DNA from: a virus | IMG/VR virus record: IMGVR_UViG_3300012936_000006 | Location: 12,767-76,766 of that record | Strand: one strand, 5' to 3' | DNA: 64,000 nucleotides | Shown: piece by piece, positions 1 to 64,000 of the stretch | Numbering within the stretch: position 1 is the first letter of the stretch | How the letters are laid out: every line of letters begins with the position of its first letter | Notes under the pieces: generated by a model | What the model was told of the DNA's origin: nothing | Seen by the model: only the letters and a program-made list of their open reading frames with translations | Database searches by the model: none | Translations under genes and position numbers: made by a program

Positions 1-1
1 A

Positions 2-1723
2 TTGGGAGCTTTTGGTGTTGCTCTTAAACTTTTCGACGGTAAAACCCTAGAGATCATGACGGTGATGCCCTTGGCGTTGATACCTTTTTCAATTGGCTTA
101 TTGGCAGCGTCTTTTATTTTAAGCCTTGCCGCTGCTGCGTTTTTGACACCCGCTATTACTTTAGCCACCGCACTGGGTGCTTTTGGTCTTGCTCTGAAAC
201 TTTTTGGAGAAGAAGAAATTGCTGCAATGGGCTTCATAGCTTTAACTATTGTTCCGTTTGCTCTTGCGATGGGATTCGCAGGGAGGCTTCTTGCTTTTGC
301 TGGTAAGTATACGGTCATCGGTGCAGCTTTTACAGCCGCAGCCCTTGCTATACTTGGACTAGGGGTAAGAGCGTTACCTAATAACTTTGCTGACATGCTT
401 CTTGCAATCTCCATAGCACTTGTCCCGTTCGCTACAGCACTTGCTTATGCTGCCCTACCGATGTTTATTGGTGGTATTCTGTTTGGAATAGGAGCACTCT
501 CCATTTCACCGGGCTTGACCACTCTAGGTGATGCATTCAGGACGCTACCAGAAAATATGGCGACCATGATGATGGGGCTGTCACAAGCGTTGGTGCCTTT
601 TGCGACAGCAGTCAGAGAATCGGGTCTCAAAATGTTAATCGGAGGCGTACTCTTCGGTGCTGGTGCCTCGATACTTGCACCGGGTCTTATTACTCTTGGT
701 GATGCATTTAAACAGCTTCCCGCAAACATGCCAGATCTTATGGGTCAGTTGGCTCCAATATTGGTGCCTTTTGCGACAGCAGTAGCTGAGTCTGCTACTC
801 CGATGTTCTTTGGCGCACCGCTCTTCGCTGTCGGTGCAATGATACTTTATCCGGGCTTGGTTGCTTTGGGTCGAGGATTCAAAGAGTTGACAGACAACAT
901 GCCAGATCTTATGGCTCAGTTGACAGAGGTGATGCCGCCGTTTGCAAGTGCATTGTTAGGCTCAGGGTTTGCTTTTATTCTTGGTGCAATGATGTGGTCA
1001 ACTGGTGCATTAATTTTAGCACCGGGAATGTATGCACTATCTGGTTCGTTCATGGAGTTCGCTTTAGCACTCGTAATGATCGCTCCACATATAGAAATGA
1101 TGACGCCATTAGCGCACGCTCTTCAAGAAATGGGCAAAGCTATGTTGTCTTTTGGGTTGGATATTGTTAGTTTTGGATTAATGTCGATTGGGTTATTCCC
1201 AGTGTTTAAGATTGGACTGGGTATGATGATTAGTACCATTAAAGACTTATCAGCCGCACTAGAGACAGTTCCATTCGAGAAAACAAGAGCAATTGCAGAT
1301 TTCCTTAACGGCTTGGTTTCGCTCACTGGATTAGAAAACATTGCAGACACAATGTTTACAGTCGCTCAGGGTGTGGGTGTAGTTTCTGATGCGCTGAGAG
1401 ATTTGCCAGCAGAGCAGACGATTGCGATGAGTCAGCTTATGACTTCTGTTGCAGAGGCATCAGTTAAAGTCACGCCGGAAGGGGTTGAAAATGTTAAGAA
1501 CTTGGTAGAGCAAGCATCAGTTTATGCTAGCGTGCAGGCTGAGTTTAAAGCACCATCAGTAGACGCTTTTGTTCAGGCGTTGAAACAGGTGAATTCGGAC
1601 AATGCTTCTTCAGGTTCTGGTTCGGGATCTGGTAAAGATATTATCTTAGAGTTGAATGGTCGAGAGCTTGGAAAAGCTATTGATGTTCATTTAGAAGATA
1701 AACACAACCTCAGAACTAATTAA
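2..1723 (+). CDS. Tail tape measure protein, C-terminal part (5' truncated)
   Basis: Long Ala/Gly/Leu-rich helical protein with 57-aa tandem repeats. C-terminal IILELNGRELGK motif is typical of TMP ends. Lies immediately upstream of baseplate genes. Confidence 0.7.
   Translation: MGAFGVALKLFDGKTLEIMTVMPLALIPFSIGLLAASFILSLAAAAFLTPAITLATALGAFGLALKLFGEEEIAAMGFIALTIVPFALAMGFAGRLLAFAGKYTVIGAAFTAAALAILGLGVRALPNNFADMLLAISIALVPFATALAYAALPMFIGGILFGIGALSISPGLTTLGDAFRTLPENMATMMMGLSQALVPFATAVRESGLKMLIGGVLFGAGASILAPGLITLGDAFKQLPANMPDLMGQLAPILVPFATAVAESATPMFFGAPLFAVGAMILYPGLVALGRGFKELTDNMPDLMAQLTEVMPPFASALLGSGFAFILGAMMWSTGALILAPGMYALSGSFMEFALALVMIAPHIEMMTPLAHALQEMGKAMLSFGLDIVSFGLMSIGLFPVFKIGLGMMISTIKDLSAALETVPFEKTRAIADFLNGLVSLTGLENIADTMFTVAQGVGVVSDALRDLPAEQTIAMSQLMTSVAEASVKVTPEGVENVKNLVEQASVYASVQAEFKAPSVDAFVQALKQVNSDNASSGSGSGSGKDIILELNGRELGKAIDVHLEDKHNLRTN
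374..1057 (+). repeat. Four ~171-bp (57-aa) degenerate tandem repeats in the TMP
   Basis: Unit LPxNxxxxxxxLxxxLVPFATA...PGLxxLGxxF x4. ttggtgccttttgcgacagcagt recurs at 590 and 761 (171 nt apart). Confidence 0.85.
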
Positions 1724-1741
1724 AAAAGCGGAGGATAAAAA

Positions 1742-2479
1742 ATGGCAATGCCACCCCTTACACCGGGATCATATTATGATGGACCCGAAGCACAAATTGG
1801 AAGAGGGCAGACAGTTGAGTTTATGTCTGTTCTTACGGGAGAGATTATCTCATTCCCAGCTTTTATTACTGACTTTCAAGATAGTTACGAGTCTAATTGG
1901 AACACAGAAGATGTTTATGGTCGAATGGACCCTATTCAAACATTCAAGGGAACTACTAGAACAATTTCTATTGCGTGGGATTGCGTAGCTGCCGACGGCG
2001 CAGAGGCTGAAGCGAACATGGATAAGTGTACGAAGTTGTTTAGAATGTTGTACCCGTCTTACGAGGGCTCTACGATGCGTGGCGCACCAATTTTAAAACT
2101 AAAGTTTGTTAATTTAGTTAATAATGCTTCAGCGGGTGCTCACACGGCTGGCGTCAAAGAGTCGGGATTGGTTGGCTCCGTTGCTGGGTTCACATATTCA
2201 CCAGATTTAGACTCTGGTTTTTTCGAGGGAGATAAGGGATATGCTGTGTACCCACAAACTCTTAATCTAGAGTGTACTTTTACGGTAATGCACACTCACG
2301 ATCTGGGAGAAAATGCAGCCGGTGGCACAAGGTTTCCAGAGAACTGGCCTTATAACAAGAAACAGCCGGGACCAAAACCCCCTGCATCTAAAAACACCAA
2401 GGCTAAGCCAGAAAAAAGCGCACCTGTCGGCTCTGATGGTCGTAAGGCAGAAGAAGCAATAAAGAAGCAAGGAGGGTAG
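1742..2479 (+). CDS. Tail tube initiator / baseplate tube-like protein
   Basis: FPAFITDFQDSYESNWNxxxVYGRMDPIxTFxGTTRTISIAW pattern; position between TMP and LysM wedge gene. Confidence 0.6.
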   Translation: MAMPPLTPGSYYDGPEAQIGRGQTVEFMSVLTGEIISFPAFITDFQDSYESNWNTEDVYGRMDPIQTFKGTTRTISIAWDCVAADGAEAEANMDKCTKLFRMLYPSYEGSTMRGAPILKLKFVNLVNNASAGAHTAGVKESGLVGSVAGFTYSPDLDSGFFEGDKGYAVYPQTLNLECTFTVMHTHDLGENAAGGTRFPENWPYNKKQPGPKPPASKNTKAKPEKSAPVGSDGRKAEEAIKKQGG

Positions 2480-2818
2480 TTGGCAATGGCACGAAAAGAT
2501 CAAGCAACGGTTGTAAACAGGGATGAGTTATACGATGAGGTTTTTCGCAAGAGAGGCGTGAAATTTATTAGACACTATCCAACGCCACAAATGAGAGAAA
2601 TGTCTATCGATCTTACTTCTCAGGTAGAGCAAATCTCTCATGTTTGGTCTGTTGGTGATCGATTCTTTAAGCTGGCATTCAAGCACTATGGAGACCCTTC
2701 GCTTTGGTGGATTATTGCCAGATTCAATTCTAAGCCCACAGAATCTCACTTAGAGATAGGAGACATTGTTCAAATACCAGTTCCTTTAACCGATGCTTTG
2801 AGAATCATGAGGGCGTAA
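2480..2818 (+). CDS. LysM-domain baseplate wedge protein (gp53/P2 gpX-like)
   Basis: HVWSVGDRFFKLAFKHYGDPSLWWIIARFN...GDIVQIP LysM signature. Confidence 0.75.
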   Translation: MAMARKDQATVVNRDELYDEVFRKRGVKFIRHYPTPQMREMSIDLTSQVEQISHVWSVGDRFFKLAFKHYGDPSLWWIIARFNSKPTESHLEIGDIVQIPVPLTDALRIMRA

Positions 2819-2819
2819 A

Positions 2820-5336
2820 ATGTCTAAGAAAGAAGTCAATGATGAACAGAAAGCTCATGAGCGTAGACTCAATGAGCAGTGTTTTATGCTAGCCAACCTC
2901 GATGTGTTTCAGGGGTGGGGAGAGCCAACGGGCTACGGCACTATGCTAAAGCTCAAGGGCGGCGATCCAGTAAAGTTTATTACTAGATTGGTAGCTAGAA
3001 AAAACCTCCAAAACATCATGGATCTCAAACCGGTGGAGGTTTCAAAGCTTGTTCCTTACATAAAGATATTCAAAGTGTTCTATGAGACCGAAGATTCAAA
3101 AGGTGATGAGTACGAGATGATTTTTGAAAACTCATTACAGAATTCTACAGTAGATGCGATGCTAACAAATCGAAAAGGTCGTGGCACTGGCGTGGGCATT
3201 AAAAGTTTTGAATTTAATTTGCTGGGTGGTAATCCGGTCGAAGCAGATAGGATGGTTGAGGCTAAGCTAGTATTATATTTTCAATCGATGGACGATCTTT
3301 TAAAAAGTGTAGAATCAAAACCATCCGTAGGATCGGGCAAATCAAAGAAAGTTAAATATATTGATTTGATTTATCAAAATAAACAATTTAATAAAGCTCC
3401 GTGTACAGGGGACAGCACTTATAATAATAAATATTTTAGAATTAAAACAACAGTTGGGTGGTCAGCACCACCGGGGGCAGATGAAAGTACGAAAGCAGCC
3501 GCAAAAACTTTAGATCAGGCGTCTCAAACATTGTTTCTAACAATGACAAAACATGAGATTGCTTTTGATGAATATGGCACTGCAACTCTGACAATTGATT
3601 ATATGGCAGCTCCTGAAGGTGTGATGGCAAACCCCAAAGCAGACATTTTATCTGATTTTGGAATGGCTCATGTTGGTGGCTTTCTTGGCTTGGGTGGTGA
3701 CAATAAAACATTCTCAAGAGAGGCACTACAAAAGAAGCTTAATGCTGCTCGTCATTCAAAAAAGAATGCTTGCAAGGATGATAAAGAAGATCGTCAAGAA
3801 GACATTGATAAACTTGAAGACTTAATAGCAGAGGTTGATGCATCTAGATATGCAAAGTTTCTCGAAGGGCTAGAAGATTTAGGCGGGATTTATTTTATTG
3901 ATGTTCCTCATGATCAGGTCGATGCCTACACAGATAGTTCTTTTTTTGGTCTTATCGGTGGTAATGTAGCTTCTAGACAAGAGCAAATTAAGCAGAGAGT
4001 TAAAAAGATGCGTGAAGCTAGGGACTCAAATCCATCGTGGGTAAAGGACGGAAAACGAGAGTCACCAAGAGGTCAGTTTGGCGACGTAGCAAAGGCAGCA
4101 AAAGAGCTAGCCAAAGATAGAAATGATAAGGATGCAAAAAAAGATGCTGTCAAGGAACTTTCAGAGGACACACAGACCAGTGAAGGTGGCACCGGGTTTT
4201 GGGGTTCTCTTGCAAATGCTCTACCCGGAGAAGATAGCTACCCACCCCATAATCATGTTAGAATTAATTATATTTTTCTGGGAACAATTCTTCACTTGGC
4301 TTTTACTGCTGCTGCAAAAGGCACATCCTTGAAAGAGATTAGAAATATTGTAGGTCCGTTTGACTATAGAGATCCTATCTCTGGCAGCAGAAAAAACATT
4401 TGTCTGGCAGACGTTCCAATCGCACTCAACATGTTCAAGATGTGGTTTTTTGAAAACTGCGTGATCCCACAAAGACAGTCTTGGGTACTCAAGGATTTTT
4501 TACAAAACCTTATAGCCTCACTAGTCCAGCCAGCCATGGGCGAAGATTGCTTTGGTGCCTGCGCTACCGGATTTAAGTCTAGGTTGAACTCTAGAATTCT
4601 TGAATTACCACTAACAGATAACAAAGAATGTAGAATTACTGGAACTAAAAGTGTCTCATCCTTCGGCGGCGGTGGTACGCAGTCAATGGAAGGTAAAAAG
4701 ATAAAAGACTATCCATCTGGGGTCAACGCAACAGGATTAGAATCTGGGAGTTATTTATTTTTATATTCTTCGGGGGCATCGACTAATCTAGGACCACCAA
4801 AGTCTGGAACGAGAAAAGATCGTGATGCAAAAGAGGGAGTTTATCATTTCGTTATTGGTGCCGACAGAGGTTTGGTTAAAAAGATTAATTTCAGCAGAAT
4901 GGATGCTCCGCACATTCAGGCGTCACGAATTGCTGGGCAAACTTCTGGTTATAGAAGAGAGGCTTATAACGCTGACGTTGATCTTGTAGGAAACTGCATG
5001 TTTGTTCCGGGCTCATTAGTTTTTATTGATCCCGGTGCGTTTACTTCAGGCGGGGATTCAGGAACTGAAGGATCGGCAGCAAACGTATTAGGTATCGGCG
5101 GGTATTATTTAGTCGTGAAAGCCGAAAACTTTATAGAAGCTGGAAAATTTGAAACAAAACTAACCTGCAAACACCAGTCTTTTGGCACTGGGTTCAAAGC
5201 AAAGATTGATCAATATTGCCAACCAGAGAAGAGAGGCAAGGAATCATGCCCCGATGCATGCAAAGAAGAAGAAGAAGAAGCACCAACGGCACCAACGAAA
5301 AAGCCGGAAGGTGAAAAACCAGCAGGTGTTGTATAA
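2820..5336 (+). CDS. Putative baseplate hub / tail structural protein
   Basis: Synteny; C-terminal YNADVDLVGNxxFxPGxxVFID...GIGGYYLVVKAEN...FETKL resembles hub-protein C-termini. Confidence 0.5.
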   Translation: MSKKEVNDEQKAHERRLNEQCFMLANLDVFQGWGEPTGYGTMLKLKGGDPVKFITRLVARKNLQNIMDLKPVEVSKLVPYIKIFKVFYETEDSKGDEYEMIFENSLQNSTVDAMLTNRKGRGTGVGIKSFEFNLLGGNPVEADRMVEAKLVLYFQSMDDLLKSVESKPSVGSGKSKKVKYIDLIYQNKQFNKAPCTGDSTYNNKYFRIKTTVGWSAPPGADESTKAAAKTLDQASQTLFLTMTKHEIAFDEYGTATLTIDYMAAPEGVMANPKADILSDFGMAHVGGFLGLGGDNKTFSREALQKKLNAARHSKKNACKDDKEDRQEDIDKLEDLIAEVDASRYAKFLEGLEDLGGIYFIDVPHDQVDAYTDSSFFGLIGGNVASRQEQIKQRVKKMREARDSNPSWVKDGKRESPRGQFGDVAKAAKELAKDRNDKDAKKDAVKELSEDTQTSEGGTGFWGSLANALPGEDSYPPHNHVRINYIFLGTILHLAFTAAAKGTSLKEIRNIVGPFDYRDPISGSRKNICLADVPIALNMFKMWFFENCVIPQRQSWVLKDFLQNLIASLVQPAMGEDCFGACATGFKSRLNSRILELPLTDNKECRITGTKSVSSFGGGGTQSMEGKKIKDYPSGVNATGLESGSYLFLYSSGASTNLGPPKSGTRKDRDAKEGVYHFVIGADRGLVKKINFSRMDAPHIQASRIAGQTSGYRREAYNADVDLVGNCMFVPGSLVFIDPGAFTSGGDSGTEGSAANVLGIGGYYLVVKAENFIEAGKFETKLTCKHQSFGTGFKAKIDQYCQPEKRGKESCPDACKEEEEEAPTAPTKKPEGEKPAGVV

Positions 5337-6598
5337 TGAAAAATCAATTTCTTTTCGACAATGAAGACATTACATATCCAAAGGGCAGCAATAGATTGCG
5401 AGCTTATGGGTCTTTTTATTTTAGGGACATATACGACTGCTACATCTTTAGAGATGCCAAGGCAGATTTGTGGTATAATAAAGAGTTTCAGTTTTTTGGC
5501 AGAGTTAACGATCAAAAGCAAGTCGTTGTGGTGTCCGAGGCGGATCTGAGGCAGCTTCCGAACACCAAAGAGACAATCTTAGTATTGCCGCCGGTTGCTG
5601 AAGCGTTTAGGCAGATGAGTGAGTATATAAACAGGGCTGTTTTTAGGGGTGATATAGAAAAAAAGGGATCTTTACTGGCAGAGCTAAAGGCTAAGCGGGG
5701 TTTTAAGAGTGCTCACAAGTCGTACAAAGATTACAACTCAGCACTGTACGCAACATTTACAGGTGAGTTTATGAACTCGTCCAGAGATCGAAAGTTTCGA
5801 GATTTTGAATCTTTTATTGAAATATATCTTGACTTTTTTCTTAGAACTGGTAACTTTATTCCTTGGACTAGGGAGGGTTTTTTGTTATCAAAAAATTCAT
5901 CACCGCTATACAGTGGAATGTGTATAGAGATTGACAAGGCAGATCATTCAGATGATAAATTAAAAGCAAAGTATGTTAATGACAAGAATTTTAATTTTTT
6001 CAAAAAGGTGGCTAATCGATATGGTTTTATACTTGACAAAAATGCACCATGGAGACTGATACCTGACTTGAATTCTAGAGGCATGATAAGGGCTATGAAG
6101 AAAACAGGCACAAGCCCAGAAAAGTTTTATGATGATTATTTCGTAAAGACTCATGAGTGGGAATTACAAAATTTTAAACATGTTCTGTGGGGATGGTATA
6201 ATAGCTATGTTAGTGCAAACCCATATGTTCAAGTTATAGATCTTGACAGAGAATCGACAGAGCCAGAGTTAGAGAAAAGAGAAGCCTATACGGAAGAGCA
6301 GCTTTTTGCTCGATACTCTGATCACTACTTTATTAAGCTTTATATTTACATGAGGGCGATAGAGACAAACCAAGGATGGGAGCAGGGTACTTTTGATAGA
6401 GTCGTGCATCGAGCCCGAGAGATCTTGAGGTATCAGGGCTTGAAAAGAGCAATGCTCTATGTACACAAAAACATCGATCCCTGTAGCGAGAAGATGACCA
6501 GAGAACTTTTTGATCAAAAGTCCTTGACAAGAAAAGCATTGAATGCTATATTATTGGAAGGAAATAAAAAATACCAAAACCCTTTCAGTTATTACTAG
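5336..6598 (+). CDS. Hypothetical protein
   Basis: 420-aa ORF translationally coupled (TAATG) to the upstream gene. Confidence 0.6.
   Translation: MKNQFLFDNEDITYPKGSNRLRAYGSFYFRDIYDCYIFRDAKADLWYNKEFQFFGRVNDQKQVVVVSEADLRQLPNTKETILVLPPVAEAFRQMSEYINRAVFRGDIEKKGSLLAELKAKRGFKSAHKSYKDYNSALYATFTGEFMNSSRDRKFRDFESFIEIYLDFFLRTGNFIPWTREGFLLSKNSSPLYSGMCIEIDKADHSDDKLKAKYVNDKNFNFFKKVANRYGFILDKNAPWRLIPDLNSRGMIRAMKKTGTSPEKFYDDYFVKTHEWELQNFKHVLWGWYNSYVSANPYVQVIDLDRESTEPELEKREAYTEEQLFARYSDHYFIKLYIYMRAIETNQGWEQGTFDRVVHRAREILRYQGLKRAMLYVHKNIDPCSEKMTRELFDQKSLTRKALNAILLEGNKKYQNPFSYY
6524..6552 (+). promoter_or_regulatory. Sigma70-type promoter for the replication block
   Basis: TTGACA-17-TATATT with extended -10 TG. 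Confidence 0.65.
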
Positions 6599-6605
6599 GC
6601 GATAA

Positions 6606-7805
6606 ATGATTTTTCAAACTTTAGATGACAAGAGACATTGTGCGGGATATTATGCAGATGGAAAGCTTCACTATGATGCTGTGCCTTCGGCAGAAAATCT
6701 TACCGGGACTTGGGGATTTAACCCTCATATTCTTAGCGGCGTTCGATACGCTCAAGTGTATGCAAATGGCAAGAGTTTAGATCAGGTATGTCCAGATTCC
6801 GCAAAGAAAGATTGGCAGCAAGCATCAGCAAAGATGAAGGCGTTTTTGCGATCTTTTCAGGAGAGCGGCGTGTCTCTCGCAGAGCATTGTTTCTACGACT
6901 TGGTGCCTGAGCGTCCACTGATGGATTATTGCGAGGTTAAAAATATAATTTGTCAGCATGTTTTTGACAACTACGAAAAGCCTAAGAATTATAATTTTTT
7001 ATCTGAGGTGGGTAAGGTAATTTCGCAGATTGAAAGACGACCGTTGAACATAAATTTAGATAATGTTTCAAAAGATCTTTCTAAGCCCTCCGTTTTAAAC
7101 TACTGGAAAAAAGTTAGAGGCACAGAACAGACGATTAAGTATAACTTGTTTGGCACAAAAACTGGTCGCCTATCCACCTTCAAGAACAGCTTTCCGATTC
7201 ACACTCTCGGACGAGAGGCAAGAAGAACTATCGAACCTACAAACGATTTTCTCGTAGAGCTAGATTTTAATGCTGCCGAGCTTCGAACACTTCTCGCACT
7301 GTCAGAACAGCCCCAACCAGCCGGAGATATTCACGAGTGGAACATTAAAAACATTTTTAAAGGACCACACACTAGAGAAGAAGCAAAGAAAAAGATTTTT
7401 GCTTGGCTATACAACCCGAAAAGAAAAAATGCGGCACTAGAGAGCATCTACAATCGTGAGGATGTGGCACAAAGGTACTTCAACGGGAGTCAAGTGAACA
7501 CTGTTTTTCACAGGACGATTCCAGCAGACCACAAGCACGCATTAAACTATATTATTCAGAGCACAACCAGTGATTTGTTATTAGATCGCCTTGTAGCTGT
7601 CAGTAAAATGATCGAAGACAAAAAATCTTTTGTGGCTTTTTGTATTCATGACAATTTAGTTCTTGACATGAAGGCAGATGAGTGTTATATTGTACCTGAA
7701 CTTGCAAACTTGTTCTCTAAAACCTTGCTGGGCGAGTATAAAGTGAACATGCGAGTTGGAAAGAATTTTGGAGAAATGAAGGAGATTGATTTATGGACGC
7801 AGTAA
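6606..7805 (+). CDS. polA: Minimal family A DNA polymerase
   Basis: GTKTGRLS; motif A LVELDFNAAELR; motif B REEAKKKIFAWLY; ALNYIIQSTTSD; motif C IHDNLVLD. Only 399 aa. Confidence 0.8.
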   Translation: MIFQTLDDKRHCAGYYADGKLHYDAVPSAENLTGTWGFNPHILSGVRYAQVYANGKSLDQVCPDSAKKDWQQASAKMKAFLRSFQESGVSLAEHCFYDLVPERPLMDYCEVKNIICQHVFDNYEKPKNYNFLSEVGKVISQIERRPLNINLDNVSKDLSKPSVLNYWKKVRGTEQTIKYNLFGTKTGRLSTFKNSFPIHTLGREARRTIEPTNDFLVELDFNAAELRTLLALSEQPQPAGDIHEWNIKNIFKGPHTREEAKKKIFAWLYNPKRKNAALESIYNREDVAQRYFNGSQVNTVFHRTIPADHKHALNYIIQSTTSDLLLDRLVAVSKMIEDKKSFVAFCIHDNLVLDMKADECYIVPELANLFSKTLLGEYKVNMRVGKNFGEMKEIDLWTQ

Positions 7806-8668
7806 TAGGATTAGGCTCAGCAGGGTGCGCTATTGCCGATTGTTTTTCTCAGTATCCGCAGTACGAGATCTATAAGATTGATACGGAGATTGAAGCTGGA
7901 AAAAATAATTTTGCTATGCCTCATCAAATCTCATCGGAGTTGTACGAGAGAGAATGCCCAGACATGACTAAGTTTTTTAAAAACTTTGACGAGAACACGA
8001 ATGTTACCTTTGTTATGTCTGGTGGCGGGAAGATTGCAGGTGCATCTTTAAGAGTTCTTGAGGCTATTAAAAACTGTAATATAAACATTCTCTATATCAC
8101 GCCAGATATTTCTCTGATGGGTGGTCGAAAATATATTTTAAACAGGATCTCTTTTCATGTGTTGCAAGAATATGCTCGTTCGGGATTGTTTGAAAAAATA
8201 TCCTTGATATATAATCCTGCAATAGAGAGCATTATCGGTGATGTTCCGGTGAAGGGTTACTACGATAATCTTAATGAGGTGCTGGCTAGCACTGTTCACA
8301 TGGTAAATGTGTTTTCAAATACAGAGCCGGTGTTCGACAACGTGGGTGAAACAGAAGAACATCATCGCATTTGTTCGTATGGAATTATTAATCCAGAAAC
8401 TGGTGAAGAAAATTTACTTTTTCCTCTTGACAACGTGAGAGAAAAGGTGTATTATATAGGCATATCAAAAAATGCATTGAGCGACGGCTCTTATTTCAAA
8501 GAGTTGAAGAGCAGCATGCGAAAGAAAGCGGAGGATGAAGATGTAAAGATTTCATTTCAAATCAATGAAACGAAGTATGATGAAAATTATGCATATTATA
8601 TTGCATACGCAGATGAAACACAAAGTGAAAAAAACTTAAAAAACTTCTTGACAAAACCTAAAGATTAG
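7793..8668 (+). CDS. Tubulin/FtsZ-superfamily protein (PhuZ/TubZ-like, divergent)
   Basis: VIGLGSAGCAIAD, IDT, MSGGGKIAG, ITP, LIYN, YDNLNEVL occur in FtsZ motif order. Confidence 0.65.
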   Translation: MDAVIGLGSAGCAIADCFSQYPQYEIYKIDTEIEAGKNNFAMPHQISSELYERECPDMTKFFKNFDENTNVTFVMSGGGKIAGASLRVLEAIKNCNINILYITPDISLMGGRKYILNRISFHVLQEYARSGLFEKISLIYNPAIESIIGDVPVKGYYDNLNEVLASTVHMVNVFSNTEPVFDNVGETEEHHRICSYGIINPETGEENLLFPLDNVREKVYYIGISKNALSDGSYFKELKSSMRKKAEDEDVKISFQINETKYDENYAYYIAYADETQSEKNLKNFLTKPKD

Positions 8669-8676
8669 GTTATATT
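8648..8676 (+). promoter_or_regulatory. Sigma70-type promoter
   Basis: TTGACA-17-TATATT. Confidence 0.7.
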
Positions 8677-8704
8677 ATAGACTCAATAAAATGAAAGAAA
8701 GATT

Positions 8705-9007
8705 ATGTTTGAAGTAAATGGAAAAAAAAGAGAAGTCGGGGAATACTTTAGCGAGCGCAAGCACAAGCCAAAGAAAGATGTTCGAGGCAAAGTGGATCGT
8801 GCTCAATGGGAGGTGATAAAAGAGTTCGCTTTGTTTCAGGGCTGTCCACAAACTGCGGTTGAGGATGCTCTGGTGCAATTTGCGGCAGATCACGCTTACA
8901 TCCATGCCAAGCGTGTAATGCAAACAGGAGAATTTAGGCACTGGAAAGAACTTAAAGAGCGAAAGCAATCAACCCGTCGCCCAAGCGACAACACAGAAAG
9001 TCAATAA
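8705..9007 (+). CDS. Hypothetical protein
   Basis: 100-aa ORF directly after the promoter. Confidence 0.55.
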   Translation: MFEVNGKKREVGEYFSERKHKPKKDVRGKVDRAQWEVIKEFALFQGCPQTAVEDALVQFAADHAYIHAKRVMQTGEFRHWKELKERKQSTRRPSDNTESQ

Positions 9008-9022
9008 ACAACAGGAGAAAAA

Positions 9023-9328
9023 ATGACTACTATTGATACTACAACCACAACTGTAACAGCACACAACGCTACCTTCACGAAGAAGAGTGGAGAAAGTCGG
9101 ACGATGAACTTCGTCAAGATTAATCAGCTTCCAGAATCATTTGTAAATACTCAAATCTCTGGCACTGGCACTGCTCGAACCTTGGCTGAGGGACAGGAAT
9201 TGGTTTGGGATCTTGACAATAACGGTTTCCGAATTTTTAATTGGAATACTGTCGTTGGCGAAGTCACATCAAATGAAGTTTCTTTTGAAACTTCATTTAA
9301 CAACACCACAAACACTGTGGTACAATAA
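9023..9328 (+). CDS. WYL-like / Sm-SH3 beta-barrel protein
   Basis: FTKKSGESRTM...VWDLDNNGFRIFNW pattern (DUF2693/WYL_2-like); AGGAGA RBS. Confidence 0.55.
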   Translation: MTTIDTTTTTVTAHNATFTKKSGESRTMNFVKINQLPESFVNTQISGTGTARTLAEGQELVWDLDNNGFRIFNWNTVVGEVTSNEVSFETSFNNTTNTVVQ

Positions 9329-9406
9329 CTAAAGAAGATGCTTGGGATATTTGCCAAGCATACTTTAGGGTAATTAACCCAAAACTTAACTATAGGAGAA
9401 AAAAAC

Positions 9407-10171
9407 ATGGGTATTGATCTAAAAAAGATGCGAGATAAGTTGAACCGACTTCAAAACGGTGGACGTGGAGGTAATCGAAAGAGTAACTTCTGGCGTCCGA
9501 GCGATGGGGAACAAACAATTCGTATTGTTCCTACCGCAGACGGAGATCCCTTTAAGGAATATTGGTTTCATTATAACTTGGGGCAGAACGCTGGGTTTCT
9601 TTCACCAAAGAGGAACTTCGGGGAAGAAGATCCGTTGAATGATTTCGTTCGTTCCCTATATAACGAGGGTACGGAAGAGAGCATTAAGATGGCAAAGTCC
9701 CTGTCCGCACGCCAGCGATTTTTCGCACCAGTGATTGTTCGTGGTGAAGAAAACCAAGGTGTCCGTGTCTGGGGTTTCGGTAAGACTGTTTATGAGCAGC
9801 TTTTGAACTTGGTGCTCAATCCAGAGTATGGAGACATTACCGATCCACAGGAGGGTACTGACCTAACCCTTCAATACGGTAAGCCTGCTGGGGCAGCATT
9901 CCCAGTGACTCGCCTGACTCCACACCGCCGAGCTTCTGCAATCTGTCCAGACATTTCACCAGAGGAATGTGCAGAACTGCTGGAGACCGTACCAGACTTT
10001 GACTCTCTCTTCGAGCGAAAGTCGCCAGATCAGGTACAAACGATGCTTGACGAATATCTGGCTTCAGACAACGCCGAAGAGGTCTCTTCCGAGACCACAA
10101 AGTATGGTGGCGATACTTCAGCCACTTCTACTAATTCTGTAGAGGCTGCGTTTAATGAACTTCTAAGTTAA
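9407..10171 (+). CDS. Single-stranded DNA-binding protein (T4 gp32-like)
   Basis: FWRP...IRIVP...PFKEYWFHY, VRVWGFGKTVY, DITDPxxGTDL, acidic tail ending AFNELLS. Confidence 0.8.
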   Translation: MGIDLKKMRDKLNRLQNGGRGGNRKSNFWRPSDGEQTIRIVPTADGDPFKEYWFHYNLGQNAGFLSPKRNFGEEDPLNDFVRSLYNEGTEESIKMAKSLSARQRFFAPVIVRGEENQGVRVWGFGKTVYEQLLNLVLNPEYGDITDPQEGTDLTLQYGKPAGAAFPVTRLTPHRRASAICPDISPEECAELLETVPDFDSLFERKSPDQVQTMLDEYLASDNAEEVSSETTKYGGDTSATSTNSVEAAFNELLS

Positions 10172-10188
10172 GTTCTTCCACCCACAGG

Positions 10189-10222
10189 GAGGCACAGGGT
10201 TATCAGGTGCCTCACTTTTTTA
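10189..10222 (+). terminator. Intrinsic terminator after ssb
   Basis: gaggcac/gtgcctc stem followed by a T-run. Confidence 0.6.
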
Positions 10223-10241
10223 TATTTTATAAGGTGGTGTA

Positions 10242-11381
10242 ATGGCGAAAAATAATAAAAGCGCAGGCAAAATGTCTATTGCCGATATGCGTAGGATGAT
10301 TAATAAGAAACATGGTCAAAATGTAGCTTACAGCCTTGCCGAAGAAAACCCAACAGACGTTACAGATTTCATTCCCACCGGATCAAGGTGGCTAGATTCT
10401 ATTATCTGTAGGGGTAAATTGGGTGGTATTCCTGTAGGCAAGGTTAGTGAGATCGCTGGCTTGGAGGCAACAGGCAAGTCTTACATGGCAGCGCAGATTG
10501 CAGCGAACGCACAGAAGATGGGAATCGACGTTGTTTACTTTGATGCAGAATCAGCAATTTCTTCAGAGTTTCTGACAGCGGCTGGTTGCAACGCAGAAGA
10601 TATTTTATATGTTCAGGCTAGCTCAGTGGAATTTGTGTTGGAGACAATTGAAGATATTCTTTCGCAAGCAGAAAACAGAGTTCTTTTTGTATGGGATAGT
10701 TTAGCACTCACACCCAGCGAGACAGATATTGCGGGTGACTTTAACCCACTTTCATCGATGGCGGTTAAGCCACGAATCTTATCAAAGGGAATGTCTAAAC
10801 TGGTTCAGCCTATTGCTAATGCAGGGGCAACACTCCTAGTGTTAAATCAGTTGAAGACAAACATTACAAGCAATGTAGCTGAGGCAATGACAACTCCATA
10901 CTTCACGCCGGGAGGCAAGGCAATGCACTATACTTATAGTTTACGTGTCTGGCTAACTGGTCGTAAGGCTAAGGCTTCGTTCATCATGGATGATCGTGGT
11001 TTTCGAATTGGCTCAGAGGTAAAGGTCAAGCTAGAGAAATCTCGTTTTGGCACTGCTGGTCGTCAGTGCGCCTTTAAGATTCTATGGGGTGGAGAAGTCG
11101 GAATCCAAGACGAAGAGAGTTGGTTCGAAGCGGTTAAAAGCTCAACGCACCTAACATCTGCTGGTTCATGGTACACTCTAACACATGAAGACGGAACAAC
11201 TGAAAAGTTTCAGCCTGCTAAGTGGATGGATAAAATGTCTTCAGAGAAATTTAGAAATAGGATTCTTCAACTTATGGACGAAGAGGTTGTTTTAAAATTT
11301 GATCAGCGTCAGGGCGATGCTTTGACATATTATGATATTGATGGCGATGTAGAAAGTGAGCCCGAAGTTTCAGATAAATAA
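10242..11381 (+). CDS. recA: RecA/UvsX recombinase
   Basis: IPTGSxxLD, Walker A GLEATGKS, YFDAE, WDSL, NQL, TPGGKAMHY. Confidence 0.92.
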   Translation: MAKNNKSAGKMSIADMRRMINKKHGQNVAYSLAEENPTDVTDFIPTGSRWLDSIICRGKLGGIPVGKVSEIAGLEATGKSYMAAQIAANAQKMGIDVVYFDAESAISSEFLTAAGCNAEDILYVQASSVEFVLETIEDILSQAENRVLFVWDSLALTPSETDIAGDFNPLSSMAVKPRILSKGMSKLVQPIANAGATLLVLNQLKTNITSNVAEAMTTPYFTPGGKAMHYTYSLRVWLTGRKAKASFIMDDRGFRIGSEVKVKLEKSRFGTAGRQCAFKILWGGEVGIQDEESWFEAVKSSTHLTSAGSWYTLTHEDGTTEKFQPAKWMDKMSSEKFRNRILQLMDEEVVLKFDQRQGDALTYYDIDGDVESEPEVSDK

Positions 11382-11390
11382 ATTTTATGC

Positions 11391-11450
11391 TTGACAACTA
11401 GCCTTTAGTTGTGTATATTGTATATACATAGCTAAAGGCTTTATTTTTAA
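11391..11450 (+). promoter_or_regulatory. Sigma70 promoter overlapping a 19-bp hairpin/terminator
   Basis: TTGACA(11391)-17-TATATT(11414). Inverted repeat 11400-11418/11422-11440 followed by TTATTTTT. Confidence 0.7.
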
Positions 11451-11471
11451 ACAAGACCGTGGAGATCGGAT

Positions 11472-12455
11472 ATGACGAGCAAGGGCGACAAAAAGAGAGT
11501 GTTGGTTATTGACGCACTGAATATGTATTTCAGGGCTTATATAGTTGATCCATCTTTGTCTACAAATGGACAGCCAATCGGAGGTATGAAAGGTTTTTTA
11601 AAAATCCTTCAGAAGCTATGCAGAGATACAGACCCAGATCAGGTTGTTATCTGTTGGGACGGGGCAGGCGGCTCATCTCGTAGAAAGAGTACGGTTAAGG
11701 AGTATAAGGCAGGTAGAAAACCTATTCGACTAAACCGCAGCATTCGAAACTTATCGGAGAGCGAAGAGGTAGAAAATAAAATTTGGCAGCAAACACGATT
11801 GTTCGAGTATTTAAATTGCATGCCGATCATTCAACTCATGATAGATAATGTGGAAGCAGATGATATTATCTCTGCCGTAGTCCAACACCACACTCTCAAA
11901 GACTGTCAAAAGGTAATCGTATCTAGTGACAAAGATTTCTTTCAGTTGTGTGATGACACGACAATTCTTTTTAGACCGGTTCAGAAAGAGGTCTTAAATA
12001 AAATTAATATTATAGAAAAACACGGCATCCATCCTTTGAATTTTGCTCTTGCTCGGGCGATTGCTGGCGACAAGTCTGACAACTTGCCGGGAGTGCAAGG
12101 TGTAGGTCTGCCAACCGTGGCGAAAAGAATCCCTTTTCTATCTGATGAACGATCTGTGACAATTGATGAGGTCATAGAACACTGCAAGACAATGAGTGAA
12201 GAGACTGGACTGAAAGTTTTTTCAAATATAGTTGAACAAGAAGACATAGTTAGGTTAAACTATAAAATGATGCAGCTTTATATGCCCTCAATCCCGGTAC
12301 AAGGAAATCAGAAGATAGACAGTGCTTTGACTAGCTTTGAATATCACCTCAATAAGACAGAAGTACACAAAATGATGGTGTTCGATGGTTTCGGTGAGTG
12401 GAATTGGAGCGATCTGTTTCAAAAGCTAAAGAGAATTTCAGTAGAAAATAAATAG
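11472..12455 (+). CDS. 5'-3' exonuclease / flap endonuclease (PolI N-terminal, T4 RNase H-like)
   Basis: VLVIDALN, EADD, SSDKDFFQL, GDKSDNLPGVxGVG. Confidence 0.9.
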   Translation: MTSKGDKKRVLVIDALNMYFRAYIVDPSLSTNGQPIGGMKGFLKILQKLCRDTDPDQVVICWDGAGGSSRRKSTVKEYKAGRKPIRLNRSIRNLSESEEVENKIWQQTRLFEYLNCMPIIQLMIDNVEADDIISAVVQHHTLKDCQKVIVSSDKDFFQLCDDTTILFRPVQKEVLNKINIIEKHGIHPLNFALARAIAGDKSDNLPGVQGVGLPTVAKRIPFLSDERSVTIDEVIEHCKTMSEETGLKVFSNIVEQEDIVRLNYKMMQLYMPSIPVQGNQKIDSALTSFEYHLNKTEVHKMMVFDGFGEWNWSDLFQKLKRISVENK

Positions 12456-12465
12456 GAGATACAAC

Positions 12466-13872
12466 ATGACACCACCAGAAACTAGTTTTGCCAAATATGG
12501 CACAAGCTTTCAAGAAAATTTAGTTCATCTTATTTTTGAAGATCGAGCTTTCTCTGATCAGATTAGGGAAGTCTTGGACGTAGAATTTCTAGAAGTAAAA
12601 TATCTTCGTCTGTTTCTGGACAGGATGTTTACACACAGGGACAAGTATGGGGTTCACCCTTCAAGAGATGCAATGACTACCATGCTCAGGACCGAGCTTG
12701 ACGGAGAAAACGAAGTCGTTGTGAAGCAGACAAGGGAGTTCTACGCCAGAATTTTATCGGCAAAATCTAAAGTCAACGATGAGGAATATATTAAAAGTGT
12801 TTCTCTAGACTTTTGCAGAAAACAAAAATTAAAAGAAGCACTTCTTGAGTCAGCAGATCTTATTAATCGAGTTAGTGCAACGTCATACGATGAGGTCAGA
12901 AAAAAGATTGACTGTGCGCTCAAGCTGGGCAGTGAAAATAATTTTGGATATGATTACTTGGCAGACTTTGAAAAGCGGTTCGAGCTAAAGTGCAGAAACC
13001 CTATTTCTACTGGCTGGAAAAAGATTGACTCCATCACTCAAGGTGGCTTGGGGATCGGAGAGCTAGGTGTTGTTATCGCTCCTACTGGCGTTGGTAAATC
13101 TATGGTACTTGTTCATTTGGGAGCGGAAGCTCTAAAGGCTGGTAAGACTGTAGTTCACTACACGCTAGAACTCGGAGATACAGTAGTCGCATCTAGATAT
13201 GATAGCTGTATCACTGGCATCGGCTTGTCTGATCTTTTTACACACAAGGATGATATTTATGATCAAGTTAAAGATGTAACAGGTCGGCTAATCGTAAAAG
13301 AGTATCCTACAAAAACAGCCACAACAGCCACTTTGACTAACCACTTGGAAAAATTGATAGCCAGAGGAATTAAGCCTGATATGGTGTTGGTAGATTATGG
13401 TGATCTTCTTCGACCAATCGACAAAAGAAAAGAAAAAAGAAACGAGCTTGAGTCTATTTATGAAGAGATGCGAGCCATGGCACAGACTTACGAGTGTCCG
13501 GTCTGGACAGCATCTCAAACGAACAGGACAGGGTTAAATGCTGAGGTCATTACAATGGAATCTATTTCAGAGGCTTTTAATAAGTGCTTTGTGTCTGATT
13601 TCATCTGCACCATTTCCCGCACAATCGAAGACAAAAACACAAATGAGGGTCGAATGTTCGTAGCCAAGAACAGAAACGGACCAGATGGCATTGTGTTTCC
13701 TATTTTTATGGAGACTAGAAATGTTAATATCAAGGTGCTAGATCAATCTTCGGAGACACCTGCGTCGTTGGCGGCGAATGCCGCAAAAAGGCAAGCCGAA
13801 AGTTTAAAAGAAAAATATAAAAATTTCCGTACAGGGAGAAAGGATTTAAAAGGGGAGACAGATGTTCAATAG
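12466..13872 (+). CDS. dnaB: Replicative DNA helicase (DnaB/gp41-like)
   Basis: Walker A APTGVGKS, YTLE, VDYGDL, WTASQTNR, KNRNG. Confidence 0.9.
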   Translation: MTPPETSFAKYGTSFQENLVHLIFEDRAFSDQIREVLDVEFLEVKYLRLFLDRMFTHRDKYGVHPSRDAMTTMLRTELDGENEVVVKQTREFYARILSAKSKVNDEEYIKSVSLDFCRKQKLKEALLESADLINRVSATSYDEVRKKIDCALKLGSENNFGYDYLADFEKRFELKCRNPISTGWKKIDSITQGGLGIGELGVVIAPTGVGKSMVLVHLGAEALKAGKTVVHYTLELGDTVVASRYDSCITGIGLSDLFTHKDDIYDQVKDVTGRLIVKEYPTKTATTATLTNHLEKLIARGIKPDMVLVDYGDLLRPIDKRKEKRNELESIYEEMRAMAQTYECPVWTASQTNRTGLNAEVITMESISEAFNKCFVSDFICTISRTIEDKNTNEGRMFVAKNRNGPDGIVFPIFMETRNVNIKVLDQSSETPASLAANAAKRQAESLKEKYKNFRTGRKDLKGETDVQ

Positions 13873-16279
13873 AGAAGAGGTTTATAATTCCACACTGGAA
13901 TACTTTGGTGGAGATGAGTTAGCTACAAATGTCTGGATGACAAAGTATGCTTTGAAAGATAAAGAGGGGCAGTTTCAAGAAAAGACGCCTGCCGACATGC
14001 ACAAGAGGCTTGCCTCTGAGTTTGCAAGGGTCGAGAAGTTTCATAATTCTGGTCACGAGTTGTCAGAGGAACAAATTTATAATTACCTGAAGGACTTTAA
14101 ATATATTGTTCCGCAGGGTTCGCCAATGATGGGGATCGGAAACAATTATGTAAACGTGTCACTTTCTAACTGTGTGGTAGTGGCATCACCAGAAGATAAT
14201 ATTTCTTCTATTATTGATTCAGGAAAAGAGTTAGCAAATTTATTTAAGAGGCGTTGTGGAGTGGGCTTAGATATTTCTAACCTGCGACCAGACGGGGCGA
14301 GTGTTAATAATTCTGCTGGAACTACGACAGGTGCGTGGTCCTTTGCAGATTTTTATTCTTATGTCTGTCGAATGATCGGGCAGAACGGTCGCCGGGGTGC
14401 TCTAATGATTACCATGGATGTTCGCCACCCAGACATTGAGCAGTTTGTCACCATGAAGCATGACTTGACGAAGGTCACAGGTGCAAATGTCTCTATCAAA
14501 ATGAGCGATGATTTCATGGAAGCTGTTCGAGACAATCGAACTTTCACTTTGCAATTCCCAATCGGCTCCGACGCTCCGACACACACGAAAGAAATTGATG
14601 CATCTGCCCTGTGGGATACAATCGTAGAGTCTGCGACTAAGACAGCCGAACCCGGATTGCTGATGTGGGGTAATATTGAAAAGACCCTACCGGCAGAATG
14701 TTATGCAGACGTTGGTTTTAAAACTATCTGCACCAACCCGTGTGCTGAGATTCCTTTATCGGCTTATGATAGTTGCCGCCTCATTTCTATCAATTTAAAA
14801 AACCTAGTTACTAATCCATTTACAGAATCTGCTGCTTTTGATTATAAAAAGTTTTCCGAAGTTGTAAAGGCTGGTATGAGACTGTCAGATGACTTGGTGA
14901 CTCTTGAGTCTGAAAAGTTGGATGGCATCATTGATGCATGTGACACAGAAGACGAAGTAGTTCTTTGGAAGAAATTAAAAACTGCTGCGCTTGATGGTCG
15001 TCGAACCGGACTAGGAACTCATGGGTTGGCAGATGCGCTATCAAGGCTTACGTTAGCGTATGATTCTGACGAGGCGATCCAAACAGTCACCCAAATTTAC
15101 AGCACTCTCAGGAATGAGGCATATAGAGAAAGTGTAATTCTGGCAAGGGAGCGTGGAGCCTTCCCAGTGTTCGACTCTAGCAAGGAAATGTCAAATGAAT
15201 TTTTGAGAGAATTGCCTGACGATATTCGGATGATGATGCACGAGTATGGGCGTAGAAATATCTCTATCCTAACAAACGCTCCGACGGGCTCTGTGTCTAT
15301 TATGTCTCAGACTAGTTCAGGTCTAGAGCCTGTATTCAGAAACTCTTATATTCGCCGCAGAAAACTAGAAACGGCTGAATACTCAGATACAGATTTTGTA
15401 GATGAGCTTGGGGATCACTGGAAAGAGTTCGAGGTATTTCATCATAATGTTCAGGAGTATTTTGATCTCAATGATGATGCTACCGAGCTACCCGCTTTCT
15501 TCACTGAGAGCGATCAAATTGATTGGCTGAAAAGAATCGAGATTCAGTCAGCTATTCAAAAGAATATTGATCACGCAATTAGTTCTACAATTAATTTGCC
15601 AAAAGAAACCCCCACGTCTGTAGTGTCTGAATTGTATTTAGAAGCTTGGAAGCAGGGCTTGAAGGGTGTTACTATTTATGTTGACGGTAGTCGCAGCGGT
15701 GTTCTTGTTACTAATGATGAGACCACAGAAGATTTCCCACAGCACAGCGCACCCAAGAGACCAGAGCTTTTAGACTGTGACATTCACCACACAACCATTC
15801 AAGGCGAGAAGTGGCTAGTTTTAGTTGGGCTGATGGATGATAAACCCTACGAAGTTTTGGCTGGTCAGGCTAGTCTTATTGAGATTCCAAAGCGGTACAC
15901 GAAGGGTAGTTTGACAAAAACTATTTTTAAGACAAAAAACAACAGATATGACTTGACTTTTGGATACAATGGTGATAGTATTACAGTGAAAGATGTGGTT
16001 AAGGCATTTGACAATCCGACAGATGCAGCGTTTACCCGCATGATTTCACTAGGTTTGCGTCACGGTGCGGAGGTGAGGTTTATGGTTGAGCAATTGCAGA
16101 AAGATAAAGAAAGCGACATGTTTTCTTTTTCAAAATGCATTGCAAGGATTTTAAAAAATTATATTAAGGATGGAGAGGTTCCTAGCGACAAGGTTTGTTC
16201 CGAGTGTGGATCAGAATCTCTTATATATCAGGATGGCTGTGTGACTTGCAGTTCTTGTGGTTACGCAAAGTGTGGATAA
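13862..16279 (+). CDS. nrdJ: Class II (adenosylcobalamin-dependent) ribonucleotide reductase
   Basis: PQGSP, LSNC, QNGRRGA, TNPCAEI, APTGSVS, ISSTIN, KGVTIYxDGSR; C-terminal TSCPD domain and zinc ribbon. Confidence 0.9.
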   Translation: MFNREEVYNSTLEYFGGDELATNVWMTKYALKDKEGQFQEKTPADMHKRLASEFARVEKFHNSGHELSEEQIYNYLKDFKYIVPQGSPMMGIGNNYVNVSLSNCVVVASPEDNISSIIDSGKELANLFKRRCGVGLDISNLRPDGASVNNSAGTTTGAWSFADFYSYVCRMIGQNGRRGALMITMDVRHPDIEQFVTMKHDLTKVTGANVSIKMSDDFMEAVRDNRTFTLQFPIGSDAPTHTKEIDASALWDTIVESATKTAEPGLLMWGNIEKTLPAECYADVGFKTICTNPCAEIPLSAYDSCRLISINLKNLVTNPFTESAAFDYKKFSEVVKAGMRLSDDLVTLESEKLDGIIDACDTEDEVVLWKKLKTAALDGRRTGLGTHGLADALSRLTLAYDSDEAIQTVTQIYSTLRNEAYRESVILARERGAFPVFDSSKEMSNEFLRELPDDIRMMMHEYGRRNISILTNAPTGSVSIMSQTSSGLEPVFRNSYIRRRKLETAEYSDTDFVDELGDHWKEFEVFHHNVQEYFDLNDDATELPAFFTESDQIDWLKRIEIQSAIQKNIDHAISSTINLPKETPTSVVSELYLEAWKQGLKGVTIYVDGSRSGVLVTNDETTEDFPQHSAPKRPELLDCDIHHTTIQGEKWLVLVGLMDDKPYEVLAGQASLIEIPKRYTKGSLTKTIFKTKNNRYDLTFGYNGDSITVKDVVKAFDNPTDAAFTRMISLGLRHGAEVRFMVEQLQKDKESDMFSFSKCIARILKNYIKDGEVPSDKVCSECGSESLIYQDGCVTCSSCGYAKCG

Positions 16280-16293
16280 ATTTAAAAAAACTA

Positions 16294-16322
16294 TTGACAA
16301 GCACCAACTAAGGTGCTATAAT
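16294..16322 (+). promoter_or_regulatory. Consensus sigma70 promoter
   Basis: TTGACA-17-TATAAT with extended TG. Confidence 0.75.
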
Positions 16323-16350
16323 AATATCACAACCAAAAAGGAGAACTCTT

Positions 16351-16602
16351 ATGAGTGATAACAATAAGAAAACTACAGACGAGTACATCGAGTCTTATAT
16401 TAAATCAGTTGCTGCGCTTGAAGAAGCACAGGAGCCTTTTAAGGAGCAGCGTCGTGATCTCCGTAAGGAGTATGAAGACAACGGTTGGTTGTCTAAGGAT
16501 GAGCAACGTCTTGCTGTGAAGGCTTGGAGGCTTATTAAGAACGAAGAAGACATGGAACAGCTTCTAGACTTCTATGAGAAAGTTGCATCGATTCGTCGAT
16601 AA
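16351..16602 (+). CDS. GapR/DUF2312-like small DNA-binding protein
   Basis: SYIKSVAALEEAQ...RDLRKEYEDNG...AVKAWRL helical pattern resembles UPF0335/GapR and T4 DsbA. Confidence 0.45.
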   Translation: MSDNNKKTTDEYIESYIKSVAALEEAQEPFKEQRRDLRKEYEDNGWLSKDEQRLAVKAWRLIKNEEDMEQLLDFYEKVASIRR

Positions 16603-16612
16603 GGAGTTGATT

Positions 16613-16897
16613 ATGTTTGTACCTTTGAATAGACGAATACTGATCGAGCCAGTATCAGAAGAGAGAGAAGAGTCTTTCGTACTAGTGCCAGAGACTGCCA
16701 AGGTGCAACCCGCCCACTCACTTGTAAAGGTGGTGGGCGTTGCCTTTGACTGTGAAAAGTTTAATGGTGAGGTGGGTTCTACCCTCGTTGTCGATGCTTC
16801 AATGATTGAAGAGATTAATGTCGGTAAAAGAGTTTACAATGTCATCCTAGAAAACCATGTAATTGGTCTCGTTTATGAAGAGAAGACGGAGGAATAA
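16613..16897 (+). CDS. groES: GroES-like co-chaperonin
   Basis: PLNRRILIEP, LVPET, VVGVA, VILENHVIG; start moved to the ATG after AAGGAG. Confidence 0.7.
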   Translation: MFVPLNRRILIEPVSEEREESFVLVPETAKVQPAHSLVKVVGVAFDCEKFNGEVGSTLVVDASMIEEINVGKRVYNVILENHVIGLVYEEKTEE

Positions 16898-16903
16898 TGT
16901 TTA

Positions 16904-17440
16904 ATGAATTTATCGGAATTAATTTGTGCGGCGGTAATGTCGCTTGGAATCCCAAACTCTGATTTTGCTTGCGAGAAGATGGATCTAGTTGTACAGGAGT
17001 CTGAAAAAAACAACGTAGAGCCAGAAGTCATGGTTGCCCTGATTCAAACAGAGAGTAACTGGACACCAAGAGCGGTTAGTCATGCCTATGCATGTGGTCT
17101 GACTCAAGTCATTCCAAAGTATACTGGCAGTCGAGCTTCTGGTGGTGTCAAATATACTTGCAGCCAGTTAAAGGTTGCTGACACATCCATCATCGCAGGC
17201 ACTAAAATTTTTAGTTATTGGTTGCACAATTATGGCAAATGTAAGACTGGCGAGTGTCGTATAAAGCATTACAGAATCGGTCTCTGTGGTTACAATGCGG
17301 GATACAGATGTAAGGGTGATAACCCAAACAGAAGTGGAAGGCATTATGCCAGCAAGGTTTTAAAGAGAGCCGATAGAATAAAAAAAAGAATGAGAAAGAT
17401 AAAAGCTGATGCCGAGCGGAAGAGTATTGATGAACGATGA
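16904..17440 (+). CDS. Lytic transglycosylase (SLT domain)
   Basis: ALIQTESNW, ACGLTQV, YNAG, YASKV. Confidence 0.8.
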   Translation: MNLSELICAAVMSLGIPNSDFACEKMDLVVQESEKNNVEPEVMVALIQTESNWTPRAVSHAYACGLTQVIPKYTGSRASGGVKYTCSQLKVADTSIIAGTKIFSYWLHNYGKCKTGECRIKHYRIGLCGYNAGYRCKGDNPNRSGRHYASKVLKRADRIKKRMRKIKADAERKSIDER

Positions 17441-18137
17441 AGGTCAGTTATTTGCTGACGAGATCGTGGTGGGTTGCAACATTGCATCTCTAAGGTTTGC
17501 CGAGGAAAATAACATTCCAGTTATTTACACGGGTCAGGATTTCCCAAACTTTTTTGAAGAAGATTCGATTGAAGATTTTACAGAGCTTTGTTTTAATCTT
17601 TCGCTTACCGGTCTCCTTCCCTTTGGGGATATGGCTGACTCGATGAGGGTTGATGTGGACTTGCAAGTTTTATCAGTCTTTTGCGGAGCAAAGAGATATA
17701 ATGTTTTTTATGAAAAGATTTTTATATTTTCTGACAAGAACATTGAGGGTTTGCCCGAACCAAAAAAGAAGAACAAGCAGTACAAGGTTTTAGATTGGTT
17801 GGATTTGACCAGTTCGACAGAGCACAACGAAGCTATCTACACCGACTCCGAGTTTGTTAAGAATATTTATTTCTACCCAAGCTTGAGAACTTCTCGAAAA
17901 GGTTTTGCTGATGCGGTCGCTGTCTCATTTTTATCAGAAGAGCAGTTGAATGATCCCAACCTATGTGATTCTTATGCTCGTTTAAAGTCGATTAGTTTAA
18001 TGTCTAGTGCTGGTATTCTTGGCACAAAGATGGGTAGCGGTAGGCACAGACCGCTGAAGGTAAGCCACTCTCACAGGGAGGTGATCGCTGTGGGTAAAAA
18101 CGAGTACGAAGAACTTCCAAACATAGAGTTCAGATGA
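17430..18137 (+). CDS. Hypothetical protein, possible degenerate FAD/Rossmann fold
   Basis: N-terminal EIVVGCNIASL beta-alpha unit; ATGA-coupled to the next gene. Confidence 0.4.
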   Translation: MNDEGQLFADEIVVGCNIASLRFAEENNIPVIYTGQDFPNFFEEDSIEDFTELCFNLSLTGLLPFGDMADSMRVDVDLQVLSVFCGAKRYNVFYEKIFIFSDKNIEGLPEPKKKNKQYKVLDWLDLTSSTEHNEAIYTDSEFVKNIYFYPSLRTSRKGFADAVAVSFLSEEQLNDPNLCDSYARLKSISLMSSAGILGTKMGSGRHRPLKVSHSHREVIAVGKNEYEELPNIEFR

Positions 18138-19039
18138 TTGAAGCCGTTAACAAGGGACCAAACCTGTTTCATCTAGCCGGGATAATACCAGTCGCTGGTC
18201 AGCAATTGGAATTTAATTTCCCTTGGCACCCGAGTTTGAATCCAATAAATAAAGATTATCTAGCATTACAGAGGGCAGCTTACGAGTGTGCTATGGCTGG
18301 GTGTGAAACGATTTGGGTTGTCTGCCACATGGAAACACAACCCTTGGTTAGAAATGTTTTGGGAGAGTGGGTTACAGACCCCGTATCCATTGGTCGAGGC
18401 TTTTATCAGTCTGATAACGTGCGAAGAGTGCCAATCTACTATGTCCCAGTCCACCCGAAGGATCGCCAAAAGCGTGACAGCTTGGGTTGGTCTGTTTTAT
18501 ATGGAGCACTTTCAGCTTATTGGGTAAGTAGAAAGATGAGCAAGTGGTTGACCCCGGACATGTATTATGCGTGTTTTCCTTACGGGGTGTATCCTGTAGA
18601 GGTTTTAAAACAGGAGCGAAAAAAAATTTCCAGCAGAAAAAAATTTTTATTAAATTATAAAGGTCAGACCATCAAAGACGGGTTGCCCATAGGATTTACG
18701 TTTGATGGTGAGGATTTTAAAAATTGTCGCAGATTTGTTAGGCAAGAAAGCACATCTCTTTTTAATTCGGAGGGCAACCGATTGTCGATGAAAGAAAGAT
18801 ACAGTGCTAGAAACTTTTCCCTTGACAAAGTTTTTGAATGTGTTAATATAGAGGACGCAAATAAAGTTGAGGTGCCTTGGTATCATGACATTTCGACTTG
18901 GCAAGGTTATGCGGAGTGCATTGCTTCAGATAAAAAACTAGTAAAACCGAAGGAGTTAAAATATAATGAGTGGAACACAATTCGATCTGATTGGAATAGA
19001 TCCGAAGGCGAAGGGTCGGACGACGGAAACGAAGATTGA
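18134..19039 (+). CDS. Nucleotidyltransferase (GT-A/NTP-transferase)-like protein
   Basis: LAGIIPVAG start, AGCETIWVV, SLGWSVLYG, WYHDISTW; canonical GxGxR is degenerate. Confidence 0.5.
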   Translation: MIEAVNKGPNLFHLAGIIPVAGQQLEFNFPWHPSLNPINKDYLALQRAAYECAMAGCETIWVVCHMETQPLVRNVLGEWVTDPVSIGRGFYQSDNVRRVPIYYVPVHPKDRQKRDSLGWSVLYGALSAYWVSRKMSKWLTPDMYYACFPYGVYPVEVLKQERKKISSRKKFLLNYKGQTIKDGLPIGFTFDGEDFKNCRRFVRQESTSLFNSEGNRLSMKERYSARNFSLDKVFECVNIEDANKVEVPWYHDISTWQGYAECIASDKKLVKPKELKYNEWNTIRSDWNRSEGEGSDDGNED

Positions 19040-19274
19040 GCATTATTATAATCAAGTACCTTATCATCACAAGGAGCATGTAAGCTTTCCCTATAGATAT
19101 GATAATTTATCAGTAGATCAAAAGTTTTTTGTTGACAGTTTGTTTGAAACCTGTTATATTAGTTTTGATGAAGATGAGATACAGACAGTTGAAGAAGAGG
19201 TAACCAGCCTCACAGAGTATGTAGACGAAATCAAAACATCAGTTAACAATTTACTAAACGTACTATCCAAATAG
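18966..19274 (+). CDS. Hypothetical protein (uncertain start)
   Basis: ORF overlaps the upstream gene and contains a promoter; C-terminal coiled coil. Confidence 0.3.
   Translation: MSGTQFDLIGIDPKAKGRTTETKIEHYYNQVPYHHKEHVSFPYRYDNLSVDQKFFVDSLFETCYISFDEDEIQTVEEEVTSLTEYVDEIKTSVNNLLNVLSK
19132..19160 (+). promoter_or_regulatory. Sigma70-type promoter upstream of dnaE
   Basis: TTGACA-17-TATATT with extended TG. Confidence 0.6.
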
Positions 19275-19282
19275 GAGAACAC

Positions 19283-22200
19283 ATGACAGACCGACAGACA
19301 CCGAGCATTCCATTCGTAGGATTGCATGCACACTCAGTGGCAGGATCACCCTTTGATGGTCTCGGGTATCCACCAGAACACATGGAGTTTGCTTATCAGA
19401 ATGGCATGAACGCCTTGGCACTTACCGATCACGGCAATGCTAACGGTTTGTCTTATCAGGTTCTGCACGCTAAGAAGATGCTTGCCGACGGTAAAGACTT
19501 CAAGCCTATCTTTGGCGTTGAGGCTTACTTCGTACCTTCGATTTCAGAGTGGAAAGAAGAATATGACAAGCAGATGGCACAGAAGAAAGGTCGAGGCTCC
19601 AAGAAGAAAGGCGAGAGCCAAGGTACTGTATTTGAGACAGAAGAGCGAAAGAGCAGCGACATTCTTCGTCGTCGCCGTCACTTGATCTTGCTTGCCCAAA
19701 ACCAGCAGGGCTTGAATAATATTTTTAATCTTATCTCCAAGTCGTTCAAGCCAGAAAACTTTTATCGTTTTCCGAGGGTAGACTATGCTATGTTACGTGA
19801 GCACTCCGAAGGCGTGATCGCTGCTTCGGCTTGCCTCGGTGGAGTTTACGCAGGAGACATGTGGGAGAACAAGGATGATGGTCCTGATGCGGTTCTTAGT
19901 GCCATGCGTAAAACCACAGACAATATGTTGTCTATCTTTGGCGACAGGTGGTACCCAGAACTACAGTGGAACAACATTCCAGAACAGCACGAGTTAAACA
20001 AGTATATTATTCAGGTTGCAGAGGAAAAAGGCTTGGAGCTTATCTCCACGGCAGACAGCCATTACCCCAACCCGGATGCGTGGAAGTCGAGGCTTCTATA
20101 TAAGAAGCTAGGCTGGCTTGGCAAGGGTGGCGAGATTGACACTGAGTTGCCAGTTGATGTTGATGAAGTTGGCTACGAGCTTTACCCAAAGAATGGCGAT
20201 CAGATGTGGGAGTCCTACAAGGCTTACTCACAGGGTCACGACTACAACGATGATCTTGTGATGAGTTCGATTACCAACACACACCACATCGCTTTCGATA
20301 GGATTGAGAACTTCTTGCCGGACAACACGGTGCGCTTGCCATCGTTTGTGGTACCAGCAGGGATGACAGACACTGAGGCATTGAAGCGGTTCTGTGCAGA
20401 TAGTTTGCGCTCCCTTGTCAATCGAGATTCACAGGCGTGGTCCGAAGAGAAGAGTCTTAGGTATATTGATCGCCTAAAGTATGAGCTTGAGGTTATTTCA
20501 GAGCGTGGCTTTTGTAAATACTTTTTGACAATGAAAGCTATCTCTGATATGGCGCAAGAGCGACAACTGGTAGGTCCGGGTCGTGGTTCAGCCGCTGGTT
20601 CTCTGGTGTCTTATGTGCTAGGGATCACTCAGGTTGACCCAATCAAGTACGGACTTCAGTTTGAAAGGTTCCTTACCAAGTCGGGCAAGGGTTACCCAGA
20701 TATTGACTATGACGTTGCATCGCCAATGGAGCTTAAAGAAGAGTTGGTTGAACAGTGGGGTGAGAGCACTGTTGTTCCCATCTCTAATTGGAATACGTTG
20801 AAGCTACGTTCTCTAATCAAGGACATTTCAAAGTTTTATAATATTCCTTTTACTGAGGTCAACTCTGTGACCAGCAAGATGATTCACGAGGCAACACCCC
20901 TAGCTAAAAAGAAGCATGGTATCACGGCAGGAGTGTATGATCCGACTTGGGAAGAGGTACTTGAATACAGCAGAAGTTTGAAAACATTTTTGTCCAACTA
21001 TCCGCAGGTCGAGCCTCACGTCAAGCGTCTGGTTGGGCAGGTACGATCTTGCTCTAGACATGCCGGAGGTGTTGTGGTTGCCGAAGATCTAGACAAACAT
21101 ATGCCACTAATCTATAGTGGGGGTGTTCGTCAGACTCCGTGGTCCGAGGGGCAGAATGTTCGTCACCTTGAACCCATGGGTTTTATTAAGTTTGATATTC
21201 TAGGTCTTGCATCTCTGAGGATGATGGAGGGTGCAATCTCTCATATTCTCAAGCGGCATCATGGAGTCGAAGATCCAACTTTTAAAGACGTTCGTGATTA
21301 TTATAATGAGCACCTGCACCCTGACGTAATTAATTTTAGTGACGCCGACGTATACAAAAATATTTTTTGTGATGGTCGGTGGGCTGGAATCTTTCAGTTT
21401 ACTGAGAGCGGTGCTCAGAATTTTTGTAAGAGAGCGCAGCCTGACAACATTATTGACTTAGCAGCTATCACGTCCATCTTTCGTCCGGGTCCGTTGTCTG
21501 CCAAGGTGGACAGAAACTATGTGTCGTCTAAGAGGAATCCTGATGCGGTCGATTACCCATGTCAGGAATTCAAGGACGTTACAGAAGAGACCTATGGCTT
21601 TCTAATCTTTCAAGAACAGATCGCATCTTTGGCACACAAGCTTGGCAAAGACTTGTCACTCGATGAGGGTAACCTACTTCGAAAGCTGTTGACTAAGAAA
21701 GGTACAGGAAAGGGTCACGAGGTCAAGGATGGAATCTATAAAAAGTTTTTGACAGGCTGTGTAGAGAAAGGGCTAGAAGAGTCACAAGCGGTTCGGCTTT
21801 GGGAGACTTTCGAATACTTCTCTGGTTATGGTTTTAACAAGTCTCATGCGGTGTCGTACTCGATCCTGTCTTATCAGTGTGCTTGGCTCCTGAACTATTA
21901 CCCAGCAGAATGGATGGCTGCTTTCTTGGATAAGGAGCCTGAAAGTCGAAAAGAAAAGGCACTGAACATTGCGAAATCTATGGGCTTCAGGATTAAGCCA
22001 CTGGATGTAAATACATCTGGTTCTGTGTGGGAGATTTCTGAAGATGGTCAAGACTTGGTTCAGCCGCTGACTTCTATCAAGGGCTTGGGTGACTCTGCGA
22101 TGCAGCAGATCATGCAGCACCGCCCTTTTAATACTGTCGAAGACTTTCTTTTCAACGAAGAGATTGTCTACTCCAAGCTAAATAAAAAAGCCTTGGATGT

Positions 22201-22723
22201 TCTTGCTCGCAGTCAAGCTTTGAACTGCTTAGTTGATGATAGGTTCACGGGGCTGAAGCATTTTTGGTCGTCAGTAGCCGTCGATAGACCTAAGAGTAAG
22301 AAGAAGTTGCTTGAAAATATCGAGGCATACTCACCAGAAGGAGACTTTACAGATCAGGAGAAGATTGAATATCTTGTTCGCCTGACAGGTTCTTTTCCCA
22401 TGAGTTTGGTTCTGAGCGACGATGTGATGGCTAGCCTTGAGAGGTATTGTGTCCCTCCGCTTGGTGAGTTTGATCCTGAGATTGGGGTAGCTTGGTTTAT
22501 CCCCAGAGAGGTCATTTCTAAAAAGACTAAGAACGGCAAGACATATTGGATTGTTAACACGATTGACATTAGTGGAGGTTCTAATAAAATTAAATGTTGG
22601 GGTGTTAATCCCGATAAAGATCTTCTGCACATTAACAGACCATATATGGCAAAATTAGACTATGACGAGCAGTGGGGATTTAGTGCGAGAGGGATTAAGC
22701 ACAGTTTTAAGCTACTCGCATAA
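19283..22723 (+). CDS. dnaE: DNA polymerase III alpha subunit
   Basis: PHP motifs LHAHS and ALTDHG, GPGRGSAAGSL, PDIDYD, HAGG, KFDILGL, FRPGP, YGFNKSHA. Confidence 0.96.
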   Translation: MTDRQTPSIPFVGLHAHSVAGSPFDGLGYPPEHMEFAYQNGMNALALTDHGNANGLSYQVLHAKKMLADGKDFKPIFGVEAYFVPSISEWKEEYDKQMAQKKGRGSKKKGESQGTVFETEERKSSDILRRRRHLILLAQNQQGLNNIFNLISKSFKPENFYRFPRVDYAMLREHSEGVIAASACLGGVYAGDMWENKDDGPDAVLSAMRKTTDNMLSIFGDRWYPELQWNNIPEQHELNKYIIQVAEEKGLELISTADSHYPNPDAWKSRLLYKKLGWLGKGGEIDTELPVDVDEVGYELYPKNGDQMWESYKAYSQGHDYNDDLVMSSITNTHHIAFDRIENFLPDNTVRLPSFVVPAGMTDTEALKRFCADSLRSLVNRDSQAWSEEKSLRYIDRLKYELEVISERGFCKYFLTMKAISDMAQERQLVGPGRGSAAGSLVSYVLGITQVDPIKYGLQFERFLTKSGKGYPDIDYDVASPMELKEELVEQWGESTVVPISNWNTLKLRSLIKDISKFYNIPFTEVNSVTSKMIHEATPLAKKKHGITAGVYDPTWEEVLEYSRSLKTFLSNYPQVEPHVKRLVGQVRSCSRHAGGVVVAEDLDKHMPLIYSGGVRQTPWSEGQNVRHLEPMGFIKFDILGLASLRMMEGAISHILKRHHGVEDPTFKDVRDYYNEHLHPDVINFSDADVYKNIFCDGRWAGIFQFTESGAQNFCKRAQPDNIIDLAAITSIFRPGPLSAKVDRNYVSSKRNPDAVDYPCQEFKDVTEETYGFLIFQEQIASLAHKLGKDLSLDEGNLLRKLLTKKGTGKGHEVKDGIYKKFLTGCVEKGLEESQAVRLWETFEYFSGYGFNKSHAVSYSILSYQCAWLLNYYPAEWMAAFLDKEPESRKEKALNIAKSMGFRIKPLDVNTSGSVWEISEDGQDLVQPLTSIKGLGDSAMQQIMQHRPFNTVEDFLFNEEIVYSKLNKKALDVLARSQALNCLVDDRFTGLKHFWSSVAVDRPKSKKKLLENIEAYSPEGDFTDQEKIEYLVRLTGSFPMSLVLSDDVMASLERYCVPPLGEFDPEIGVAWFIPREVISKKTKNGKTYWIVNTIDISGGSNKIKCWGVNPDKDLLHINRPYMAKLDYDEQWGFSARGIKHSFKLLA

Positions 22724-22817
22724 TTGCAATTTGTAAAATTTTTTTGCCGGTAAATTTTTGAGATTTTAGCTTTACATACAAAATAGTTTATTGTATACTA
22801 ATAAAAAGGAGAAACTT

Positions 22818-23276
22818 ATGATTATTGAATATTACAGAACTCACCAGCACGTTGTGCCGCCTACACGATCTAATCCGTCGGATGCAGGACTTGATGTTTA
22901 CTATTGCCCAGCCTCTCCAGAGCCATTGGCAATTAAGCCGGGGCAAAACGCTAAGCTGCCAACTGGCTTGAAGTTTGGCATTCCACACGGATATATGATT
23001 CAAGTGATGAACCGTTCATCGGTGGCGTCCAAGAGAAACCTTGTAGTCGGGGCTCATTGTGTTGATAGTGGTTATGACGGTGAGGTGTTTATCGACATGC
23101 ATAACATCGGGACCGAAGAACAGTTTATCGAACCAATGGATAAGATTGCACAGTTGGTGCTAGTGCCGGTTGTCAGCTTTAGAGCCCTAGAAACCTCAGA
23201 CCCGGATCTGTACGGCTGGGAAGCAATTACGATAAGTGAACGGGGGCAAGGCGGTTTCGGATCGACGGGGGTATAG
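22818..23276 (+). CDS. dut: dUTPase (trimeric)
   Basis: DAGLD, NRSS, VDSGYDGE, KIAQL, RGQGGFGSTG. Confidence 0.95.
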   Translation: MIIEYYRTHQHVVPPTRSNPSDAGLDVYYCPASPEPLAIKPGQNAKLPTGLKFGIPHGYMIQVMNRSSVASKRNLVVGAHCVDSGYDGEVFIDMHNIGTEEQFIEPMDKIAQLVLVPVVSFRALETSDPDLYGWEAITISERGQGGFGSTGV

Positions 23277-23277
23277 T

Positions 23278-23544
23278 GTGGGCGGTATAAAAAGAAAGCT
23301 AGAGCGACTAAAAGAAAAAAATGCCGAAAAAGAGATGAAGCAGAAATTGTCGATGTTTGATCGACTACCTGAAGAGTGCTTGAGTTGTGAAAAGGTGTTT
23401 GACAAAAAAGATCGTTCGATGGTAGAATCTTGGCGAGTCGTTGTAAGAGAGAAAGAAAAGAAAGTAAATCTTTATTGCCCAGAATGTTGGGATTTTGCTC
23501 AAAAAATAGTTTTGGAGGCACTTGGAAATGAAAAAGAAGAGTAG
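23278..23544 (+). CDS. Zinc-finger hypothetical protein
   Basis: CLSC...YCPEC. Confidence 0.55.
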   Translation: MGGIKRKLERLKEKNAEKEMKQKLSMFDRLPEECLSCEKVFDKKDRSMVESWRVVVREKEKKVNLYCPECWDFAQKIVLEALGNEKEE

Positions 23545-24049
23545 TATGGATGTTCACTTTAGCTCAAAAACAAACGAGTGGGACACCCCGCAGGCGTTTT
23601 ATGATATTTTGGACAGAATGTTTAATTTTACACTAGATCCGTGTGCCACAGAGCAATCTAAGAAGTGTGAAAAATATTTCACAGTTCAAGATGACGGATT
23701 AAGTAAAAGTTGGGCAAATGAGACTGTCTTCATGAACCCCCCATACGGAAGGCAAATATCAAAGTGGATCAAGAAAGCATACGATGAGAGTGTGAACAAT
23801 TCTGCAACTGTTGTTTGTTTAATTCCATCTAGGACTGACACAAAATACTGGCATGATTATGTTATGAAATCTAGCGAGCTTTACTTTATTAAAGGGCGTT
23901 TGAAGTTTGGAAATTCCCAGTCAAAGCCTAACTCGGCACCATTCCCCTCAGCGGTGGTGGTGTTTAAGCCCCGCCATGGTGAAGTCATGGGTGGTGGCAA
24001 CCCAACCGTTTATGGTATGACAAATGGGGGTGTAAAATGCCAGAACTAA
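23522..24049 (+). CDS. Phage DNA N6-adenine methyltransferase (T1 Dam-type)
   Basis: EWDTPQ, FTLDPCA, DGLxxSW, FMNPPYG, LIPSRTDT, GRLKF, APFPS. Confidence 0.9.
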   Translation: MEMKKKSSMDVHFSSKTNEWDTPQAFYDILDRMFNFTLDPCATEQSKKCEKYFTVQDDGLSKSWANETVFMNPPYGRQISKWIKKAYDESVNNSATVVCLIPSRTDTKYWHDYVMKSSELYFIKGRLKFGNSQSKPNSAPFPSAVVVFKPRHGEVMGGGNPTVYGMTNGGVKCQN

Positions 24050-25047
24050 AAGAAACTTTGACATATCAAGATGTTTTGCTGGTTCCTCAGTATAGTGATA
24101 TTCGTAGTCGCAGCGAGGTAGACATTTCTAACAGCTTGAGCGAGAATATAAAGCTCGATGCTCCAATTATTGCTAGTCCGATGGATACAGTGTCTGAAGA
24201 CGGTATGGCTAATGCTATGTCTAATGCCGGTGGTATGGCTATTGTCCATCGATACAACACTATCGAAGAACAATCTTGGATTGTTAGCAATTCAGATGGT
24301 TTAGTTGGCGCAGCCGTTGGCATGACTGGTGATTATAAAAATAGAACGGCGTCAGCTATCACAGCAGGCGCAAAAGTTATTTGTATTGATGTTGCACACG
24401 GTCATCATATAGCTATGAAGGATGCTTTGCGGTGGATAAAAGATAATTTTAAAAATGTCCATATTATTGCTGGCAATATCGCCACTTTAGATGGTTTTAA
24501 TGCATTGTCAGACTGGGGGGCAGATTCAGTTCGCTGCAACATTGGAGGTGGCAGTATTTGCACCACCCGTATCCAGACTGGTCATGGAGTGCCGGGACTG
24601 CACACTATTTTTGAGTGCTCCAATTCAGTAAACGCAGGCACTGTAAATATTATTGCAGACGGTGGAATTAAAAACTCTGGCGATATTGTGAAGGCTGTTG
24701 CGGCAGGAGCAGACTTTGTAATGCTTGGATCGCTTTTAGCAGGTACGGCAGAATCTCCGGGTCGAGTCTTTGAAAAGGATGGAATAAAATATAAAGCCTA
24801 TAGGGGCATGGCTAGCCGAGAAGCGCAATCTGATTGGCGTGGTCATTGTGGTACCCCTGAAGGTGTTGCGAGCATGGTGCCATATCGAGGCGAGGTTTCA
24901 TCTATTATGAAGCAGTTGTGTGGAGGTATTCGAAGCGGCTTTTCTTATTCAGGTGCAAGAACTATTGCAGAGTTACAATCACGAGCGATATTCACACGTC
25001 AGACGGGTGCGGGACAAGTAGAGTCATCGGCACATATTGGAGTTTGA
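24037..25047 (+). CDS. guaB: IMP dehydrogenase / GMP reductase family (no CBS domain)
   Basis: [28 protein letters not shown] (catalytic Cys), IADGGI, YRGMAS, PEGV. Confidence 0.85.
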
Positions 25048-25049
25048 TT

Positions 25050-25376
25050 GTGTCGGAGTATGGAGAGGAAAATAAAAAAATTATATTTTCTGACACTGGG
25101 AAAACACATGCTGAATTTAAAATAAAACTTCAATATGATGGAATTTCTCAGGGAGATTTTTTTAGACAGGTTGTTTCGGCATACTTAGACGAAGATACTG
25201 ATTTTATGAACTTTATGCATTCATTAAAGGATCGGCTAGAGTCTCAGTCTAAACGGCAGAGAGATATTGTGAAGAAAGAAAGAAAATTAGCTAAAAAGAC
25301 TGAAAAAGATTTTACGCTTACAGATAGTGAGGTCGAAAGTATTTTTGACCTATTAGAAAGAGAGACAGGAATATGA
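25050..25376 (+). CDS. Hypothetical protein, possible ribbon-helix-helix
   Basis: KKIIF...HAEFKIKLQYDGISQGDFFRQVV pattern; GTG start inferred. Confidence 0.45.
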   Translation: MSEYGEENKKIIFSDTGKTHAEFKIKLQYDGISQGDFFRQVVSAYLDEDTDFMNFMHSLKDRLESQSKRQRDIVKKERKLAKKTEKDFTLTDSEVESIFDLLERETGI

Positions 25377-25624
25377 GAGAATGTAGTAAGACATGCATGA
25401 AGCTTGACGTATCATGCCCAGTTCAAGATTGTAGAATGTGGATTGATTACGAGCAAGATCTTAATTGTACTTTGATTGCTATTGATAATAATGAAGAGAA
25501 GCCTATGACGCTTCGAGAGGTTGCTCCAAGGATTGGTGTAAGCTTTCCGAGAGTTAAGCAGATTGAGGATGAAATTTTCAAAAAGCTCAAAAAGAAGCTT
25601 CCAGACTACAAAAACAATTTTTAG
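25373..25624 (+). CDS. Cys-rich protein with sigma70 region 4 HTH
   Basis: MTLREVAPRIGVSFPRVKQIE; five N-terminal Cys. Confidence 0.7.
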   Translation: MRECSKTCMKLDVSCPVQDCRMWIDYEQDLNCTLIAIDNNEEKPMTLREVAPRIGVSFPRVKQIEDEIFKKLKKKLPDYKNNF

Positions 25625-25726
25625 TCAAAGCAACACGGACTTTTTGCTTATTAACGACTATTTATACATTGAAAGGCACTTCTGAAACTTGTGCTTTTAT
25701 AAACTAACTTTAGGAGAGAGTAGAAA

Positions 25727-26347
25727 ATGAAAAAAAATGAAAAGGGAACTATCCTTAACGAGACAACTATCCGAAGATTTATGAAGCTGGCAAATATTGC
25801 GCCTCTTGCAGAAAATTACTTGGGGCAGTTTACTGAAGAAGACGAAGAGCCAGAAATGGAGGCGGGAGTCGAGTCCGAGATGGGTGGTGAACCCGATGCA
25901 GCCATGGGAGACATGGGAGACATGGGAGACATGGACGCTGCACCCGCCGAAGGTGGAGCATCAGGCGTCTCACAAGAGGCAGTTGAAGAAATCGTACAAG
26001 CTATCGCCTCAGCAGTAGAAGAGGTTACCGGCACATCTGTTAGTGCTGAGCCAGCAGCCGATGCCGAAGCACCGGTAGATATGGGTGGCGAACCTGAAAT
26101 GGACATGGGCGGTGATGAGCCTGATCCCGCTACCAGATATGAAGCTAAGCAATCTGATGACGAAGAAGAAGTCGAAGAGGGTAAAATGGCTTACAAGCGT
26201 GAAAAAGACGAAGAAGTCGAAGAGGGCAAGAAAGCTTACAAGCGTGAAGAAGACGAAGAAGACGACGAAGATAAGATGAAGAGCGAGCAGCTTATTAATC
26301 GTATCGCTAAAAAGGTTGTCGAACGACTTCAAAGAGAACTGAAGTAA
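25727..26347 (+). CDS. Acidic low-complexity protein, putative head core/scaffold-type
   Basis: LNETTIRRFMKLANI leader, very acidic, internal repeats; preceded by CTATTTA. Confidence 0.5.
   Translation: MKKNEKGTILNETTIRRFMKLANIAPLAENYLGQFTEEDEEPEMEAGVESEMGGEPDAAMGDMGDMGDMDAAPAEGGASGVSQEAVEEIVQAIASAVEEVTGTSVSAEPAADAEAPVDMGGEPEMDMGGDEPDPATRYEAKQSDDEEEVEEGKMAYKREKDEEVEEGKKAYKREEDEEDDEDKMKSEQLINRIAKKVVERLQRELK
26165..26254 (+). repeat. 45-bp tandem duplication (EEVEEGKxAYKRExD x2)
   Basis: Direct inspection. A 9-bp catgggaga x3 repeat also lies at 25903-25929. Confidence 0.85.
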
Positions 26348-26370
26348 TTGCTTTACTCTCTCTGAGTATA

Positions 26371-26415
26371 GGGGCATCGTTTCGATTTTCTATACGGGAC
26401 GGTGCCTTATTTTTT
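26371..26415 (+). terminator. Intrinsic terminator
   Basis: ggcatcgtttcg/cgggacggtgcc stem (with G-U pairs) followed by TTATTTTTT. Confidence 0.65.
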
Positions 26416-26429
26416 GAAAGGCGGCAATT

Positions 26430-26921
26430 TTGGAAATATTTTTAGGATTTATTTTTGGCTACGTGGTCGGCAACATCTATTCCAGACTAGTTACCATGAA
26501 GCGAGAGAGGATGGCAGTAACCATGGCTCAAATTCAGGCTTTAAGGTTGTTTTCGCAAAGCGTGCTCCACTATGGGCATCTAAGACAGTGGCATGATAAT
26601 GTCGCAATTGGTCTCGATGACATTAAGACAAGCGCACTTGAAAAAGCTGCTGAATCAGAATCATTATCCCTAAAAGAACTAGATGAACTGTCCCAGTTTT
26701 GGAACAGCAGCTATGAACAGGATCTAAAGTCGCTTTGGAACAACTTTGAGTACGATATGCGGGGGTTTAAAGAAACCTCAGTTTCGTTGATTCGAGAGTC
26801 GTTCACGGGTTATGGCGACCCACCTTATGAAACTTGGCAGCAGGCTATGCATTGGCTGGCAATGTTTGAGATGAAACTAAAACAGCAACAGAAATTGGAG
26901 GATGTAAAAGATGCAGAATGA
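26430..26921 (+). CDS. Hypothetical membrane-anchored protein
   Basis: N-terminal hydrophobic helix. Confidence 0.5.
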   Translation: MEIFLGFIFGYVVGNIYSRLVTMKRERMAVTMAQIQALRLFSQSVLHYGHLRQWHDNVAIGLDDIKTSALEKAAESESLSLKELDELSQFWNSSYEQDLKSLWNNFEYDMRGFKETSVSLIRESFTGYGDPPYETWQQAMHWLAMFEMKLKQQQKLEDVKDAE

Positions 26922-28272
26922 TGTTTTAATGCTTGAAGAGTTGAGAAAACTCGTCAGAAGTGAAATGGAGGCTGCGGAAAGACTGCGCCCTAGTTTCTTG
27001 CTAGAGAGCCCCGAGGCACTCGACGAAATCGGTGCAAAGAAAAATAAATATGCCATGAAAGCGGTGTTTCTTTTCGGTCCAGCAGGTGCAGGTAAGGGTT
27101 TTATTTCAAATGACTTTTTGGGGATTCCGACTCAAGAAAAGGGGGTCAAGAACGGTTTTTATACTTACAACCCAGACAACTTCATCGAAGATATTTTCCC
27201 AGCGTTTGGAATTCCACTGAAATTTGCTAATGCGGCAGAGGGTGATGATGCCTCTCTAGAAGATTTTCAGCAAAAGGTTCGTGAGCAAATTCAACAGTGG
27301 GCAAAGAACGAAGGTGTAATGAAGCTGATGGGAGCACAGCCGATTCTTTTTGACACTACTGGTGAAAAAGTAAAAAAGATGGTCGGGAGAATTAAAAAAC
27401 TTACCAAGATGGGATACAAAGTAGGGGTTGCCCAGATCTATGTACCTAGAGAGATTTCAGTCTCTAGAGATCAAGGTCGAGAAAGGACAGTCGGCGCAAG
27501 TCGCACAGCAGACATTAACGACAAATATCGTGATCAGGTGGTAAAAGCCAGAGGGTACTTTGAGTCACTGGGTGGTCTTGATGGTGTAGAAATTTTTGGC
27601 TCAGGTGTTTATCCCAACTTGTTTGAACTAGATCCAGAGTCAGGAACCGTTGGTCAGCCTCTCCCCGGCGTTACACAGGACATGTTAGATTCACTTGATA
27701 TAGATCAGCAAAAGGCTCAGGCACTTTTGGATGAAATGAAAACTGATGCCGAGGCGTTTCTTAATTCACCCAGAACAAAAACAGGCGAGATGCTATATCA
27801 GGCACAGCGAAGAATGATTAAGCTGACAGGTAGCAAGGGCGGTCGTCACTTTGGTAGCCACAGTTTGGCAGATTTGGAAATGATTTATGCAGAAGCTTTT
27901 CAAGAAGAGTTCCCAGAAGCAGCTAGTGATCCACTAATTAATCAGGCAGCTAAATATTTAGCATCTCTTGGTGGCGTGGAGAATGCGGCATCAACTAGTG
28001 GTGCTCTCCCCGGCGACAAGCCCGAGCTTGATGGCACCCTGCGCTCACAAGATTCTAAACATATGATTGATACAGACAAGACAAACCCTATCAAGGTTGG
28101 TCAAGAGTTTCCTAAGAATGTAAAAAAGGGCGAATTTGGTCCCAATCCCCGTCAGGGACGAAACCCTGATAGCAAGGGTCGTGCCAAGGTCAGGGTCAGA
28201 GAGAGCTTCGAGGACAGCATCCGAGAGATTGTTAGAGAATCTGTCTTGAGAATAAAAAAGAATAATCTGTGA
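26911..28272 (+). CDS. Zeta-toxin-like P-loop kinase
   Basis: KAVFLFGPAGAGKG, YNPD, LFDTTG, SVSRDQGRERTV. Confidence 0.6.
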   Translation: MQNDVLMLEELRKLVRSEMEAAERLRPSFLLESPEALDEIGAKKNKYAMKAVFLFGPAGAGKGFISNDFLGIPTQEKGVKNGFYTYNPDNFIEDIFPAFGIPLKFANAAEGDDASLEDFQQKVREQIQQWAKNEGVMKLMGAQPILFDTTGEKVKKMVGRIKKLTKMGYKVGVAQIYVPREISVSRDQGRERTVGASRTADINDKYRDQVVKARGYFESLGGLDGVEIFGSGVYPNLFELDPESGTVGQPLPGVTQDMLDSLDIDQQKAQALLDEMKTDAEAFLNSPRTKTGEMLYQAQRRMIKLTGSKGGRHFGSHSLADLEMIYAEAFQEEFPEAASDPLINQAAKYLASLGGVENAASTSGALPGDKPELDGTLRSQDSKHMIDTDKTNPIKVGQEFPKNVKKGEFGPNPRQGRNPDSKGRAKVRVRESFEDSIREIVRESVLRIKKNNL

Positions 28273-28643
28273 GCTTCGCCATGAACGAAGATACTGAATA
28301 CATCATTAAAAGGGTGTTCGATAGCCTCGTAGAGAGATTCTTAGAACAAGAAGAGAATGTCGTTATTGTAGATCGCTTGTTTATGGCGAAGTCTATCGTG
28401 CGAGATGTTGTCGAAAAGAAATTTAGTGGCGAGTATACTTCAGAAGCAGCCGCAAGAATATTAAAAATAGTTGAAAAATATTTAAGTGGAGATATTGATT
28501 TAATTCGTGAAGATGGCGAGATTAAAGTCAAATTGAACACTAATTATGATGAGGAGAGGCAAAAAGCCTTAGACTCGTTAAGGAAAGCTTACAGTAAAAT
28601 GCTTGGGGAAATGATGCCACCGAGCGATAAAAACAATGAATGA
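28269..28643 (+). CDS. Hypothetical protein
   Basis: 124-aa coupled ORF. Confidence 0.5.
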   Translation: MSFAMNEDTEYIIKRVFDSLVERFLEQEENVVIVDRLFMAKSIVRDVVEKKFSGEYTSEAAARILKIVEKYLSGDIDLIREDGEIKVKLNTNYDEERQKALDSLRKAYSKMLGEMMPPSDKNNE

Positions 28644-28652
28644 GGTGTAAAA

Positions 28653-29390
28653 TTGGTTTTTGTAATTAATAGCGGCGATGAAGAGAAGAGTGAGTTGATT
28701 CCCGAGACTGGGGAAGAAAAGGAACCTGAAGGGGAAGAGCTGCCGCTCTCCGAAGAAGAGCTTGATAAGGTTCCACAAGTAATAGTGCTGTCGCCGCCAT
28801 CATCGAGTGGTAGTGACGAAGACAAACCAAAAGTTAGAGCAATTGGGTTGATTGGCAATGTTGACGAAGATAGAGCTTCGGAGGTCATTTATGGCATGAT
28901 GATCATGAAAAAGACCGCACAGAAGAAAGTTTTAGTTGACGAAGAAGATCCGTCTAAAGGTACCGAACTCACCTGCCAGCCTTTTGAACTGATTATTTCG
29001 ACCTTTGGTGGCAGTGCGTTTGAAATGCTTGGCATCTACGACATGATGAAGCAGGTTCGAGAAGACTGTGATATTAAAACATTGGGTATCGGCAAGGTGA
29101 TGAGTGCCGGAGTTTTGCTTCTAGCTGCCGGAACAAAAGGTCAACGCAGAATCGGTGCAAACTGTCGAGTAATGATTCATAGTGTTATCGGTGGTTCTCA
29201 TGGTGCAATTCACGATCTTGAAAATGAAATGGAAGAAATTAAGTGGATGCAGGAAAGGTACATTAAGATTTTAGCGCAAGAAACTAAAATGACCGAAAGA
29301 TATATCAAGGGTCTTTTGAAGAAAAAGATTAATGTTTATCTTGATGCAGAAAAGGCGGTCGAGTTAGGTATTGCTGATATTATTGTTTAA
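28653..29390 (+). CDS. clpP: ClpP-family protease
   Basis: ISTFGGS, GKVMSAG (catalytic Ser), GTKGQRR, VMIH, YLDAEKAVELGIAD. Confidence 0.88.
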   Translation: MVFVINSGDEEKSELIPETGEEKEPEGEELPLSEEELDKVPQVIVLSPPSSSGSDEDKPKVRAIGLIGNVDEDRASEVIYGMMIMKKTAQKKVLVDEEDPSKGTELTCQPFELIISTFGGSAFEMLGIYDMMKQVREDCDIKTLGIGKVMSAGVLLLAAGTKGQRRIGANCRVMIHSVIGGSHGAIHDLENEMEEIKWMQERYIKILAQETKMTERYIKGLLKKKINVYLDAEKAVELGIADIIV

Positions 29391-29405
29391 GTTTGGAGAG
29401 AGAAG

Positions 29406-30314
29406 ATGAGTGTAGTCGATAAATATTTTTACAACCAAGCAAGCGCACAGAAGCTGGGCTGGGAGCCGTCTTGGTTTGGAGCAGAGAATTTTGAAGACGA
29501 TTTAATTAAAAAGATCAGAGCATTCCAGAGAAAGTTGGGAGTTACTCCTGACGGTCTTTGCGGTCCAGCAACATTTAGAAGAATTTTTACTGAAAGACAG
29601 TCAAACACTTCTTTAATTATTCCGAAGGTACAGTCAAAAACTAATAATTATATTATTTGCAACAGCAAGAAGATTCCAATCAACTGGGATAAAGTTGTTC
29701 TTTGGGATGAGCCCGGTGGTTTGATTTGTGAAGATGATACATATTCATCCTATGCGGGGAAGCCAGAGCGAAAGGTTACAATGTTTGTTAATCACTGGGA
29801 TGTTTGTTTATCATCCGAGTCTTGCGCTCGTGTAATTAAAAATCGTGGCATCAGCGTTCACTTTATGGTTGACAACGACGGCACAATCTATCAGGCTATG
29901 GATACACAACATGCGGCTTGGCAAGCTGGAAATAGAACTGTCAACCATACGTCAGTTGGTGTTGAGATTGCCAACGCTTACTACCAGAAGTATCAGAACT
30001 GGTACAAGAAAAATGGTTTTGGTCCACGACCATTGTGGAAAGACGTGGAGGTTCACGGCAGAAAACTTAAACCGTTTCTCGGATTTTATGATGTTCAGAT
30101 GGAAGCAACAGCGGCAATCTGGAAAGCCATTCATGATGCATACGGTATGCCGCTCGAATGCCCCAGAGGTTCCGATGGTAAGATGCTTACAACAGTAGAT
30201 CCAAAAGTCCCATCGGGCGACTTCGAGGGTGTTGTACACCACTTTCATGTAACCAAAAGAAAGATAGATGCAGGTGGGTTTCCTATTGATGAATACTTGG
30301 AGAAGATAAAGTGA
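29406..30314 (+). CDS. N-acetylmuramoyl-L-alanine amidase with PG-binding domain
   Basis: IRAFQRKLGVTPDGLCGPAT, VNHWD, SVHFMVDNDG, AWQAG, SVGVEI, HFHV...KIDAG. Confidence 0.85.
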   Translation: MSVVDKYFYNQASAQKLGWEPSWFGAENFEDDLIKKIRAFQRKLGVTPDGLCGPATFRRIFTERQSNTSLIIPKVQSKTNNYIICNSKKIPINWDKVVLWDEPGGLICEDDTYSSYAGKPERKVTMFVNHWDVCLSSESCARVIKNRGISVHFMVDNDGTIYQAMDTQHAAWQAGNRTVNHTSVGVEIANAYYQKYQNWYKKNGFGPRPLWKDVEVHGRKLKPFLGFYDVQMEATAAIWKAIHDAYGMPLECPRGSDGKMLTTVDPKVPSGDFEGVVHHFHVTKRKIDAGGFPIDEYLEKIK

Positions 30315-32080
30315 GTTTAGAGGAACAAGTGGCAAAACACTTCGAACAAAGACTTGAGTGGTCTGAGCTGAAAAGCATGATCGCTGAAGCTCTCCAAGAG
30401 GAAAAAGAGAAAGTAATCGCAGAGGGGAGCAAGCCCGGTGGAGTTGATCTTGAGCAAGCGGTCGTTGATGCGATCAATGGAAAACAGCCAAAGCACTTTC
30501 TTCAATTCGTGAGCAACCTTAAATATTCAAAACATCAGTTTACAAGCGCAGACAAGTTAGATGTTGGCACACCTTCCGAAGACTGGCTTTCGTGGGGCGG
30601 TAGAGACAACACCTCAAAAGCCGATATTGTAATCGACGGCAACGGTGTCTCAATGAAGATGGGCGCATCGGCTATGCTATTTGGTTTTGGTCCCGGTGAT
30701 GCCGGGGCGTGCATGGCTGCTGCTCTTAGTTCGCTACCCAATGAGCAGTTCACCCAGAGTGGCGAAGTAAAGCAACTTCTGTCGGCATTGCGCTCAATGG
30801 GCTCTGCTATCGGTAGAGCACCTCTGTCAACATTGAAGAAAGCACGAGAGCTTTCTAGAACTGATGACCAATTCAGTTCAGCAGGAACAGCCGATGACGC
30901 CTTAACACAGGCGGCGGGTAATGTTGGCTATGATTACAGTCCTGAAGCTAGGGCTGAATTATCTAAACAGGTTCAAAAGGCAAAAGATGCAGATAAGAAA
31001 GCTCTCGATAAGATCAGAGGATACATCAAAAAAGGTGTTTTTTCTGTCGATGGAGAAACGGGGGAGCAGGCAGCAAACAACTACAAACTCGGTGATGAGC
31101 TTGAGGCAACCGGGGAACTTACAAAAGATCAGGAAAAATTTCAAAAATATAAAGTAAAGCACGATTCGATCAAGTCACAAGGCAAAGAAAATATGAGCAA
31201 AATTCAGACAATTGAGCAACTAATTGAACATGCAGAAGAGATCGAAAAATTAGAGCAAGCGGTACAAAATATTGAAGAATTGTCGATGAAGGTGATGAGT
31301 GTTCAGACCAACCCAGAACTACGACTTGCTTACTTTACTGAGGCTTTGACCGGTCGTAGAAAGTTTGGTGAAGGCTCGAAAAATGTCGCTACTCACGCAT
31401 TTATTACACAAGAAGATTCTTATTTTTCAAACATCGTACAGGGCGAAGGCAGCAATATTGACAACTTTTTTGTTTATCAGCCCCTCGATGATGCTAATAT
31501 TAAAAAGATTATGAACGCTGCAAATTTTCGTGGAAAGTTTCGTTCAGATGGAATTAAGAAAAAGGTCAGAGGATCGAATAAGAGGACAGGCTTTAACCTA
31601 TTCAGATCTAGTATCATTGCGGAGATTAAATCTTCTACAGAGGGTGGCAAGAAATACCTAGATCAGTTTCGAGGAATGATGAAAGAGGCGTTATCCGAAG
31701 GGATTATTACTCACGATCAGCACGACAACCTTATCACTGAAGGTTTTTTTGGCGATATGGCATCATCTGCGATTGACGGTATCAAAAATATAGCCAGTTC
31801 TGCCGCAGAAAAAGGCGGTGAAGTATTGTCCAAGTGGACTAAGAAAATTAAAGAAGCCTTTTCGGGCATGGTTGACTGGTTTCAGGAAATGTATAAGCGG
31901 GTTTCAGATGCTGTCAAAAAAATGTTGCTTGGTTTTAAAGAGGCGATTAGCGGAGGTATGGAATCTTTCGTCGAGTTCATGGGGCTAACAACCCCAGAGT
32001 TGCTAGAAGAGTTTGATCCGGGCGGTGATGCCAACGGTGATGAGCGTTCAGGCGCATTTTTAACTTTATTTTCTTCTTAA
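30311..32080 (+). CDS. Large hypothetical protein with PD-(D/E)xK-like motif
   Basis: LEQAVV...SKADIV...VSMK; amphipathic C-terminal segment after LITEG. Confidence 0.45.
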   Translation: MSLEEQVAKHFEQRLEWSELKSMIAEALQEEKEKVIAEGSKPGGVDLEQAVVDAINGKQPKHFLQFVSNLKYSKHQFTSADKLDVGTPSEDWLSWGGRDNTSKADIVIDGNGVSMKMGASAMLFGFGPGDAGACMAAALSSLPNEQFTQSGEVKQLLSALRSMGSAIGRAPLSTLKKARELSRTDDQFSSAGTADDALTQAAGNVGYDYSPEARAELSKQVQKAKDADKKALDKIRGYIKKGVFSVDGETGEQAANNYKLGDELEATGELTKDQEKFQKYKVKHDSIKSQGKENMSKIQTIEQLIEHAEEIEKLEQAVQNIEELSMKVMSVQTNPELRLAYFTEALTGRRKFGEGSKNVATHAFITQEDSYFSNIVQGEGSNIDNFFVYQPLDDANIKKIMNAANFRGKFRSDGIKKKVRGSNKRTGFNLFRSSIIAEIKSSTEGGKKYLDQFRGMMKEALSEGIITHDQHDNLITEGFFGDMASSAIDGIKNIASSAAEKGGEVLSKWTKKIKEAFSGMVDWFQEMYKRVSDAVKKMLLGFKEAISGGMESFVEFMGLTTPELLEEFDPGGDANGDERSGAFLTLFSS

Positions 32081-32130
32081 CAAAATATATAAACAAAGCT
32101 ATAATAATAAATAACCATATTGGAGGTAAC

Positions 32131-33705
32131 GTGAGCAAGGTTTATAATAGTCACTCATCACTGAATGAGAAAATCCTAACAGGTGTTAACACACTAGCCG
32201 ACAACGTAGCGGCAACCCTTGGACCCAAGGGCAGAAACGTAATTTTAAAAACTAAAGACGGCAATCCGGTCATTACCAAGGACGGTGTGACAGTTGCAAA
32301 GTTTGTAGAGCTATCTGATCCTTTTGAAAATCTTGGAGCGCAGGTAATTAAGCAGGCTTCTCAGGTCACTAATACCAATGCTGGCGACGGCACTACCACT
32401 GCGACCGTATTGGCAAGGGAGATCGTTACACAGGCACAAAAATATATTGCTGCTGGCTCATCCCCGGTAGAGATTAAGAGAGGTATGGATGAGGCAACAG
32501 AGGTTGTCATCGATACACTAGCTGAAATGGCAACACCCATTAGGAGCGAGGCAGAGGTGGCTAATGTGGCTACCATTTCAGCTAATGGCGACGAGAAGAT
32601 TGGAAAGTTAATTGCAATGGCTATCGATCAGGCAGGAAAAGATGGAGGGATCTCCATCGAGTCTGGTAAGTCCATGCACACTACTCTAGATTTGGTAGAG
32701 GGTTTTCGATTTGACTCTGGATACATTTCATCCTCCTTTGTGACAGACCAGCGACTAGCAAAGATGAGATACAGCGATCCTTATATCTTGGTTGCTGACA
32801 CAAATATTTCTGCCGTAGAGCAGTTGCTGCCCACACTAGAGCAGGTAGCCAGAGAGGGCAAACCACTGGTTATCGTAGCTGAGAACGTGGAGGGACAGGC
32901 ACTAGCGGCACTAATCATGAACACTGTCCGTGGAAACATGAAGGTTGCAGCGGTCAAGGCTCCGATGTATGGAGAAGAGCGAAGAAATATTCTCCGTGAC
33001 TTGGCACTCAGCACAGGCGCAACTTTCGTATCAAGAGAGACCGGCTTAGCACTTGAAGATGTGAAGCTAGAACACTTGGGTATTGCAAAAACTATTGAAA
33101 GCACACGAGGCTCCACAGTTGTTATTGATGGTGCTGGCACTGCGAGCGAGGTTGATGAGAAGATTGAACTTCTAAAGGCAGAAGTCCAGACAATTAAAGA
33201 TCTTCATGAGGCAGAGAAGATTCAAGAAAGAATTACGAGGCTCGCAAGTGGTGTCGCCATCATTCGAGTAGGCGGTACAACTGAGGTAGAGATGATCGAA
33301 ACAAAGCACAGAATTGAAGATGCCTTATCCGCAGTTAAGTCTGCACAGGAGCAAGGCGTTGTAGCTGGTGGAGGTGTCGCACTACTGAGGGCATCTGTCG
33401 CACTTGCAGACTGCCAGTGTTCAAATCCTGATAGGCAAGCTGGAATTGAAATTATTAAACAGGCTCTTTGTGGTCCGATCAAACAGATGTGTTTGAACTC
33501 AGGAGAATCACCAGATCTTGTTATCGCTAGCGTCTGCGAGGCTGATACTGATGTGGGTTTTAATTTTGCAACAGGTCAGTTAGAGAATCTAATAAGCTCG
33601 GGAGTAATCGATCCAGCTAAGGTTACAAAAAATGCATTGCAAAATGCTGTTTCTGCTGCTGGAACTCTGTTGACGACAAATCATGCAATTGTGGAAGTGG
33701 ATTAA
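32131..33705 (+). CDS. groEL: Chaperonin GroEL
   Basis: TLGPKGRNV, ITKDGVTVAK, AGDGTTTATVLA, GVVAGGG, GVIDPAKV. Confidence 0.97.
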   Translation: MSKVYNSHSSLNEKILTGVNTLADNVAATLGPKGRNVILKTKDGNPVITKDGVTVAKFVELSDPFENLGAQVIKQASQVTNTNAGDGTTTATVLAREIVTQAQKYIAAGSSPVEIKRGMDEATEVVIDTLAEMATPIRSEAEVANVATISANGDEKIGKLIAMAIDQAGKDGGISIESGKSMHTTLDLVEGFRFDSGYISSSFVTDQRLAKMRYSDPYILVADTNISAVEQLLPTLEQVAREGKPLVIVAENVEGQALAALIMNTVRGNMKVAAVKAPMYGEERRNILRDLALSTGATFVSRETGLALEDVKLEHLGIAKTIESTRGSTVVIDGAGTASEVDEKIELLKAEVQTIKDLHEAEKIQERITRLASGVAIIRVGGTTEVEMIETKHRIEDALSAVKSAQEQGVVAGGGVALLRASVALADCQCSNPDRQAGIEIIKQALCGPIKQMCLNSGESPDLVIASVCEADTDVGFNFATGQLENLISSGVIDPAKVTKNALQNAVSAAGTLLTTNHAIVEVD

Positions 33706-33748
33706 GCATCTCAGCAACTACTTATAAGTGACTCGGGAGGGCTTCATC

Positions 33749-34147
33749 ATGTCTGAACAACTAGAAAAAGCATTAGAAAATATAATTTCTCAGATGGAAA
33801 CGATTGAGAAAAAGTTTGATGAGAAACATAAACTGGTGGCAGAGCATCCATCACAAAATGGTGGATGGAAGCGACTAGAGAATGCGCTACAAAGAATCGA
33901 AGCGCAAGTTACGGCTATCGATATTTCTCTCAACGATCCAAACACAGGTGCTATCGCAAAATTAAATGATCAGATTGCATGGAGAGGTCGAGTTGACCCA
34001 ATCTTAGATGCCAACAGAAAGCAAGATGAAAGAATTTTAAAACTAGAAATGCAGCTTGCTCTGTATAATAAGTTGACATGGGCTCTTGGTCTTGGTACAA
34101 TAGGCTTGATAGTAAAATCCCTAATGGGTTTGATCATCACGCCATAA
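33749..34147 (+). CDS. Coiled-coil protein with C-terminal TM helix (holin/hemolysin-like?)
   Basis: Heptad pattern plus LTWALGLGTIGLIVKSLMGLII; CTACTTA upstream. Confidence 0.45.
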   Translation: MSEQLEKALENIISQMETIEKKFDEKHKLVAEHPSQNGGWKRLENALQRIEAQVTAIDISLNDPNTGAIAKLNDQIAWRGRVDPILDANRKQDERILKLEMQLALYNKLTWALGLGTIGLIVKSLMGLIITP

Positions 34148-34176
34148 AAAAAATCAAAAAAACTTTAAAGAAATGC

Positions 34177-34205
34177 TTGACATTACCATCACTCTTTGCT
34201 ATATT
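34177..34205 (+). promoter_or_regulatory. Sigma70 promoter
   Basis: TTGACA-17-TATATT with extended TG. Confidence 0.75.
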
Positions 34206-34211
34206 GTATAT

Positions 34212-34375
34212 GTGATTGAGAGAGAGGATATTTCGCCCGTGGGGGCTGTAGACCAGAGCGAACAGTTGGTAAGTCTTACGAGCAATAAAGCTGTTCCGTG
34301 GTTGCGTAAGCGTGAGTGTGATACTCAGGGCAGGCTACAGCCAGTTGAGGGAAGTTGGGAACCCTTGGCATTTAT
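34212..34375 (+). ncRNA. Candidate structured noncoding RNA with pseudoknot
   Basis: Has its own promoter, no convincing ORF, and is locally GC-rich. Helices 34244-51/34335-42 and 34260-67/34289-96, pseudoknot 34275-80/34305-10, hairpin 34313-17/34323-27. Confidence 0.5.
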
Positions 34376-34399
34376 TTTAAAACTTTTTAAAGAAATACC

Positions 34400-34428
34400 T
34401 TGACAAACTGTTGCGACAGTGCTATATT
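34400..34428 (+). promoter_or_regulatory. Sigma70 promoter
   Basis: TTGACA-17-TATATT with extended TG. Confidence 0.75.
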
Positions 34429-34458
34429 ATATATGTACTGATGATGAGAGGTTACTAA

Positions 34459-35244
34459 ATGGGTTTGCGTCAACGTCTTGAAAATCTGGTTTCCAACCCC
34501 TTGGTGGTTGATTCACCTGATTATAACTTTGCCAAAAGTTTGCTTGAACACTACAACAGGAAAGGTAGCCTAACAACAGGTCGCCGCCCTTGGCTAGATC
34601 GTCTGGAAGAAAAATACAACCCAGAGACTTATGTAAACCCGCTCGCTGGCAACCCGACTGCTGAAAAACTCACAGCATTGCTTGGTCGTGTCGATGTTTC
34701 TGAGCGTGATAAGAACTTTCTTACCTCTCTTAAAAGCAACTTGGCTCGATACGGTTCGCTCACAGAGCGTCAACTGAATGCCCTTGAACGCATAGCTGAG
34801 CGTTATTCTGATGAGGGTCAGGCTCGTATTGCTGAGTGGGCTGAGACTTACCGCAGTCGTCGTGATGAGGCTGTCATTGCTGCCAACTATTACTTGAGCA
34901 ATCCACCTTACTACGGTGAATTGGCTTTGAAGATTACTAGCGATCCTGACTTTGTTCCCACTGAGCGTCAGTTCAATGCCATTACTCAGAACAAGTATGC
35001 TCAAAAGGTTATTGCTGCTACCTTGTCTGAGCCGCTATACCCAGAGGGTATGTTGATTGAGGGGCGTGCTTCGGGTAGGCTCATGATTCGTGGCAAGAAA
35101 GCTTTCGTCATGAAAGTAAATCATGGTCATGTTGTCAACGCTGCAAAAGGCACTAAGCGTTACTTGGTGCTTCCAATCGGTGCGCCTACTCCGATTGTGG
35201 TTGAAGAGCGTGAAATCAAGAAAGTTAAGAAGTTAAAAAAGTAG
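34459..35244 (+). CDS. Hypothetical early protein
   Basis: Own promoter, RBS and terminator; repeated FxxSLxxxxxRxGSLT.RQ motif. Confidence 0.65.
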   Translation: MGLRQRLENLVSNPLVVDSPDYNFAKSLLEHYNRKGSLTTGRRPWLDRLEEKYNPETYVNPLAGNPTAEKLTALLGRVDVSERDKNFLTSLKSNLARYGSLTERQLNALERIAERYSDEGQARIAEWAETYRSRRDEAVIAANYYLSNPPYYGELALKITSDPDFVPTERQFNAITQNKYAQKVIAATLSEPLYPEGMLIEGRASGRLMIRGKKAFVMKVNHGHVVNAAKGTKRYLVLPIGAPTPIVVEEREIKKVKKLKK

Positions 35245-35253
35245 GTTTTTAAA

Positions 35254-35283
35254 ATGCGGAGGGCTTGCGCTCTCTGCATATTT
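35254..35283 (+). terminator. Intrinsic terminator
   Basis: atgcggagggc-ttgc-gctctctgcat followed by ATTT. Confidence 0.55.
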
Positions 35284-35301
35284 GTATATGGAGTAATAAT
35301 A

Positions 35302-35682
35302 ATGGATAGGGTAAAAGTTAGTTATGCGGTGGATCTAGATGATGTACCGAGGGTAGCCGATCAGATATACGAAGAGGCGATTGGCGATCTTCAAAAAGTA
35401 TTATCTATGATGCAGGGGGTTATATTTTCAGAGCAGTCGATTCCTGTTTTGTCAGAAAAAGTAAGACAGATCAGAACCAGTCTTGCTCGAATTGATCAGA
35501 GGATCGATGATTGTTATGCAATCACCGCAGGCTATCATAGTTCTATCATCGAGCCTGAAGGCACAGTTGCATCTACTGTACAAGGACTACCAGAAGAGCA
35601 GCACGAGCAAGTTATGAACCTGTCAGGCAAGATTGCAGCATTGCAAAGAGCAATGGCAGGTAGTGAAGATGACGGGCAATAA
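35302..35682 (+). CDS. Hypothetical protein
   Basis: ATG after GGAG RBS. Confidence 0.55.
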   Translation: MDRVKVSYAVDLDDVPRVADQIYEEAIGDLQKVLSMMQGVIFSEQSIPVLSEKVRQIRTSLARIDQRIDDCYAITAGYHSSIIEPEGTVASTVQGLPEEQHEQVMNLSGKIAALQRAMAGSEDDGQ

Positions 35683-35884
35683 GGGAGACTTAGTTTATAT
35701 CCCTGCTAGTGCCACTCTGATAAAGAGACGGTCGAGTGATGCAGCGGTAGTAGCCTATGCTCATCCTGACAAGCCAATAAACGTCCTTTGCATTGGCGAG
35801 ACGGATGGGTACAAGAAAATTATTTATAAGTCAGAAGTCTGGCTGGTAAGTAAAGAGCATGTTTATTTAGCAAAAAGGAGTTAA
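35669..35884 (+). CDS. Small GDLV-family SH3-like protein
   Basis: KGDLVYIP motif. Confidence 0.5.
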   Translation: MTGNKGDLVYIPASATLIKRRSSDAAVVAYAHPDKPINVLCIGETDGYKKIIYKSEVWLVSKEHVYLAKRS

Positions 35885-35885
35885 T

Positions 35886-36197
35886 ATGTTTGTTACGTTG
35901 ACAGAGGTTGTAGAAAATACTACAACTACAAATATCACTAGTGGTTCAAACACTAGGTTTACATTGCGAGAAGTTACAATTAATCCAGAATATGTTGTCT
36001 GCGTTCGAGAAGACTCTGGAATGAAGCAGATGTTAACGGAGGGTATGTTGCCGCCGCAACTGAATGGTGGGCTGCGGTTTACTCGTGTTTATCTTGATCG
36101 TGGTCAGTCGGGGATTGATATTGTGGTGGTGGGAAACCCGCAGGCAATCGAAGAAAAGCTTTTGCCGAATAAAGCCAAGGGTGTTTTGAATGGCTAG
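35886..36197 (+). CDS. FlbD-like small protein
   Basis: MFVTLTEV...INPEYVVCVRE...IVVVGNPQAIEEKL resembles the FlbD family pattern. Confidence 0.4.
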   Translation: MFVTLTEVVENTTTTNITSGSNTRFTLREVTINPEYVVCVREDSGMKQMLTEGMLPPQLNGGLRFTRVYLDRGQSGIDIVVVGNPQAIEEKLLPNKAKGVLNG

Positions 36198-36438
36198 TCA
36201 GATAAAGATCATAACTGTACCCGGTTGCCCTTGGTGTAAAAAGGCGATTGATCTTGCTCTGGAAATAAGAGAGCAGGGGTACGACCTAGAGGTTGTTAAA
36301 ATGTCTTGGGGTCAAGAACTACGTGAGGTCCAATCAAAACACGAGGGGTGGAAGACTGTGCCGATGGTCTATGTTGACGAATCTTTTATTGGCGGCTTCA
36401 CTGATTTTAAGGAGTATGTAGATGCTAGACAAAAATAA
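36190..36438 (+). CDS. Glutaredoxin
   Basis: CPWC, KTVP, FIGGFTD. Confidence 0.9.
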   Translation: MASQIKIITVPGCPWCKKAIDLALEIREQGYDLEVVKMSWGQELREVQSKHEGWKTVPMVYVDESFIGGFTDFKEYVDARQK

Positions 36439-36934
36439 GTTAAAGAAGCTTAAAGAGCGAGCAGCAAAACTTCACGCCACCACAGAGGAACCAACAGGTA
36501 TCCCATGTCAGTTCTTAAAGCAGCATCAGTATGCAGATTTTGTTACGATGGAAGATGCCCCTGAAAGATGTGGAAGTTATCACGGTTCTGTCTGGCATGA
36601 GGTTGAAGGCTTCGGCGTCAAGAAATGGGTTGTCGGTGGTCATGTAGTGATCGACTACGATAAATATCGACAGCAGGGCATGGCAGACGAAGAAATTCTT
36701 CGTGGCTGTGTTGAATATTTAAATTGTCCTCCGAAGAGAAAAAAGTATGCTAAGCGTACACCGAAGCCACTATACGGGACTCTTGATGATATGCCGATTC
36801 GACATAAGTTTATGGAGAAGAACGGGCAAAAATGCATTATGATGATACTGGTAACAGATCAGAGAAAGAATAAAAATTTTCACGGCGAGGGACAGTTCAT
36901 TGGCAAAAAATTCCGAAGAAAACGACTGGATTGA
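36422..36934 (+). CDS. Hypothetical protein
   Basis: 170-aa ORF with AAGGAG RBS. Confidence 0.55.
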   Translation: MLDKNKLKKLKERAAKLHATTEEPTGIPCQFLKQHQYADFVTMEDAPERCGSYHGSVWHEVEGFGVKKWVVGGHVVIDYDKYRQQGMADEEILRGCVEYLNCPPKRKKYAKRTPKPLYGTLDDMPIRHKFMEKNGQKCIMMILVTDQRKNKNFHGEGQFIGKKFRRKRLD

Positions 36935-37373
36935 AGCTCAGATTGACTTGATCGTAGAGTATCTAGACACCTTAGATGTTGTAGTTGAGTTTGGTGGTCA
37001 CATCAATGCCTATTTCTTTGAAGATGGGCTAATAACCATAACCAAAAAACAATCACTCAGGTCTAGATTGTATAGCTTGCTGCACGAAGCGGGTCATGTA
37101 CGACTCAGAAAGCGTGAGCCGCTGCGATTTGTAGGAGACTTAAACGTCGGAGTTAAAAACCGTCAAGAGCGTATTGATATACTTCATGAAGAGTTTTTAG
37201 CGTGGGATGAGGGTTATCAAGTTTCAGAAGAGTTGAATTTGAACATTAGTCGATCAAACTGGAAGAGGTTCTCACAAAAGAATTTATATGACTATATCGC
37301 ATGGGCATATAGTCCAAAGCTGTTTAGGGAAAGAAATGAACGAAGAGTTAAAACTACCAATAAAAGCTCTTGA
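36900..37373 (+). CDS. HExxH metallopeptidase-like (ImmA/IrrE-type)
   Basis: SLLHEAGH followed by EEFLAW. Confidence 0.55.
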   Translation: MAKNSEENDWIEAQIDLIVEYLDTLDVVVEFGGHINAYFFEDGLITITKKQSLRSRLYSLLHEAGHVRLRKREPLRFVGDLNVGVKNRQERIDILHEEFLAWDEGYQVSEELNLNISRSNWKRFSQKNLYDYIAWAYSPKLFRERNERRVKTTNKSS

Positions 37374-37671
37374 CGTGGTGCTTCACGAGTCGAAGATAAA
37401 TTTATCTATATTGTCGATGCATCTCGAACACCTGATTGGTAAGTATTCATCTGAGAGTTGGGATCATACGGCTATACCTTTAATTTGTAACCTATACGCA
37501 TGCTACACAAGTATGGTAAAATATATTGAAGTTGATGGTCAATATAAAATTGAAGGCGATTACGTTATTATTGATGCGATTGAGTTGGATGTTTTATCTA
37601 CCCTTCTAACCGAATCTAGAAAAATGTCAAAAGACATTGAAGAGCATGGTTTGTCGATGAGGATTCATTAA
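37336..37671 (+). CDS. Hypothetical protein
   Basis: Coupled ORF. Confidence 0.45.
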   Translation: MNEELKLPIKALDVVLHESKINLSILSMHLEHLIGKYSSESWDHTAIPLICNLYACYTSMVKYIEVDGQYKIEGDYVIIDAIELDVLSTLLTESRKMSKDIEEHGLSMRIH

Positions 37672-38592
37672 GTGCAGAAGTCAGTATACGATAGGTTTAA
37701 AGATTATGAAAAAGATCACTGTTGGCAGTATGATGTTAGGGTGCAAAACCTAGAAGAAGATCTAATTAATGCTAATCTTACAAAAGAGTTTGCTGACGGT
37801 CTCCGTATTTCTGATTTTGAGTTTGAGTATGTTGAGAAGACCGATAAAATTAAATGTGAAGAGATTAAATTATTTATTGAAAGGCATGAATGGCTGGGTA
37901 AGCTTCCAAAGATGCCCACTCATCGCTTTACAGCGAGGTTAAAAACAAATGGAATATTGGCAGGTGTGGTGGTTATGTCAACCCCGAATGCATTTTCGCA
38001 CATTCTGGGAAAAGAAAACCGAGACAAAGAAAAATTAGTAGCTAGAGGTGCCAGCATTAGTTGGTCGCCAAAGAACTTAGGCTCATGGCTTGTTTCTAGT
38101 TCAGTCAAGTGGATGGTGAGCAACACAGATTTTAGAGTGTTTACGGCTTATTCAGATCCCGAGGCAAAAGAGTTAGGTACAATATATCAAGCTATGAACT
38201 GGTATTATCTTGGTCAGACTAGTGGCACACAAAAACAATACTTTGACCCGAATAGACCATCGGCTGGCTGGTTCAGTGATCGAGAGTTTAGAAAGAGATC
38301 AAAGTATAGAACCTATGCTAGAAACATCGGACTGTCTGATGAGCAGTGGAAGTCTATGATGAAAAAATATTCTCCAAATTGGGAGATCATACCTACGCAT
38401 ATAAAACAAGCAATAAAAAAAGAAGAATCTAAATATCGAGACTCCTGTTTGTCACGCCCAGTTCCAAGGAAACATAAATACTGTTATATTCTTGGCAGAG
38501 ACAAGAGAGAAACAAGAGAGTTGCAAAAATTATTTACAGAATTAAATCCCCGCAAGGTCAATCTGCCTTACCCAAAAAAACGGGGAAAATAG
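37672..38592 (+). CDS. Mom-like (GNAT-fold) DNA adenine-modification enzyme
   Basis: FIERHEWLG, AYSDPEAKELGTIYQAMNWYYLG, KHKY, LPYPK are typical of Mu Mom homologs. Confidence 0.65.
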   Translation: MQKSVYDRFKDYEKDHCWQYDVRVQNLEEDLINANLTKEFADGLRISDFEFEYVEKTDKIKCEEIKLFIERHEWLGKLPKMPTHRFTARLKTNGILAGVVVMSTPNAFSHILGKENRDKEKLVARGASISWSPKNLGSWLVSSSVKWMVSNTDFRVFTAYSDPEAKELGTIYQAMNWYYLGQTSGTQKQYFDPNRPSAGWFSDREFRKRSKYRTYARNIGLSDEQWKSMMKKYSPNWEIIPTHIKQAIKKEESKYRDSCLSRPVPRKHKYCYILGRDKRETRELQKLFTELNPRKVNLPYPKKRGK

Positions 38593-38601
38593 AAAAATTT
38601 C

Positions 38602-38629
38602 TTGACAAATTTCTAATATAGTGTATACT
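38602..38629 (+). promoter_or_regulatory. Sigma70 promoter
   Basis: TTGACA-16-TATACT. Confidence 0.55.
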
Positions 38630-38663
38630 TATGTCTTCACAAATTTGATTATGGAGGTGAAAA

Positions 38664-38840
38664 ATGAAAGTTTTATTTGGTGCTTTGATGTTGGCTTTCC
38701 TTGCAACTGGTGCTGCTTCTTTTAACAGTGAAGAGGCGAAGCCGAAAGTAGAGGAACCTGTGTTGGTTGAGTATATCGACTTCCAGCCGATGATTATTAT
38801 TGCAGAGCCAAGAAAAACCTTAACAAATTTTAATTTTTAG
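38664..38840 (+). CDS. Small secreted protein, 58 aa (not in ORF track)
   Basis: GGAGGTG RBS; MKVLFGALMLAFLATGAA signal-like N-terminus. Confidence 0.6.
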   Translation: MKVLFGALMLAFLATGAASFNSEEAKPKVEEPVLVEYIDFQPMIIIAEPRKTLTNFNF

Positions 38841-38900
38841 GGTATATTTATATTGATGGGGGTAAAAACCCACGCTCTTTGAAAAAAATATAAAAAACAC

Positions 38901-39015
38901 TTGACAAATTTCTGTAAGTGATTATATTATAATTATTGAAGCATAAGCTTCAAGTGTTGCCGAAAAGGAACACAAATTAGTTACAGCATTATTGCTTAAA
39001 TAGGAGGATACTAAA
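38901..39015 (+). promoter_or_regulatory. hsp20 promoter and ROSE-like 5' UTR
   Basis: TTGACA...TATATT; hairpins ttgaagc/gcttcaa and gtgttgcc/ggaacac; UUGCU can pair with the SD AGGA. Confidence 0.5.
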
Positions 39016-39453
39016 ATGAGTAACTTACAACTTTATAGACCATCATTGAGTTCGTCGCTTTTAGGGCGTTCTATTTTTGATGAGATTTTCAACGGGGAAT
39101 TGTTTGACTTTCCAGCAGTTGCGAGAAAGACAACGCAAGGTTATCCCGTGGCAGACATTTTCAACACAGAGGCAGGAACAGTCTTAGAATTTGCTTTGGC
39201 TGGTTTCTCAAGGGATGAACTTTCCATCGACGTTCAGCCTGACAAGTCCAGCCTTACTGTGCGAGCAGAAACTTCTAGTGAGGATAATTCAGAAAGCCGA
39301 CGTATTGCACGCCGTAGTTTTCAGAAGACCTATGTCAATTATGATAACAATCTTGATCTCAGTAGTGTGAGTGCCGAGTTTGTTAATGGGCTTCTTACGA
39401 TTACAATCCCACGGAAAGAAGAACTCTGTCCGGTATCGGTTGAGATTAAATAA
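39016..39453 (+). CDS. Small heat shock protein Hsp20
   Basis: YPVADI, ALAGFSRDELSI, IARRSF, AEFVNGLLTITIP. Confidence 0.92.
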   Translation: MSNLQLYRPSLSSSLLGRSIFDEIFNGELFDFPAVARKTTQGYPVADIFNTEAGTVLEFALAGFSRDELSIDVQPDKSSLTVRAETSSEDNSESRRIARRSFQKTYVNYDNNLDLSSVSAEFVNGLLTITIPRKEELCPVSVEIK

Positions 39454-39487
39454 CGAAGAACAAAACTCCCGTACCTTTTGCACAGTC

Positions 39488-39518
39488 GGGGCTCCCGCAA
39501 TGGGAGCCCCATTTTTTT
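39488..39518 (+). terminator. Intrinsic terminator
   Basis: ggggctccc-gcaat-gggagcccc followed by ATTTTTTT. Confidence 0.9.
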
Positions 39519-39564
39519 ATTTTTTGTATTTTTTCTACTATATAATATTACTAGGAGACATAAC

Positions 39565-40740
39565 ATGGCTGAGGTTAAAAGACTACACGACGAGAAGAAA
39601 GTAAAGATGTTTCGTCATCAAATTGTTTCTTTCTTGGGTGATGTAGGACCGGGCTCAAAAGATTCTCTTACGGTAGAAGGAATGCCTAACCCAATGATAG
39701 GGTGTCTTTGCAAGAGAGTTGTCGGTGTTTTTAAAATGGCATACAATCTATTTAAACACAAAGCTCTGTGGCAAAGTGAGAAAGTATTCAAACCAGTCAT
39801 TGAGGCTGAAATAGTCCATGAAGATGGTAGACCGAAGAAGTTTCATGAGCTTGGGCGAGATCTGGATGGCAACATCGTGTGTAGCGTCTGTGTTTCGGTT
39901 ACGGATCTAGGAAACACTAGATCGATGGCTTTCGTTAATGAAGTTGCAGTAGAAGAGAGACACCACTTTATCGAAGCCCCACACCGCAAGATCCTAAACA
40001 GGGATGCAGAAGTCTCGGCAGAGTTGCCCATGAGGGCATCAGCTTGTATACCGATTGCGTTCAGCCCAGCGTATTATCCAGAACATGACCCTACCTGCTT
40101 GCAAACACCGTTGTCAGATGGAGGTGCTGTATCTAATCTCTCTGCCCAACTATTGAGAGCAAAATATGACGAAGGAGAGGCACCCGTTAGGTTTGTTATA
40201 AGCTGTAATGAGTTTGAGTACAAAAGAGACGCAGCTTATAATCATGGGGCTGCTCCTACCACACCCACTTCTAGCTGGTTTGAATTTTTAAATGCAGTGT
40301 TTGCCGTCATCATTGAGGATGGAATGGCTGACGATGTTGATATATTTTTAAAAGCCAAGGGCGACATGGAGCATATTTTTGTGACAAAGGTCGGAGAGAT
40401 AACAAAATATCCAACCCTAGACTCACCTTTCCTGAAGGAAACACCATCTCAGATTAACTTTTTTGCTCTAGATAGGCACACGTCAACACAAATGTTCGAA
40501 TTTGGGCGGCATCTTGCGACCCACAAACTAATTAATAAGATAAAACCATCAGAGGTTAAGCGTGCCAAAAAGAATGGTGTAACTCTAGCTTTATCAGGTG
40601 GAGGTGCATTGTACCCCGTGTTGTTTGGGGTGGTTTTTGCCATGTGGGAACACTTTGAGGTTAAAGCAATCGCAGGTACCTCCGCAGGTGCCATTACTGC
40701 CAGTTATATGGCTGAGAAGATTGCAAGACAAGAAGACTAG
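39565..40740 (+). CDS. Patatin-like phospholipase, circularly permuted
   Basis: MRASACIP and SDGG lie upstream of ALSGGG and GTSAG, the reverse of the canonical order. Confidence 0.75.
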   Translation: MAEVKRLHDEKKVKMFRHQIVSFLGDVGPGSKDSLTVEGMPNPMIGCLCKRVVGVFKMAYNLFKHKALWQSEKVFKPVIEAEIVHEDGRPKKFHELGRDLDGNIVCSVCVSVTDLGNTRSMAFVNEVAVEERHHFIEAPHRKILNRDAEVSAELPMRASACIPIAFSPAYYPEHDPTCLQTPLSDGGAVSNLSAQLLRAKYDEGEAPVRFVISCNEFEYKRDAAYNHGAAPTTPTSSWFEFLNAVFAVIIEDGMADDVDIFLKAKGDMEHIFVTKVGEITKYPTLDSPFLKETPSQINFFALDRHTSTQMFEFGRHLATHKLINKIKPSEVKRAKKNGVTLALSGGGALYPVLFGVVFAMWEHFEVKAIAGTSAGAITASYMAEKIARQED

Positions 40741-40752
40741 GGGAGATATACT

Positions 40753-41097
40753 ATGTCTGACGAACACAATAGCGAAAATGAGCGTGATGCTCTACAAACA
40801 GAAGAGTCTAACGAAGAATTATTACCAAAACCACCACCAAAGCTTGCAGCCCGAGGGATCAGAGCTTTCACTGTCTGTAGGCAAAGTGATGAAACTGGCG
40901 TATCTGGTGAAGGAGTAGTTATTGAAGGTGTTGTTCTTGCAACGGGTCAGTGTATTGTACATTGGCTTTATCCACCACCAAGGGGCGGCATTGCGATCTT
41001 CGATAGCATGGGTGATTTTGTGAAAGTACACATCCAGCCTCACCCAACTAACAAAACAATTATTACTTATCAAGATGGTGAGCAAATTAATTATTAA
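40753..41097 (+). CDS. Conserved phage hypothetical protein
   Basis: RQSDETGVSGEGVVIEGV...VHW pattern seen in phage proteins. Confidence 0.55.
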   Translation: MSDEHNSENERDALQTEESNEELLPKPPPKLAARGIRAFTVCRQSDETGVSGEGVVIEGVVLATGQCIVHWLYPPPRGGIAIFDSMGDFVKVHIQPHPTNKTIITYQDGEQINY

Positions 41098-41104
41098 AAA
41101 AAGC

Positions 41105-41133
41105 TTGACAAACGAGTCAATATTAGTTATATT
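41105..41133 (+). promoter_or_regulatory. Sigma70 promoter
   Basis: TTGACA-17-TATATT. Confidence 0.7.
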
Positions 41134-41155
41134 ATTAACGTACTGAGGGAGTGGA

Positions 41156-41818
41156 ATGAAAGAAGAACTAGAAACGTGGAGAAAGTTTTTGAAAGAAAAC
41201 GAGGGCGCAACGGGAATGCAAAAATATAAGTTGTTCTGTGATATGGACGGCGTGCTAGTAGACTTCGAAAAGGGAGTCCTTGGCTATATGAACCAACGCA
41301 TGGAGGCTTTAGCCGGTGGTGGCGAGCCTGTGAGCAGAGAAGAATTGAAAGACGCTGCTTTGGCTGTAGAAGCCATGGGCGGTTGGTTCGAGGTCAAGCC
41401 AGAGCACATCAAGCGACCCAGCGAAGGCGGTGTTGCTGAGGTTCGAGACCTGATGTACACGATGGTCGAAAACAACTATGAGGTGTGGGCAAACTTGCCT
41501 TGGATTCCGGGTGGCAAAGAGCTTTGGAATCACATCAAGCAATACAACCCTGAGATCTTGACGGCTCCGATGGGACCAGAGAGTGAGCGGGGGAAAGAAA
41601 CGTGGTGTGCTCGTGAGTTAGGTTCGGATATTCCTGTTAACATCACGGACAATAAGACTCCGTGGGGTCAGGGAGATGGCAAGCGACAAGGTTTGTTAAT
41701 CGACGACCGTGAGAAGTACCGTGCTCAGTTTAAAAAGGGCGGCGGTGAAGTAGTGCCTCATACGCCGGGTGATGCCGGTCCTTCGATTGAGCGATTAAAA
41801 ACGCTCGGCTTTCAATAG
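41156..41818 (+). CDS. HAD-family 5'(3')-deoxyribonucleotidase (NT5C-like) with WRKFL leader
   Basis: FCDMDGVLVDF, ILTAP, GKETW, LIDDR; N-terminus MKEELETWRKFLKE. Confidence 0.8.
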   Translation: MKEELETWRKFLKENEGATGMQKYKLFCDMDGVLVDFEKGVLGYMNQRMEALAGGGEPVSREELKDAALAVEAMGGWFEVKPEHIKRPSEGGVAEVRDLMYTMVENNYEVWANLPWIPGGKELWNHIKQYNPEILTAPMGPESERGKETWCARELGSDIPVNITDNKTPWGQGDGKRQGLLIDDREKYRAQFKKGGGEVVPHTPGDAGPSIERLKTLGFQ

Positions 41819-41850
41819 TCGCCTCTACTTATTATAAGGAGGGTTGAATA

Positions 41851-41919
41851 ATGAGTGAATCAAACAAGTGTAAGTGTTGTCCGTGTTGCAAGTGCGATTG
41901 CGAAAATTGCTGCGAATAA
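41851..41919 (+). CDS. Metallothionein-like 22-aa peptide (not in ORF track)
   Basis: MSESNKCKCCPCCKCDCENCCE with 9 Cys; AAGGAGG RBS; CTACTTA upstream. Confidence 0.6.
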   Translation: MSESNKCKCCPCCKCDCENCCE

Positions 41920-41978
41920 ATTACTAAAAAGTTTCGTTTTCGCTCATTATGCCCTAATTATATTATAAAGAGGGTTGA

Positions 41979-42395
41979 TTGGTGAAATTAGAAAATAATT
42001 TTAGTTTGTCGGAATTTAGATGTAGAGATGGTTCAGATGTTCCAGAAGAACTGATGGACAACGTGCGTCTTTTGGCTGAAAACCTACAGGTCTTGAGAGA
42101 CTATATTGGAAGACCCGTTAAAATAATTTCCGGGTATAGATCGCCAGATTATAATAAAAAGATCGGCGGTGCAAAGCGCAGTCAGCACATGCTTGCAAAA
42201 GCGGCTGATATTAAGATTGAAGGCATGGAGCCTTGGATGGTTCATAAGATAATCGAGCATCTTATCTATGAAGGGCATATGATGAAAGGAGGTCTCGGGA
42301 TATACGAGACATTTGTACATTATGATGTGCGAGGTAGAAACGCCAGATGGAAAGGCAAAGGTGTGAAGGATGATAGACCAGCGACAAAATATTAG
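41979..42395 (+). CDS. Peptidase M15 (D-Ala-D-Ala carboxypeptidase-like)
   Basis: FSLSEFRC, ISGYRS, SQHMLAKAADI, FVHYDVRG. Confidence 0.9.
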   Translation: MVKLENNFSLSEFRCRDGSDVPEELMDNVRLLAENLQVLRDYIGRPVKIISGYRSPDYNKKIGGAKRSQHMLAKAADIKIEGMEPWMVHKIIEHLIYEGHMMKGGLGIYETFVHYDVRGRNARWKGKGVKDDRPATKY

Positions 42396-42397
42396 TT

Positions 42398-42715
42398 ATG
42401 ATAGACTTGACAGACTCAGCAGCAAATAAAATAAAAGAAGTATTAAAAGATACTGAAAATACCGGAGTTCGTGCCGCCATTCAAGGCGGCGGGTGCTCCG
42501 GTTTTACTTATAAACTAACAATGGAAAAAGAGCCAGATCCTGATGACAAGGTTATCGAGATTAAGGGTGTGAAGTTGTTCGTAGATAAGAAGAGCTACTT
42601 ATTCCTCATCGGAACCACTATAGATTTCGTCACCGAGATGATGCAAATGGGTTTTAAATTTATTAATCCGAATGCTAAAAGAACTTGCGGTTGTGGCGAA
42701 AGTTTTGGGATTTAA
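42398..42715 (+). CDS. iscA: A-type Fe-S cluster carrier (IscA/SufA/HesB)
   Basis: GGGCSGF and CGCGESF. Confidence 0.93.
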   Translation: MIDLTDSAANKIKEVLKDTENTGVRAAIQGGGCSGFTYKLTMEKEPDPDDKVIEIKGVKLFVDKKSYLFLIGTTIDFVTEMMQMGFKFINPNAKRTCGCGESFGI

Positions 42716-42763
42716 ACGCTTAAACAGACTATTTATTAAAGATGCCGAAGAGAGGATATTTTT

Positions 42764-43009
42764 ATGCAGAATTTGTTTGAAAATTGGAGAAAGTTTCTCG
42801 AAGAAATTGAAGCAGAAGAACTGCAAGAAAAGTCTAAATCAAAGAATCAGCAAAAATTTATGGGCATGGTCAAGAAGTGTCAAGAAACTGGCGATTGTGC
42901 CTCAGATGAGGTAGAGAAAACAGCCGACAGTATGGAGAAATCTGATGTAGACGACTTTGCCAAAACAAAACACAAAGGATTACCAGATAAAGTAGAGGAT
43001 AAAAAATGA
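42764..43009 (+). CDS. DUF3008-like protein with WRKFL leader
   Basis: MQNLFENWRKFLEE; KSKNQQKFMGMV...DFAKTKHKGLPDKV. Confidence 0.6.
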   Translation: MQNLFENWRKFLEEIEAEELQEKSKSKNQQKFMGMVKKCQETGDCASDEVEKTADSMEKSDVDDFAKTKHKGLPDKVEDKK

Positions 43010-44871
43010 AACTATTAATGGAAAACTGGCGAAACTTTCTCGCAGAAGAAGAAAAGAATTGTGGTTGTGGTCAAGATCCTTGCATCACTTACGGAGTACA
43101 GAACGAAGCCAAAGAAGATGAAGGATATGAGCCCCACATGATGTACAATCCTAAAACTGGCGAAAAGAAAAAAGCCAAGACTAAAGAAGAGCATGAATCA
43201 CTGGGTGCATCAGGTTGGCAGCACGTCAACCCTGATGAGATCCGCAAAGCTTTAGAGGATGAGGGCGGTGCTGCTGACACCGATGCTATCGTAGACAGAA
43301 CAGATGCAAGTGGCAAAGAAGTAAAAAAAGCTATGAAAGACATGCCTGACGTTGCTCAACATGATAAAGGTGACTACATTCTTGGCGATAAAGATAAGAT
43401 AAAAATTGAAGAAGATTGCTGGGATGGTTACGAGAGAGTTCCGGGCTCTAAAGAGGGAGAGCCGGGATCTTGTCGAAAGAAAACAAATGAAGGTGCTGGT
43501 CACGCCGAATCCATTCTTCAAGCACAAAACCAAGGCGTTGCTTTTATTCGTGGTCAAGACGATAAAGCAGCAGGTAAGGAAAAGGATCCTAACTATTCTG
43601 AAGAAAGTGGACGTAATCCTTTAGAAGTTCTTTTTTATAATGCTGGTTATGACAAAGGGATGGATGAAAATTTTTCGTCGAAGACTGAAGCCTCTTTTGG
43701 TGATAAAAGCGCAACAACATTTACGACCCAGCAGATGAATGACGAAGAAGAAACTGCTGCCGAAATAGAAAGTGCTATTGTCTCGCTTGCAAAAGAAAAA
43801 GGTATGAGTGCTGAAGAGCTAAAAGCAGCGATTCTGGGAAATATAAAAAATAAGAAAGGCATTTCCGTTGAGCAAGCAGCAATTGATGAAGCAGAAATCT
43901 GCAAAGCAGGAAAAGATTGGGTCGATGGCAAGGAGATCGGAGGACAAGTTGTTAAACGAGGCGAAGACGGCAAGTTTAATAATTGGTCTGCTCGTGCAGC
44001 ACAGATTGCTTCCAACTATTGCAAAAATCCTAACTACGGTAGAGGGAAGAAGAAAAAGAAGAACGAATCGATGAGTGAGGGCGATCTTGGCGATTGGGAA
44101 AAAGAAAACTGGACACACTCAGACGGCACACCCTGCGGCGGTGGCGACAAGGACGGTTCACAGAGCCGATGCAAGCCAGCTTCCAAGTGGAAAGGCATGA
44201 GCAAGGGTGAGAAAGCAGCCGACAATGCAAAGAAAAAAGCTGGCACAGATGCAGGCAAGCAATATGTTTCAGCTACCAAGAAAGGAAAGGTTACTAAAGC
44301 TCACACAAAAGAAGCCCAAGTTGCCGATATTTTAGCAAGAGTGTTTGAGGGGTGTGGTGAACCTGCTCCTGTAAATTATGATCACGGTCCAGAGGCATCA
44401 ATGCATAGAAGCTCCCTTCACACAATTAAGGGCGAAGTCGAACAGCTTCTATATATGATTGGTGAACAAGATGATTTACCTGAATGGCTAGAAGCAAAGA
44501 TTACGAAAGCAAAAGCATATTTGTCTGCTGCAAAAGATTACTTGTCAGGTGAACAGGCTGAGATGGCAGGCGCACTTGAAGAGCAGCTTGCAGATGCGAT
44601 TGTGGTAGAGTATCTTGAAGAAGATAATATGGACGAAGGCGGCAGATGCACAAAGGCAACTGAGAAAACTACCTCTACTCGCAAGGGCAAGAAGTACATG
44701 AAGTGTATCAAGAATCCAGACGGTGAAGGTTATATTAGAAAACACTGGGGTCAGAAAGGTGCTAGAGCAGCACCAAAGGGATCTAAAAGAAACAAGAGCT
44801 TTAACAAGCGACATAAGTGCTCAACCGCAAAAGCGGGTACAGCAAGAAAATTAGCATGTGATGATTGGTAG
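43006..44871 (+). CDS. Multi-module polyprotein-like protein with WRxFL leader
   Basis: MKLLMENWRNFLAEE, then short modules separated by x-x-E linkers. Confidence 0.6.
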   Translation: MKLLMENWRNFLAEEEKNCGCGQDPCITYGVQNEAKEDEGYEPHMMYNPKTGEKKKAKTKEEHESLGASGWQHVNPDEIRKALEDEGGAADTDAIVDRTDASGKEVKKAMKDMPDVAQHDKGDYILGDKDKIKIEEDCWDGYERVPGSKEGEPGSCRKKTNEGAGHAESILQAQNQGVAFIRGQDDKAAGKEKDPNYSEESGRNPLEVLFYNAGYDKGMDENFSSKTEASFGDKSATTFTTQQMNDEEETAAEIESAIVSLAKEKGMSAEELKAAILGNIKNKKGISVEQAAIDEAEICKAGKDWVDGKEIGGQVVKRGEDGKFNNWSARAAQIASNYCKNPNYGRGKKKKKNESMSEGDLGDWEKENWTHSDGTPCGGGDKDGSQSRCKPASKWKGMSKGEKAADNAKKKAGTDAGKQYVSATKKGKVTKAHTKEAQVADILARVFEGCGEPAPVNYDHGPEASMHRSSLHTIKGEVEQLLYMIGEQDDLPEWLEAKITKAKAYLSAAKDYLSGEQAEMAGALEEQLADAIVVEYLEEDNMDEGGRCTKATEKTTSTRKGKKYMKCIKNPDGEGYIRKHWGQKGARAAPKGSKRNKSFNKRHKCSTAKAGTARKLACDDW

Positions 44872-44883
44872 GAGGAGCCAAAA

Positions 44884-45045
44884 ATGAAAAGTTTATTAAC
44901 ATTATTAACAATTATTATGCTTGCGCTTGCAGGCTGCGGAGATGATTGCACATCTGCACCAGACACTGGTGTTGATGCGGGTGGCACTGATGCAGCTATC
45001 GATGCAGGCGGTGATGCAGGCGACGTTGGCGGCGATAGTCAATGA
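44884..45045 (+). CDS. Small lipoprotein with DAG repeats, 53 aa (not in ORF track)
   Basis: AGGAGG RBS; lipobox LAGC; tail DTGVDAGGTDAAIDAGGDAGD. Confidence 0.7.
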   Translation: MKSLLTLLTIIMLALAGCGDDCTSAPDTGVDAGGTDAAIDAGGDAGDVGGDSQ

Positions 45046-45413
45046 TCAACTGGCTGAGATCACGCAGACCGTGGATGATTGAGAATTCAAAGATTCCAGT
45101 CTTTTTGTCTCACTTTGCGCCAATTAATATTTGGGCAATATCGTTTGGTCCGTTTGTTTGGTGTCGTGGCGTTATGTCGGAGACAACCAAGAGACACGAA
45201 ATTATCCACTATCACCAGCAACTAGAACTAGCTTTCATAGGCCAATGGACCTTATACCTCATTTTTTACCTACGTGGTCTGATTAGAGGCGGTGCTGGTT
45301 CTGGCGAAGAAGCTTATAGGGCTAATGCATTCGAAGTGGAGGCATACACGCATGAGGCAGAAATTGATTACTTAGAGAAGAGACCACTTTATAATTGGAG
45401 AAATTACTTATGA
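45042..45413 (+). CDS. HExxH zincin-like protein
   Basis: RHEIIHYHQQ...AYRANAFEVEAY. Confidence 0.6.
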   Translation: MINWLRSRRPWMIENSKIPVFLSHFAPINIWAISFGPFVWCRGVMSETTKRHEIIHYHQQLELAFIGQWTLYLIFYLRGLIRGGAGSGEEAYRANAFEVEAYTHEAEIDYLEKRPLYNWRNYL

Positions 45414-45655
45414 GATTAAAATCTAGAGCACGACAGATTATCATTGAAGAGATCTTGAGGGAGAATGACGAAAGGGCAGCATCGGGTGCCGAGTCATTAG
45501 GTAGTTCATTGGGTGGACGCCCAGATGTAGCTATGGCTATCGAAGCAGTTCTTAAAGAAAAGGGTCTTCCAAAATCCGCAGCAGCATTGATGAAGGCGTA
45601 TAAGTCTGCACAAGCTGAAATGGATATGGAATATTCTTTACATTACCCGGAATAG
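45410..45655 (+). CDS. Hypothetical protein with RQIIxEE leader
   Basis: MRLKSRARQIIIEEILRE. Confidence 0.5.
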   Translation: MRLKSRARQIIIEEILRENDERAASGAESLGSSLGGRPDVAMAIEAVLKEKGLPKSAAALMKAYKSAQAEMDMEYSLHYPE

Positions 45656-45663
45656 GTGATATA

Positions 45664-45858
45664 TTGTTTGAAGGTGCAAAAAAACATTTGGAAGAGAGAG
45701 GTGAGACATACTTTGAGCATATGCAAGCAGCGGCAAGTTTAGCTTTGATGTTAGCTGTTGTTAGTTTGAAGTGTGTTGTTCACTCGGTGTTTCCAAATTA
45801 TTATAAAACTTGTGTATCAGATAAATTATCAGATATTCAAAAAATGGTAAAGAGGTAA
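45664..45858 (+). CDS. DUF6356-like small protein
   Basis: HLEERGETYFEHM...VHSVFP. Confidence 0.55.
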   Translation: MFEGAKKHLEERGETYFEHMQAAASLALMLAVVSLKCVVHSVFPNYYKTCVSDKLSDIQKMVKR

Positions 45859-45863
45859 TTTCG

Positions 45864-46679
45864 ATGAAACAATTAATGGAAAGCTGGCGAAACTTTATGA
45901 AAGAGCAGAGCCAGATCGAAGAAACTGGTGCCGGTGGTTATCAATACGAAGAGTATGTCATTAATGCACTGAAGACGGCAGGAGCCGTTGGTAATATTAC
46001 CTCCGGTGCGGGGGCTTCAGCAGCAGCGGCTGACGCTGACATTAGAGTAAATGGCAAGGTTTATAATATTGAAGTAAAGATGGACGGCAAAGCCCAGATG
46101 GGCGGCACATCTCTCAGGTACTTTCCGCAGGGTGTGCCATCTGATGACCCTTCAGCACCCGAGGGTAAACTACAGAAGTTTGTCATTGTCTCAAACTCTG
46201 TTGAGCCTGACACTGTTACAATGATGGAAGAGGCTCTGACACCCCTAGAGCAAGATTTAAATAACTTCTTAGAGGCGATTGGTGCAACTAAGATGCCTGC
46301 AACGGTCGAGAAAGATCTTTGGGCGGCAGCGGTAGCAGAGGGTTTGCTTAGACCACTCAACGTAAAACTAAAAAGAACAACCAAGTTTATTATTAACCAC
46401 TACGCTAAAAAAGGTGTAGACTATATACAGATCGGCGGGGCAGGGCTATTTTATTTAGCGAACAATCCAGCAAACTTGCCGGTTCCTCAGCTTGACGGAG
46501 AGATCAATATTGAGCTTAGACCCGGAAGAAGTGGGAGTAAGAAAAGAAAAGACGGCACTGTGGTTGTCGGCGGCTTGATTCGTGTACAGGGTCGATTGCA
46601 GTTTAGGGGTCAGTCACCTTACACACTTGACGATCCTCAAAGCATTGCAGAGATGCTAAAAGAGGCAAACTCGGCATGA
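45864..46679 (+). CDS. PD-(D/E)xK nuclease-like protein with WRxF leader
   Basis: MKQLMESWRNFMKE; YEEYV...ADADI...IEVK; DYIQIGGAGLF. Confidence 0.55.
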   Translation: MKQLMESWRNFMKEQSQIEETGAGGYQYEEYVINALKTAGAVGNITSGAGASAAAADADIRVNGKVYNIEVKMDGKAQMGGTSLRYFPQGVPSDDPSAPEGKLQKFVIVSNSVEPDTVTMMEEALTPLEQDLNNFLEAIGATKMPATVEKDLWAAAVAEGLLRPLNVKLKRTTKFIINHYAKKGVDYIQIGGAGLFYLANNPANLPVPQLDGEINIELRPGRSGSKKRKDGTVVVGGLIRVQGRLQFRGQSPYTLDDPQSIAEMLKEANSA

Positions 46680-46945
46680 AACAGTTAATGGAAAATTGGC
46701 GACGATATAAGCGCATGTCCGAGGTATCTTATGATGGAAACATTGGGTTCGAAGAGACTGTAAGGTTTTATCAATCTGCACCCAAAGAAAAAATAGCTGA
46801 GTTTGAGGCTATGCTGGACAGTGGAGATGAAAAGAGTGCTATGGGTATTATCCTTGATTTTCTTGGCACTTCACTGCAAGGTGACCAATTCCCGCAGATG
46901 AAAGCTGTTGCTGAAGCCATAGAAGTGGAGAGGGACCAAGAATGA
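46676..46945 (+). CDS. Hypothetical protein with WRxY leader
   Basis: MKQLMENWRRYKRMSE. Confidence 0.6.
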   Translation: MKQLMENWRRYKRMSEVSYDGNIGFEETVRFYQSAPKEKIAEFEAMLDSGDEKSAMGIILDFLGTSLQGDQFPQMKAVAEAIEVERDQE

Positions 46946-47625
46946 AACAATTAATGGAAAATTGGCGCAAGTTTCTAAACGAGGGAATAGACTCCCGCAT
47001 TCAGAAACAGATTGATATGGTGATTCAGCTTCCCGACGTAGGCATTACCATCTCTCGGGGTGGTTTCGGCAGGAGTATTAGATATGTTCTCATCGAAGAC
47101 GCTGAAACTCAGCAATACTCCGAACTAACTTATAATGATGCACTCGGTGACAAGAAAGATTATCCTCACGGAGAAGTTGATATTATGAAAACGTCTGAAG
47201 ATTCCGAAGGACCATGTTTGGATGGCTGGACCGTCACGGCTGCTGAAGCTAGAAAGGGGTGGGGTCCACTTCTTTATGAGGTGGCGATTGAATATGCTTC
47301 ACAGAATGGTGGAGGTCTCACGCCAGACAGGTTCTCAGTATCACGACACGCAATGGCTGTGTGGGACAAGTATGCCACCCGAGATGGTGTTGATGCTCAG
47401 CAGATGGACACCAATCATGACCCCAGCGCAATGGGCGCAAGGGTGAATACAACAGTTCCGCAGTTGACGCCCGATGACAAGTCAGATGACTGTGATCAGT
47501 CGAGAGCTATTTCTAAAGACGGAGAAAACTGGCACAAGAACTCAACGACGAAAATGTATAAGAAAGACAATCCAGAAGTAATGCAGGCACTTAAATCTGC
47601 GGGGAGGCTAATTATAGCGGTATGA
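46942..47625 (+). CDS. GNAT-like acetyltransferase with WRKFL leader
   Basis: MKQLMENWRKFLNE; ARKGWGPLLYEVA (acetyl-CoA motif A); VSRHAMAVW. Confidence 0.55.
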   Translation: MKQLMENWRKFLNEGIDSRIQKQIDMVIQLPDVGITISRGGFGRSIRYVLIEDAETQQYSELTYNDALGDKKDYPHGEVDIMKTSEDSEGPCLDGWTVTAAEARKGWGPLLYEVAIEYASQNGGGLTPDRFSVSRHAMAVWDKYATRDGVDAQQMDTNHDPSAMGARVNTTVPQLTPDDKSDDCDQSRAISKDGENWHKNSTTKMYKKDNPEVMQALKSAGRLIIAV

Positions 47626-48185
47626 AAGAATTAATGGAAAATTGGCGAGGCTACATTAATGAGCAAGAAAGAATTGCTTTAGAAGAGGGCGTCTTTCAAG
47701 ATGCCATGACTTGGTTGAAGGACAAGGGACGGCAAGCTCAGGAGAAAGCAAAAAAGTTTCTTGAAAGTTTAAGAGAAGAGCTTGCTGAGACTAAAGTTGG
47801 TATTATGCTCTTGCAGAAGATTGCCGCAGGAAAAGAACTAAGTGATGACGAATCTCAATTCTTAAAAGATCAGGCAAAAGATATAGCTAGTGGCACTGCG
47901 CTGCTTGGGCTCTTTGCTCTGCCCGGTGGTGGTATCGCATCGGCAGCGTTGCTAAAGATGGCTCGAAAGTTTGGGGTTGAGCTTATGCCAAGTTCTTTTC
48001 TTGACGAGCCAGAGCTAGCAGAACGTGACTGGCAAAAAGAATCTGAAAAGCTAAAAGATCATCCGAACAAGAAAGCTAGGATTTTAGACACAGGTGCCAA
48101 TAAGGAAACTGGCGGCGGCACTGGGCATCGGAAGCTCGATAAACGCCGAGGTAAAAGCGCACCACCCGGAGCAGGCGGGGTATAA
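47622..48185 (+). CDS. Membrane-helix (LETM1-like) protein with WRxY leader
   Basis: MKELMENWRGYINE; DQAKDI...LLGLFALPGG; C-terminal KSAPPG. Confidence 0.5.
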   Translation: MKELMENWRGYINEQERIALEEGVFQDAMTWLKDKGRQAQEKAKKFLESLREELAETKVGIMLLQKIAAGKELSDDESQFLKDQAKDIASGTALLGLFALPGGGIASAALLKMARKFGVELMPSSFLDEPELAERDWQKESEKLKDHPNKKARILDTGANKETGGGTGHRKLDKRRGKSAPPGAGGV

Positions 48186-48249
48186 AATTATAAATAAACA
48201 GCTTAACAATCGAAAGAAACCTACTTATAATATAGGGGGGTCTGTATAA

Positions 48250-48468
48250 ATGGCGATTGACAAGCTTTACTTTCACGGCTCGTGTCTTGCATGCAGAGGA
48301 ACTAGTAAAACTTGGTATAATCGTCCTTGTCCGTATTGTTATCGAGGCACAGCTTATCACGAGGCATCGGACAAGCTAGTCCAGAAATATGTTCTTGAAG
48401 AAATGGATGAAAACGCCCAAAAAGAACTATTTAATGAGATGAAAGAGAAATACGAAAAGGAAAGTTAA
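48250..48468 (+). CDS. Zinc-finger protein
   Basis: CLACRG...CPYC. Confidence 0.55.
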   Translation: MAIDKLYFHGSCLACRGTSKTWYNRPCPYCYRGTAYHEASDKLVQKYVLEEMDENAQKELFNEMKEKYEKES

Positions 48469-48651
48469 ATGTGTTTAATTTGTGTTGAATATAACTTGAA
48501 GAGACTAACAATCAATGAAGCCTACAGAAACTTACAAGAGATGAAAGAGATTCTCCCAGAAGAACACGTAGAAGAAATTGAAAAGATGTTAGAACACGAC
48601 ACTCTTCAGGAGATTCATGAGCTTGAAGGAGATGATAATAATGAGCTTTAA
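48469..48651 (+). CDS. Hypothetical protein
   Basis: MCLIC start; coupled ORF. Confidence 0.5.
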   Translation: MCLICVEYNLKRLTINEAYRNLQEMKEILPEEHVEEIEKMLEHDTLQEIHELEGDDNNEL

Positions 48652-49267
48652 AGATTTGTGGAAAAACTACATTCGAACCGGTGAATCGCAAGCTAGCATT
48701 CAGCCTACATCTTGGAAAAGTTTTTTGATCGAAGAGTTAGAGACAGTTCACAGCCCAGAAGAACAGCAACAGCCAGCGGCACTACAGCCGTCAGAAATTC
48801 CAGCGGAACTGTTTCATGCAACTCGACCACCGTTGCTGTCTGCGATAGCCGAACAAGGCTTGCGTGATTATTCTGATTTTTCCCGGCATGGAGCTGGTCA
48901 GATAGGCGTCTCGTTTGCTACCGAATTGACACCGCTTGAGGATGGCAGCTTTGGTAATCTAGTGCTTGTATTTGACGGAAAAGAGCTAGCTGCATCAAAC
49001 CAATATATTTTTAAAAATCATCAAGATCCCACCATTGATACTAAAGAAGCAGAAGTTCGTGTTACCATGTCAGACTCAGCCGGTGATTCTGGCTCAGGTA
49101 TTGATTCAAAGGTTGATGCGCTCGGAACATCTATCCCTTTTCACTTTTGCAAGAAAATGATTTTTCTCTATCCCGTGCCAAAGTTCGAATTAAAGTGGTT
49201 AAAAGAAAACTACCCATCGGTAGAAATTCAGGTATTAAAACAAGAAAAAGAAGAAAATAAAGAATAA
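48641..49267 (+). CDS. ADP-ribosyltransferase-fold protein (putative)
   Basis: LFHAT...IAEQGL, GVSFAT, EAEV; leader-like WKNY and WKSFLIEE. Confidence 0.5.
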   Translation: MSFKDLWKNYIRTGESQASIQPTSWKSFLIEELETVHSPEEQQQPAALQPSEIPAELFHATRPPLLSAIAEQGLRDYSDFSRHGAGQIGVSFATELTPLEDGSFGNLVLVFDGKELAASNQYIFKNHQDPTIDTKEAEVRVTMSDSAGDSGSGIDSKVDALGTSIPFHFCKKMIFLYPVPKFELKWLKENYPSVEIQVLKQEKEENKE

Positions 49268-49335
49268 ACACTTTCTGACCACTACCTAATATAGAGGGGT
49301 AATTTTTACCCCGGAAATTCGGGTGGACTTATGGG

Positions 49336-51699
49336 GTGAAGAAACTAGGAATGATGCTCCTAGCGAGCACGGCTTTTATATTATCTTGTTCGTGTCAAGA
49401 CAGAATTAAGCTAATACAGGCTTGTTCGCACCACTCCGAAAAAAACTCACCTTGCGTTGGTTCCGAAGAATCCTTTTCACTTTTAAACCCAGAAAATAAA
49501 AACACTGGTGAATGCTCTATTGGCAGAATTACGTGCAGGCAACACGAGTACACCATGGAAGAGTATTGTGGTGACGATGAGGGCTGTAAAGCAGAGTGGG
49601 AAACAACCAGAACTGATGATATATGTGTTGGTCATGTTGGTCCAAAGGGTGAATTATGCGATGGTCTCGACAATGACTGCGATGGCGAGATTGATGAAAA
49701 TTATGATGTGGACGGCGATGGCTTCAAAAGTGCGGCGGCATTGAAACCAGACGGTCAGCTTTGCGGCTATGACTGTGATGACTTTAACCCAGCAGTCCAC
49801 CCAAGTTCAACTGAGATTTGCGATGGAATCGACAATGATTGTGACTGTAGGGTGCTAGATTCTTCGTTGCAAGATTCTAATGGAGATGGCGTTTTTTGTG
49901 GCTGTGGACCTGCTGGGTGTGATGATGGCGTTGATGAAGGCTTGGTTGGAAACACAATTGGCATATGCTATCCCGAAGGTGTTACCGAGCAAGAATGGAG
50001 CACCCTCTCTGTTGAGAATAGCCCATGTTCTATTGGAAAGCTTCGGTGTGAGTCTGGCGAGATTTTATGTGTTGGAGCGCAAGGACCAAAAGAAGAGGTA
50101 TGCGACGGTGTAGATAATAATTGCAATGGTGCAGCCGATGAGAACGAATTAGTTGTCGGTGCTGGCGATGCTTGCGGGTCTGATGTTGGGGTATGCCAAG
50201 AGGGTCATTTAATTTGCGACCCAGTGACAAAAGATATGATTTGTGTTGGTCAGGTCACAGGACAAAGCCCCGATTTCTGCGACGGTCTCGATAATGATTG
50301 TGACGGACAATCTGATGAAGATGCTGGCTCTGTGCTCTGTTCTAATGGATGCCCACAAACGGGGTATCAATATTGTGTTGAGGGGGAATATAGCACTTGT
50401 GATGCACCGCTTCCCGAATCTGAGGATGACGATCCCTGCAACGGAGAGGACGACGATTGTGACGGTCAGGTAGATGAGGGTCAAGAGTGTCAGTGTGATG
50501 CCGATGAAGTCGGTCCATTTGCTCCTGACTGCACAGTAGATGAAATGGTTGCTTCTGGCTTGTCTTGCGGAAAAGGAAAGAAAGATTGTATTTGTGAAAA
50601 TGGAGACTGTCAGTATGGAGAGTGCTATTTGACTTGCGACCCATGGGTAGACGGAGCACCGAATCCAAATGTCTTTTGGGGTCCATGCGACCCGGAAACT
50701 TGTGACGATTGGGATCACAATTGCTGGGCTGGACCAGCAGATGTAGAACCGCAACCTTGTCCATGTGATCCAACACACCCTGATCCATCTATTGCTCTCT
50801 TATCACTTGAGGGCAACGGCTGTGAAGCGGGAGAGTGTACAGCAGGCAGTCGCTCTTGCGTGCTAGATCCCCAAACAAACACTCATGGCTGGCACCCTGC
50901 CGACTGTGATGCGATAGGTCCAGTTGAAGAAGTTTGTGACGAGCTAGATAATGACTGTGATACATTAGTTGATGAAGAGTTGAACAGTTTTGAGAGAGTC
51001 GATATGGTTTTTGCTATCGACATAACGGGTTCAATGGATTCTGTTATTGAAGATGTTCACAACGCCATCAACGCTTATGCTCAGGACTTTCAGCAAACAG
51101 AGCACCAGTTTGCGTTAATCTTATTCCCGGCTCCTTATTGTGATCCAAACAACCCGACAACTAATCCGGGCTGTGATTGGGCATCGGCTGGCTCGCCTGC
51201 TACTATGTGTGGCGATGGAAGTAATGAAGGGGATATGTATTGGAATGTAACCAATGGTCTAGTTGGAGTTGAAGACTTTTTATTAGCCTTGGGTTTGGTA
51301 GCTCAGCATGGAACTTGCTGCTCTTCAGAACCTTCGTATGACGTATTGGCGGATCTGACCAGTGTAGCAGACCCAGCAGCTATTGGCTGGCGAGAAAACG
51401 CATATCCTTATATTTTTATGCTAGGTGACGAGAACGCTCAAACTTGGACAGGAGCCACAGAGCAATCAGTTGCTCAGCAGGCAGATACCTGCGATGGAAT
51501 CGGAATGTGTCCCTGCAACCCACCAGATTGTCAACAGGCAACCAACGAGTTTGAAGTACACTGCTTTACTGCTCCATTCTACTTTTCAGACTATGATCAG
51601 ATTTGCTACAACGACGCAGTAGGCGACAATGTTTATAATATAAACCAAATCTCATCAGAGGTTTTAAGAAATATTTTTGCTGATGTTTGTCTTCCATAA
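49336..51699 (+). CDS. Lipoprotein with MopE-type Cys/Asp repeats and C-terminal vWA domain
   Basis: Lipobox-like ILSC; 6-7 copies of ExCDGxDNDCDGxxDE; VDMVFAIDITGSM MIDAS-like motif; GDE. Confidence 0.8.
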   Translation: MKKLGMMLLASTAFILSCSCQDRIKLIQACSHHSEKNSPCVGSEESFSLLNPENKNTGECSIGRITCRQHEYTMEEYCGDDEGCKAEWETTRTDDICVGHVGPKGELCDGLDNDCDGEIDENYDVDGDGFKSAAALKPDGQLCGYDCDDFNPAVHPSSTEICDGIDNDCDCRVLDSSLQDSNGDGVFCGCGPAGCDDGVDEGLVGNTIGICYPEGVTEQEWSTLSVENSPCSIGKLRCESGEILCVGAQGPKEEVCDGVDNNCNGAADENELVVGAGDACGSDVGVCQEGHLICDPVTKDMICVGQVTGQSPDFCDGLDNDCDGQSDEDAGSVLCSNGCPQTGYQYCVEGEYSTCDAPLPESEDDDPCNGEDDDCDGQVDEGQECQCDADEVGPFAPDCTVDEMVASGLSCGKGKKDCICENGDCQYGECYLTCDPWVDGAPNPNVFWGPCDPETCDDWDHNCWAGPADVEPQPCPCDPTHPDPSIALLSLEGNGCEAGECTAGSRSCVLDPQTNTHGWHPADCDAIGPVEEVCDELDNDCDTLVDEELNSFERVDMVFAIDITGSMDSVIEDVHNAINAYAQDFQQTEHQFALILFPAPYCDPNNPTTNPGCDWASAGSPATMCGDGSNEGDMYWNVTNGLVGVEDFLLALGLVAQHGTCCSSEPSYDVLADLTSVADPAAIGWRENAYPYIFMLGDENAQTWTGATEQSVAQQADTCDGIGMCPCNPPDCQQATNEFEVHCFTAPFYFSDYDQICYNDAVGDNVYNINQISSEVLRNIFADVCLP

Positions 51700-51762
51700 T
51701 GTATTCGATGGTCTATTTATAAACACGGGTGGAGGTTATTTCTACACAATCAGGTTTATAAA

Positions 51763-52050
51763 ATGGAAGACAAATGCAACATAGGGGTTGGAGATCTCGT
51801 TAGGCTCAAAGATGATACTGGTCTGAGCGTTGGCGTCGGTGTGGTATTAGAGAAGCGAGAAGATTGTGGAGAAATCATGGACATGCTTGATGATCTGCGA
51901 AGCAGCGATGAAAGTTTCATACCAGTAGAGGAAATACCAGAATTTTTACTTTACAAGCCTATTTACCTTGTTTTGTGGCAGGGCGAAAATATTTCCCCCA
52001 ACGACAGACCGGTCTGGATGTTTAGAACAGAGATCGAAACTGTGAAATAA
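51763..52050 (+). CDS. GDLV-family SH3/KOW-like protein
   Basis: IGVGDLVRLK...GVGVV...LVLW. Confidence 0.6.
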   Translation: MEDKCNIGVGDLVRLKDDTGLSVGVGVVLEKREDCGEIMDMLDDLRSSDESFIPVEEIPEFLLYKPIYLVLWQGENISPNDRPVWMFRTEIETVK

Positions 52051-52061
52051 AGAGGAAAATT

Positions 52062-52298
52062 ATGAAGAAAAAACCTATAAGTGTTGGCGATCTTGTGTTA
52101 AGATGTGTTAAATGGAGACCCGGCGTAAATGCAACTAAGAACACGGGAAAAGGAATAGTAACCTTGATTGCTGAGTCTGATGGAGAGAAAAAAAGATTAA
52201 TTAGAGTCTTGTGGAGAGAGGGAAACTTTGAATGGCACTGCGAAGAAGATTTAGTAAACGTCAAAAATGTTGTACGTGGAAGTATAGGTTCTGATTAA
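52062..52298 (+). CDS. GDLV-family SH3/KOW-like protein
   Basis: ISVGDLV...GIV...RVLW...EEDL. Confidence 0.6.
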   Translation: MKKKPISVGDLVLRCVKWRPGVNATKNTGKGIVTLIAESDGEKKRLIRVLWREGNFEWHCEEDLVNVKNVVRGSIGSD

Positions 52299-52582
52299 TG
52301 GATGAGTTGAGAGATCCCGTCGAGCGGGAAAGAGTTAGGAAACAAGAAACTTGGAGAAAGTTTTATAATATTGATGTGAAGCCCGGAGATATTGTTAAAT
52401 ACGAGGATGGGTTTGGTATTTTTTATGGTCTAGTCACTGAAACAGTGGCAAATCAATCAATAGTAGAGGGCGTGACAAATCTTGCTGGTAAAATTATTTG
52501 GACAAGCGAGAAAGATAGTCCAAGAGAAACTAGGGATTGGTATATATTTAATTCAAAAAATTGGTCAGTGATGACCAGATAG
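52298..52582 (+). CDS. GDLV-family SH3/KOW-like protein
   Basis: VKPGDIVKY...GLV...IIW. Confidence 0.55.
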   Translation: MDELRDPVERERVRKQETWRKFYNIDVKPGDIVKYEDGFGIFYGLVTETVANQSIVEGVTNLAGKIIWTSEKDSPRETRDWYIFNSKNWSVMTR

Positions 52583-52591
52583 GAGAAACAA

Positions 52592-52888
52592 ATGTCAGAA
52601 TATAATTCTTGGAGAGCTATTCTGGAAGACTACAGATTAGAATATCTCACAGAGGATGAGGCTAGGGAATACTTAGAAGAGTTATCTTATGAACTCACGG
52701 AGGATGAACTCGAAGAAGCAGAAGAGAAGCTAGAAGAATTCATCAGACAAAAAGAAGAAGATAGTGGACTTATCGATTGGGTGGGGTGCGAGCCACTGAG
52801 ACACCCAGATCCAGATGATTACTACGGTGAAAACACTTTAGAAGATGACTGGGCGAGAGAATACGAAAATACTGACGATTATGATTGA
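52592..52888 (+). CDS. Highly acidic hypothetical protein
   Basis: Rich in E/D with several W/Y; AGGAGA RBS. Confidence 0.55.
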   Translation: MSEYNSWRAILEDYRLEYLTEDEAREYLEELSYELTEDELEEAEEKLEEFIRQKEEDSGLIDWVGCEPLRHPDPDDYYGENTLEDDWAREYENTDDYD

Positions 52889-52936
52889 TTGTCACTATTT
52901 ATAAGCATACACAAAGAGGTGCGTACAGTGTTTAGA

Positions 52937-53227
52937 ATGTTAAAAAAGTATATGTCGGCAGCAGTTGGTTCTGCTTTCTGCCTTGCAATCATTGCAACTG
53001 GCGACCCGGTTAAGGCTAGCGACAGGGCAATATTCAGTGGAGCCAGTTTTGTGTCTCCCTGCTCGATAGAGTATAAGACACAGAGTTTGGTTCATCACAT
53101 TAAAAGCGAAAAAGATAATATTTTTATCAAGCTTCCATCCAGTCAAGGAGAAGCTCCGCTTTTCTCTAAATTAACGCTGCACGTAACGTGTGAGCGTAAT
53201 TATGACCAGAGAGAAAGATCATTATAA
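52937..53227 (+). CDS. Putative secreted protein
   Basis: Signal-like N-terminus; start uncertain. Confidence 0.4.
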   Translation: MLKKYMSAAVGSAFCLAIIATGDPVKASDRAIFSGASFVSPCSIEYKTQSLVHHIKSEKDNIFIKLPSSQGEAPLFSKLTLHVTCERNYDQRERSL

Positions 53228-53816
53228 AACACTGGGTGTTACAAAGCACTCTACACAGGAGCAGATAAAAAAAGCTTATAGGCGATTAGCTTTGCTGCAC
53301 CACCCAGATCGTGGGGGGGAACAAGAGCGGTTCAAGGATATAAATGAAGCTTACAACATTCTTGGAGACCCCGATAAAAAGAGAGCTTACGATGAGGGCA
53401 GTGGCAATGTTCAGGATGTGTTTAGTTGGGATGCTACATTTTCGGACTTTTTTAAAAACATTAGAAGGCAGCGTGCGGCGAACGCCCCGACTTCAGATAA
53501 AGATATAAAATTTAATCTTGGTGTGAATCTTGAACAAATTAAACGTGGCGCATCGAAGAAGATATTTTTTAATAGAACTATAGTTTGCAGTGCGTGCAAA
53601 GGTCAGGGTGGTAAAAATCCACAAATGTGTAACGACTGCATGGGATCAGGGCAGGCTACACTTTACAACAGCAGGGGTCATAAAGTTATAACTACCTGTA
53701 GAACCTGCGGAGGCAGAGGGATCACCTTCAGTTCAATTTGTTCTTCTTGTAGAGGAAATAAAACTGTAAAGGTGCAAGATTCTGTTGTCGTGAATATTTC
53801 TGAAAAAAAAGCTTGA
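53202..53816 (+). CDS. dnaJ: DnaJ-like co-chaperone (J domain + zinc finger, short C-terminus)
   Basis: DHYKTLGV, HPD, four CxxCxGxG-type repeats. Confidence 0.88.
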   Translation: MTREKDHYKTLGVTKHSTQEQIKKAYRRLALLHHPDRGGEQERFKDINEAYNILGDPDKKRAYDEGSGNVQDVFSWDATFSDFFKNIRRQRAANAPTSDKDIKFNLGVNLEQIKRGASKKIFFNRTIVCSACKGQGGKNPQMCNDCMGSGQATLYNSRGHKVITTCRTCGGRGITFSSICSSCRGNKTVKVQDSVVVNISEKKA

Positions 53817-53841
53817 CAAACATAGCATGATGCGCTATATT
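53813..53841 (+). promoter_or_regulatory. Sigma70 promoter
   Basis: TTGACA-17-TATATT. Confidence 0.7.
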
Positions 53842-53865
53842 ATGTATATAAAAGGAAGGTGAAAA

Positions 53866-54153
53866 GTGAAGAGATTGTTTGCGGTGGTTTTGTTAGCGAT
53901 TCTTGCATCTGGGTGTGAGAACTTTTATGTAGTGCAGTATCCCGGTGGTGGACACAGCCACAGCGCAGGTTCTTTCTGTGATGATACAGAACCATACTAT
54001 GAACCAGCAGAGGAATACTTTGTCTATGAAGATCACCTTGGATACTATGAGGGCGAATGCGGCGTGTGGTACGTCGGGCATGGACATTGGGAAGAATGGT
54101 GCAACTGGCAAGATACTTGCGGTTGGGAATTTGTCGATGAGTGGTATTACTAG
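53866..54153 (+). CDS. Small lipoprotein, Trp/Tyr/Cys-rich
   Basis: Lipobox ASGC. Confidence 0.7.
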   Translation: MKRLFAVVLLAILASGCENFYVVQYPGGGHSHSAGSFCDDTEPYYEPAEEYFVYEDHLGYYEGECGVWYVGHGHWEEWCNWQDTCGWEFVDEWYY

Positions 54154-54303
54154 ATGAAAAAGAACAAAAACAAAAAACTTAAAAAGCAGCGTGACTATGT
54201 GGCTCTGGGCATGATCCTTCGTAAAGGCTCGGGTGCAGGCTTTCATTCGAAACGAGGCTATTCTCGCAAGCAAAAACACAAGAAAGATATTCAGGAGGAT
54301 TAA
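54154..54303 (+). CDS. Small basic protein with ArfA-like tail, 49 aa (not in ORF track)
   Basis: RDYVA...KRGYSRKQKHKK. Confidence 0.5.
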   Translation: MKKNKNKKLKKQRDYVALGMILRKGSGAGFHSKRGYSRKQKHKKDIQED

Positions 54304-54304
54304 G

Positions 54305-54610
54305 TTGGGACGCCGTGTGCAAAAAAACAAGGGTGTCCTTGTCTATATGGGTCGTCGTAGAACTCCGGGGATAGGTGTCATAATCGACAAGACACCGAAG
54401 CCGCCGAAGGAGATGACAGATCACGAAAAGAGCTTGAGGTCTCCATCGCTTCTCAGAGACTATCAAGTAAATTTATCTGAAGAGGTGTGTGCTTTGGTGC
54501 ATTGGCTAAAGCGTCCCTCTGCGTGGGAGAGCGAACAAACTTATAATCAGAGGACATGGGTTCCTTTGAGTTGGTTAAGAATTTATAAAAAGGAGATCAG
54601 CAGTGAGTGA
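54305..54610 (+). CDS. SH3-like hypothetical protein
   Basis: TTG start after AGGAGG; GVLV...GIGVII...VHW...WVPLSWL. Confidence 0.5.
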   Translation: MGRRVQKNKGVLVYMGRRRTPGIGVIIDKTPKPPKEMTDHEKSLRSPSLLRDYQVNLSEEVCALVHWLKRPSAWESEQTYNQRTWVPLSWLRIYKKEISSE

Positions 54611-54805
54611 CAAAAACTATATTGTAGTTTATCATAAATCAGAAAACGAAACGATCAAGATGACAAAGCGTTCTGCTTATTTGGGGGCTCGACGTAGCCA
54701 GCGTAACTTTGAAAAGATTGGCATCAAGCCTTGCGAGGTTGTAAAGTTGACTTCGAAAAAGAAAAACCCTACTATATAATATACAAGCATGAGAGGACAA
54801 ACACC

Positions 54806-55044
54806 ATGGGGCATTTGCTTTAATTTGGAGAAAGATTAAGAACATCTTCACAAGTTCTAAAAAAGTAAAGGCACCCGTTTGCCCAGATCATCAAGCAAAA
54901 ATCTATGCGCTGAGACTGAAACACAGAATCAAACTATTTGAAGACAAGTTTGGCAAACTAAGTGTGAAGCAGAAACGACACCTTCAGGCTAAACTTGTTA
55001 AGAAGATGGTACAGGAGCGTGATCACAGGAGGAAAAAGAATTGA
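54806..55044 (+). pseudogene. Frameshifted ORF (G-run after the start codon)
   Basis: Promoter TTGACT-17-TACTAT, GAGAGGA RBS and ATG are out of frame by 1 nt with a 78-codon ORF. Confidence 0.4.
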
Positions 55045-55229
55045 GTTTTTGGAAAGTTACTTATAAGACACCATCAGAAGAAAAAGAGGTGGTAGTTGAG
55101 GCTATCGACAAGGATACAACCTATGTAGAGGGTATTTTAAAGCAGGTACACCCAGACTGGGTAGAAATGGAAGTCGAGCCTACGGAGAAACCCGAATGGA
55201 TCGTTCACTCAATGGAAGACTGGGATTAA
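55041..55229 (+). CDS. Hypothetical protein
   Basis: AGGAGG RBS; TTG start. Confidence 0.5.
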   Translation: MSFWKVTYKTPSEEKEVVVEAIDKDTTYVEGILKQVHPDWVEMEVEPTEKPEWIVHSMEDWD

Positions 55230-55246
55230 AAAAATAAAAAAACTTC

Positions 55247-55275
55247 TTGACAAAGCCTATGAACCCTGATACATT
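55247..55275 (+). promoter_or_regulatory. Sigma70 promoter
   Basis: TTGACA-17-TACATT. Confidence 0.65.
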
Positions 55276-55310
55276 AATGATGTAAGGTCAGAGAACAAAA
55301 GGAGACAGAT

Positions 55311-55583
55311 ATGTCAGAGAATAGAAAACCTCGTAGAAATCGTCAACGTCGTGAAAGACTAACACCAGAGCAGAGGGCTCAGTTTGCACGAGAGCGTCGT
55401 GAACTGGTCGGCAAGCTTCTCACTCAAGAAGAGTTTGCCGGTGCGCTGGTAGTTGAGCATATTAGAGGCTCTCAGTATTTGCTTCGAATGCCGAACGGTC
55501 AAGAGGTCTTTGCTTCACACAAAAAGCAAAAGAGCGATAGCCCCGGTGCTCTTTCTAACGCAGGGTGGAAACTGTGGGTATAG
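55311..55583 (+). CDS. Arg-rich hypothetical protein
   Basis: AAGGAG RBS after the promoter. Confidence 0.55.
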   Translation: MSENRKPRRNRQRRERLTPEQRAQFARERRELVGKLLTQEEFAGALVVEHIRGSQYLLRMPNGQEVFASHKKQKSDSPGALSNAGWKLWV

Positions 55584-55786
55584 AGAGAAGCACGCTAGTC
55601 GTCGGAGACCTAGTTAGATATGGTCACGACGAATCAAGAGTAGGTATCGTAAAGTCTTTCAATAATCAGCGAACAGACTGTGTGCTTGTAGTTTGGCAAC
55701 AGCCGAGCAGCGGTAAGCGACAGTGGTATGTTGAACCAAGTTGGATCAAGGTCAAGAATAATAATGGATGGGTTTCGTGTCGGTGA
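55565..55786 (+). CDS. GDLV-family SH3/KOW-like protein
   Basis: LVVGDLVRY...VGIV...LVVW. Confidence 0.55.
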   Translation: METVGIERSTLVVGDLVRYGHDESRVGIVKSFNNQRTDCVLVVWQQPSSGKRQWYVEPSWIKVKNNNGWVSCR

Positions 55787-55979
55787 TTTAATTTGTCATA
55801 CTGAACTGGGTGCAGCTTTGTATTTAGGTTCAGATCCAGTATATGAAGATGATGTTGGGGTGATGCACAAGATAATATTTACTGGCAGCAACATAGTTGA
55901 TTATATCACCGATTGGGAGTTGAACAATTTATATGAGAGAATCGGGCAGCACTGGACAGATAGAGTATCAAAAAGGTGA
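55764..55979 (+). CDS. GDLV-family SH3/KOW-like protein
   Basis: FRVGDLI. Confidence 0.5.
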   Translation: MDGFRVGDLICHTELGAALYLGSDPVYEDDVGVMHKIIFTGSNIVDYITDWELNNLYERIGQHWTDRVSKR

Positions 55980-56196
55980 TCTGGTTGTGGTTCTCTCTCC
56001 GTTCAGAAACGACCACTATCGAAACGACGAGAGGCTAGCGGTTTATTTGGGGGAAGAAAAAAAATTAGTGCAAACGGGTCCACAGGAGTGGATGAGGGAT
56101 GTTTGTACTGTTTGGTTCCTTCACATGAAAGAGCCCACGGTCGTACAATTAAATTCTATTATTAAAAAAGCGGGAAAAGATGACAGACGAGAATAA
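55933..56196 (+). CDS. GDLV-family SH3/KOW-like protein
   Basis: YQKGDLVVV...TVWF. Confidence 0.5.
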   Translation: MRESGSTGQIEYQKGDLVVVLSPFRNDHYRNDERLAVYLGEEKKLVQTGPQEWMRDVCTVWFLHMKEPTVVQLNSIIKKAGKDDRRE

Positions 56197-56527
56197 AGAT
56201 AAAGTTTATTATGATGGTGCATGTTATGTGTGCTCTCTAGAGATTAACGCAATAAAGCAAAGGGGGCAAGCTTGTGGCATTGAGTTTATTGATATTAGCA
56301 GCAGTGACTTTGGTTTTGCTGATCGGGACTTTGAAAGTGAGATGATTGGTGAGTTCGATGGTGACGAAACCGTTGGCATTGAAACCTTCCGGCAGATGTA
56401 TGAGAAGATGGGGTACAGGCGTTCTGTGGCGTTCAGCCGTTTGCCAGTGATTCGTAATCTTTTTAATATCGGCTACCATGTGTTTGCTCACTACATCCGA
56501 CCGAACCTACCGAAAAGGAAAGTTTAG
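56180..56527 (+). CDS. DCC1-like thiol-disulfide oxidoreductase (DUF393)
   Basis: VYYDGACYVC, IEFIDIS, GIETF, GYHVFA. Confidence 0.8.
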   Translation: MTDENKDKVYYDGACYVCSLEINAIKQRGQACGIEFIDISSSDFGFADRDFESEMIGEFDGDETVGIETFRQMYEKMGYRRSVAFSRLPVIRNLFNIGYHVFAHYIRPNLPKRKV

Positions 56528-56529
56528 CG

Positions 56530-56943
56530 ATGAAAAAAATTTTACTGTTATTGGCTACCTGCATGTCTCTTGGGTGCGCCACTACAAAATTAAACACACC
56601 TCCATGGTTTGGGGGCAAGGGCAGTCATAAGCTAGGCATCACAAAAGTAAAGAAAGCTCAATCGACTCCATCATTCTGCTTCGACGGTCTGCTTAGGAAA
56701 ATGGAGCAGGCAGGCTGTCACGAGCTAGAATATTATCAAAAGAAAGCTGAACGTGGTTTCATACGCTACTCGTGTGTCAGTTGGGAGGGTAAACCACCAA
56801 CCACAAGCGACCTTTATCATCATGACTTTTATTTAATTTTATGGTTGCGTGGGCAAGGGCATTATGCTATGCTTGCTCCCGAGTGGTCAACTCATGTTTG
56901 TGGCGACAACTTTGCTTTACTTGTAGCAGCCGAGAAAGATTAA
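56530..56943 (+). CDS. Lipoprotein
   Basis: Lipobox SLGC. Confidence 0.65.
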   Translation: MKKILLLLATCMSLGCATTKLNTPPWFGGKGSHKLGITKVKKAQSTPSFCFDGLLRKMEQAGCHELEYYQKKAERGFIRYSCVSWEGKPPTTSDLYHHDFYLILWLRGQGHYAMLAPEWSTHVCGDNFALLVAAEKD

Positions 56944-57198
56944 ATGTGGTATCTTTATATTGTAGAATGCTCGGACGGCACACTGTATACAGGTGTAACT
57001 AAAGATATAGACCGTAGGCTGTACGAACACAATAACACCAGCAGAGGCGCAAAGTATACAAAGACACGCCGACCGGTGAAACTTGTGATGGAAAAGCCAT
57101 ACCCAGATCAGTCGAGCGCACAATCCGCAGAACACTTTTTTAAAAGCTTGCCACGTTCAGAAAAATTAAAACTTATCCGAGTTAACAATGCAAAATAA
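56944..57198 (+). CDS. GIY-YIG nuclease (YhbQ/UPF0213)
   Basis: WYLYIVECSDGTLYTGVT...RRLYEHN...GAKYT.RRPV. Confidence 0.9.
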   Translation: MWYLYIVECSDGTLYTGVTKDIDRRLYEHNNTSRGAKYTKTRRPVKLVMEKPYPDQSSAQSAEHFFKSLPRSEKLKLIRVNNAK

Positions 57199-57385
57199 AA
57201 ATACGCTTAAAACTATCGTTATCGGCTCTTTTGTACTACTTATACTTGGTGCTTGGGCTAACTGGGTATACCAGCGAAACCAGTTCCTTTATTCTGTAAT
57301 GGATTGCACCGAAGATAATTCTAAACAAGAGTACATTAGGTGTGCTAATATCGTGAGGTCAGGGTATGCAAATGTCGGTAGGTGA
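57188..57385 (+). CDS. Small membrane protein
   Basis: Single TM helix. Confidence 0.5.
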   Translation: MQNKNTLKTIVIGSFVLLILGAWANWVYQRNQFLYSVMDCTEDNSKQEYIRCANIVRSGYANVGR

Positions 57386-57569
57386 TTTAGTTCAATGTGT
57401 CGGCAAAAAAATAGGCGAGCCCGAGATCGGAGAGATTGGAATTATCATCAAGTCCGAAAAAGGCATCGTTGTAGCTTGCGTTACGCACAGAGGCAAAGGG
57501 CGTATTTGGACTGAGGATTGGCAAATCATATCTAAAGGATATTTATTAAAGGAGCAAATTAAATTATGA
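57366..57569 (+). CDS. GDLV-family SH3/KOW-like protein
   Basis: MSVGDLVQC...IGIII. Confidence 0.55.
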   Translation: MQMSVGDLVQCVGKKIGEPEIGEIGIIIKSEKGIVVACVTHRGKGRIWTEDWQIISKGYLLKEQIKL

Positions 57570-57826
57570 AAAAATTATTCGAAGAATTCCGAAGCTTTGT
57601 AGCCGAAGGTGAGGTAAGCGTGGAACAAGTTGTTAGCGAACTTGAAGGGCTGCAAGATGATTTGAATGGGGAAATTAGATCTTTTCAAAGCTTTGAAGGC
57701 GACCCAAAGAATCGTAGTGGTGCAAGTATCGAAGAACTATCGTTTGAGCGAGGCTCAGCCGAAGCAAAGCGAGAAGTCATCGAAAAACTTGAAGCGATCA
57801 TTAGCATGATCAAGGGGGTACAATGA
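57566..57826 (+). CDS. Hypothetical protein with FRSF leader variant
   Basis: MKKLFEEFRSFVAE. Confidence 0.55.
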   Translation: MKKLFEEFRSFVAEGEVSVEQVVSELEGLQDDLNGEIRSFQSFEGDPKNRSGASIEELSFERGSAEAKREVIEKLEAIISMIKGVQ

Positions 57827-58791
57827 AAGAGTTATTAACAGAGTGGAGAAAGTTTTTAAAAGAAAACAAGTCGCTTTCATTCACCGTAATCGAAGACGAG
57901 GATGACGGAGGACCAGCGGTGAGGATCGACGGTATCGATCTGTCTTTTCAAGATATGCTGTCTCAGCTTAATGGTCAAGTTGTGGATTTCAATGACGGCG
58001 ATGAGCCAGAAGAATTTAACTTTTCCGACATGGGTGGTGCTGAAGATGCAGAAGATGCAGAGCTATACATGGTTCGCAACGGGATCGCTCATTATTATGT
58101 TGAGGCGTGGGCTCACATGAACGGATATAGTGCCAAACAGACGGGTGGATTTCACGAAGTGCAAGATTTAATGGAAGGCTGGAGGCAGAGGCTCAACGAA
58201 TCCGGGCTCAATCGCCTGCGTAAGCATATGATGGCGCATGACTGCGCTATCCTTACAGCATTTAGAAATGATCTAAATGATATGTCTCAGTGTGCCGATG
58301 GTGCCGAGACTCCAGAAGAGGGCGTAAAAGATATTAATCGTAACCGTGATCTAAAAGCTACGCTGCTAGGAATGAAGATTGGTGTTACAAAGGTCGATGG
58401 TTCTTATGTCGAGGACTTTGATACGCCGATTGCCAAAGAAGTAAAAGAAGCAAGCTTGTTCTGTGTCAATCTAAACGATGACGGCAACTTCTTCGAGACA
58501 ATCCAGAAGCTAGGCGAAAAGTATTGTCAGGATTCCGTGCTTTGCATTCCGAAGGGTGGCGAAGGTGCTTTTCTTTTCGGGACGAACAACGCAGAGTTTC
58601 CCGGCTACGGACAGCGAGTTGACGTTGGCAATGCCAACTTTGGAGATGAGGCTGAATTTATGACGAAGATTCGTAACAAACCAATGACTTTCAATGAAGA
58701 GCAAGAAGTTGTCTTGGAGACTTACAGTGCGCTGCCTCGACAGCAGCGCATGGCTGTGATGGCAATTACAAGAAAATTTCTTAACATCTAA
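57823..58791 (+). CDS. Double-leader protein with C-terminal T3 SAMase-like (SAM lyase) domain
   Basis: MKELLTEWRKFLKE and internal VQDLMEGWRQRLNE; ILTAFR...NRNRDL...GSYVE...KEAS...YCQDSVL. Confidence 0.55.
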   Translation: MKELLTEWRKFLKENKSLSFTVIEDEDDGGPAVRIDGIDLSFQDMLSQLNGQVVDFNDGDEPEEFNFSDMGGAEDAEDAELYMVRNGIAHYYVEAWAHMNGYSAKQTGGFHEVQDLMEGWRQRLNESGLNRLRKHMMAHDCAILTAFRNDLNDMSQCADGAETPEEGVKDINRNRDLKATLLGMKIGVTKVDGSYVEDFDTPIAKEVKEASLFCVNLNDDGNFFETIQKLGEKYCQDSVLCIPKGGEGAFLFGTNNAEFPGYGQRVDVGNANFGDEAEFMTKIRNKPMTFNEEQEVVLETYSALPRQQRMAVMAITRKFLNI

Positions 58792-58820
58792 AAAAATATA
58801 TTATATAATTGGAGTATAAC

Positions 58821-59024
58821 ATGAGCGATTTCAAGAAAGGTGATCTTGTGGTGCCAACAGACGAAAACTATAAAGCCAAAGCGGTTGGTGTAGTTCTCAA
58901 GGTTGGTCGTCAAGGTGACGGTAGGACGCATCAGGTCTTATGGGTAGATCCCGATGGGTGCTTTGAATCTTGGCATTACGAAAACGGCATTAGTCTTTAC
59001 AAAAAGGAGTTAATTAATGGCTAA
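58821..59024 (+). CDS. GDLV-family SH3/KOW-like protein
   Basis: FKKGDLVV...VGVV...QVLW. Confidence 0.6.
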   Translation: MSDFKKGDLVVPTDENYKAKAVGVVLKVGRQGDGRTHQVLWVDPDGCFESWHYENGISLYKKELING

Positions 59025-59391
59025 AATTTCTCAAGTCTCCCGTGGGCGACGAACTATTAAAATTTCTCAAACTGAAAGTGCGGTGGTGTTTACCCCGGAA
59101 GGTGTGCATAATGTTCTGTCAGCAGAATCAAGACAGTTCATTGACGACATGCTGACCAAGGGTGAAGAAGTTGCGTTTGCTGGGATCACCCCGGACAAGT
59201 TTTGGACCGTTGTGCTACCTGCGGTGACCTATGTCAAGATGGCACAATATGTAAAAGAGGTCCAACAGGAGAACGCTCCACCTGAACCAGAGGTGGAAGA
59301 TTCATCTGTTGTCTTTGAAGAAGGCTCGTCTGTTGAGCCAGAGGTGCAAGAAGACGAACCAGAAACACCAATTGAAGCATTTGATGATTAA
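59017..59391 (+). CDS. Hypothetical protein with acidic tail
   Basis: AAGGAG RBS. Confidence 0.55.
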   Translation: MAKISQVSRGRRTIKISQTESAVVFTPEGVHNVLSAESRQFIDDMLTKGEEVAFAGITPDKFWTVVLPAVTYVKMAQYVKEVQQENAPPEPEVEDSSVVFEEGSSVEPEVQEDEPETPIEAFDD

Positions 59392-59401
59392 GGAGAAAAC
59401 A

Positions 59402-59614
59402 ATGCTTAAAGAGGAACTACTATCCGCTGCGGTGTCACAATTTCGAGCCCAAATGACTACCGCCCGTGCTAACTTAGGCGTATATCTACAAAACCCAACG
59501 GCGGTCGGAGAGCACCCCGACTTGGTTGCCGAGGTTGTAGAGCTAACCAGAAAAATTGCCGAGGCTGAAGAGTGTTTGGCTGTCTTGGGCGAATGGAACT
59601 CAAAACTGCGTTAA
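59402..59614 (+). CDS. Conserved phage hypothetical protein
   Basis: ANLGVYLQNPTAVGEHPD motif; AAGGAG RBS. Confidence 0.6.
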   Translation: MLKEELLSAAVSQFRAQMTTARANLGVYLQNPTAVGEHPDLVAEVVELTRKIAEAEECLAVLGEWNSKLR

Positions 59615-59760
59615 ATTATATATACGGGCTCTGTATTATAATTAATATTCTTGTGTTTGCCTATGGTGCAAGCGTAGGTTTCGATGAACTTATGATGTTG
59701 TCGTCAGCGTCCGGGCTGCTTTGTGCGCTCGGCTTTGTCAGAACATCTGGTAATAAATAA
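59593..59760 (+). CDS. Small two-TM membrane protein
   Basis: Two hydrophobic helices. Confidence 0.45.
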   Translation: MELKTALNYIYGLCIIINILVFAYGASVGFDELMMLSSASGLLCALGFVRTSGNK

Positions 59761-59781
59761 AAATTGTAACCTATTTAGTTT

Positions 59782-60294
59782 ATGCTAGGGTGGATCAAGA
59801 AATTTATAACAAAAAAATATAAACTTAACACTGGCGATCTGGTTAAGGATATTGGCGATAGCTTTGCTGCGGTCGAAGACCCCGGCATTGTTATTCAGGT
59901 GTTCAAGGATCGGTACGACTATCGACACCCCCTGTTTTTAGGTTTGGTTAAAGTTAAGATTGATGGTATCATGGTGAGGTGGCTCGACAAAAAAGGGTCA
60001 TCTCACATGTATCCTGCTTGCTGTGTTGCCAAGCTGAAACTACCAGAGGAAAAAGCAAAGCAACTAAGAACTTCAGCAGAGGAAAGATTCGAAAAACCAA
60101 AACCAGTGCCATCAGGCAAGGACACCCAACAGATGGATATTCCTTTTGATCTTGAGTGGGACATTCCCGAAATAGAAATACCTGAAGAGGTGGAAGAAAA
60201 GCAAGACCCTGCGTTAAATAAAATGCAAGAGAAGCTACGGGAAGTCCAAAGGATCGTAGAGGAAAGAAAGAGAAGAGAAGAGGGTGAAGAATGA
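59782..60294 (+). CDS. GDLV-domain protein with charged tail
   Basis: LNTGDLVKD...PGIV...MVRW. Confidence 0.55.
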   Translation: MLGWIKKFITKKYKLNTGDLVKDIGDSFAAVEDPGIVIQVFKDRYDYRHPLFLGLVKVKIDGIMVRWLDKKGSSHMYPACCVAKLKLPEEKAKQLRTSAEERFEKPKPVPSGKDTQQMDIPFDLEWDIPEIEIPEEVEEKQDPALNKMQEKLREVQRIVEERKRREEGEE

Positions 60295-60536
60295 GATGGA
60301 ACGTAACACCTAAGATCGGAGAGATACGAGAACGAATTATATTTCTTTGGTTACCGAAAAGATTTTATCGCAGGTCCAGAAACTTTTATTTTGAAGACAA
60401 TGGCGAGAGCGTGGTACTCTGGCTAGAGTCTGTGTACGTCGTAGAGAGGTGGTCTTACGCCAATGATATTTCTAGTCGTTCGACAAACAACAGCAAATGC
60501 TACTGGCGAACTGAAGCTTGGAGAGTTTTAAAATAA
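60291..60536 (+). CDS. Hypothetical protein
   Basis: FLWLPK...WLE motif; ATGA overlap with upstream gene. Confidence 0.5.
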   Translation: MRWNVTPKIGEIRERIIFLWLPKRFYRRSRNFYFEDNGESVVLWLESVYVVERWSYANDISSRSTNNSKCYWRTEAWRVLK

Positions 60537-60550
60537 ATCACAACTTTCAC

Positions 60551-60579
60551 TTGACATTACCCACAACATCTGTTATTCT
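60551..60579 (+). promoter_or_regulatory. Sigma70 promoter
   Basis: TTGACA-17-TATTCT with extended TG. Confidence 0.6.
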
Positions 60580-60608
60580 ATATATGCACTTAAACAATGG
60601 GAGAGCTT

Positions 60609-61547
60609 ATGAACCAGCTAGGCTATGCATGTATCAACATGAATCTATCAAACCTGCCCAAATCACAACGGGTTACCACCAATCGCTCAATGATCAAGCG
60701 AACATTCCAAGAGCGAGGTCTGGCATATGCCTCCGAGCTTGCGCTTGCAAACTGTCGTGACTTACTGACAGTCCTCAAGTGGAATCAAGCCAATGGTCTA
60801 AACTTCTTTCGTCTGTCATCCGACTTGTTTCCGTGGTCATCCGAGTACAACCTACGTGACTTACCCGACTACGACGACATTTGCGATGCACTCATGGAGG
60901 CTGGCGACTATGCCTATGACAACTGCCATCGCATCACTACACATCCCGGTCCTTTCAATGTGCTTGGCTCACCGAACCCTGACGTTGTGACCAAGACCAT
61001 CAAGGAACTCAACACCCATGCCGAGGTGTTTGACATGCTGGGTTTGCCTACCACTCCGTATGCCAAGATCAATATTCATGTCGGCGGCACCTACGGTGGT
61101 GACTTCGCAGGTACAGCCAAGCGATGGTGTGAAAACTTTCACAAACTATCCGAGACAGCGCAGGCTCGCTTGACCGTCGAGAACGACGACAAAGCTTCGA
61201 TGTGGTCTACTCAGCGACTGTACGACTACATTCATCAGCCCATCGGTATTCCCATCGTTCATGATGTGCATCATCATCGTTTTTGTCATGATGGCTTGAC
61301 AGACGAGCAGGCAATGAAGCTGGCTGCATCAACGTGGGGTGGCGTCACACCTGTCATTCACTACAGTGAATCACGCTCCGAAGAGCAGGGTGACCCAAAG
61401 ATTCGCCCTCAAGCACACTCGGACTACATCTATGACGAGATTCACACTTACGGTCTAGACGTAGATATTATGGTCGAAGCCAAAGCTAAGGAGTTGGCAG
61501 TGCAAAAGTACAAAGAGTTGTGGCACAGTGTTGAGGTGGCGGCATGA
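60609..61547 (+). CDS. uvsE: UV damage endonuclease (UVDE)
   Basis: LGYACIN, FFRLSS, HPGPF, NIHVGG, VENDD, DVHHH, HYSES, AHSDY, MVEAKAKE. Confidence 0.95.
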   Translation: MNQLGYACINMNLSNLPKSQRVTTNRSMIKRTFQERGLAYASELALANCRDLLTVLKWNQANGLNFFRLSSDLFPWSSEYNLRDLPDYDDICDALMEAGDYAYDNCHRITTHPGPFNVLGSPNPDVVTKTIKELNTHAEVFDMLGLPTTPYAKINIHVGGTYGGDFAGTAKRWCENFHKLSETAQARLTVENDDKASMWSTQRLYDYIHQPIGIPIVHDVHHHRFCHDGLTDEQAMKLAASTWGGVTPVIHYSESRSEEQGDPKIRPQAHSDYIYDEIHTYGLDVDIMVEAKAKELAVQKYKELWHSVEVAA

Positions 61548-61834
61548 CCGACAACCTGTATGCAGTCAGGCGGTTGAGGGACAAACTAAAGAAAGCAAGA
61601 GACCCAGACTTTGAAGTAAGGGAGGGGGATCTAATTCACTCAATCGGTGAAGCGGCAGGCTGGGTTGTTATTGATGTTACAAGTCGTGCTGAAACTATGC
61701 AATCTGTTGTCAGGTATTATATTCCCGGTAAAGGTGAGAGCACAATAACTCTTAAAAGATTAGAGCGGCAAGTTGATCGTGGCTTGTTTAAAATTTATAA
61801 AGGTTCCAAGTGGAGTGAAGGGGAAGGTGATTAG
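61544..61834 (+). CDS. GDLV-family-like protein
   Basis: VREGDLI. Confidence 0.45.
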   Translation: MTDNLYAVRRLRDKLKKARDPDFEVREGDLIHSIGEAAGWVVIDVTSRAETMQSVVRYYIPGKGESTITLKRLERQVDRGLFKIYKGSKWSEGEGD

Positions 61835-62202
61835 TGCTCACCCAAAATTTAATTTACTCGGCTCTGTTTTTTATGGCGGGGCATACGCTGGGTTGGTTTC
61901 AAGTCAATAGTCAATTTGCTTGGGAATGGTGGCGTGATCGACCGTTGTTTACTGTCTGCTTATACTCCGTGCCTACGGCTCTGTGCTACTTGTATGGAGC
62001 CAGATACGCATACATGGACACGGGGGAAGCTTGGGCAGGTCGCTTTATAGCTTTCGCAGCCAGTTATTTTATATTTCCAATCTTGACGTGGGTATTTTTA
62101 AAAGAGAGTCCTTTTACAAATAAAACCTTGATCTGCTTTGCACTTTCTGTTATTATAATGATAGTCCAGTTTTCACCTGTGACTGTAACGAATGGAGAGT
62201 GA
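61834..62202 (+). CDS. Four-TM membrane protein (SMR/DMT-like)
   Basis: Four hydrophobic helices; FLKE after TM3. Confidence 0.55.
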   Translation: MLTQNLIYSALFFMAGHTLGWFQVNSQFAWEWWRDRPLFTVCLYSVPTALCYLYGARYAYMDTGEAWAGRFIAFAASYFIFPILTWVFLKESPFTNKTLICFALSVIIMIVQFSPVTVTNGE

Positions 62203-62203
62203 T

Positions 62204-62401
62204 ATGCCACAGTGTATAAAGTGCGGAGAAGAATTTAACCCCAAGCGTTTACAGCTTGGTTATCAAACCTGTCTCTCTTGCGGGGGTCAGGCTGCTGCCA
62301 AGGAAATGGCTCGCAGGAAAAAGTGTGTAGCCCCTGCGTTTAACAAGGGTGCTTATCAATATGTTGGTAGCAGAGAAGATGCTCGATGGGTTGGAAAATA
62401 A
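62204..62401 (+). CDS. TraR/DksA-like C4 zinc-finger protein
   Basis: CIKCGEEFNPKRLQLGYQTCLSC. Confidence 0.55.
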   Translation: MPQCIKCGEEFNPKRLQLGYQTCLSCGGQAAAKEMARRKKCVAPAFNKGAYQYVGSREDARWVGK

Positions 62402-62451
62402 AATGAATATTATATTTTTACGCTCGTCTAAAAAAGTAAACGGAGGATAAA

Positions 62452-62727
62452 ATGTTAAAGAAGATTGGAATTGGATCTGTTATGTTGTTTTTGTTTCTCG
62501 TATCTGGTAATGCAGAGGCACACGAGATTCGAAGAACGAACACGATTAGAATTCATTACCAAGTCTGCATCGGCTGCGGGTCGAGCGTTCACACACACCG
62601 TGTCAGATACCGAAGCCCTCGAAGGTGGCACCGGCACCGCAGGGGTCACACGGTGCTTTGGCATTCTCACCATCCTCGTCACAGCAGGAGAAATGCCCAC
62701 CTGCACAGACGACTAATTCGACGATAA
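62452..62727 (+). CDS. Secreted His/Arg-rich protein
   Basis: Signal peptide ending AEA-H; H/R-rich mature part. Confidence 0.55.
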   Translation: MLKKIGIGSVMLFLFLVSGNAEAHEIRRTNTIRIHYQVCIGCGSSVHTHRVRYRSPRRWHRHRRGHTVLWHSHHPRHSRRNAHLHRRLIRR

Positions 62728-62751
62728 ATTAAAAAAAACGTCGTTTTTCTC

Positions 62752-62805
62752 TTGACTTTCGCCCCACTCTCTGCTATAGTATATATGTATTGAGAGTGAG
62801 GTTGA
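62752..62805 (+). promoter_or_regulatory. Promoter + leader cassette, copy 1
   Basis: TTGACT-17-TATAGT, then tatatgtattgagagtgaggttga. Confidence 0.7.
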
Positions 62806-62967
62806 ATGTTTAAAATAGGTCAAAAAGTTAACCACAAAGAAAACAGATGCCAAGGCGTCGTCGTTTCTAGAGCACCAAAGTTCGGCAAGAACTGGTTTGC
62901 TGTCGTGTGGACTCTGCCCAATGGTCGCAGAGAACAGCGTGTAGAGCATTGGAGTGCTATCAAATGA
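62806..62967 (+). CDS. GDLV-family-like protein, 53 aa (not in ORF track)
   Basis: MFKIGQKV...GVV...AVVW. Confidence 0.55.
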   Translation: MFKIGQKVNHKENRCQGVVVSRAPKFGKNWFAVVWTLPNGRREQRVEHWSAIK

Positions 62968-63167
62968 AGGTTGGCAGTCTTGTTCAATGGGTGTTAAACT
63001 GCCCCGGCTTTCCCACTAGGCAGGGGATCATAATCCGCACCTTTCGCTATGTAGATGGTCCAAATCAAGGACAGATAGCCAGCCACAGAGTACAGTGGTT
63101 TAGTAAAGCTGGCAAACCCCAGTCTAATACTTTTCACCCTCGGGACTTGACGGTGCTTTCGAAATGA
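62964..63167 (+). CDS. GDLV-family SH3/KOW-like protein
   Basis: MKVGSLVQW...GIII...RVQW...DLTVL. Confidence 0.6.
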   Translation: MKVGSLVQWVLNCPGFPTRQGIIIRTFRYVDGPNQGQIASHRVQWFSKAGKPQSNTFHPRDLTVLSK

Positions 63168-63541
63168 CCGAATATATAACAGATGGGCTAGGGTGGGTTG
63201 ACGACTTTCGTGCTCTCCCCGGTGAGTGTGGTTCACCACTCAGCAGAAAAATCTACCTCCAAGCCCTGCTAGGGCAAGGAAATCAGCCACACAAGCTCAA
63301 AGAAATGGGCTTCTCTTTTGAAATGATCCAAGAGGTTTTTATGAATCAGCTACGAAACACATATTTTAAAGTTGGAGATCTCGTAGAGATAAAAATGAAA
63401 CACGGTGTAGTAAAGGTGGGCATCATAACTGGTGAGCACTTCTCGGAAGCAATCGGCAGAGAATATGTGATTCTGCCTCAAGATGGGGGAAATCGAGTAA
63501 TCGCTTCCCCTTGTGACTTGACAGTTGTCAGTGAAAAATAA
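63164..63541 (+). CDS. Protein with C-terminal GDLV SH3/KOW-like domain
   Basis: FKVGDLVEIK...GIIT...DLTVVSE. Confidence 0.6.
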   Translation: MTEYITDGLGWVDDFRALPGECGSPLSRKIYLQALLGQGNQPHKLKEMGFSFEMIQEVFMNQLRNTYFKVGDLVEIKMKHGVVKVGIITGEHFSEAIGREYVILPQDGGNRVIASPCDLTVVSEK

Positions 63542-63552
63542 TGTTTATTTGC

Positions 63553-63606
63553 TTGACATTTGCTTCAACCTATGCTACATTGTATATGTATTGAGAGTGA
63601 GGTTGA
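63553..63606 (+). promoter_or_regulatory. Promoter + leader cassette, copy 2
   Basis: TTGACA-17-TACATT, then an identical 24-bp leader. Confidence 0.7.
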
Positions 63607-63607
63607 G

Positions 63608-63805
63608 ATGTTTTCAACAGGTGATTTAGTTAAGTTCATACCGGCTGCTGATAGAAACACATCAGGCTGGAATCCTAACCACAAAGCTGGTCTGATTGTC
63701 GAAAGCTTTATGGTCGCAGGCAAACTTTGGTATCTTATAAAGTTCGGTGGTTCAATCGAGCGAGTCTTTCATAAAGACGTGGAGTTGGTCAATGCGTGTC
63801 GGTGA
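63608..63805 (+). CDS. GDLV-family SH3/KOW-like protein
   Basis: FSTGDLVKF...GLIV...DVELV. Confidence 0.6.
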   Translation: MFSTGDLVKFIPAADRNTSGWNPNHKAGLIVESFMVAGKLWYLIKFGGSIERVFHKDVELVNACR

Positions 63806-63983
63806 TTTAGTTAGATATGTCAGCCCTAACAGCAGATGGGATCATACTTGGGATAAGTGGAGAGGGATTATACTTCGAGAAATTCCCGGCACTGAGCAAA
63901 TTAAAGTTATACACTGGCAGAATGGCAAGGTTCAAGGTTTACCAGCAAGAAACTTGGAGGTGGTTGTCAATGCAGGTCGGTGA
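63792..63983 (+). CDS. GDLV-family SH3/KOW-like protein
   Basis: MRVGDLVRY...GIIL...IHW...NLEVV. Confidence 0.6.
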   Translation: MRVGDLVRYVSPNSRWDHTWDKWRGIILREIPGTEQIKVIHWQNGKVQGLPARNLEVVVNAGR

Positions 63984-64000
63984 TTTCGTGAGACAAAAAC
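63970..64000 (+). CDS. GDLV-family protein, 3' truncated
   Basis: MQVGDFVRQK after GGAGG. Confidence 0.5.
   Translation, partial: MQVGDFVRQK

What the first reader, a model, noticed from the sequence alone, without database searches (positions are those of the whole stretch)
58159..58791. T3-type SAM lyase domain carrying the putative packaging tag
Seen: ILTAFRND...INRNRDLKATL...GSYVED...KEASLFCV...LGEKYCQDSVL. As I recall it, T3 gp0.3 SAMase has the same ordered motifs (VSAFR...N..R.R...GCYRE...EEKT...EQDCVL). Known: T3 SAMase destroys SAM and thereby blocks type I RM and BREX. Inference: a SAM lyase injected with the genome would act before any phage transcription, unlike the early-expressed T3 enzyme.
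Basis: partly seen in the sequence, partly recalled or inferred. Interest (0 to 1): 0.8.

Follow-up and report, generated by a model that had tools for sequence, protein, structure and literature searches.

The report
Phage SAM lyase with capsid-targeting leader
A marine T4-type phage encodes a SAM-destroying (anti-restriction) enzyme that begins with a short leader like the one phage T4 uses to load proteins into its head, so the enzyme is probably injected together with the DNA; in this genome it is also fused in frame to a second leader-tagged protein of unknown function.

Summary
ORF 57823-58791 (+, 322 aa) holds every quoted motif. Residues 113-322 belong to Pfam S-AdoMet_lyase (PF23780, 36.4 bits, cut-off 28), the family of T3 gp0.3. 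An AlphaFold model matches T3 SAM lyase best (Z 8.2/8.1), then Svi3-3 (Z 5.9/5.7). The SAM-binding residues G193, Y195, E206 and Q236-D237 are invariant in 24 relatives.

Relatives encode residues 1-112 and 113-322 as separate genes, each a "leader, [LIV]-x-E, cargo" module. Contigs from three marine studies show a plain 212-aa leader+lyase gene starting at the same ATG. This window therefore carries a net 330-nt in-frame insertion holding an acidic cargo of unknown fold.

The capsid-targeting reading is well supported but unproven:
- Nine window ORFs share the leader.
- 182 of 183 lyase-domain starts follow [LIV]-x-E.
- Some homologs carry near-exact T4 capsid-targeting sequences.
- In cultured phage PANV1 the lyase closes an array of genes with T4-style leaders.
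- The contig has a T4 Gp23 capsid gene, and close relatives encode the T4-type prohead protease.

Substrate (SAM or SAM-AMP), packaging and expression timing remain untested. I class it as a new variant of known kinds. First-reader notes in this scan had already flagged the leader array on this same genome.

The parts
57823..58791 (+). Composite ORF, 322 aa plus stop: leader 1, cargo A, internal leader, lyase domain.
57823..57864 (+). Leader 1 (aa 1-14, MKELLTEWRKFLKE), ending in L-K-E. The same leader starts eight other ORFs in the window and many genes in related contigs.
57865..58158 (+). Cargo A (aa 15-112): acidic (22 D/E against 4 K/R, pI 4.05), no known family or fold. In eight relatives it is a stand-alone 113-159 aa gene ending ...GGF[NYHD].
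58159..58200 (+). Internal, degenerate leader (aa 113-126, VQDLMEGWRQRLNE). GTG 58159 sits where relatives have the ATG of the lyase gene. A weak SD-like GGGTGGA lies 11-17 nt upstream. It ends in L-N-E directly before the conserved SGL-x-RL start of the domain.
58201..58788 (+). S-AdoMet lyase-family domain (aa 127-322), the predicted mature enzyme. The Pfam PF23780 match covers aa 169-268 (58327-58626).
58399..58536 (+). Span holding the SAM-binding residues G193, Y195, E206, Q236, D237 and S238, which equal Svi3-3 G56, Y58, E69, Q104, E105 and S106. E206 aligns to T3 E68 and Q236/D237 to T3 Q94/D95. All are invariant in 24/24 relatives.
57834..58190 (+). 357-nt segment absent from close relatives, which have 27 other nt here. 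This is a net 330-nt (110-codon) in-frame insertion whose two ends lie in leader-coding DNA.
57566..57826 (+). Upstream 86-aa gene with a leader variant (MKKLFEEFRSFVAE). Its stop overlaps ATG 57823. It is conserved next to the lyase gene in relatives.
41156..48185 (+). Context: array of seven further leader-bearing genes (starts 41156, 42764, 43006, 45864, 46676, 46942, 47622). One resembles a deoxyribonucleotidase. A candidate late-promoter motif lies 35 nt upstream of 42764.

Best explanation
Shown: the ORF is built from two 'leader, [LIV]-x-E, cargo' modules. Module 2 (aa 113-322) is a T3-type member of the S-adenosylmethionine lyase family with an intact SAM-binding site. Module 1 (aa 1-112) is an acidic protein of unknown function that was inserted in frame into the leader of the lyase gene, with both crossovers in leader-coding DNA.

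Inferred mechanism: the N-terminal 14-residue amphipathic leader works like the T4 capsid-targeting sequence. It directs the protein into the scaffolding core of a T4-type prohead. The gp21-type prohead protease then cuts after Glu of L-x-E, at E14 and probably at E126. This frees cargo A and a ~196-aa lyase, which stay in the head and are ejected with the DNA.

Inferred consequence: in the new host the lyase cleaves SAM to methylthioadenosine and homoserine lactone before any phage gene is expressed. That would starve SAM-dependent defences such as type I restriction and BREX.
For: Lyase family:
- PF23780 at 36.4 bits against a cut-off of 28. T3 gp0.3 itself scores 143 bits in this model, and cultured-phage homologs score 65.8 bits.
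- All 120 listed homologs carry PF23780.
- Model pLDDT 72.9, pTM 0.74.
- The seven best Foldseek PDB hits are all SAM lyases.
- VIA-align: 8bb1_E Z 8.2 (120 aa), 7ock_K Z 8.1, 6zm9 Z 5.9, 6znb Z 5.7; unrelated folds reach at most 5.5.
- G-x-Y, Glu and Q-[DE]-S have the same spacing as in Svi3-3 and T3 and are invariant.

Composite ORF:
- P0002 (212 aa, 95% identity) equals aa 111-322. P0122 (113 aa, 88%) equals aa 1-112 and then stops.
- Contigs from three studies join 57833 to 58191 through 27 nt. The joined form encodes MKELMENWRRYVKLNES, the N-terminus of P0002.

Leader as capsid-targeting signal:
- T4 IPII/IPIII start MKTYQEFIAE|A. In T4 the first 10 residues suffice for targeting, and residues 8 and 10 (I-x-E) direct gp21 processing.
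- Nine unrelated ORFs in the window share the leader. L004 has eight such genes in a row.
- 183 lyase-domain starts have an aliphatic residue at -3 in all cases and Glu at -1 in 182.
- Both cargoes occur behind interchangeable leader types.
- Homologs P0223 and P0143 start MKTYKDFLNE and MKRYKDFIKE.
- In cultured phage PANV1 the lyase homolog gp48 (MKTFSEFLGE|SGLSRI) closes an array of genes with the same 10-aa T4-style leader.
- The contig itself encodes a Gp23-family capsid protein (E 1.6e-60).
- 7 of 8 larger genomes with the lyase or the leader encode Peptidase_S77. Three of these have capsid proteins 75-78% identical to this contig's, with the protease 3-6 kb upstream of the capsid gene. 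In this contig that position lies beyond the truncated end.
Against: - There is no direct evidence of packaging, cleavage or enzyme activity.
- The conserved L-x-E-S could be the structural N-cap of the domain's first helix rather than a cleavage site.
- Sequence links to solved SAM lyases are weak: no phmmer or profile hit in the PDB, hhalign probability only 10.8%, and borderline Foldseek E-values.
- A phage protein of this fold cleaves SAM-AMP and not SAM.
- No prohead protease gene lies on this 42%-complete contig.
- The lyase gene sits among small genes, with no clear late-promoter motif directly upstream.
- The fused form is known only from this one assembly.
- An internal leader cannot act as an N-terminal signal.
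Confidence: 0.55

Rival explanations
1. The enzyme has the lyase fold but acts on another sulfonium compound, most plausibly SAM-AMP, the type III CRISPR/CorA signal. It would then be an anti-CRISPR rather than an anti-restriction or anti-BREX factor, whether or not it is packaged.
For: A phage-encoded member of the SAM lyase fold family cleaves SAM-AMP efficiently, with no SAM lyase activity detected, and keeps the same catalytic Glu. The window protein is about 60 aa longer than T3 SAMase and has extra N- and C-terminal elements. Its sequence similarity to characterised SAM lyases is low, at 15-16% identity.
Against: The best structural matches are the two T3 SAM lyase entries, not a SAM-AMP lyase. 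The residues that hold the methionine moiety of SAM in Svi3-3 and T3 are all conserved. Those residues would also be needed for SAM-AMP, so this does not discriminate strongly.
Confidence: 0.17
2. The shared leader is not a capsid-loading signal. It could be a conserved 5' cassette that serves recombination or translation initiation, or a peptide for another localisation or interaction. In that case the lyase acts as an ordinary cytoplasmic protein made after infection, as in T3.
For: Both crossover points of the cargo-A insertion lie in leader-coding DNA. Leader copies are 67% identical at the nucleotide level. No late-promoter motif lies directly upstream of the lyase gene. The lyase gene lies far from the head genes.
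Against: 24% of codon pairs encoding the same residue differ, so the peptide is conserved through synonymous change. Unrelated leader sequences all keep [LIV]-x-E at the junction. Some homologs carry near-exact T4 capsid-targeting sequences, and PANV1 has a T4-like array. All tested lineages have the T4-type head and protease. T4 internal-protein genes also lie away from the head genes.
Confidence: 0.2
3. The 322-aa fusion protein is not what the phage makes. Either the metagenome assembly is chimeric or erroneous at the junction, or the lyase is translated separately from GTG 58159 while cargo A is a dispensable read-through product.
For: All eight cargo-A relatives and every one of the 61 viral lyase loci, plus the listed homologs of similar size, are stand-alone genes. 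GTG 58159 occupies the position of the homologs' ATG, with an SD-like GGGTGGA upstream. The fused form was seen in this assembly only.
Against: The two leader copies share only short identical runs, too short to mislead an assembler. The insertion is exactly in frame (330 nt) with no stop in 112 codons. Fused and tandem architectures of this domain exist elsewhere, each copy preceded by L-x-E-S (P0149, P0157, P0183, P0189, P0227).
Confidence: 0.25

Closest known systems
Phage T3 gp0.3 SAM lyase (SAMase; PDB 7OCK, 8BB1)
   Same: Same Pfam family PF23780. It is the best structural match, Z 8.2 over 120 residues. It has the same ordered motifs, with G-x-Y, the catalytic-site Glu (T3 E68 = E206) and Q-D (T3 Q94/D95 = Q236/D237).
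   Different: T3 SAMase is 152 aa and is described as the first phage protein expressed on infection, with no leader. Its N-terminal tail binds host MetK. The window enzyme is about 196 aa after the leader, only ~15% identical, carries a capsid-targeting-like leader and is fused to another cargo. MetK binding was not tested.
Svi3-3 SAM lyase (PDB 6ZM9, 6ZNB)
   Same: Same fold core and the same SAM-binding residues G56, Y58, E69, Q104, E105 with identical Y-to-E spacing of 11 residues.
   Different: It is a weaker structural match (Z 5.9/5.7). Svi3-3 is a PII-like trimer with active sites at subunit interfaces, whereas the window model resembles the larger monomeric barrel of T3.
T4 internal proteins IPI/IPII/IPIII and Alt with the capsid targeting sequence
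   Same: A short N-terminal leader shared by unrelated proteins and ending in aliphatic-x-Glu. Genes lie in variable arrays. The phage has a Gp23-type head, and relatives have a gp21-type protease. T4 IPI is itself an anti-restriction protein delivered this way.
   Different: The window's leader is 14 rather than 10 residues and has a W-R core. At least three leader types are interchangeable on the same cargo. The cargo here is a metabolite-destroying enzyme. None of the papers listed by the search links a SAM lyase with virion packaging. Two cargoes are strung in one ORF.
Candidate AcrIIIB4, a phage SAM-AMP lyase
   Same: [quoted passage not shown]
   Different: It comes from a human-microbiome phage and acts on SAM-AMP only. 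It did not appear among the top structural matches listed, and no leader has been described for it.

Membership tests
S-adenosylmethionine lyase family (Pfam PF23780; T3 gp0.3, Svi3-3) | Match to the family profile above the curated gathering score | tested here: met
   36.4 bits against a cut-off of 28, E 5.8e-9, aa 169-268. T3 gp0.3 scores 143 bits in the same model.
S-adenosylmethionine lyase family (Pfam PF23780; T3 gp0.3, Svi3-3) | Fold like the solved SAM lyases | tested here: met
   8bb1_E Z 8.2, rmsd 4.0, 120 aa; 7ock_K Z 8.1; 6zm9 Z 5.9; 6znb Z 5.7; unrelated chains at most 5.5. The seven best Foldseek hits are all SAM lyases, with E-values from 1.2e-3. The model has moderate confidence, pLDDT 72.9.
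S-adenosylmethionine lyase family (Pfam PF23780; T3 gp0.3, Svi3-3) | Conserved SAM-binding residues (Svi3-3 G56, Y58, E69, Q104, E105; T3 E68, Q94, D95) | tested here: met
   G193, Y195, E206, Q236 and D237 (plus S238) are present and invariant in 24/24 relatives. The register is supported by hhalign to T3 gp0.3 and by the published residue roles.
S-adenosylmethionine lyase family (Pfam PF23780; T3 gp0.3, Svi3-3) | Cleaves SAM to 5'-methylthioadenosine and homoserine lactone | not testable with these tools
   This needs an enzyme assay. A fold relative cleaves SAM-AMP instead.
S-adenosylmethionine lyase family (Pfam PF23780; T3 gp0.3, Svi3-3) | Oligomeric state / MetK binding | not tested
   The state is not uniform in the family: Svi3-3 is a trimer, and T3 SAMase is monomeric on MetK and dimeric when free. 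An oligomer prediction would therefore not discriminate and was not run.
T4-type capsid-targeted internal proteins (CTS system) | Short N-terminal leader shared by otherwise unrelated proteins | tested here: met
   Nine ORFs in the window. Tandem arrays occur in L001-L006, with eight genes in L004. PANV1 gp41-gp48 form such an array.
T4-type capsid-targeted internal proteins (CTS system) | Leader ends in the gp21 processing motif, aliphatic-x-Glu | tested here: met
   In T4 the motif is I8-x-E10. The window has L12-K-E14 and L124-N-E126. Across 183 domain starts, -3 is L/I/V/M in all and -1 is E in 182. L12 and E14 are invariant in the cargo-A family despite different leaders.
T4-type capsid-targeted internal proteins (CTS system) | Phage builds a T4-type (Gp23) head | tested here: met
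   PF07068 Gp23, E 1.6e-60, at the 5' end of the contig. Sheath, tube and baseplate genes follow.
T4-type capsid-targeted internal proteins (CTS system) | Phage encodes a gp21-type prohead protease (Peptidase_S77) | tested here: inconclusive
   None lies on this 42%-complete contig, which starts inside the capsid gene. It is present in 7 of 8 larger related genomes. Three of these have capsid proteins 75-78% identical, with the protease 3-6 kb upstream of the capsid gene.
T4-type capsid-targeted internal proteins (CTS system) | Expressed when heads are assembled | tested here: inconclusive
   A candidate late motif, CTATTTAT, occurs 12 times on the + strand and once on the - strand. It precedes five structural genes and leader gene 42764. 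Upstream of 57566/57823 there is only a degenerate 7-mer, which is not specific.
T4-type capsid-targeted internal proteins (CTS system) | Protein present in virions, N-terminally processed, and ejected | not testable with these tools
   No virion proteome was found for any carrier.

The most novel reading that the evidence does not exclude
Environmental T4-type phages run a modular effector-loading system. Several interchangeable capsid-targeting leaders, each ending in a prohead-protease site, are attached to diverse enzymes, among them SAM lyases. The leader-coding DNA doubles as a recombination handle that shuffles cargo cassettes. It can also string two cargoes into one polyprotein that the protease separates inside the head. 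The SAM lyase would then be delivered as protein and would act before any phage transcription.
Probability: 0.4. Interest if true: 0.8.

Novelty: new variant of a known kind. Interest (0 to 1): 0.66.

Why it matters
SAM lyases are known only as early-expressed anti-restriction and anti-BREX enzymes. Capsid-targeting sequences have been studied mainly in T4 and its close relatives.

If the enzyme is really loaded into the head, this would be a metabolite-destroying counter-defence delivered as protein together with the genome. That would close the window in which SAM-dependent defences can act on unmodified incoming DNA.

The family is large: 835 cluster representatives at E ≤ 0.001. It is common in marine viral contigs, so the strategy would be widespread.

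The leader/[LIV]-x-E rule gives a simple sequence signature for predicting the injected proteome of uncultured T4-type phages. The insertion documented here shows how such arsenals may be rearranged.

PANV1 is a cultured phage in which all of this can be tested.

Tried and rejected
- Sequence searches of the whole ORF and of the family profile against PDB chains gave no SAM lyase hit. The link to solved structures rests on Pfam and on the fold.
- The search for related loci with the whole ORF returned only leader matches, in both viral and metagenome contigs.
- No Peptidase_S77 was found on the contig itself. The contig is truncated inside the capsid gene, which explains this.
- The T4 late-promoter core TATAAATA is not informative here: there is one + strand match, and it is not upstream of a leader gene.
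- Cargo A gave no Pfam, PHROG, PADLOC or NCBIfam family. It had no fold match (Foldseek best E 0.65, VIA-align wide best Z 3.5) and no Atlas lead. A DNA-mimic role was considered because of its acidity, but nothing supports it.
- In the four runs laid, no contig covered 57864-58162. The cargo-A insertion therefore has no independent confirmation, and this lack of cover is not evidence against it.
- No virion proteomics was found for PANV1 or the other cultured carriers.
- P0223, which has the near-T4 leader, has no close cultured relative.
- Complex prediction was not used, because the oligomeric state differs within the family.

Full report
**1. The observation**

The window holds an uninterrupted + strand ORF at 57823-58791 (322 aa).

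In a profile alignment the T3 strings VSAFR, NMSRHRH, GCYRE, PTEE-KT and EQDCVL align in order with AFRND, NRNRD, GSYVE, AKE and CQDSVL of the window protein.

**2. Is it a SAM lyase?**

- *Pfam.* Pfam-A gives S-AdoMet_lyase (PF23780) at 36.4 bits, above the curated cut-off of 28. The characterised T3 enzyme scores 143 bits in the same model, so this is the family built around it. Homologs from cultured phages (PANV1 gp48, CP220 gp189) score 65.8 bits. All 120 listed homologs carry PF23780.
- *PDB sequence searches.* Direct sequence or profile searches of PDB chains find nothing.
- *Fold.* I folded residues 113-322 with a 24-sequence alignment (pLDDT 72.9, pTM 0.74). The seven best Foldseek hits among 350,542 chains are all phage SAM lyases, with borderline E-values. 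VIA-align gives T3 SAM lyase Z 8.2 and 8.1 (120-121 residues), Svi3-3 Z 5.9 and 5.7, and then generic ferredoxin-like folds at Z 5.5 or lower.
- *Active-site residues.* The published SAM-binding residues of Svi3-3 are G56, Y58, E69, Q104 and E105. In T3 they are E68, Q94 and D95. They correspond to G193, Y195, E206, Q236 and D237. The Tyr-to-Glu spacing of 11 residues is identical, and all are invariant in 24 of 24 relatives.

Family membership is therefore well supported. "T3-type" is the right label.

The substrate is not settled. A phage protein of this fold cleaves SAM-AMP and not SAM.

**3. The ORF is composite**

An exhaustive search found 835 cluster representatives at E ≤ 0.001. Relatives of residues 113-322 are nearly all stand-alone proteins of 200-240 aa. 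The closest is P0002 (212 aa, 95% identity).

Residues 1-112 match a different, small family of stand-alone proteins. These include P0122 (113 aa, 88% identity) and seven others of 115-159 aa. All of them end at ...GGF[NYHD], exactly where the window reads through. None of the 61 viral loci with a lyase gene has this partner upstream.

Laying Logan contigs from four marine, seawater or estuary runs settled the history. In three runs from three studies, a contig follows the window from 57501 to 57833. It then continues at 58191 through 27 other bases. The joined form encodes MKELMENWRRYVKLNES..., which is the N-terminus of P0002.

Relatives therefore have an ordinary leader+lyase gene starting at the same ATG (57823), right after the 86-aa gene 57566-57826. 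This window has a net 330-nt (110-codon) in-frame insertion. The insertion brings the rest of a leader, cargo A and a second, degenerate leader (VQDLMEGWRQRLNE). The second leader's GTG (58159) stands where relatives have the ATG. Both ends of the insertion lie in leader-coding DNA.

Cargo A is acidic (pI 4.05). It folds with moderate confidence (pLDDT 76) but matches no known fold or family.

**4. The leader**

Nine + strand ORFs in the window begin with MK-x-L-[LMF]-E-x-W-R-x-[FY]-[LMI]-x-E. Replication genes do not have it.

Of 285 codon pairs that encode the same residue in two leader copies, 68 use different codons, so the peptide is under selection.

Related viral contigs carry tandem arrays of such genes, eight in a row in L004.

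Across 183 lyase-domain starts, the residue at -3 is always L, I, V or M, and the residue at -1 is Glu in 182.

The part in front of that junction is interchangeable. Most homologs have the W-R leader. Some have an unrelated ...ELKxLV...LL-x-E leader, which also starts window ORF 26911. The cargo-A family uses either the W-R leader or a basic MPKFY...RYFL-x-E leader, with L and E invariant.

Two homologs carry MKTYKDFLNE and MKRYKDFIKE. T4 IPII and IPIII begin MKTYQEFIAE.

According to the literature, the first ten residues of IPIII suffice to load proteins into the T4 head. Residues 4 and 7 drive targeting, and residues 8 and 10 drive cleavage by gp21 after Glu. The internal proteins are a variable set of anti-defence proteins that share only this sequence.

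In the cultured phage PANV1, the lyase homolog gp48 (MKTFSEFLGE|SGLSRI) closes an array of genes that all start with this 10-residue T4-style leader (gp41, 42, 44, 45, 46).

**5. Does this phage have the machinery?**

The contig (76.8 kb, about 42% complete) starts inside a Gp23-family major capsid gene (E 1.6e-60). Tail sheath, tube and baseplate genes follow, and UvsX-like and gp32-like genes lie in the window.

No Peptidase_S77 gene lies on the fragment. However, 7 of 8 larger genomes carrying the lyase or the leader encode one above the Pfam cut-off. Three of them have capsid proteins 75-78% identical to this contig's. In those three, the protease lies 3-6 kb upstream of the capsid gene, which in this contig would be beyond its truncated end.

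**6. Mechanism**

*Shown:* a T3-type SAM lyase-family domain with an intact binding site; a two-module ORF made by an in-frame insertion; a leader shared by unrelated proteins that ends in aliphatic-x-Glu; and a T4-type head.

*Inferred:*
- The N-terminal leader loads the protein into the prohead core.
- A gp21-type protease cuts after E14 and after E126, releasing cargo A and a ~196-aa lyase.
- Both are ejected with the DNA.
- The lyase removes SAM before phage transcription starts.

*Order-of-magnitude inference:* T4 packages 20-200 copies of CTS-fused foreign proteins and about 300 copies of each internal protein per particle. Svi3-3 turns over about 10 SAM per second. Some hundred enzyme molecules could therefore cleave roughly a thousand SAM molecules per second.

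**7. Weak points**

- There are no virion or activity data.
- Expression timing is undetermined. A strand-biased motif, CTATTTAT, occurs 12 times on the + strand and once on the - strand, against about 1.7 expected. It precedes five structural genes and leader gene 42764. Upstream of 57566/57823 there is only a degenerate, non-specific variant.
- The T4 late core TATAAATA is uninformative.
- The fusion is known from this assembly only. Separate translation from GTG 58159, behind a weak SD-like GGGTGGA, cannot be excluded.
- The L-x-E-S junction could also be a structural feature of the domain.

**8. Comparison and novelty**

The enzyme is a new, divergent member of a known family. The leader system is a variant of the T4 capsid-targeting principle. 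The combination is the new part: a SAM lyase as capsid cargo, interchangeable leaders, and a two-cargo fusion produced by recombination within leader DNA. None of the papers listed by the search links a SAM lyase with virion packaging.

First-reader notes of this scan had already flagged the leader array on this genome. I tested that idea here with independent data.

Noticed in passing
L014:900-9230 (contig bases 1-12766) and window 25658, 42729, 51713, 52895: The motif (A)CTATTTAT(AT) occurs 12 times on the + strand and once on the - strand, against about 1.7 expected. It lies 20-85 nt upstream of five structural genes, and also before ORFs 25727, 42764 and 51763. It is a candidate late promoter of this phage lineage, and its core is the reverse complement of the T4 late core.
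   Followed up: partly
window 26911-28272 (+): This 453-aa ORF has a Zeta_toxin-like P-loop kinase domain (PF06414, 24.3 bits against a cut-off of 22.3). Its N-terminus (…EELRKLVRSEMEAAERLRPSFLLES…) matches the second leader type found on some lyase homologs (E 1e-6 to P0019). It may be another capsid-loaded enzyme that uses a different leader.
   Followed up: partly
window 41156-41818 (+): A leader-bearing ORF resembles a 5'-3' deoxyribonucleotidase (phrog_2643, E 2.3e-16). This is a second recognisable enzyme behind the same leader.
   Followed up: no
window 19283-22723 (+) with L014:55-831: The phage combines a T4 Gp23-type head, a UvsX-like recombinase and a gp32-like SSB with a DnaE-like (Pol III alpha) polymerase, rather than a T4-type family B polymerase.
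   Followed up: no
window 58781-58809 (+): A sigma70-like promoter (TTAACA, 17 nt, TATAAT; 11 of 12 matches) overlaps the end of the lyase ORF, just before the small ORF at 58809. The lyase therefore probably ends a transcription unit.
   Followed up: no
proteins P0149, P0183, P0157, P0227, P0189: Other lineages have tandem duplications of the lyase domain, or fusions to a second domain that looks distantly similar. Each unit is preceded by L-x-E-S, which fits protease-separable polyproteins. P0189 (769 aa) has the same length as an uncharacterised protein of cyanophage P-TIM40 that was a top structural hit.
   Followed up: no
L008:1728-4585 (Paraglaciecola Antarctic GD virus 1, gp41-gp48): This is an array of six genes with 10-residue T4-style leaders (MK[ST]F..[FY][ILM].E) in a cultured phage that encodes Peptidase_S77. 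All are annotated as hypothetical proteins. It is a ready experimental system for internal-protein biology outside the T-even phages.
   Followed up: partly
L004:8216-12208 (IMG/VR contig of 174.6 kb, about 95% complete): Eight consecutive genes each start with MKxLLTEWRK[FY][LI]xE and have unrelated bodies. The same genome has a capsid protein 75% identical to this contig's, and a Peptidase_S77 gene.
   Followed up: partly
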